The notes beneath the pieces are model-generated. The model did no database searches and had not been told where the DNA came from. It was given only the letters and a program-made list of their open reading frames with translations. DNA of 53,243 bases, the filler included, from Bipalium vagum (taxonomy: Eukaryota): NCBI GenBank assembly GCA_037834085.1. It is 3 parts of 3 records of this genome, joined end to end, with 100 filler letters (N's around TTAATTAATTAA, not from the genome) between each part and the next. Parts side by side here need not be neighbours in the genome. Positions count along the whole stretch, not along the records: positions 1 to 17,800 come from JBBMKC010050807.1; 2 more parts are not named here. One strand, given 5' to 3'. A program made the translations under genes and the position numbers. Positions 1 through 53,243 of this stretch are shown piece after piece (position 1 is the stretch's first letter; every line of letters starts with the position of its first letter).

Positions 1-46
1 TTATTGAATATATATATTTGGTTAATTAGTTGTTTATTTTTTTGAA

Positions 47-77
47 AAACGGCGGGAACTTAGTTGCCAACCTAATA
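47..77. mobile_element. Mariner terminal inverted repeat (end of an element extending off the left edge of the window)
   Basis: AAACGGCGGGAACTTAGTTGCCAACCTAATA is the reverse complement of a TATTAGGTTGG-type mariner TIR and ends in the TA target dinucleotide. Confidence 0.65.
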
Positions 78-155
78 GATTGCGCGACGTGTGGTCTGGC
101 GTTATCATGGAGAAGCAGTGTACCCTTTCTATTGACCAAGGGTGGGTTGATGGCC
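78..155 (-). mobile_element. Mariner transposase fragment
   Basis: Minus strand translates to PPLVNRKGTLLLHDNARPHVAQ, which contains the HDNARPH motif (second catalytic Asp of DD34D). Confidence 0.8.
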
Positions 156-2104
156 TTCAGTTTAGTTTTCAGTAATAGAAAAGTAATATTTATTTATATA
201 TTTGGAATAAATATAAACATCAATATACGTGGTATGAATAAAAAGTCCCTAGACTCGTACAGAAATAAAATTTAGTTACTTTTTACATAACAATATTAAT
301 ATATATAAGAAAATATTATTAAAGCTGCTTTAAATAATAAAGGCCTAATAACACTTTTGTTGTCGCTCTCTTTAAAAATGTACCTGCAAGTGTAACTCAT
401 TTTTTTGCTTCTGAAGAGATCAAAGAAGGACATTATTTGTAAATCACCTGAAAATATGGAAATGAAACTACATGTAATGCTACTATTTATAATAGGATCA
501 GAAATTTTTTTCTGGCAGGAAAAATGAATTTGATGAAGAAAGAATTGAACGATCAAATAAATTTGGTAAAGAGAAAATTTAAAAATTAAATATTATTGTG
601 ACAAGAGATATGAATTACCAAGAGAGCTCTATACTGGTGTTTATTTAAACATTTGACTGTACAGAACATGGTTGAAAAATATGCAGTCAATTTATCCCAT
701 CTTATCAACAGAAGATATATAAAATGTGGATACAAATATCAAGGATATAGCATTATTGTAAGACAATTTTAAAATTTGTTATCCAGTAATTATAAAACAT
801 AATTGAAATAAAATTTAAAATAATTGATGATAAGTGTGAATTGGTGATTTTAATAATGAAAAATAATAATTTCACGATTTACTTAAAATAAGTTTAACTT
901 AAATTTGATATTTAATAGATGAATTCACATAGTAACAACAAAGAAAGCGATTTTTGGTATGATTTTTAGATGAAGATATAAAAAAATTATTATAAAAAAA
1001 ATTTACATTCGATATTTAAAATTTTAATAATGGTCCAAACTCAAAATTATATTGATTGTGTAAAATATATTGATTATATGTTCTAAAAACAGTTTTAAAA
1101 CTAGAATTCCAATATTTTAAAGATGTGAAGAAAGAAAGATTTTATAAAAATGAATTTAATAACAAAGACCAGAAGTGTAAAGAAATAATACTTAATGCTA
1201 TCTTATCTGGAAGAGGTTAAGAAATTCAGCTACTGAATAAATTAGAGAAAACTAAAATATTATTTTTATAGTTTTAAATTAAAAAATCAACGTATGAAAA
1301 TGTTTTTACTAGAAGACATTATATAAATGTTCAGTTATATATTTATCTTAATAATTTTTTGATTTACCTTTAGGTATTAGAAATAATTATATCTTAATTT
1401 TATTTGAAATTTCAAAACGAAATAAAAGTCAAATGATGAACCTTGAGGATTCTTATCAGGATTGAAAGTGATCTTGTTATGTAAATGATTAACTTCATCC
1501 GACCTAAACTGTTGAATCAGGCTGTTTGACGCATTATTAGTCGGATTAGAAAATCAGCATAAGGATTGAGTCTTCTTAACAGCGATGATTGTCAAAGAAT
1601 AAATCATTTTTTGAATACTTAGAAGTCGTATTTTTCTTAATAACTCAAACTATAATGAACGACAGAGTATTTCAATACCTTAAATTTGAATTTGTAAGGT
1701 AAAGGAAAAAGGCTTACAAAAAGTGGAGGAAGTTTCGAACGAAAATTAAATTTATTTCTGAAGATGTTGAAACTTTTTGAAAATATAAAAATTAGATTGA
1801 ATATAATAAATGAAGAGAAAATTAATTGTAAGTCATTTACGGAAATGGTTACTGTAATTAATTTACCTATAGATTTCAGGAGCTTGATGAAGTTTTTATT
1901 GTATCTACTAACTTACAACTTAAGTTTAATATTACATCTTTGCCAGAAATATGGATAGCAGAAATGCAAATGAAGCGTCTGGAAATCCAGAATAAAATTA
2001 TGTGTATAAAATCTTCAACAAATGGTACTACGGATTCAAGAGAATGAAAGAACCACCTCACAGGACATTATATTTAAATGTTGACTTTTTCTCAACTAGC
2101 TATA

Positions 2105-3290
2105 TACTAGGTTGGCCGGAAAGTCTTTGTGCACAATTAGTTACTAATTTTACATTAATATTTTAAAGTAAATCACATTTTTGTTTTGTTACATGTTATA
2201 TATTATTTTAGAGCGCGGTTTTCATATAACGTGATATTATTTTAAAATTTAAAGATTTAAGTTCTTTTAAACATTTATCTAGCTTGAAATGAATGAACAT
2301 AAAATACCAAATCGTGTACTTTTGCACCAATATTGGAAAAAAGGAGCAAGTACAAACATGCAGCCGAACAAAATTTTGAATTTGAAGGTATAGGTATAGT
2401 CCACAGAAATAACGCGACAAACAGGCTTAAGTGCATCAATGATGGTGACAAACCACGACTTCAATAATGAGGCATTATGCGTCGCTTTAGAAAAAACCAC
2501 ATTTTTGTTGCAGAGAATTGTCGACAACACTCTATTTCTAAGTTAACCGTCTATAAAAATGTAATTCACCTGAATTATGAAACAAGATTCACATCAATTG
2601 ACAGTTGAGCAACCAAAAAAACGAGTTGAAATTTAAAATCAGCTCCTTCAAAAATTAGTTTCCAATATTTTTTGAAACGAGTTGTTACGTGGGATGAAAA
2701 ATGGAAATTTTTACATAATCCTCATAACCAACTATAATGGATTTCACAAGAACACAGGCTTTATCAGAGGTACGACAGGATCGTTTCGGAAACAAAGTAA
2801 TGTGTGTTTAGTGGAATTTCGAAGGTATTATACATTTTAACTTGTTCCAAGTGGTAGATTTGTAGACGGTCGTCTTTATGCTGAGCAAATTGATTGAGTA
2901 TACAACGTTTTCAGCAATCATTATCCAGTTTTAGTGGCTAAAAGGCGCCTAATTTATCAGCATAATAATGCTCTTGCACGCCGCTCTCGTGTAGCTCAAC
3001 AAAAATTGAAGGAATTAGTGGAAATAGAAGTTTTACTGCATCCTTCGTATAGTCCAGATATCACACCATCAGATTACGGATTATTCCGTTCCATGGTTGC
3101 TTTCTTACGTGGTAGGCAGGTCAATACATTTAACAAGGTAGAATCGGTATGCCATGAGTTTTTACCCCTGAACCGAAGGAATGGTGTGTATGATAATTTG
3201 TATCTTGAAGAATGATGTCGTTTTGTTTTGTAAAATTCTTTGTTAAATAAATGTTGACTTTATTCACAATACTTTTCGGACAACCTCGTA
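2105..3290 (+). mobile_element. Near full-length decayed mariner (DD34D) transposon
   Basis: Imperfect TIRs TACTAGGTTGGCCGGAAAGT / ACTTTTCGGACAACCTCGTA. Motifs VTWDEKW (~2683), HNNA and LHPSYSPDITPSDYGLF (ORF 2934-3215). Stops and frameshifts throughout. Confidence 0.9.
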
Positions 3291-5640
3291 TAATACAATA
3301 CCAGGGGATTTGGTTTTTGACTCTTCACTCTTTTCGTATCAATCTATATAATTACGAATATTTCTTCTCTTCAATGAATTATAATCAAAATAAATAGAGG
3401 CAAACTGTGCGACAAAAGTTTGAAAACCAAATTAATAATAAAATCCACAACCCCCATTTCAATAAACTGGACAATAACAAACAAAATACTTGTTACTTTT
3501 TTTGTTTGCATTAATTTACTTTACAATATAAATTTGTCTCAATATTATATATTTTATATTTGTATGTCTAGTAACTACAAAATTTAGAAAAATTCAATGT
3601 TATCTCTAAATATATAACATTTTACAGGTTGCTTTTTTGACCTACTTTGCTGCTTACCGTGTTTTCTTACTTTAAAGAAAACTTTCAATAAAAGTGGAGC
3701 CCCCAATTTTAGCCGGCCCACATCTTGGGTTTATTTTAATTAATCGATTATTAGTAATATTAATATAACAGGTTTATTTATAAAAAAATTAGGTAAGAGT
3801 TTGACTTATGAAATGTGAAAATAATTGAAGTATAATTTATAATAATAAAGAGGACTACTTGAAACAAAATAAAAATGACTTTTTTAAGAAGTTCCATCTA
3901 TAATAATAAGTCTTTAATATATTGAGCTCCACTGAAATTAGAAAAATATTGATTCAGACTCATGAAATTTTTGAGAAAATGACAGCGAATATAGTCGTCG
4001 AATTTAACTAAACTTATCATGAGAAATTCTAGCACTACATTTTTAAAATTATTGACAAAATTAATGTTTAAAGTTACCATTTTTTAAATAAAATAAACCT
4101 GTTTTTTAAAAAGTATTTTTTGTGATTAAATTTAACAATGAGTTACATATTTTTATCTTTATATATATATATATATTATATATATATATATAATCTTTAT
4201 ATAAGATAAAAGTTTTAATTTTTTTAAAAATTATATTTAAAATTTTTTTGATCAATTAGTCGCGTCTTGGTCCAAATTATGCAGCTGTAGAATTCCACGG
4301 GGTTTTCTTGCCATGTTCCGATTAAAATCTTAATTTTCTTTAATAAGCCGTTAGAAAGTCCAGTAAGAAAATATAATTGGATAAATTTACTAAAGATAAT
4401 TCTAAATGAGTCAACTTAGAATATCTCATTTAACAAATATTTTTAAAAATGATGTATCGCCTGGGTTATACTTGTCATAAATATTTATCAATAAATGAAT
4501 GGAGAAAAATTGATTTTACTATCAATGAAAAAATTTGAAAGAACAATGAGTTGATCATCAAATAAATTTTAATATGAATATTACTAAAGTTTTTTTGTAA
4601 TAAAAGGTTTTTCCATAAACAAAACATATTCTACTTTAGGTATTATGTTCTTGTCAATCATCAACATGACAAATTTCGAGTATAAATTAGAGTTTTCATT
4701 CTCAAGATTCAGTTGAATTAAGAACTAAAATAAATTGATCATTTATTCTGACACTTTTTTTGTGAATGAGTTTTAAGAACACATAAAGTGGAGATGAAAT
4801 TTTAGGTGCATACTTGATTGAACAGCTTTCGAAAAATGAAAAAGTTTATAGAATTTTAGGTCAAGACAATTCAAATCAAATCCAGTAATTACAAATGTAT
4901 CTAGAAATTTTTCATATATTATGTGATTTACGGTCTATTGTTATAATTTCGTTCATATTTCTCAAAAATATTATACAATCAATAATATTCTTATAGATGA
5001 AAATTGTTATAAGCCATTGATCAACATATTTCACTTCCCAAAAAATTTATTATAATATTGAGGATTATATAAAGCTTCTAAAAGTCAATAAGGGGTTTAT
5101 ATAAAATAATGAAACAAGAATTAATCCATTGAGGAAAAACTTTGATAAATGAACAGGTCTTAAGCTTTTGAGTATACGTTTAAAATTTTCGGTTTTATTA
5201 TCAATTCCAAAAAAATTAGTGCATTGCAGAACATTGAATGTTTTTTAAAGCACCATTTATGAAAAAAGGCTCCTGTGACCATTAAAGGAAGATTGAAAAA
5301 TGACTAAAGATTTACCAGTTACTAATCAATATTTATGTGTTATTAAGCATAATTTCCAATAACTTATTTTTATTTCTTTTCGATTTTTCCATTTAAATTT
5401 CTAATGTTTTATGAACATTGTTAATTTTTCTATTTTCTAAAAACTAATAATAACAAAGGTTTATAACTATTAATTAATCTCATTTCAAATACATATTTTA
5501 TCAGCTACATTGTTTAATTACACTAATTAAATTAATTTATTATTTTCATATCTCAAAATTTCGCTAATGAAAATTGAAAAGCAAGTTTACATTTTATACA
5601 TTGTATTGTAATAACATTTGTAATTTTACATGCCTTTAAT

Positions 5641-6618
5641 TTGTTATTTAGCATGTTTACAGATGACATACGACAAAGAATAATTGATGCCCTGATAAAG
5701 GAAATTTCGAATATACTAAATGTTAATTTATCAACGGTTTATTCCGTTTTGAAAATTTTTGTAAATGAAAATCGTATTGAGCATAAATTAAAAGGTGATG
5801 AAAGTGGGAAATCATTAAACACGGAACATATCAATGCATTAAAGTCTTTGATTGACGAAGATGCTGGCATAACTCTTAAAGCATTAAGATCTAGATTAAG
5901 GGAAAAGTTTAATATTTCAGTATGCGTGAAAACTGTGAATAATTACGTTAAAGGATTTTCTTATACATTTAATAATATCTTGTTAATGCCGGTAAGAAGA
6001 AATGATGAACGAGAAAAATATGCACAATGCTTTTTAAATACCTTATCATTATTTGATGAGTCCAAATTGTTCTTCGTTGATGAGGTAGGCTTCAATATAT
6101 CCATGCGCTCAAGAAATGGAATATCATTATGTGGAAAGAGAGCAATTCATGTCGTACGTGGATTGCTCTCACGTAACATCTCCGTCTGTTGCGCAATGAA
6201 TAAAAATGGAATTGTCCATTATCATGCACAGACGACTGCACATAACACGATTACATTTCAGGCGTTTATAACAGAATTAATAGCAAAAGATTTAATTCGA
6301 GAACATGGACCTGTGGTAATCATAATGGAAGATGTTCCATTCAACAAATCGACAGTCATACGTGAAATGGTAGAAGAAAGGGGTCATAAGGTATTGTTTT
6401 TGACTCCTTATTCTCCGTTTCTAAATCCTATTGAGAACTTATTCTCAAAATGCAAACAAAGCATCAGACAAGTTCGTCCTGATAATGAAAAAGATTTATT
6501 TGGATTGATCGACAACGTAGGAAATTTAATAGGCGCTGATGATTGTAATTCTTATTACAGACACATTTTTAAATTCCTAAAAAAATGTTTTAATAAGGAG
6601 CTCGTCTATGATGATTAA
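5641..6618 (+). mobile_element. Tc1/IS630-like (DDE_3) transposase ORF, 325 aa, uninterrupted
   Basis: N-terminal HTH-like region, FFVDEVGF (first D), VIIMEDVPFNK (second D position reads E), LFLTPYSPFLNPIENLF (E), with 34-residue spacing. TIRs not identified. Confidence 0.9.
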
Positions 6619-7705
6619 ATGTTTATATGTAAATATATGTAATATATATTTTTAAAATTGATTTACAAAAATTTGAAATGAGGTTATAAACCCTGTATTA
6701 TAAAACTTTATAATTTAATTAGATTGTAAAATTTTTAAAATATGTTCTAATTTGTAAGGTTGTTTTTTCAAATCTTTAATTCAAGTTTATTCAAATAAAA
6801 GATTAATTTTCAGTGACCTTTAAACTTTACAAGTTAGTTTTGATAATATCCTCATGTTACACATTAGAACTAAAAAATGCTCACTTTCCAAAAATAAATT
6901 AATTAGTAATATTTTAATAAAGATCAATAAACCAAAGGTCCTTCAATAAAGATCTCTGACTCAAGCTTATGAAATGAATGCTAGCAGAAAAACATGATTC
7001 TTTAAAGATCAATAAAAAAAAGTCAAAAATCGATTTTCAAAAAATCGTTTTATTTCATAAAATAATTTCTTAATTAACTGAATATATCAATAATACATCA
7101 CTTCATAACCACTTATAATAATTTTGAAACAGAATGGTTATTATTATTCTTCTATAATAACAAGTTTTATTTACTACAATAAGAAAAGAAATTACTAAAA
7201 AAAAAGTAAAAATTAACAAAAATAATGATGAATGCAAAGTAACTCTTAAAAACCCAATACCAATTAGATTAAATGAAATTTTATCGCTATTAAGAAATAA
7301 AATTCAGATTTTCTTTAGCTTTTTTTAAAAATTTATTGTTTAACCATCTGTTATGTCTTGTATTAAATCGAGTAAACTAGGAAATTTTAAATTTTTTCCT
7401 AAATCTTCTGGTACTTTCCTTCTAGGCTTTTACCCCCACAAAATGATTTAAAATCCTGCTTTTTAGATAAAAAGTCATAATCTTTTTGCGCTTTCTAAAA
7501 ATAAAATAATTTTTCTTTGGAAATATAGAATTATAATTTCTCTGCCTTATTTTTGAATTACAGTAAATTCCTGTTTCAGCATATATGTTTCCAAGATATC
7601 TACATTCACCCAACAGATCAATGCAACCTTTTTTGGAAGTTTAAATTTTTAGAAACAGAATCTTAGATGCATAATTTCTCAACCATTAATCACACATGAC
7701 AAATG

Positions 7706-8986
7706 TACGTGGTGCGTCGTCCAATAAGTCCGTGCAATAACTAGGAAAACAATTTAATGGAAACACTCAACTTTTACACAGTAACATAACATCATTTTTC
7801 GACATGAGTCATTTACATCGATACACTTTTGCCAGCACTGGATCAGTTCTAAGAATGCACTTTCGAAGAAATCTGAGGACTGATCACGCGAGAAACTCTC
7901 CACCTCTTCTCTCAGATCTTCAGCATTAGCAAAATGTTTACCACACAAAAATCTCTTCATATACCTAAAGAGATAAAAATTGCTGGAGGCAAGGTCTGGA
8001 TTGGGGATGGTCTAATAGGTCGAATCCACACTTTCCTCTAGAATTCGCATGGATGCTGGGATTTATGGATTGGTGCATAGTACTGGAGAAACAACATTGG
8101 AATGCTCCTTTATTTTCGTCGAGCACCTCGGCATTTGTACACGAGATCAGAATAGTATGCAGAGTTGAGCATGGTCTTTTTTTCAGCAAAATCGACAAGA
8201 AAAACACCATGAAAATTCCAAAAAATGCTCAGCATCAAATATTTTCTGTTGAAGTTTCCAGATCTCATCTTCCTGAAACTTGATTCTGCAGGAAATTTCC
8301 ATTCACTTGACTCGAGTTTAGATTATGGAAGATGCAGACTGAGAGTTGTTTCATCTTGCATGATGATATATCTTAGAAATGCCTCACAATGTCGTTGGAA
8401 AAGGAGGTTTGCCTGAGAGCATCCAGGCACTTCTCACACATCTGATGATAAAAAGCGGGGAATAAATCTAGACGCCAGCTTTTTCACTCTAAATTTTTGC
8501 AGGATTGCTTATATGGTTTCTTTGCTCGCACTAACAACATCAGCCAGTGCTCGCGTTGTGATTCGACAATCTTCTCGAAATTAAGATTCACATTTTCTTT
8601 TATCTTTAAAGAAATTTCACATGGGTGTCTAGTCCCTTGGTCATCAAAAATTGACTGTCTCTCCTGTTTAAACAGTGCAATCTACGTGTACATTGTTTTT
8701 CGTGAAGAAAAATCCTCGCCATATGTCCCCCCCAATTGGGAAAAAAATTTGTCATTTGGAATATGGCGTAATATCAGGAGGTTTATAAATATGTGATATT
8801 CCACTGCATTAACCATGACTTGCACTAAATTACAAAATCCCGCGAATGCCAATATAAGCGGTAATGATAACTTAAAACAAACTACACAAATTAAACATAA
8901 CAATATAGCGACAATAAAAATTTCATTGCATGACAAAATATGTTTCCTTCGCACATATTACACAGACTTACCGGAAACATCACATA
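7706..8986 (-). mobile_element. Full-length decayed mariner transposon (~1.28 kb)
   Basis: TIR pair TACGTGGTGCGTC(GTC)CAATAAGTCCGTGCAATA / TATTACACAGACTTACCGGAAACATCACATA. Minus-strand fragments include the N-terminal HTH region (8682-8954) and C-terminal KRFLCGKHF...ELIQCWQKCID (7754-7960). Confidence 0.88.
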
Positions 8987-9880
8987 TATTCCTGATTAAG
9001 TCATAAAAAAATTCCAATATTTAATTTTGCTGAAATTTGTGAATAGTTTTCCATATAAAAGTTTGTCTAGCAAATAGGATTTGAAATTCACTAGTAAGCT
9101 ACTGACAAATTTTGCTTCCATCTTTCATTTTTGTACCAATGGATTCACCATATTTAAAAATTGTATCACTGGTTTTTTCATGATCATTAATTTACTAGTA
9201 TTTGGAAGTACAATAAATCAGTGAAAAATTAAAAAAAATTTCTGAATGTAGAAAACCCAGAAGGTTAAATATTAAAATTCAGACGAATGAACTCCTTTCA
9301 ATTCAACGGGAATTTAAATTTCTGTACGAAGAGAAGTGCTGTTTCATGATAATGAATAGAAGCACAGATCTACTCATGTAAACTGATATCACATTCACCA
9401 TTCCCTCCAGACTTAGGTCCGTTTGTTTTTTCTGGTCTCCAAACATGAAAAGATAGATTCCGTGTAAAAAATGTAATTCAAATGCTAAAGTAAGCACCTA
9501 TTTAGATTGATTTCTAGATAGAAATAATAAAGAAACTTGAAAATTGTTGGGTTAAGTTCATGGAGGTGTTTGAATATCAATAATATTATTCATATTTGCA
9601 AACAAAATTTTTTTGTTATCTTCGTAAATAAATGTAATCATTAAAAGTCAATAAGTTACTTTCTTAATTATTACCGTTTAACAAAAATTAAAAATTACCT
9701 TAAGTAAATTTAATTTTAAACGAATTTGAATTAAAATTCAGTTGTTTTAGCCAAAAATTTTTAAAAAGACATTGAAATATGTAACTTATTTGTTTTGAAA
9801 TATTCATTTAGAAAAACAACGGCGTGATATTTAAATGTGATTAGAATAAATCTTAGTAACTTTAATACAAACAAACTTAC

Positions 9881-10061
9881 CAACATATTGTCGAATACTG
9901 ACAATAGAAATAAAAATCACAATCAATCCACTTGTAAATTGATAATTCAACTGATCTGCAAAATCCACTCCCTCTCCGCCATAGGCAGTTTTGAATAGTC
10001 GACCAATTTTGAATACAAATCCACTTTCCATGAGACCTCCACCACCAGTTCCTCTTGTCAT
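9881..10061 (-). CDS. Innexin (invertebrate gap-junction protein), first coding exon
   Basis: Translates to MTRGTGGGGLMESGFVFKIGRLFKTAYGGEGVDFADQLNYQFTSGLIVIFISIVSIRQYVG. DFxDxLNY, TM1 and QYVG are innexin hallmarks. Canonical donor G|GTAAGT at 9881/9880. Downstream exons not found in this contig. Confidence 0.9.
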
Positions 10062-11859
10062 TATTTACTTATTCCAAGAAAGCACAATAATTTTAGGAAT
10101 TATGAAAAAATCAATTGTCAATTGAAGATTAATCAAAAAAGGCCTGATTGTCAATTGTGGTGACATGGTGGTGTTTCAAAAGATATGATTTGAAAAATGG
10201 TCAGAAAACCATTAAGCCAAGTTGCACAGTGGTAAATACTTTAGTAAAATTCAATTTTTCACAACAGTATTTACGGATAATTTGAGCCACAAATCAATAA
10301 TAATATTCAATCTAACATGGAGGGTACGAGTTGCAATGTGTTATTCAAAATATGCAGCAGTACACGACTGAGGCAACCAGCAAGAGATAATTTCATACCT
10401 AAAGTGAGTAGCGAAAGCTGAGTATGCAAACTTTGAAGACGCAGTGTTATTGGAATTTTGTCATTTCCACGTCATTGGTGTGTGTGTCTTTTCAGAAATG
10501 CTCGTGTACGTGTGGCTGTGTGTGTGGCTGTATTTTCATATTTTTTCCACGGACACCGTGTGTTAATACAATGGAAAGATTAAAACGTCATCAATTACAA
10601 AAATGTAGCGATTTAAAACTTAATGGATGAGGGGATATGGAAACTCTGCTGGCTATAGATACATATACACACAAACAATGAAAGTAGTAGATTTTCTCCT
10701 CGGTATGTGTGTATTCTGCCATATTACCCCGTGTGTATGCGTGTGTGGTATATTGTTGATAAAATTCTGGATGATCTTTTGTAATTGTTTAACAGGTTTA
10801 CTATCTCTATGATATGTCTACACGTCCTCCAAGAATTTTTTTCTTGCAAGAAATATGTACAAACAATTTTCTCTGAATTTTCCTGGAGTTTGCGAACTTC
10901 TCAATTCCAGTTTTATTTTTCTGTGCCTTGTGGGGTTAGAAATAAATTTTTATAATAATTCTCTGTTGATTTCACCAGTTTTTGTATGGGATGAAATAGC
11001 ATTTATAAATGGTTTATATATTCAATGTAGTTTTAAAAAAATAGTGTGAATATGATAGTAAAAAAAATTCTAACTGTTGTCATCTGAATTTTATATTAGC
11101 TGATGTGGAATGATGTTCGATGGGAAAGCTTTTGAAAAATGATAATAACATGATCCACTCCATTTTATCTGCTATAATTAATGGTTTTTATTCAGAAATT
11201 ATTATTTAGTATTGATTTTGTCTGTCTAAAAATAAATGCTATTAATATAATTGTTAGTGGTTGGAGGTTATCAATGTTTTCCAAATCTGTTGAATTAATT
11301 GAAGATAAAGTACAGATAAAGTAATGATTGTTTTGAATATTTTTTATGTTTTTCTGATTATAATTCAATACTTACAGTATTTTTCTAATTTTTTCTTAAA
11401 CTTAATTCGAGAATTTTATAAATTTACACTATATTTTCTTTAAAATTTTAATTTCAATACATAATTTGTGTTATCCTCATAATTAATGATTTAAATTAAA
11501 TATTTAAAATTACAATAATTAACAAACTAAAATTGACACAAAGGTGTTAAAACTGTAGAGTAAAAAAATATGCCAAATCGACATTCTGAATGATATAGTT
11601 AGAACACTAGCTTATATATTTTAAAAATAAGCATTACGTCTTTGGCAAAATTTTGTCTGAGTTAAGACAAATCAAGAATGGTTTCATGTATAAACATTGA
11701 ATCTTAGTCTAGAATAATGTACCTCTTCAACCCCATACTTGAATCATATGGATTATAAAATATGGTATTTTTTTACAGAAGATTTGGACTAAGTTTAGGG
11801 GTTTTAAGAATTATAAATTGTTTTATTAATATTTTGTTGGGTCGCCGAAGATCCAATCC

Positions 11860-13920
11860 TGATTAAAAGAGTTGGGTATGCCTCGTAACATTCTTCGAAG
11901 TCTACGAGTGAATATATTTTTTCCATCTTTGAATTTGTGCAGTCGTATTCTACCAATGCATTAATTCTATTCATCGTGTTTAAAAACATCATCATGATTA
12001 TTTGCATCATTGGTAATAGTGAGTCGTTTGTCAATTGTCTATTCCACCTGGGTTGACTATACCCTCTTCTTGGCTTTTCCAGCCTTGTTCTTTGTCTAAA
12101 TTTTGACTGTCTTCTAGGAGGTTCAGGTGATCTTTCTGGGGTTGATCCGGCCCCTGTTTCTGATGTCTGCTTTGTCGCAATAGACTTCGCCATCATTCGT
12201 TTAACTGCACCAATGATCCAAAATAATCTTTAATCATTTTATTAGCTCCTTAAATTAATATTTCCGTATTTCGTCTTCCTGACTCTAGATTCATTTTATC
12301 CGCTTTTTTCAAAATTAATGCAATACCTATCATTGCCTTTTCTTTATCCATCCTCCCTTCTCATAATTGCGCTAACTACATCTCGTCGCTCATGCTATCT
12401 GGTTCTTCCACAAAATCTTCAATATCTGATAAAATTTTCGAAATTTCTAAAAATATTTTTATTGTTAAATTTTCTGGTTCTCCAGTCGTCTCTATTGGTG
12501 GATCCATTAATTCTATCAATCCCCGTAATCGCTCCTGGTCTTCCTTTGTGGTTTCATCATATGCTTCTTCTTCATGTTGTTTTATGTAACAGTCGGCTAA
12601 TCTGTGTAAAGATTCTCTTCTTACAATTCTTTTAGTTTCTTTGCTAATTCCTTGAGGACGAGGTGCATTTGAGTCCTTCCTTGGTCTCCAAACTGGTTTA
12701 TTTCAGAGTCTTGCTTGACGGTCTTTCCTTTAAGCTTCTTCTCATGATTGTTCTGCTGGTGAAATTTCTCTTGCTCCTCATGGTTCTTCTTCCTCGAATA
12801 TTTCCTCTAAGACTACAATTTCGGACCGTACTTCTGTTGTTACTTCAGGTGGTCCACAGTCTAATAAGTATTCTTCATCATCTAGCTGATATGCATTCCA
12901 GAAAATTACAATGATCAATCCCCGAACCATTACTTGATTTGCTTTTTCTCTTACTGCTCGGACCATTGCACAATAATGAAATTCTACGTCCGTTTCTTCG
13001 TATCCAATCATTTTTAATTTGATTTTTATTAGTCGTTGACCTATTCCTCTTAATCTCATATATCTTCCGTATCTACGGATCACGGATCTGCCTGCTGAAT
13101 ACCAAACTCTCTTATATGTGGTTTAATTACTTTGACTATTCTTCCAAGCATCATTGGAGTAACCGCTAACTCCCTTAACTGACTTAACAAATCCATAATT
13201 CTGCCTTTGTTTCTTGGCGTCCTTGTGAATTCCCGTTCTAGTACCTCTGGAAGTGTATTATATTCTTCTTGATCCAAATTCACTAATGCCATTATTACGT
13301 TCCGATTAACATCTATTTTTTCTTCCAGCGAATTGTTTCTAGTTAATATCTTAATTTCATTTTCCTGTGATTTGGATCATTGATATCGTTTCGTGTCCAA
13401 TTATTCTGGACAACTGTCGCCTTAATTCTTCTTTTTCTGCCCTCATTTTCTCTGTATCGTCATCATTTTCCATGTCTCTTACCATGTTTATTTTTGCATA
13501 ACCAAATGCCGACCTTTTAACCACCTTTGGTAAAGTCTTTTCACTAAAACAAGATTTCGCCATTTGTCCATACTGCTTAAATTTAAAGCATTGTACTTTC
13601 CCATTGATGTTTACATTATCTCTTTAAGGTGAATTCTTTGCAAACACGTTTCTTTCAAATGTCCTCTTTTATTACAATACCTAAAATTTTTATGTTACAC
13701 CCTTTTGCGAAATGACCTGTTTCATTACAGTTTCTATAAACTATATCTGTATTCCTCCTCTGATCCTTTCCTGGACTTGGAACAAATTCTAATTTCCTAG
13801 CTCGACATTAATTTGCTACATGCCTTGACTTCTGACAATTAAAACATTTCTTGACTATTTGCTAAATGTTGTCCTTAAATGTTGAATAGCATCTTGTGCA
13901 ACGATGAATACCATTTCTAG
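11860..13920 (-). mobile_element. Decayed retroelement-like region: gag-type CCHC knuckles, unknown ORF, env-like glycoprotein N-terminus
   Basis: Four degenerate zinc knuckles at 13550-13850 (CFNCQKSRHVAN*C, YRNCNETGHFAKGC, RYCNKRGHLKETC, CFKFKQYGQMAKSC). A long coding-like frame with scattered stops and frameshifts follows, then a hydrophobic signal-like stretch and ALVEYDCTNSKMEKIYSLVDFEEC near 11890-12030. Confidence 0.72.
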
Positions 13921-13939
13921 GTGAATGGCGCTATAAACA

Positions 13940-14280
13940 CAAAAAATTGTGTAATCTGGTCTGCGAAAAAATCAAAAAAATCTGCATTCACAAAAAAGTG
14001 GCGTTATGGATAGGCGTCTCCCAACATTTTACTCTTTAACTACCATGAAACTATCTATGATTAGCACTATCTTTCAGTGATTAAAGAACATGTTAAACTA
14101 GTTTTGGGGAAAAATAAGAAGCTTCGTTCCATTATTTTCAATAGTATGGAGCTCCTGCACATATCTTCGGTAATGTTTCATAGCTTCTGTTACAGCAATA
14201 TAAAACTAGCAACGAAAAGCGTTTCTCACAAGACAACTGCATCAGTCATTGAAAACTTGGTTGTTCGATTGTAGTATATA
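13940..14280 (+). mobile_element. Tc1/mariner-superfamily (DD37D/DD41D-type) transposase remnant
   Basis: Degenerate NCVIWSAK...HSQKVALWIGVS and IFQ*YGAPAH, resembling the FQQDGAPAH motif. Confidence 0.6.
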
Positions 14281-14528
14281 GGGATGGAAATGGTGGATAT
14301 ATCAATCATCTATTATGAATATTGAAAATATTCATAACTTGATTATAACAGTTACATCAATTGTACTGTAGACTGTCTATTTTTTTATTGATAATAGATT
14401 TATTTTTATTTTGAAGTGATTTATGAAAAATGTACTTTTTTCCTCTGCAAGAATAAGAAAAAAATAGACAAAATAACCTTGTAAAAAATGAACATATAAT
14501 ATGTAAAGATTTACAAACTTGATTAAAA

Positions 14529-14560
14529 TATTGGGTTGGTGCAAAATAATGGCGATTTTA
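14529..14560. mobile_element. Solo mariner TIR
   Basis: TA-TTGGGTTGGTGCAAAATAATGGCGATTTT resembles the cecropia/Hsmar1-type TIR TTAGGTTGGTGCAAAAGTAATTGCGG. No partner TIR seen. Confidence 0.5.
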
Positions 14561-15619
14561 GCAAATATAAAATTCTAGAACTCAGTTCAAATAAGAGTTA
14601 ATTTGGTTACAGTTATAAAATTTCACAATGAGTCCAAGATTAATCCTTGTAAGTTTGAAATCTAGTTTATTCTTATAGATCACGCAAAAACTTAAGAGAT
14701 AATGATTATAATTTGATATACAAAAAATAATGAAAATAAAAACCGAGATTAAAACCTTTTATAAATCGCGACATTCTAAAAAAAGAATACATTTTCAACA
14801 ATATATTTTTATAATAGAAACATTACAGGTGTTAATTTACAAGGTAAATTACTTACAATATCAATCAAAATGCAATGAAATAACTACAGCAAAACATGTC
14901 CAGAAATTAAAAATGCAAATCAATTCACTAAATTCATGTTTATATGTATCAATTGTACAAAAGAAATATGGTCTTTTGATGAAATAGATCAACGTGGAGT
15001 AGATATGAAATCTATGACATTAATGTTGAGGCATCTTTATTGTGCCTGAAATTTAAATAAATAAAACAATAAATCAAACAAATTTCTCTAATTGACAAAG
15101 TAATTATTCTTCATTATTACTTCAAAATAATTTTTAATTACCCCAAGACTTAAAATGTTACCTTAAAACGCTGTAACGCTGATAAAAGTTAGAAGAATTT
15201 AATAATTTTTTTTTCTAATTTTGCATTTCTAATAAATCATATGTTAATGAAAAATTTTAAACTAGTTCTAAAAAAATATTTATTTCATTTTATTAATAGC
15301 ATCATAGATGAAAATAAATACTTTTTATTTTTAAAAAAGTTTAACCAGAAAACATGAAATATTAAAATATTGATAATTTTAAATAATATTTGTTTTAAAC
15401 ATATAAAACAGATAAGGCGGTTTTTTAAATATTATGAATTTTTATAGTTTTGAAGTTTGCATAAATTATTTTTAAATTGTTTTTACAGTTATTTATTGCC
15501 TAATAATTAACCAATTGTTATTGAATAAACTTGAATAAAACCAAATTAATTTATAACTATTTAAGTTTTATGGTTTATAGAATATTTATTAAAAGAAAAC
15601 AAGATTAATTTATTTAATA

Positions 15620-16829
15620 TATTAGGTAGTCTAAAATGTATTGAGCCTTTAGACGTCAAAATTAAGACAAAGAATTAACATAATAATAAACATAATTAAA
15701 CCAAATATGCGGCGTTTAGTTCGATGACCTTCTGCCATTTCTCTTTCAAGATCATAATTCGATTCCTGTAAAATTTTTCTGATTTCTGTTCAAAGAATTG
15801 AGCCAAATACTTTTCTCGCTCATCTTTTGAATTTAATTTCACATTATGAAGGGATTGTCACGTAAACCTAAACATATGATAATCCTACAGTGCAATGTCT
15901 AGAATATATGATATATGCATCAAAACCTCCCATCCCAATTCTCAATTTTTGATGGGATTAATAAATTTATGTGGTCAGGCGTTGTCATGATGAAAGATGA
16001 CAGCTTTTCTGTTCATAAGTCTCGGTTGTTTTATTTTAAGTAATAGTTCCAATTTTGATAATTGTTGACAGTAAAGAACTGAGTTAATCATTTTACCAAT
16101 CTGGAGAAGCTCATAATGCAGAATACTTTTGAAATACCACCAAACAGCTAATATTACCTTTTTTGAAGTCAACCCAGACGAAATGTTTTTTCAACCATGA
16201 TCTTTTTCGAACAATGTTTTCATATGTAATTCATTTTTCATCCCGTTGATTAAAAATCTCAAAAAGACACCACTTTCATTTCTTTTTATTAGCGATTTGC
16301 AAATTTTAATTCTATCGAATAAATTTTTTGTTCAAAAATTATGTGGCACCCAAACATTGAGTTTCTTTTGGTATCTTGACTTCTTTAAATGATTTTAAAC
16401 TGTTTGTTGAGTAAAATGTAGTTCTTTCGAAAAGGTATGATTGCTTGCATGTCGTTCTTCTTCATCTTTTGCCATTATTTCTTAAATTTTTTATGTGATT
16501 GGTGGACAGGATCGACATCAAAATTTCTAGAACGAAATCGACAGAACCATCTTTTGGCTGTTGCTTCGGATAAGATATCATCATCATAAACTGTACAAAT
16601 TTCTTAACGCGCTTCAAAACAAATTGAACCTTTGCATTATAATCCTGATTTTTCCGGTTTTTTCACTCATGTTTAACGCTTTCTAAAATAGATCTGAATC
16701 AATACATATAAATTTAAAACATCTCAATGTAAGAATAAATTTAATTACCTCTTTAATGTTAATTATAATATGTGAAATTTAAGACTCTAAAGCTATAAAA
16801 AGGCCCAATACTTTTTATACTACATAATA
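15620..16829 (-). mobile_element. Full-length decayed mariner transposon (~1.2 kb)
   Basis: TIRs TATTAGGTAGTCTAAAATGTATTGAGCCT / AGGCCCAATACTTTTTATACTACATAATA. Motifs WVPHN, KKVILAVWW and VIFHHDNA (ORF 15975-16172). Confidence 0.92.
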
Positions 16830-17301
16830 TTAACCAATTAAATTCTGGAAAAAAATATAATACTTTTTATTCAATTAAATAAACTTAATTTTTGAATATT
16901 ACAGAAATCAATAAATATTATTTTATATTTTAATATTGATTATTGTAATTATTTTATAATTGATATTGTTTTGTCTTTATTAAAAATATTATGAAAAATG
17001 GAACACCAACTAACTTTCGAATATATAATTATGGTAACATTTATTAAAAAAAAGGTTTCTCAATGGTTTTTTTTAAAAATGAAAAAAATTATTCTTTTTG
17101 AATAAATGATGTCTTATTTTAACTATCGCGATTTAATTGTAAATTGTCCACCAGTTTGGATATTGGTAGTCAAGATGCTGTTAAGAACTTTTTGATAACA
17201 TGAAAAATTATAAATCATATTTATTGGTTAAAGGATAAAATAAACTTAAAATAATCAAATGAAATCTTCATAATTTATTTATTAAATACTTAAATTCCAT
17301 A

Positions 17302-17606
17302 CTATTCCATATGACAATTTGATGAACATTTGCATCTTTGAACGAAATGGACACCACGTCGATACTGACGACCATTGTCACATTGAAATTGAATCTCTCT
17401 CGTTCGATATTTGGAAGGAACACAGCAGTGTGAAGAAAAATTATGGTTTGGTTTGTGAAAAAAGCTTTTACTAATATCAGCTTGCATTCTGTTGTTTGGA
17501 CACGATCCTTCACAATAACGATATTCAACTTTCTTAATTGATAAGCACAACGTATCTGGATCTTTTATATAATTCTTAACCATTTTCCTATGGCACATTG
17601 AATTTT
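17302..17606 (-). CDS. slit: Terminal exon encoding a C-terminal cystine-knot (CT) domain, most similar in pattern to Slit
   Basis: ENSMCHRK...CLSIKKVEYRYCEGSC...CCVPSKYRTREIQFQCDNGRQYRRGVHFVQRCKCSSNC-HME-stop follows the Slit CT cysteine pattern (C..KKV...CxGxC...CCxP...R...FxCxxG...CxC). Phase-1 acceptor TTACAG at 17607, with AATAAA just downstream of the stop. A CCN or mucin CT domain is not excluded. Confidence 0.7.
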
Positions 17607-17800
17607 CTGTAATTAAAATCATTATTTTAATAAATAATAATAATAAAATATTAAATAATAATAAAAGATTAATTTTACATTATATATTTCTGTTACATCA
17701 ACAAAAATAATTTTTTTATATATTAAAGCTTGTCCACGATGAAATTGTCGCATTTTAAAACTTAAATAATATCAACACCAAACAATATATTTGCAAACAA

Positions 17801-17900
17801 NNNNNNNNNNNNNNNNNNNNNNNNNNNNNNNNNNNNNNNNNNNNTTAATTAATTAANNNNNNNNNNNNNNNNNNNNNNNNNNNNNNNNNNNNNNNNNNNN
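17801..17900. other. Assembly gap with artificial linker
   Basis: 44 N + TTAATTAATTAA (17845-17856, stops in all six frames) + 44 N. Confidence 0.97.
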
Positions 17901-18649
17901 GGTGAATATCTGCTTTTGCTTGCCTCTCCAGCGCTTCATCTTTTTTAGACCAGCTTCTTTTTCTGTTGACATTATTGGCAAATTTGAGAACCACAACCTC
18001 GATAGATACATCAAATATTCCAAAGTCACTAGTTTATCATCTCAAGATCAAGCCGGGTTGTGGTTTTCATTTTACAGTAACTTATGCCATGAGATTTATA
18101 ATTGGATAGGTTAAATGATCTAAACAAGAGGATGATTGAATTAAAATTATTATCCTCGTCCTTAATAACCTTATATTATTTTTAACTTATTCTTGTCTAT
18201 TAATTTAATGTTTAACTATTATTTCTTTTATTTTAAGACATTAATTAGTTAAAATATTAATTAATTCATAACAGGTTTTATTTTTGAAAGAAAATAATTG
18301 ATAACTTTTCTAAAATAGTTCAAAATTCACAATATAAGGTAACCTTAAATTATTGTTAATAAAAAGCGTACATAGCCATGTTCCCTCAAAAAACGAATGA
18401 TTTTCTAATGATTAAAACTGCTAAATAAAACTCTGAAATTTTCTAACAATAGAATGTTACATAAGATTTAATTATGCACCACATTGAATTTTGGCCTTTT
18501 TTTATTTAACGTTACATCACATAATTTTGTTTTTTAATCTCAAAATGTGCTACAAATGACTTAATTATAAAATTAAAGATACTAGAACTGGCAAATATTA
18601 ACCGTTGAAACAATTTATTAAACAAATAAACTTATCAAACAAAATTCAC

Positions 18650-20502
18650 TCAGCACGGTCTACCCCGACCAGGCATCTTCACCGGTCTATTGTCTTCCGG
18701 TGCCTTAGATTTGGCATTGCGAATAGTTTCGTCTAAAGTAAGCACCATGCAAGCCGCTTCAGTTGCTGCAGTAATAGCGTTTGACTTAACAAGAGCTGGC
18801 TCCCAGACACAAGCCTCAAAATTGTCAGCAATATCCTCATTCAAAATATCAACACCGCACCAAATCTTTCCTTGGGCGTGTTTCTGACGCAACTTGTTCA
18901 GAATATTTGTTGCATCGAAACCTGCATTTTCACACAATTGTCGAGGAATTATCTCAAAAGCTCTGGCCATAGCGCCAATAAACAGTTGATCTCTTCCGTG
19001 AATATTTCTCGAATAATCTCGTAAGTATTTGCTAATCTCCATGTCAATTGCCCCCCCTCCGGCAACCACGGCGTCGTTTTTCATCGCTCGCCTGACGATC
19101 ATTATAGCATCATGAAGCGATCTTTCTGTCTCTTCCATAAATTGCTCAGATCCTCCTCTCAGGATGATAGTACACGTTTTTGCTTCCGGGCATCCGACAA
19201 AAATGTTAAATCTGAAAATCAAATATTAATGGGTTTTTTATTATTAATAAAAATTATTTATATCCATTAAATCTTTAGTTTACCTCTCCCCGCCAATTTG
19301 AATTTCCTCAAACGATTCACATTTTCCCAAGGTGTCGTCAGTCACATCCTTTACAGTTGTCTGAATAGCTCCACCACATGCGGCCATTGTTCTTTTCAAG
19401 TCTTCTTCAGAAACACGTCCAGCACAGAACATGTCTCGATCAGCAAAATACTGAGTGGCCACATCTCCAATTGGCAGTTTGGAAAGGACAATTTTTGCTC
19501 CACTTTTCCAAATAGCTTCCAATTTATCGTAAAGAATTTTCCATTCAGCATCAACAATTTTTTGATATTCCTTAAAAATAATTTATGGAATGGAAATCGA
19601 TGAAAACAATGATACTCACTTCAACAGAATTGACTCTGATCTCAGCGTTTTCTTTTTCTGACTTCAATTCTAGTTCTATATTAAGCAGAGAAATTTTTGG
19701 TTTCTGGTATGACTTTGGTTGCATCTCAAAGCCAGCATAACTGAATGTTTTTTTAAAGGCCACTCCAGCAATCAATTGACTGTCTTGGAGTGAGCCACCG
19801 GCAACCTTTTTAATCCCAATCATGTCCAACGGAAGCAAATGATCTAAGCTGCTGACGGCATCAACAACGAGTTTTGAGAAGAAATCTTTATAAGTTGCTA
19901 CTAGTTTTGAGCTCAATGCTGTTGATGCACATTTTATTAATAGGCTACGTCGTTCAGCATCGTTTCCCTTTTCAATTTTAACTGATAATTCGTTTAAATA
20001 ATTCAGAGCTAATCTAGCTCCTTTCTTGTAGGCTTTCTGTATTAATTCCGGATGAACTCCCTCTTCAATAAACGATTTGGCTTGTTTAAGAAATTCGCCA
20101 GCCAAGAGCATCACACTGGTTGTTCCATCACCGACTTCATCATCCTGAGATAGGGCAATCTGTACAACTGTACTAGCGACAGGGTGAACAACATCCAACA
20201 GTTTCAATATAGTGGCACCGTCATTAGAGATAGTGGCCTTTGCTAATTATTTCGATTAATTTAAATTTAAAATACAGAAATTTACATTTTTCATCAATAA
20301 TTAACTTGTCCATCCCTCTGGGCCCTAAAGTCGTTCTTACTGCTTCCGCTATGGATTGGACAGCTGTGATGTTGGACATTATTTGAGGGATACCCTGTGA
20401 TGTATCTGTACCCTCTTTTAACAAAACTATCTGAGCACCGGGCTATAATTAATGGTTATTAAACTAATTAAAAACATGATAAAATGAAGAACGTACCAAC
20501 AT
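18650..20502 (-). CDS. CCT7: T-complex protein 1 subunit eta (chaperonin CCT/TRiC), 5 exons, 544 aa
   Basis: Exons 20502-20497, 20442-20286, 20242-19620, 19570-19284 and 19211-18650 (1635 nt, in frame), with GT-AG introns of 54, 43, 49 and 72 bp. Motifs [63 protein letters not shown] and a GRGRP tail. Confidence 0.97.
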
Positions 20503-22338
20503 AGTAACAAAACGATTTATTGAATTTAGAAATTAATTAAAACAAATGTCAGAGAAGATTCTTGAATAATAATTAATTTAATTTAATAACATTTTTAATA
20601 TATTTTAGTGTAACAAAATTATTAACTTTGAAGTTTTGATGAAATTTTTTTAAAAAAATTAGAAAGAAATTGAATAAAAGAAATCGAAAATTGATCATTT
20701 TAACTTACTCTTACTTATTTAATTTGTTTTGTTCAAACGTTATATATTAACTTCAATTTGTTTTCGATTTTAAATTTCAATCCATGGTTATTCAAAATTA
20801 ATTTTAATTATCTTAAGACTTTTTCTTCATTTCGAAATTTTAGTATATTAAGCAAGTCCTTTAAAGTTATTTATATTTAATTTTAATGTTGTTTGATCAA
20901 TATAGTATTATAAAAAACTTGTATATAAGCGAATAGTGTTAATAATATTAATAGAGATAAATAAAGTTGTAAAATTACTATTATAGTCGAAAAATACTAG
21001 AATTAAATATATAAAAGAATTAAATTAATGGGATGCGGAGTTGACGATTTTTTATAAAAATATAATCACTATTAATATTATAATCAAATCATTTATTAAC
21101 TAGTCTTCCTAAACTAATATCATCTTTTTTATAAAATGAAATGAAATAATATTTAAATAATTAATATTTTCAAATAAGCTCGTGTAAAAATACAATCAAA
21201 ACTTAGATACAAATCTTTTAACAGAATGTAAAATATTTTCAGTAAAGAAGTAAAAATTTTTGAAAAGCTTTATTTTTTAGTGCTTTCCAGGTCTCATTTC
21301 TTCGTTATGATAAGATATATTATTAGCATTTAAGGATCATTTACCAAGATCCAATGGGTAGTTAAGCAGTACGGAACAATAAACGTGTAAGTTTAAAATT
21401 TTTATTAAATCTGTAACAATAAAACACTAATATTAAATTTAATATTGTCTTGAAAGCCAACACACAAAAGAATGCATATATTTGCATTTATACTATTCCC
21501 AGTGAATTAAAATGTCACAAGAGATTCAAGTTTTATTTTCGACTGCCTAATGACTATAATTCTGCTACGAAAACAAATAACGAAATGACAATAAAGAGAT
21601 AAGAGTCGAACCAAAAATGGAATCAGTGGCCTGAAAAAATGAAACAATAATACTTGGTAATAGCTCAAATTAAGAAAATTAACAATGGTATCCAGGATTT
21701 CATATAGTGCTTGTTGACCTTTCACAATATAAACCAAAGTATCGAAATCATGAATCTCTGCCAGGTTTTGAAATTCAAAGCGAAGCCAAATCACCGATTA
21801 CTTTTAACACTCCGATTAATTAAAATTAAAACTATCAATTTATCAAAATCACTTAAAAATTCGAAATAAAAAAATAATTGCAATTTCCTTTTAATTAAAT
21901 TTAGTATCGTAAATTTATTCGCAAATCACTGATCACTTTTTTAAAAAATCTTTTTATTCAAAAATTATTTATTCTATTTATATAAAACTATAAAATTTAT
22001 ATATATTCTACTAATATATAAAACAAATTCAATTTATTTACCACCTCACTGTAGCTAGATCGATAAAAGAAATTGCAACTTTAAAATAGATTTCTTATCA
22101 AAATATCTCTCTATTTTTTAAAACAATATTTCAAAAGGCGTACTTATATTTCCTGTCAAATTATTTCAAAACAATCTCTATTGTCATTGATTACTACTGG
22201 GTACATACTTCATGACATCATACGAACCACCACTCAAGAACAGCCGACAGCTGCCAATATAGGACAACAACAATACTTTCTTAGCGTTGTCCAGAAAGGT
22301 AAGAAAACCTTTTCTTCATAAATATGTTGGGTTCTAGA

Positions 22339-22339
<1 letters not shown>

Positions 22340-22388
<49 letters not shown>
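22340..22388. repeat. (AAT)n microsatellite
   Basis: Perfect TAA/AAT trinucleotide run. Confidence 0.95.
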
Positions 22389-22390
<2 letters not shown>

Positions 22391-22479
22391 TTTTTTTAAA
22401 AGATACTTTTTTTCCAAAAGCCATATATCAAAATCTCGCAGGAGGATTTTACTATATTAGGCTAATGGATTTTTTTTGA

Positions 22480-23180
22480 CAGTCGTGTGGACTGTAGGTT
22501 TCAATCGGACTCTATTTCGACGTGGAGATAGAGTTTGATTAATGGCTATTAGGGAAAATAGCCGTCTCTAAGCGAAGGGATTGGTGATCGTAGACCAATC
22601 TCTACGACCATATAAAAAGACGGCTATTCCCAGAAAGCCGCCCAGAAAAATTTTGTCAGATAAAAACCGTGGATATAATTATCGTCAGAAAAAAAACCGT
22701 GGATAATAATTTTGTCAGAAGAAAAACCATTGATTTGCAGAAAGCTACGATAATTTTGCCGAGAACAGTTGCAGACCTGGCAATTTTCAGTTTATTTCCT
22801 GATGACAATGGAAAAGGATTTTACAGCGGGTCCCGTAGAGTTCGGGACTCCCTAGGTGACCTGAAAAAGGCCTAGTTGTCGCTCCGGGTGAGACCGACCC
22901 ATTTACGTTATTTTGTCTTATTTTGTTTCCGTTTTCGTTACTTAATTATTATTATCGATTATTGATTTGATTATATTTTTCTTTATTATTAACATTGTCT
23001 TTGGACTTCATTTCATTTCATTTTAGACATTGATAGATTTATGGTTTTGATTTGATTTATGAATTGATTTTGATTTTTTATTGTTGTGATAGAGTGAATA
23101 AAGTTTTATTGTGAGTGTTTTAATTCAGCTTTTAGAGTGCGGATAAAGTGTCATCAGTCTTAATTGAAGGGGGAGTTACA
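22480..23180 (+). mobile_element. Putative solo LTR or LTR fragment
   Basis: GC-richer non-coding block with TATAAAA (22611), three ~30-bp tandem repeats (22649-22735), AATAAA (23097) and an end in GTTACA (23180). The 5' TG boundary and a TSD were not identified. Confidence 0.4.
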
Positions 23181-23314
23181 TGTTACGTAATTGTGTTTTG
23201 TTTAAATAGAAACTTTTATAACTCTTAAGTATTTTCAATGTATAGTAAAAAAGAACTAACTCTAAGAAAATCTATTAAGTAAGAAGGCAAAATTAATAAA
23301 AACAAAAAAATTCT

Positions 23315-24425
23315 GGACCTATTAAATGTGGCAATCATATTATTGTCAGATTTAATTGGTATTTAAATGGATCTATTAATTTTCTATTATGTACAATGGA
23401 TCCTTCCATTTAGACAGGCTATGATATTGAATTCTTCAACTGGCTTACCGAAAAACAATTAATAAAATATGAGCAAATTTATTTTGCTTGTAAGGAAACA
23501 ATGTCTTTTAAAATGGTTAAAGTGACATCAGACGGCTGTGTTTGGAGATGCCTAAACAATAAATGCACAAAATACAGATCACGTATAAGGACTGGCTCCT
23601 GGATTTCTGATTTTAAAATCAAAATCAAAATATTTTAAGGAATGCAAGATATCTGCTCCAGTATATATTCGACTTAAAAAACTTTTTAATAGAACAGATA
23701 AAGGAATATTAGATAAATAAGCCCACCAGATTAGGTGGTCCAGGCACAATAGTGCAGTGTGATGAGACAAAAATAAACCACAATTTTAAAGCCCATAGAA
23801 GAAGAAAATCTATTATAACAATGTGGGTTTTAACAATTGTAGATGCATCTATTAAACCGGATACGCAGAAATTATACTGGATATAAGAGCATGTATCCTT
23901 TTGCCAATATTTAAGAAAGTGAGTTAATTCGATTCAACAATATATAAAGATGAAGCTCAATCTTATTCTGCATTGGGTAAAACAGATTCAGGATATAAAC
24001 ACGAATCTGTTGTTCACAAGTATCATTTTGTTGACCCAGAACAGTAGTTCATATTCAAAATGTGGAAAGTTTCAATAATAAACTATAAAGAAAAGTCAAA
24101 GACAGGCAAGGAAATCATGAAAAAAAGGGAATATTCCTTAAGTGACTCTGTTTCTAGATTGGTATAAAGAGAAATCATTTAATCAAATATTATTGATGTT
24201 AAAATATAATAAAGTTTGTGATTGTCAAAAAACTGAAAAGAAAAATCAGACAGGAAAGAAATTGATGAAAATAGCAGGGACGATTTCCTAAATAAATTTT
24301 TGTATTTAATAATTTTTTTGTGTTTAATATATTTTTATCTAGTGATTGTCAGATTTAATTGGTTACATAATGCGATCACCAGGTTTAATAGCAACACATT
24401 TGTGATTTTTAGATTTAATAGATCT
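23315..24425 (+). mobile_element. Merlin (IS1595/ISXO2-like) DNA transposon, decayed
   Basis: 8-bp TSD AAAATTCT at 23307-23314 and 24426-24433. Imperfect TIRs GGACCTATTAAATGTGGCAATCA / TGATTTTTAGATTTAATAGATCT. Transposase motifs LGGPGTIVQCDETK, IYKDEAQSY, HESVVHKYHFVDP and HIQNVESFNNKL. Confidence 0.9.
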
Positions 24426-26769
24426 AAAATTCTTCTTCATCATCATTATCATTATTTGAATTTTAAGAAAATAAAATTAATTTTGAAAATATATATTAAC
24501 AATAAATGTAATTCTTTTGAATAAAGAAAGTTAGGAATTTGTACAAGAAGGTAGAACCAAAATTTCAAATGAAATCTACTCAAGATACAATTATTATTTT
24601 TATTATATAAGTTATTAAATATAAAAATTTGAACTCTCAATTTAAAATCTTTGTACTATAAAATTGAAATATATAACATATGAGAATTTTTATTTAAAAT
24701 CTGGATATATATTCTTGTAGCGACCAACTTATATCCTAAATAATTCATAATTTCACTTCATAAATTTACACAGACCCATGCATTTTCAATCGAGTTCACA
24801 CCTGGGATGGTACTAGGACATAAATATATATTTAGGACGTTTTGTTGTAAAAATAAGTACGTAGTTATGATGAAATGTTTAAAACTTCTTTAAATTTGTC
24901 CTCCAGTTATTAGTAAAAAGGTAAAGAGAGCACCAGAACTTTTTGAAAAGTATTTAATAAACCTTTAGATTTAACTAGTCGCATTTTCTTCAGCTTTGAA
25001 TAGCAGTGTTGATGATATCCAGGATGTTTAACTGTCATCAAGATCAAGGATTCTCAATGATTAACCATCAAAGGATCTCAAATTAAATCGTTTTACATTT
25101 AAAATCAGTAACTTTACATTGTGTGATCTTTTTATAATTGTTTTACAATGATTCTGCATTGTCTAAATAATGATAGTGTACATTGTTATGTATATAATCA
25201 ATTCTTTTTTATATCCTTGAAAAATATAAGCGCAGGACAATTATATAAAAAGTATATAAAAAAATAAAATAAAGAAATACAGGAATAAGTTAAGGGAATG
25301 AATATTAATATCAATATATAAAAAAATAGATGTTATATTTCTAAAAAGAAATAAAATTCCGCACAAGGTTTTGAACGAAGTGTGATTATCATTGAGTGAT
25401 TAACTATAATATGAGATCTAATGTAATATGTATAATATATAGAAAATTTAGCATATACATTTTGATAACAGGCATTGTAGACTAACAAATTATAAGGCAA
25501 TTATTTCCTAATTTTCTAGGTACATTTTATGATGATCAGTGGAATGATTATTTCAAAGCGTTTCAGAAAAGTTTTGTTGTGAAAATCAGCCGAAGTATTC
25601 AACTTCAAACAAAAAATTATTCTTATCAAAATACTGCAGAAAAATAACTGAAGATTTTATTCAGAAGATAAACCAAAAATGGTATACAACATTCAGTAGA
25701 AAGAAGAAATTGAGTAAACATTAAGAGTTATGACCAGTAAAGAAAATAGAGTCAAAAACAACTTAAAATTTTATTATCTTCAGTTGTAGTGACTTCGTTA
25801 TATGGAGACTTCATAGATAATTAAATTTTATAGCACTGTTAATGTCTAGGAAAAAGTTCGAATGTAGCTTATCATTTCTGAATTGATAATGGTCATTAAT
25901 TTCTATTTCTAAATACATTTACATTCATTATTTATATAAATAACTTTCAAACTGATAACTAGATAGTATAATAAATGATAAGAAAGGAGTTGAAAAGGGA
26001 AAGTCATTCAACTTAACTTCAAAAGTATTATGTAATTATAAAAATTTCACATATATTATAAAGGGAGTTTAGTGGAGTAGTAAATAAAATATTTAATATT
26101 TGAACTTAAATTGTGTAATTTTATATAATGATCATTATATAAAGTGTAATTTAATTTATTATTGTTGATTAAACGTGTTTTAATGATCTTAATAAATATT
26201 AATATAAAAAAAATAAATAAAGGTTATCATTATAATAAGAATTATAACATTAATACAAAAAAAGTTTAAGGCATTTATTATTTTAAATTTTTTTTGATGA
26301 AATTTATATTTATAACAGTAAAATAGTTTTTCAATTGAATTAAAAAAAGACAATATAAAATTTTTGAGATGTCAAAGATTTTTTTCTGTGAAATTAATTA
26401 TTACTTTTATAAATATTAATAAGATTTAAAAATTTCAGTTGTATTTATAATTTTTAAAAAAATTTTTTGAATTTTATTTTATAATGATTCCGATAATGTA
26501 ATGCTTAGTACCATTGTGTGATGGTGGAATCTATTATTATCCAGATTTAACTTTTTTAGAGAAGTAATTTTGGGAACAATTACAATGTTCTATTACTATG
26601 TATTTGCAAAACATTGAATTTCTTTAAATATTTGTGAAAATAAAAGGTGTTGGCGGAATTTTCTACCAAAATTAGAATATAATCCTTATGTGTAGCGGTC
26701 ACACTTCTGCGTGTATTATAATGTATATTTTTATTTTGATGGTATCTTAAAATATATTAATCGAAACTG

Positions 26770-27170
26770 ATTCAAATGCACCAAAGAAAATCAAGATGGT
26801 TTTATCAGAAAGTTATGGCATCTCTATTTTGGGACCCCAAAGAAATTTTATTTTTTAACTTAAGAAAAAAACAACTCACATTATTATGTTGACCACCTTT
26901 TTGATCACTTGAATGACAAAATTTTGAAAAACGACCAGGTTTGCAGAAGAAAAATCCTTTTTCTGCAAGAAAATGCATCCGCTTACAAAAGCTTTTTAAC
27001 CATGAAAAAATTAATTGAATTGAAGTGACCACATATTTTGTGTGCCAGATTTAGCTTCACCAGACTTTTTCTTTTATTAAACCTGAAAGCGTTTTTATGA
27101 CAATTAAAATGCAATTGATGATAGGTGTTTTATAAGCTTTGATGAAAGTCATTACAACCAAGGTTGTTAG
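26770..27170 (+). mobile_element. Mariner transposase remnant
   Basis: KVMASLFWD, KRPGLQKK, FLQENASAYK (HDNA-like) and PDLASPDFF in shifting frames. Confidence 0.75.
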
Positions 27171-28443
27171 AAATCACATTTTTACTTGTTTGTTCTCATC
27201 ATTCAAAAACAATTCTAAAAATTATTCTAAATTCTTAGTTTTTAATTTAAAATTTGTTAGCATGTTACGTTAAAAAATTATCAATTAATTTTGTTTCCTT
27301 AACTCAGTAGATTTGAGGAGTAAGAATTTATTAAGTGAAAGAATAATATATCCAATGCAACTTATTGAATCAGACATAACACAATCTTTCGTGCAACTGC
27401 TTACCCATAAAAAACAAATGAATATTTAAAGAAATATGATAATCTATCTTTGATATATGGATATTTATATGTATTTGAAATAAAATTAATATGTTCCACT
27501 AATATGAAGACGAATGTGTCCGGTTTAACGGTGAGGTTTCCATGTTGATGTTAGTCCTTCCGATTAGCTGATTAAAACTAGATATAGTAAAATTGTGGTT
27601 TATAATTTGGTTATTATATATAAAATATATTTCCCGCTATAAAAGTATTTTACACGAAATATGAAAACATTATTAAAAAGGCTGATTTTTTGGGTCCCGT
27701 ACATATGTATATTTATAATTATAAATGCTCCTACTTTAATTTTCACTATTTATTTACATAAGATCTCCTATATATATTAAGTTGAGTTTTAAAATATTGT
27801 AAAAAGTTAAAGAAGTTATATATAATTCTTCCTTCTAAATATTAATATAATGATAAGCTACATTTTGAAAAATACCTGTTTTAATTGTAATATTAGAATA
27901 TATACATTTATATAATATTACCACGATTAATTACTAATCTAAATGTGCTCAGAATAAAATTTTAATATATTTTTTATAGGATTTAGATTTTTTAAAAAAT
28001 TAAAATTATTTAGGTTTATTACAATTTCTCACATCATTATATTTATAATATGAATAAATTAGTTCTTATCGAATGAGGTATTTTGCGAAAGTGCCATGGA
28101 CAATGACAAGGAAAACAAAAAATTAGTTTATTTAAGAAATACTAATTAAGTTTAATGTTTTAATATTATTTTTGTCTTCGTTTAGGAACAACGTCTATTT
28201 TTTATAAATGCAAAATAAAAAAAATTATAAAAATAAAATAATATTGTACAAGAAAAAACATACATGAAAATCCTTAAGAAGAAGATTAATTAAATTTAAT
28301 TTTTTTATTCTGTTTAGTCTTTTTTAGAAAATTAAAGAGTATTTTTAATACTGGTGTTTATATAATGAATTTTATGTAATCAAAATGATCTTCCATTGAA
28401 TTATGAGGAGGGTGCATTAATTATGTTCTAAAATTAAAATAAG

Positions 28444-29003
28444 GGATCCATTAAAAATGACGGCGTATGTACTCGTCACATTTAATTGAATCATACCTTA
28501 CGGCGTGATATCTTATATTATTTTTATATTTATTTTATACACATTTAAGGTTAAATTTTAATATATATTTATGGATTTATTATTTAAATATATTTATTAG
28601 ATATAGATTACGATTTCTGCGATACATTGGGCCGTTTTTCTTGTTTGGAAACGAATCAATGGCTTATACAACATAATCTGATCTGCAACATCAGTGATTA
28701 TTATATTAGAAACCCAGTTAAACTGGGAGAGCCGAACGTCATAGTACAGGTGGAGGAGACTAAACTGAATCTTAACGTCAAATCTCATCGAGGACGTGAT
28801 CCCATAAGTCCAGTATGATGTTTGTGTATTATATGTGTATTAGAAAATTGAATTAGATGATTAAATAAAAATTTCTGTCGTACTTAATTTTTGTTTGGAT
28901 TTTTTATCATTTGAATTTGTATATCTGAATATATCTGCTAATATTTTAATATGCCGTCAAATTTAATTGAGTCATATCTTACGCCGTGATATTTACTAGA
29001 TCC
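28444..29003 (+). mobile_element. Internally deleted Merlin element (560 bp)
   Basis: TIRs GGATCCATTAAAAATGACGGCGTA / TACGCCGTGATATTTACTAGATCC. TSD AAAATAAG vs AAAACAAG (7/8 match). Transposase fragment LGEPNVIVQVEETKLNLNVKSHRGR. Confidence 0.85.
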
Positions 29004-29199
29004 AAAACAAGCAATAACGTTAGTTACATTTGTAATAAAGTCAGAATAAAAATTTTCTTTTAAATATGTGAATATATAATGTAAGTTTATATAGGTTTAT
29101 AATGCTATTTGTTTAAATAAACGATTTCAGAAAGCACAATAAATGAATAGATTAAAATTATATTTCAGACATGTAATAATGTTTTAATTCGCATCAAAT

Positions 29200-29825
29200 T
29201 CTTGAGGAAACATATGCTGAAGAGGCTCCATCGTTATTAAATGGGTGTTAAAAAATTGATATATTTTTATAACCGTGAAAAAAAGAAATTATAGACTGAT
29301 CCAGGACATTACGCTTTATATTTGGTAGGATATGGAAGGTGTCGTGAACCATGAAAATTTGAAATCGAAGGAAGCATTTACGGAGAATGATATCAAGATC
29401 AACTAAAAACTTTAAATGATGAATTTGTTTAAATAACACCTGCAATTGCAGCAATCACCGCAGTCATTTTTTTGCATAAAAATGCAAGATCACATCTTTC
29501 ATCAATCTAACACTATTTGACTTCTAATGGGGTACCCAGAGTACTCTACAAACATTGCTCCAACACTTTCCATTTTTTCATGTAAACGGCACATCCTCTG
29601 GAAGATCTGCAATTCAATTCGAATGCAGATGTTACAAATAGAATGTCTAATTGATAAATTTTCAAGAAAACTATTTTTTCACCTCAGAATATCCAGGTTG
29701 TCAGATTTATGGGAGAAAATCATTTGATAAATTGAAAATACTTTGATTGATTTTAATGTCTGTTTGTCATAGAACAAATATTAAAAGTTGTTTAAAAAGT
29801 CAAAAATGAATGCAGCATTCTAATA
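29200..29825 (+). mobile_element. Mariner remnant (3' half)
   Basis: LYIW*DMEGVVNHE, VIFLHKNARSH, PEYSTNIAPT and SDLWEKII, ending in a TIR-like ...GCAGCATTCTAATA. Confidence 0.7.
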
Positions 29826-31299
29826 ATTCATTGTTTCCAACCTAAAATAAATTTAGAGATGCAAATCTCATAAAATATTATATTGAAATATGCAACGAAT
29901 TCCAGGAAGTGTTTACACATAATCGTTTGCATATGAAATTATCGGATATTCGGAAAATCGTGATCAGTAAAAGAGAGACAAATGTTTCTCACTTAAAGAT
30001 GCTTAATGAATTAATTGTTATGAAACCTTACTACATTTATCATATTTTCCAGACATGGATATAATGAACTAAAGGCTTCAACGAAAAAGTAAAGCCTTTC
30101 AACATATTACGTTTATCCACCAATGCATCTGTTCAAACAATCTTAACTGAATCTCGAGATTCCAGGAGCCAAGAATTAAATGAAATAGAAAGAAAAATCT
30201 AGAACCATGATGGCAAAAGTTCATCAATATTTTTCAATTAATATATTTTGGTTTTTTTAATGAAGCAAGGTTTCTGGATTTTCATTAGAAGATTAATAAG
30301 GAAATTTTTGATTAATTTTTTTAATGTTAACAAATATTAACAAAAAATGGTCAATTATTGTAAAAAATAAAAATTTTCAATTTAGTGTTAAATTAATGTT
30401 GTAATCAAGAAATATTAGTTAATTATGAAGGAAAAATAATAATTCCTTTATTAATTTATAGGTTAATACACAAAATAGACGAAAAATCTGTTTAATTAAT
30501 CAATTAAAACAATATTTTTTTGAGTATACATGATTTTCGGAAGCGAATTATCTATTATAATAAAATAGCAGGACAAATCAAAGATTTACTAAACTAATGC
30601 TTTCGAAAATATGTAGAATATTGACATCGTGTTGGCGATGAATCCAAAAATCTTACGATTATAATTAATAATTATTAATAATTAAAGTTAGCATAATTTA
30701 AAATAAATTAAGAACTTGATAAATAATTAATTGATTGAGTAAACATATTAATGACTCTAAATTGTTTTACCTATTTTCGCTTGGGATCAAAGGATCCTAT
30801 TTCAAAATCTTCCTGGTTTATTGAAGAAGAATAAACTAAATTTGTATTTGTTTCTTAAATAAATCTAAAATTAATTTTATTTTAAATAAATTTAATTAAT
30901 GGAATACTTGTCGTTCTGGTGGACGATCTTTCACCATCCGCTTAGAAGCTGCTTAAGTCCAACATTTTAAAATGTCTGAAATGTCTAGCTTAACATCTGA
31001 TGACTTTTAAACATTTCCAATTAAAAAAATTTTTATTAGTTAATTCTATTTATTAGGTTGTTAAATTAGAAATTTCGTAAACATTATTTTTGTTTTTTCA
31101 TTTATAATAATATTCTAGCTATTGTTTTAATATTCATTTTGAAGGGCTCTCTCTGACGAATCTTTTGTTATAGGATGTCAATATTTAATCGATTTTTAAA
31201 GTATAATAAATATTTTAGTATGATTGACCAAAAATATCCTATAGGGCTGTGTCTACTATATAACTATAGACAAGGAAAAATGTAAAAGAATCTTATAGC

Positions 31300-32256
31300 A
31301 TCTTATGCCAAGTATTCAGTAAGAATTTTCCAATTTTACGTCAGTGTCAAAGGTGATACCAATGTTTTCGTCAAGCTGATGAAAGGCTTAAAAAGATGGA
31401 ACATGGGATACATCTGGAAGTCATCAATAATTAGGAATTGAAGGGAGCTATTTAATCGTAGCCAACGCAAACTGGTCATCAGCTGACAGAAAGACTTGGT
31501 TGTCATTATTTTACCACTAAATTGCACTTGTATTTGATTGGAAAGAATAACCGGTGAGGAAAATGGGTGCCACAATAGTTCAGCAATGCAAACAAGACTG
31601 TATGAGTCACCATGACCGGAATTCTTCTCTGCAGTATCAAAAATACCAGATTTTTTGAATTAGTGATTAAAAAAAAAGTGGATAAAAAGTGGATCTCATG
31701 GATACAAGATTAAAAAGCGGCAATGGTTGAGCTTAGATGAGCTCCCGAAAATAACTTTTAATGCTTTTTTATGGTAAAGAGAGCTTGCTTTGCGTTTGGT
31801 GGAACACTAGTGGATTGGTCTACTTAAAGGTACTGGAATCGGCGATACGATCAATTTGTATCTATTAATTAAGCCGCCAGAATATGAGTAAAACGATAAA
31901 AAATTTCTATATGATAACACTCAGATGCACGTTTCAAAAATTACCCAGAAAAAAGGAATTGAGGTTGGAAGTTCTGTCTCACTCCCCATATTGCTCAGAC
32001 ATATAGCAACATCCGATTATAATAGGTTCTGATTTATTAAGAGACAAATAGTCTCAAAACTGAGATGAAATCAAAAATTTTGTTTCCAATTTCTCAAGTC
32101 ACAACTAGCCAAATTCTTCGAGAAAGATATCCTTTCATTGCGTGGACTTTGGCGACAGATAATTGATACTGGTGGAGAATACCTAATATGTATTAATCTT
32201 GTTTTTATAAATGTTCTAGTTAAAGTAAACCGATATTTCCAATTCAACAGCCTGTA
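31300..32256 (+). mobile_element. Decayed mariner transposon
   Basis: GKWVPQ, CVWWNTSG, LYDNTQMH and HSPYCSDI..SDY, with a right TIR-like end ...CAACAGCCTGTA. Left boundary approximate. Confidence 0.78.
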
Positions 32257-32606
32257 AAACAAATGGAAGTCTGATGATAAAAAATTAGAGAGCAAGGCGG
32301 AGCTGTTTAAGCATACTAAACTAGTTGTAAACGTTAAACCATAACAGTTTTAACCATATACGGTGTGATTATCTTGTAAAAAGATCTTAATTGTATTTAT
32401 CTAGCATGTAAATTTGTTTTGACATAAAATTTTTTATTGCTCATGTATTTGTATTTTTGATTCCAAATGTAATCTGTGCAGATTTTAAATTTATTTTTAT
32501 TTTCGAACTATTACTTTAAAACATCTGACATTAATTATGATTATTTTGTAACGGTAGCCGGTTCATAATATTATTTTTTTTGATGATTTTATTATTTGTA
32601 ATCTGT

Positions 32607-33165
32607 TATGAGGGTTGTCTTTTAATTTTTGCAAAGAGACATAAAAATAAGGTAAAAAGACTGAAAATGGTTTATTGCAATGAGATCTTTGAAATGCCAA
32701 ACGAGAACTCCATCTCACGACATGTTGCATGTCGATCTTCCATGATGAGCTGACTTACTATATCGATTTTTTTGGGTAACTGCTATTCTTGGGACACCAG
32801 GTTTCCGCTGATCAGTCAGACAAGGGCTTCCACGTTGGAAATTGCGGTATCAGCGGAGAATTGTGGACAGATTTGATGCTTCATCCCCAAGAAGAGATCT
32901 CATTTCAGATCGACATTGTTCCAGAGATAATCCTCTTCAAAAATTGTACAGGATTATTGCTCGTACATTTTCTCGTGAATTCAAATTTTTTCACTGATTA
33001 CATTTTTGAAATAGTCGCTGTAAACAAAGATAAAACAAATTAAATCAAAGATTAAACAAAATTCAAAATTCTTAGGATCTATATATAGACGTTTGTTTTA
33101 CATAATAATATTTTATTGTAGGCTTGTATGCATCAATATGCAAAACTTAAAAGACTGTCCTTATA
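32607..33165 (-). mobile_element. Internally deleted mariner (non-autonomous, ~560 bp)
   Basis: TIR pair TATGAGGGTTGTCTTTTAATTTTT / AAAACTTAAAAGACTGTCCTTATA. Retains only the N-terminal DNA-binding region (...IVSQLIMEDRHATCREMEFSFGIS). Confidence 0.8.
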
Positions 33166-35445
33166 CTAAAATGAATACAACAAAATTTTAGAGTGAACAG
33201 AAGACCTATTTTTTATGCAGAAAACATCCAAATTAAATAAAACAAGATCAAGATAAAACTAAATCTTAAATTAAGGTCATTTGGAAAAATAGGTAAAAAT
33301 TTATGATAATTAAATATGTTAATATTTAGTGAATTGTCTTATTTCTCATTAGTTAAATTTTACCTTACCATGTATAACCTATGGCATACTGGGTGATATT
33401 GAAAGAATAGGGCGGATAATGCTATTGTGTATGTCATGATCAGTAAGTGTAATCATTTAAGGGTTTAGTTTAGAACATTAAAAGTGGTATGGAACAAATG
33501 TAACAATAATTTAGAGTGAATTTTGAATTTGTACGATCAATCAAAATCTTAAAATTGCAAGTAATAGCTGAAGTCTCTATCATTATCAAAAGGGTTATTT
33601 TTTCTAGGTTTCATATTTCTTGAATAATTTTTCTCATTCATTTTAAGGCATGAAAAATTATCAGAAAATTTTGAAATTTACAGAGTCAAAATATTTAATC
33701 TAACAATGTTAATTGATAAAAATAAGAGTCGATAGAGATTCTCAAGTCACCTAGACCAAAACAATTCCGAATAAATTAAAGAAAATTTTTAAAAACTAAT
33801 CTGAATTAATTAAATGTTTTAGATGAATTAGATGATGTTTCAAAACATTTCTAAAATTTCAAAAATTCATTGATTAGCAAAATTTATACCCAATTTTTTT
33901 ATTTTGATTTAACATAACAAGAAAACCAAAGGCAAAAATGCTTAACAAAAAAGATTCTCATTTTAATATTATTTATATTTTGAAATTAAAGAAAAAATTA
34001 AATTAATGGAATGTGAATTAAAATTGACATTAACATTAATTGAAAAATAAAATATAAAAAACAGTGAAAAATAATTTTTTTTTTATTTAATTCATTCAGA
34101 ATTATATGAAAATTGTTTTATTTAAGCTTTTTTGATATATGTTACATTCCACAATTAGGAAATTTCAAGCATAATAATAATAATATTATTATTATTAATT
34201 AAATATTGTGAATTTATTTTTCACAATTTATAAAATTATATTTTGACAAATACTTTTGATTTGTATTCACAATCTTTTATGAAAGTATTGTTAAAATAAT
34301 GATTATTAATAAATAAAATTGAATCATATTTCAAACGAAATGTGAAAAATTATCAATTTTATTTCTGTAAAATTGATAAAAACAATTTGATAAGAACAAT
34401 TTGTTTAATTGTTGATTTTGTTGATTTCATGGGTAGCAAAGAGACAGTGGTGTTCTACTACAATAATGTAATTTCTGAAATTAAAATTTTTAAAAGAGAA
34501 ATTAAAAAATAAGTTATATTTTTGAAGTTGCTTTTAAAATTTAATATATTACCTAAAAATTACATGTATTATAATATTTGAAAATAAAAAATCCTTTGTT
34601 TAAAAAGACTAAGACTAAAAAATAATTACAATAATGATTTTGAATTTCTGGAGTCAAGTAGGACTCAAGAAGGATGTATTTTTTGTGACCGATAAGAATA
34701 TCAGAACAGAATATCTGGAACTGACAATTAAAAGTTATTAAAATTTTAAATCAACCTAAAAATCATAATAGATAATAATAATAATAAAAATGGCGACATT
34801 ATCACAGGGGTTACGAAAAGAAAGAGAAAAATATTAGCTAACTGTCACTGTGAAATAAGAGGAAGCAGGAGAAATGAATTCAGTAATAATTGTTGTTGCA
34901 AAAATACAAAATTTGAAAAATGAAATGGCAACTATAAAATGTGAATGAAATAAAAAAAATAGTTAAAGAGTAAAATATTTCTTGATGGGCTTAAAAATTT
35001 CGGAATTATTTTTCAAAGATATTACTTTTACTTCATCATAATTATAAATCATTTAATCCTTTGTATAAAATCTAATCTTCAATTTTAATTTTCATTTCAA
35101 ACCTTCAAAGCTTCTCATTATCAATTTTCTGAACGTCACCGAAGCTCAAACGACGTTGCATAATAAAAAAATAATTACAAAAATAAAATTTTCAGAACAA
35201 AAATTTTTTATATTTATATATATATATTTTTATAAATATTTATTCCTATTATTTTTTAAGATCCAATCATTCAAAACAAATTCTTTACAAATGTAACATC
35301 AATATCTACAGTGGTATATATATAAATTATTTCCGAATCACAAATACACAAAGCATTTTATTTATCCTAATTACATCAAATTATTTATTTATTTATTTTC
35401 TTGTTCTTTAGAACATTTCAATAAAAATGTTTTAAATGAGATCTT

Positions 35446-35817
35446 CTAGTACATTATTGGATCAAACAGCTTCTTCATAAATTGATTTTTCTTATACATA
35501 ATCGGGTCGAATTGTCTTTTTTTGTACATTATCGGATCGAATTGCCTTTTATTTATCAGATAAGGATTATCGATAAGAGTTTTAAGCCAGTAGTTCATTT
35601 TATTTCTTTTATACATTATTGGATCGAACTGCCGTTTTGCTGATCGAATCATATTATATAAATTCTTATTATTGTACTTTAATAAGTCATCTAACAGTTC
35701 ATCATTTAAGCTTTTACTCTGAAATGAAATAAAAATTATGCATTTTTCATCTTATAATCTTACTAGCAATGTCCCATTTAGGAATGTAAAAATTAAACAA
35801 AATACATAAATGTTCAT
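35446..35817 (-). CDS. Neuropeptide prohormone (secreted peptide precursor), 108 aa, encoding QFDPIMY x3 and LFDPIMY
   Basis: Exon 1 (35817-35764) encodes the signal peptide MNIYVFCLIFTFLNGTLL. A 45-bp GT-AG intron spans 35763-35719. Exon 2 (35718-35446) has repeats bounded by KR/KK/KKR sites. From memory it resembles the planarian FDPI-type SPP-15/16 prohormones; this is not verified. Confidence 0.93.
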
Positions 35818-36089
35818 TTTATTTAATTAATTTTTAAACATCTCTTCTGACATTTATATAAAGATTATATTGTTTTCATTGGATATCCAATAAAAAAACA
35901 AAATATTTTAAATAACAAGACTCCAACCCCCATGTTTATTCATCCGACATGTTAATAATGAGAGAGTATAAAAAATAAATATAATATAAAATAATAATCT
36001 AGAAATTCTTGATATATTAACAAATTTAGTTAAGTTTCAAGTTCATGTGACAATTCATGATGTTAGCTCAACCTTCTATAGGAGGGATA

Positions 36090-36200
36090 TACAGGGTGTT
36101 TCATAAGTAACTGACTATTTTATTTTTTTAAATATCTTTTTATAAAAATGTAAGGCATCTAGAGGAGGCCATTTAGAAAATATTATTTTCCATGCGTAAA
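36090..36200. mobile_element. Tc1/mariner-superfamily element end truncated by the gap
   Basis: TA-CAGGGTGTTTCATAAG, a CAGGGTG-type TIR start. Confidence 0.5.
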
Positions 36201-36300
36201 NNNNNNNNNNNNNNNNNNNNNNNNNNNNNNNNNNNNNNNNNNNNTTAATTAATTAANNNNNNNNNNNNNNNNNNNNNNNNNNNNNNNNNNNNNNNNNNNN
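36201..36300. other. Assembly gap with artificial linker
   Basis: 44 N + TTAATTAATTAA (36245-36256) + 44 N, identical to the first gap. Confidence 0.97.
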
Positions 36301-36365
<65 letters not shown>

Positions 36366-36375
36366 CATAATAATA
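36301..36375. repeat. (AAT)n microsatellite at contig end
   Basis: Near-perfect ATA run abutting the gap. Confidence 0.95.
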
Positions 36376-36689
36376 TAGGTTGCACGAAGTCCTTAGCCTA
36401 GAAATAAGACTGTGAAAATGCATCACAAACACATTTCTTAATCAAAAATGTCCTGACAGTGTATATACTTAGTCCAAAGCTTCTCTATTAATTCAATGGA
36501 GACTCTCTAATGTACATTTCCGGAAACCATAACCACTATGTAGATCATTCACAATCAATTTACTACCAGATTTGAATGCATCAAAGCAAATTATCACTGT
36601 AACATGACGAATTTTTTTCCTCTTAATTCTCGTTTAAAAATGTACCGAAATATCCAATTTAATGATTTTTCAATTTATAGATTTATTGG

Positions 36690-37804
36690 AAATTGTCAAA
36701 TACAGCTTCAAGGAGTCTTCTGAAAAGCTTACAAGCCGCGATCAAATGGTTTTTGTTCATATTTATCATAGCAGAACTTATAGAAGCCCGTAATGAATCT
36801 TTGGTATTATGAGGATGTTAGTTTGTCTTCTTCTGTACGACCCCCCAATCGGATGAGCTAGGCGGCCATAACTTTGGAGTGACATGGTCTTTAAAATTTA
36901 GCAATAGCGATTTTTGTCGACCAATGCTGTATGGCAGGGAGCTGGGTCTTGTTGGAACACATAAGACTTTCCGTGGGCAACTTTTTCAATCCAGGGCTTC
37001 ACATATGTATCCAGACACTCGATATAAAGATATGCATTAATTCTAAGTCCGTGTGGAAAGAAATGCGGAGGCATAACATGACCTTCGTTGCTCACAACAC
37101 TCAATATCATTAAAGATGATGGAGACTTGGTGTACATGAATTAGGGACTTCAGCACCACTGGAGCACAGCCATCGATCGTTCCTCCTATTAACCTTTTGA
37201 TCTTGAGTATAAAGTTTTTCATCAGAAAAGAACCATAGCATGTTTGGATGACCTGGATGCTTGATTTTGTTTAAAAGCGGATTAAACGATTTTCTTTGCT
37301 TTTTGCCGATACAAAATGTCTTCTTCTCATGACGTAGGACTTGCATTTTAAGTCAGTGTGTACCGTTCGTCTTACTGTTGACTCAGAAAACGATAGTCGA
37401 TGGGCATTTTCTCTCATTGATGTTCCGAAACTTTCATGAACAACAAACTAGACAAAATTAACATTTCTGACAATGTCTGAACGTGAGGAATGTGTTTTTC
37501 TTTTAGATATAGAGGAAAAATTTCGATCAGATACCAAACATTGCTTTCTAATTTTTTTGACAAACGATCTAGCCACATTAAGAAATTTGGAAATTTCTAA
37601 GTCATTGTGTCCGGTGGATAATCCAATAACTGCACGCCTTTTCATTTTTTGTGTTAATTCAAAAGTTATCTCTTCCATTTCTAAATTAAAAAATAATTAT
37701 TTAATGTTATATCAATAAATATTGCAAATCAATTTTAGCGCCACTAAAAAATTATCATAATATATTTTAACAATTTTGTCCTCAAATAGATGACGCACCC
37801 TGTA
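36690..37804 (-). mobile_element. maT/DD37D (Bmmar1-like) transposon, decayed
   Basis: HTH ORF 37448-37678, WFFSDEKLYTQDQKVNRRNDRWL and YVFQQDPAPCHTA. 5' TIR TA-CAGGGTGCGTC on the minus strand at 37804. 3' boundary approximate. Confidence 0.88.
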
Positions 37805-38029
37805 TTTTAATGATATTAACCTGTTTTACTTTTGGGATTATCCCCTTGGTTTTTAGGAAATTCATGATATTTAGGTTATTGAGATAACAGGGGTCTTTTT
37901 TATATAGGGTTATTTCAACATTTCCTTTTGAAATCACTTGAATATGACATTTAATTGCTTTTAAGAGTATTGTCAAACGTTATCAAAATTGTAAAAGAAT
38001 CAGTTCTTTACTATTGAATAATGATGGAT

Positions 38030-52208: not shown

Positions 52209-52351
52209 CCTTGGAGAAAGGAGCTTGAAATTCATATTGCATTGACGACCTCCTATTTTCATCAGGCTTACGTCTGCATCCAGAGGGGTTGGTATGCCAA
52301 ACAAAAAAGAGATGACCCAACCTCCTATAATTAGCCACAAGCTTCGACTGC
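52209..52351 (-). CDS. Internal exon of a rhodopsin-class peptide GPCR (TM4 + ECL2), neuropeptide S/CCAP/vasopressin-receptor-like
   Basis: Encodes (G)SRSLWLIIGGWVISFLFGIPTPLDADVSLMKIGGRQCNMNFKLLSPR, with the TM4 W-x2-S-FLF-x-IP signature and the ECL2 QC cysteine. Acceptor TTTCAAG (phase 1) and donor GTGATT (phase 0). Other exons not located. Confidence 0.68.
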
Positions 52352-53167
52352 CTTGAAATTGAGCAATATCATTGATTATGAATATAAAGCATTGATAACA
52401 GTAAAACAAAACACATTTTAAACACCTTTAACGAAAAATAATAATCAATGTAATTTGCAACTATTTTTCTTTACGCTGTTACATAAATAAAAGTGTAATT
52501 AAAACAAAAAATCAGATTAGATTTGTTGATAAAGGTATCCATAATGCTGAAATTGACAACTGCAGGCGATGGGCATGAGAATAAATTGAAAAGTGAATGA
52601 GGAGAATTGCCTAAAAGTTGCCTTGGATGTTAAATAAGCTTCCCAATATCATTTGAGAAACAAAGCTGATCACAATGTAAATACGAAGACAAATTTATAT
52701 TTTGGGAAAATATTTACCTTGTAATAAATGGGGATGTTTTCTACAACTTAAAACAAACTTTCCTTCTTTTGGAAATTAATTTTCCAACGTTTCCAAAACT
52801 ATATTTCTCAACCAATTAAAAATTGAAAAAATAAATTTTTAAAAAATTGAAATATATTTCATATATAATATTATTATTATTTTAAAAAATAAATTATAAA
52901 TTTTATTTGTTTTTAGAATTTTAAATTTGAAAAGAAAGTGTAATCATTTCTTCATATGTTGTAACTGCAACGGAATCAGTATTTTAAGTCAAAATTGAAC
53001 CTAAATTTTTATTTTTGAAAATATATCAGTATTTGAAATTTAATATTTTAAAAATTTAATAATTTATTTTAAACCATTAATCAATAATCATTTATTTTAA
53101 TTATGAGATTAATATACTTTTTACTTCATTATTCATGTTAGATAATAATTTAAAGTATTTGTTTATA

Positions 53168-53243
53168 TACAGTCAAACCCGCTTAATATCACATTGCTTT
53201 TTGAACACAATTCCAATGATATAAACCGTTGTTGATATTAGAC
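53168..53243. mobile_element. Start of a pogo/Tigger-like element (runs off the window)
   Basis: TA-CAGTCAAACCCGCTTAA resembles CAGT-starting pogo/Tigger-type TIRs. Confidence 0.45.

Follow-up and report, generated by a model that had tools for sequence, protein, structure and literature searches.

A dead 2-kb retroelement fragment, very probably from a gag-cargo-env-pol Ty3/gypsy family related to Burro and the planarian errantiviruses

Introduction

Envelope-bearing LTR retroelements of flatworms have been described in two bodies of work. Burro/GYPSM1, a group of giant gypsy elements of Schmidtea and Dugesia, carries env between gag and pol, in frame with both, and places SUMO-like and BCL2-like domains ahead of env (Arkhipova and Yushenova, 2019, PMC6431247, section 7); in planarians, Burro1 becomes expressed upon PIWI knock-down (PMC8532177). 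According to Chary and Hayashi (eLife, PMC13524379), Platyhelminthes elements follow a GAG-ENV-POL order with an HSV/gB-type envelope, nine flatworm elements being listed. Captured accessory genes are also found further afield, as in the bdelloid Juno/Vesta LTR elements, whose ORF3 encodes a DEDDy exonuclease (PMC5408684).

The locus described here lies in a window of 53,243 nucleotides (the whole stretch of DNA analysed), of which positions 1-17800 correspond to contig G000:C50807 and carry the fragment. We are confident that the fragment, 2 kb long and dead, comes from the interior of a multicopy Ty3/gypsy LTR element with the order gag-cargo-env-pol, which was likely expressed as one polyprotein of about 3,300 aa and is a compact relative of Burro and of the Smed errantiviruses. 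The Ty3/gypsy affiliation is predicted from domain matches and pol order. A flatworm host is likely, given that the closest named env sequences are planarian and that the best COX1 match reads AAA at five positions of conserved Asn, fitting mitochondrial table 9.

The fragment and its surroundings

The sequence resembles sister copies from 13876 down to 11863-11871, which defines an internal fragment on the minus strand (11863-13876), and no further pieces of the element occur elsewhere in the window. Neither the capsid nor pol nor either LTR is present in the window copy, which also lacks most of env, and every domain that it retains contains stops and frame breaks. At 13876 it is cut by a different repeat, and at its other end by a deletion lying some 30 codons into env. 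The repeat adjoining the 5' break (13877-14430, plus strand) is dispersed and lies outside the element, many matches starting at query position 7-8, equivalent to window 13876-13877. From its motifs we take it to be Tc1/mariner-like; Pfam gave no relevant match for this identity in the 5' flank. The 3' flank is low-copy. Further out, a minus-strand exon-like frame at 9880-10130 resembles what we take to be an innexin N-terminus (motif DFADQLNYQFT), and a decayed, presumably mariner-like transposase with the motifs WVPH and HDNA.PH lies at about 15900-16500, also on the minus strand. Kin pieces of the latter repeat (family D8) occur at 90, 42703 and 46039 of the window.

Reading along the minus strand, the fragment opens with four degenerate CCHC zinc knuckles (13549-13846), the nucleocapsid end of Gag, at about 13846-13805, 13738-13697, 13685-13644 and 13590-13549 in three different frames. 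Their zf-CCHC match is weak here (13655-13807, E 0.0024) and clear in the sister copy L016 (E 6e-10), and in sister copies the capsid sits upstream of them. They are followed at 13030-13548 by a charged, coiled-coil-like stretch and a small helical domain of unknown function without deletion (spacings of 560 versus 561 and 374 versus 381), which is helical in an AlphaFold model and common to the relative P0002 among 148 fetched proteins (E 9e-10). A predicted ubiquitin-like domain whose end is missing (12853-13029) and a predicted Bcl-2-like domain with four stops (12180-12639) come next, separated by an acidic linker that bears a copy-specific deletion of about 168 nt (12816-12853; spacing between the two domains 297 versus a modal 465). 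An Arg/Pro/Ser-rich linker (12020-12179), a predicted internal signal peptide (11957-12019) and the first 30 or so codons of the envelope glycoprotein (11863-11956) close the fragment. Compared with 42 other loci, spacing is typical of the family except for this 168-nt shortfall and small ones elsewhere.

Much of the first-pass annotation is borne out by this anatomy: the four tandem knuckles, the linker, the hydrophobic stretch and the YDC segment are all present on the minus strand, and the coding-like sequence behind the knuckles, described there as broken by stops and frameshifts, yields HSPs in frames -1, -2 and -3 with 0-4 stops each. The annotation had likewise seen no protease, RT or integrase motif, and a minus-strand scan of 11000-15000 for D[ST]G[AS], YxDD and TDAS was empty, confirming that protease, RT and RNase H motifs are absent there.

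Copy family and age

A DNA search of the element's own genome with a 2.3-kb query returned at least 71 matches, 40 of 845 candidates having been scored. The long matches share 75-87% identity with the query, and in many contigs they are collinear through both halves, that with the knuckles and that with YDC. The features are therefore not chance, and the two halves belong to one element, as the first-pass annotation had it, rather than being unrelated adjacent insertions. Pairwise identity among copies has a median of 84.2% and a maximum of 93.5% (480 pairs). The copies are old, and young ones may be hidden by an assembly of 272,664 contigs. Intact ORFs in copies more than 98% identical, which in PMC13524379 serve as a criterion of activity and not of lineage, were not found, the maximum of 93.5% over 480 pairs coming from a fragmented assembly that may conceal young copies. 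No intact copy was present among those fetched, nor did any hold a complete natural env frame, and the single ORF was therefore pieced together from overlapping frames of different copies.

LTRs, for which the first-pass annotation had proposed a check, exist at the level of the family. LTR-like direct repeats whose segments are 97-98% identical, with one large indel, flank the pol-less copy L019 (G000:C98031), in which gag, cargo, env start and env tail follow one another between the LTRs; this copy is a true non-autonomous derivative. A primer site with a TGG start has 35 exact matches (none for the reversed control) and agrees with the 3' end of a tRNA-Trp(CCA) gene at all positions but one. 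The window copy has neither LTRs nor primer site.

Other copies show rearrangements of their own. L053 (G000:C43464) and L051 (G000:C249604) carry internal deletions that remove env and cargo, and in L053 a single open frame leads from the first knuckle to the protease, giving an ordinary-looking gag-pol derivative. In L032 (G000:C85500:1-6749) the first and last 77 bases are identical and lie within the LTR, as expected for the ends of a circular or collapsed one-LTR unit; this contig joins the primer site, the Bcl-2-like part, the env start, pol and the 3' ORF.

Envelope, pol and the polyprotein

On the minus strand the hydrophobic stretch (LLPMMQIIMMMFL) runs from 12019, and VEYDC follows at 11953. 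The hydropathy peak of this stretch reaches 2.16 in the sister copy L017, from which the signal peptide is predicted, and stays below the threshold of 1.5 in the window's own copy; in 18 of 19 copies the signal peptide and YDC share a reading frame. The 141-aa window frame at 11804-12229 matches PF24664 (Monjiviricetes_fusion, a fusion glycoprotein of chuvirus type) weakly (E 0.0068, profile positions 5-47), and three sister frames match it far more strongly (E 4.7e-22, 2.5e-32 and 1.2e-36), over profile positions 4-602. In the family env, signal peptide and transmembrane anchor appear as hydrophobic segments. These matches support the earlier suggestion that the YDC segment forms the N-terminal part of a glycoprotein of chuvirus/gB type that is Cys-rich and anchored in the membrane, as judged from sequence, and the sister copies with env and pol, together with the table 9 fit of COX1, agree with the description of the locus as a remnant of an enveloped flatworm retroelement.

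Sister copies run from capsid through four knuckles, cargo and env to protease, RT, RNase H and integrase. Env precedes pol in every copy that bears both kinds of landmark, and L016, L045, L047 and L050 show gag, env and pol landmarks in that order. The pol of sister copies matches RVP, RVT_1 (E 1e-28), RT_RNaseH (E 5e-40) and rve (E 4e-11) in the Ty3/gypsy order PR-RT-RNaseH-IN, a family-level result. Between protease and RT lies a domain of about 160 aa with no Pfam match. It may correspond to the dUTPase-like domain that Burro has at this place.

The continuity of this coding sequence was assessed at landmark junctions. Of 15 that could be tested, 13 are open in at least one copy, and in 11 of these the modal spacing is divisible by three, with ties in 2 others. 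Open copies number 6 of 18 from the BH2-like motif to the signal peptide, 18 of 19 from the signal peptide to YDC and 5 of 20 from the env tail to the protease. L038:932-2086 is one stop-free frame of 385 aa that runs from env through a hydrophobic anchor into the protease (PF24664 E 8e-23; aspartyl protease E 2e-5), and it is the single copy behind the env-anchor junction. Relatives in a protein library join env and pol within one chain, 2,100-3,200 aa long: one chain, P0020, holds knuckle, env, PR, RT, RH and IN, P0008, P0013 and P0026 are env-pol chains, and P0002 joins knuckles, env and PR. Several tandem aspartyl-protease-like domains stand behind env in P0002, P0003, P0005 and P0008. The lengths given for the family, about 3,300 aa and 13-14 kb, are estimates from modal spacings.

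Alternative readings of the locus

The absence of pol motifs had been explained by a deletion of pol with its junction near 13370, or by a gag-env unit that is non-autonomous in itself, and the existence of pol-less derivatives such as L019 gives this some plausibility. The distance from the first knuckle to the helical domain, which spans 13300-13400, is however 560 nt in the window copy against a mode of 561 nt in 20 copies, so that no pol deletion lies near 13370; L011 and L027 are open from the knuckles into the helical domain. As a description of the family, a gag-env unit fails because pol lies downstream of env in many sister copies, and LTRs are missing from both ends of the window copy. 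We regard either version as very improbable. Another proposal would retain the gene order and make gag-cargo, env and pol separate ORFs, or link them by programmed frameshift or read-through, which would suit the many copies that are out of frame at each junction as well as the two junctions without any open copy, the env N-half (4 of 10 copies in frame, none open) and RNaseH-to-integrase (none of 5 copies open or in frame). Against it, stop positions vary from copy to copy while modal spacings stay in frame, L038 is open from env to protease, and the relatives are single chains; it appears improbable, if somewhat less so than a missing pol.

Domestication of the fragment, or its retention as a host gene, would have as its sole argument the proximity of a probable host exon, the presumed innexin-like frame. 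A sequence interrupted by stops and frame breaks in every domain, with flanks that are low-copy or belong to another repeat, is hardly what a maintained gene would look like, and of all the readings this one deserves the least credence. An inert internal fragment of a gag-cargo-env-pol element that probably coded for one polyprotein is the reading retained below.

Cargo domains

The middle stretch, which the first-pass annotation took for an extra, uncharacterised ORF, is instead in-frame cargo made up of predicted helical, ubiquitin-like and Bcl-2-like domains; two of these parts have already been named for Burro, in section 7 of PMC6431247. AlphaFold models of the cargo domains are of low confidence (pLDDT 47.6, and 58.6 for the Bcl-2-like domain).

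The ubiquitin-like part, of about 70 aa, is predicted from HHalign (probability 85.7%, score 32.5 versus a shuffled maximum of 14.8) against 20 ubiquitin-family frames of the same genome, a set that includes row L082, which is a wrong frame. Atlas leads for this domain reach 0.84-0.85, all below 0.9; a PDB sequence search with the profile of the helical and ubiquitin-like parts gave no matches, and the ubiquitin fold is absent from the fold-search lists of the low-confidence model. Pestiviruses use a ubiquitin-like domain as a cleavage signal for host deubiquitinases. Such a role was considered here and rejected because the C-terminal Gly-Gly is missing.

The last 155 or so amino acids of the supposed ORF form the Bcl-2-like domain, in which the family retains a BH2-like motif. 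Searched against PDB, its profile found Bcl-2 family members in 60 of 60 cases among the matches listed (best E 0.01, driven by BH2), and Foldseek with the model of pLDDT 59 likewise gave, among the matches listed, Bcl-2 family rows throughout (probability 0.72-0.99, E 0.03-0.12). HHalign against five Pfam-defined Bcl-2 frames of the same genome reached 93.3% with a score of 48, versus a shuffled maximum of 15 and cross-controls below 1%. In the relatives P0004 and P0024, Pfam Bcl-2 matches (E 0.001-0.002) lie directly upstream of env. Less favourable are the VIA Z scores, in which Bcl-2 chains (up to 7.3) are tied with unrelated helical bundles (7.8), and Pfam Bcl-2 itself, which gave no score at the cut-off (best 0.14, for the folded copy). 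The BH1 signature NWGR is absent, the aligned position reading RMDKEK, as it is in the seven relatives shown. Atlas had no usable match for this domain. As weak negatives, a homologous-protein search with the Bcl-2-like profile returned only three proteins, all already collected, and one with the cargo and the env C-half returned none among longer proteins, up to 2,000 aa. The BH2 motif is present in P0006 and P0017 and absent from P0002, which retains the helical and ubiquitin-like part.

The 3' region

Behind the integrase the frame continues into a hydrophobic stretch, an ectodomain, a Thr-rich stalk, a likely transmembrane helix and a basic tail; among 57 loci scanned, most of which stop short of the region, 10 are open from integrase to the hydrophobic stretch and 7 from there to the ectodomain. 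In L107 a separate 3' ORF of 668 aa matches ISG20 (E 9.7e-5 alone, 1.7e-6 as a profile). Of the DEDDh set D-x-E...D...H...D, the motif I Glu occurs in 0 of 14 covering copies and the H...D pair in none, and the product is predicted to be catalytically dead. Elsewhere in the same genome, L121:1351-2514 (G000:C194782) is a 387-aa frame free of introns whose DEDDh exonuclease is intact; it shares 29% identity and a similar acidic tail with the family's dead 3' ORF, and a related element may carry it as the same cargo.

A possible mode of action

The topology, cleavage and functions that follow are all predicted. In the once-active element, the internal signal peptide would direct the polyprotein into the ER, where host signal peptidase would separate the Gag-ubiquitin-like-Bcl-2-like portion from Env; the former, cytosolic, would stay anchored by the signal helix. 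The C-terminal anchor of Env would return the chain to the cytosol, so that protease, RT, RNase H and integrase would remain attached to the tail of Env until released by the element's own protease. A small surface protein would start from the second hydrophobic stretch, behind the integrase. Host cell death would be the most likely target of the Bcl-2-like module. A bolder and rather doubtful proposal is that in compact planarian errantiviruses the env signal peptide is used twice, as polyprotein cleavage site and as a tail anchor that makes the upstream Bcl-2-like domain a membrane-anchored regulator of cell death, that pol is packaged via the Env tail instead of Gag, and that the dead ISG20-like protein may be a decoy against RNA defence. 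In the open-access literature searched, no description of ISG20-like cargo in such elements was found; the dead active site of that ORF and the dual-use signal-anchor idea are the only details for which this applies.

Comparison with known systems

The locus itself is inert, and young, intact relatives in other genomes would be better material. Should the cargo be functional, these elements would manipulate host cell death much like large DNA viruses.

The family shares with the GAG-ENV-POL errantiviruses of PMC13524379 its gene order, gB/chuvirus-type env, Ty3/gypsy pol order and, in all likelihood, a flatworm host. Among six env segments compared by eye, that of Smed_errantivirus_4 is the most alike (ATFEYYCG, FLEA and TP.VLVS.D are shared). 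Those elements are intact, whereas the Bipalium family is decayed (median 84%, maximum 93.5%, 480 pairs), and for the six Smed elements that paper gives no LTR or tRNA, whereas the family has a tRNA-Trp site. The main text of that paper has no matches for Bcl, ubiquitin, Burro or polyprotein. Nematode non-canonical ERVs (Sacco et al., 2022, as cited in PMC13524379) also place env before pol, in a different host phylum.

With Burro, as set out in section 7 of PMC6431247, the family has in common env in frame between gag and pol, a ubiquitin/SUMO-like and then a BCL2-like domain, both before env, an extra domain between protease and RT, and several CCHC knuckles. It differs in size (an estimated 13-14 kb and 3,300 aa, versus more than 30 kb and 4,873-5,140 aa) and in having four knuckles as opposed to two or three. 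The MATH, BIR and ankyrin cargo of Burro has neither sign nor room here: the capsid-to-env spacing totals about 2.3 kb, and no Pfam matches to these domains were found in the cargo frames scanned. The element thus works like Burro and is not filed as Burro, because the giant size and the MATH/BIR/ankyrin cargo are lacking. The post-integrase membrane protein and the ISG20-like ORF are family features unmentioned in that section. For the latter, the nearest parallel is Juno/Vesta, in which a DEDD-family exonuclease was also captured as a 3' accessory ORF, of DEDDy/RNase D-like type with intact residues (PMC5408684), in contrast to the ISG20/REX-like type without its catalytic set seen here.

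Taken together, the window element has a known layout, that of Burro and the planarian GAG-ENV-POL errantiviruses, in an old and decayed fragment. With its family the planarian gag-env-pol lineage reaches another likely flatworm genome. The family also indicates that ubiquitin-like and Bcl-2-like cargo is common to the giant Burro and the compact errantiviruses of PMC13524379, which links that paper to PMC6431247, two sources that, in the main text of the one and section 7 of the other, do not cite each other's terms.
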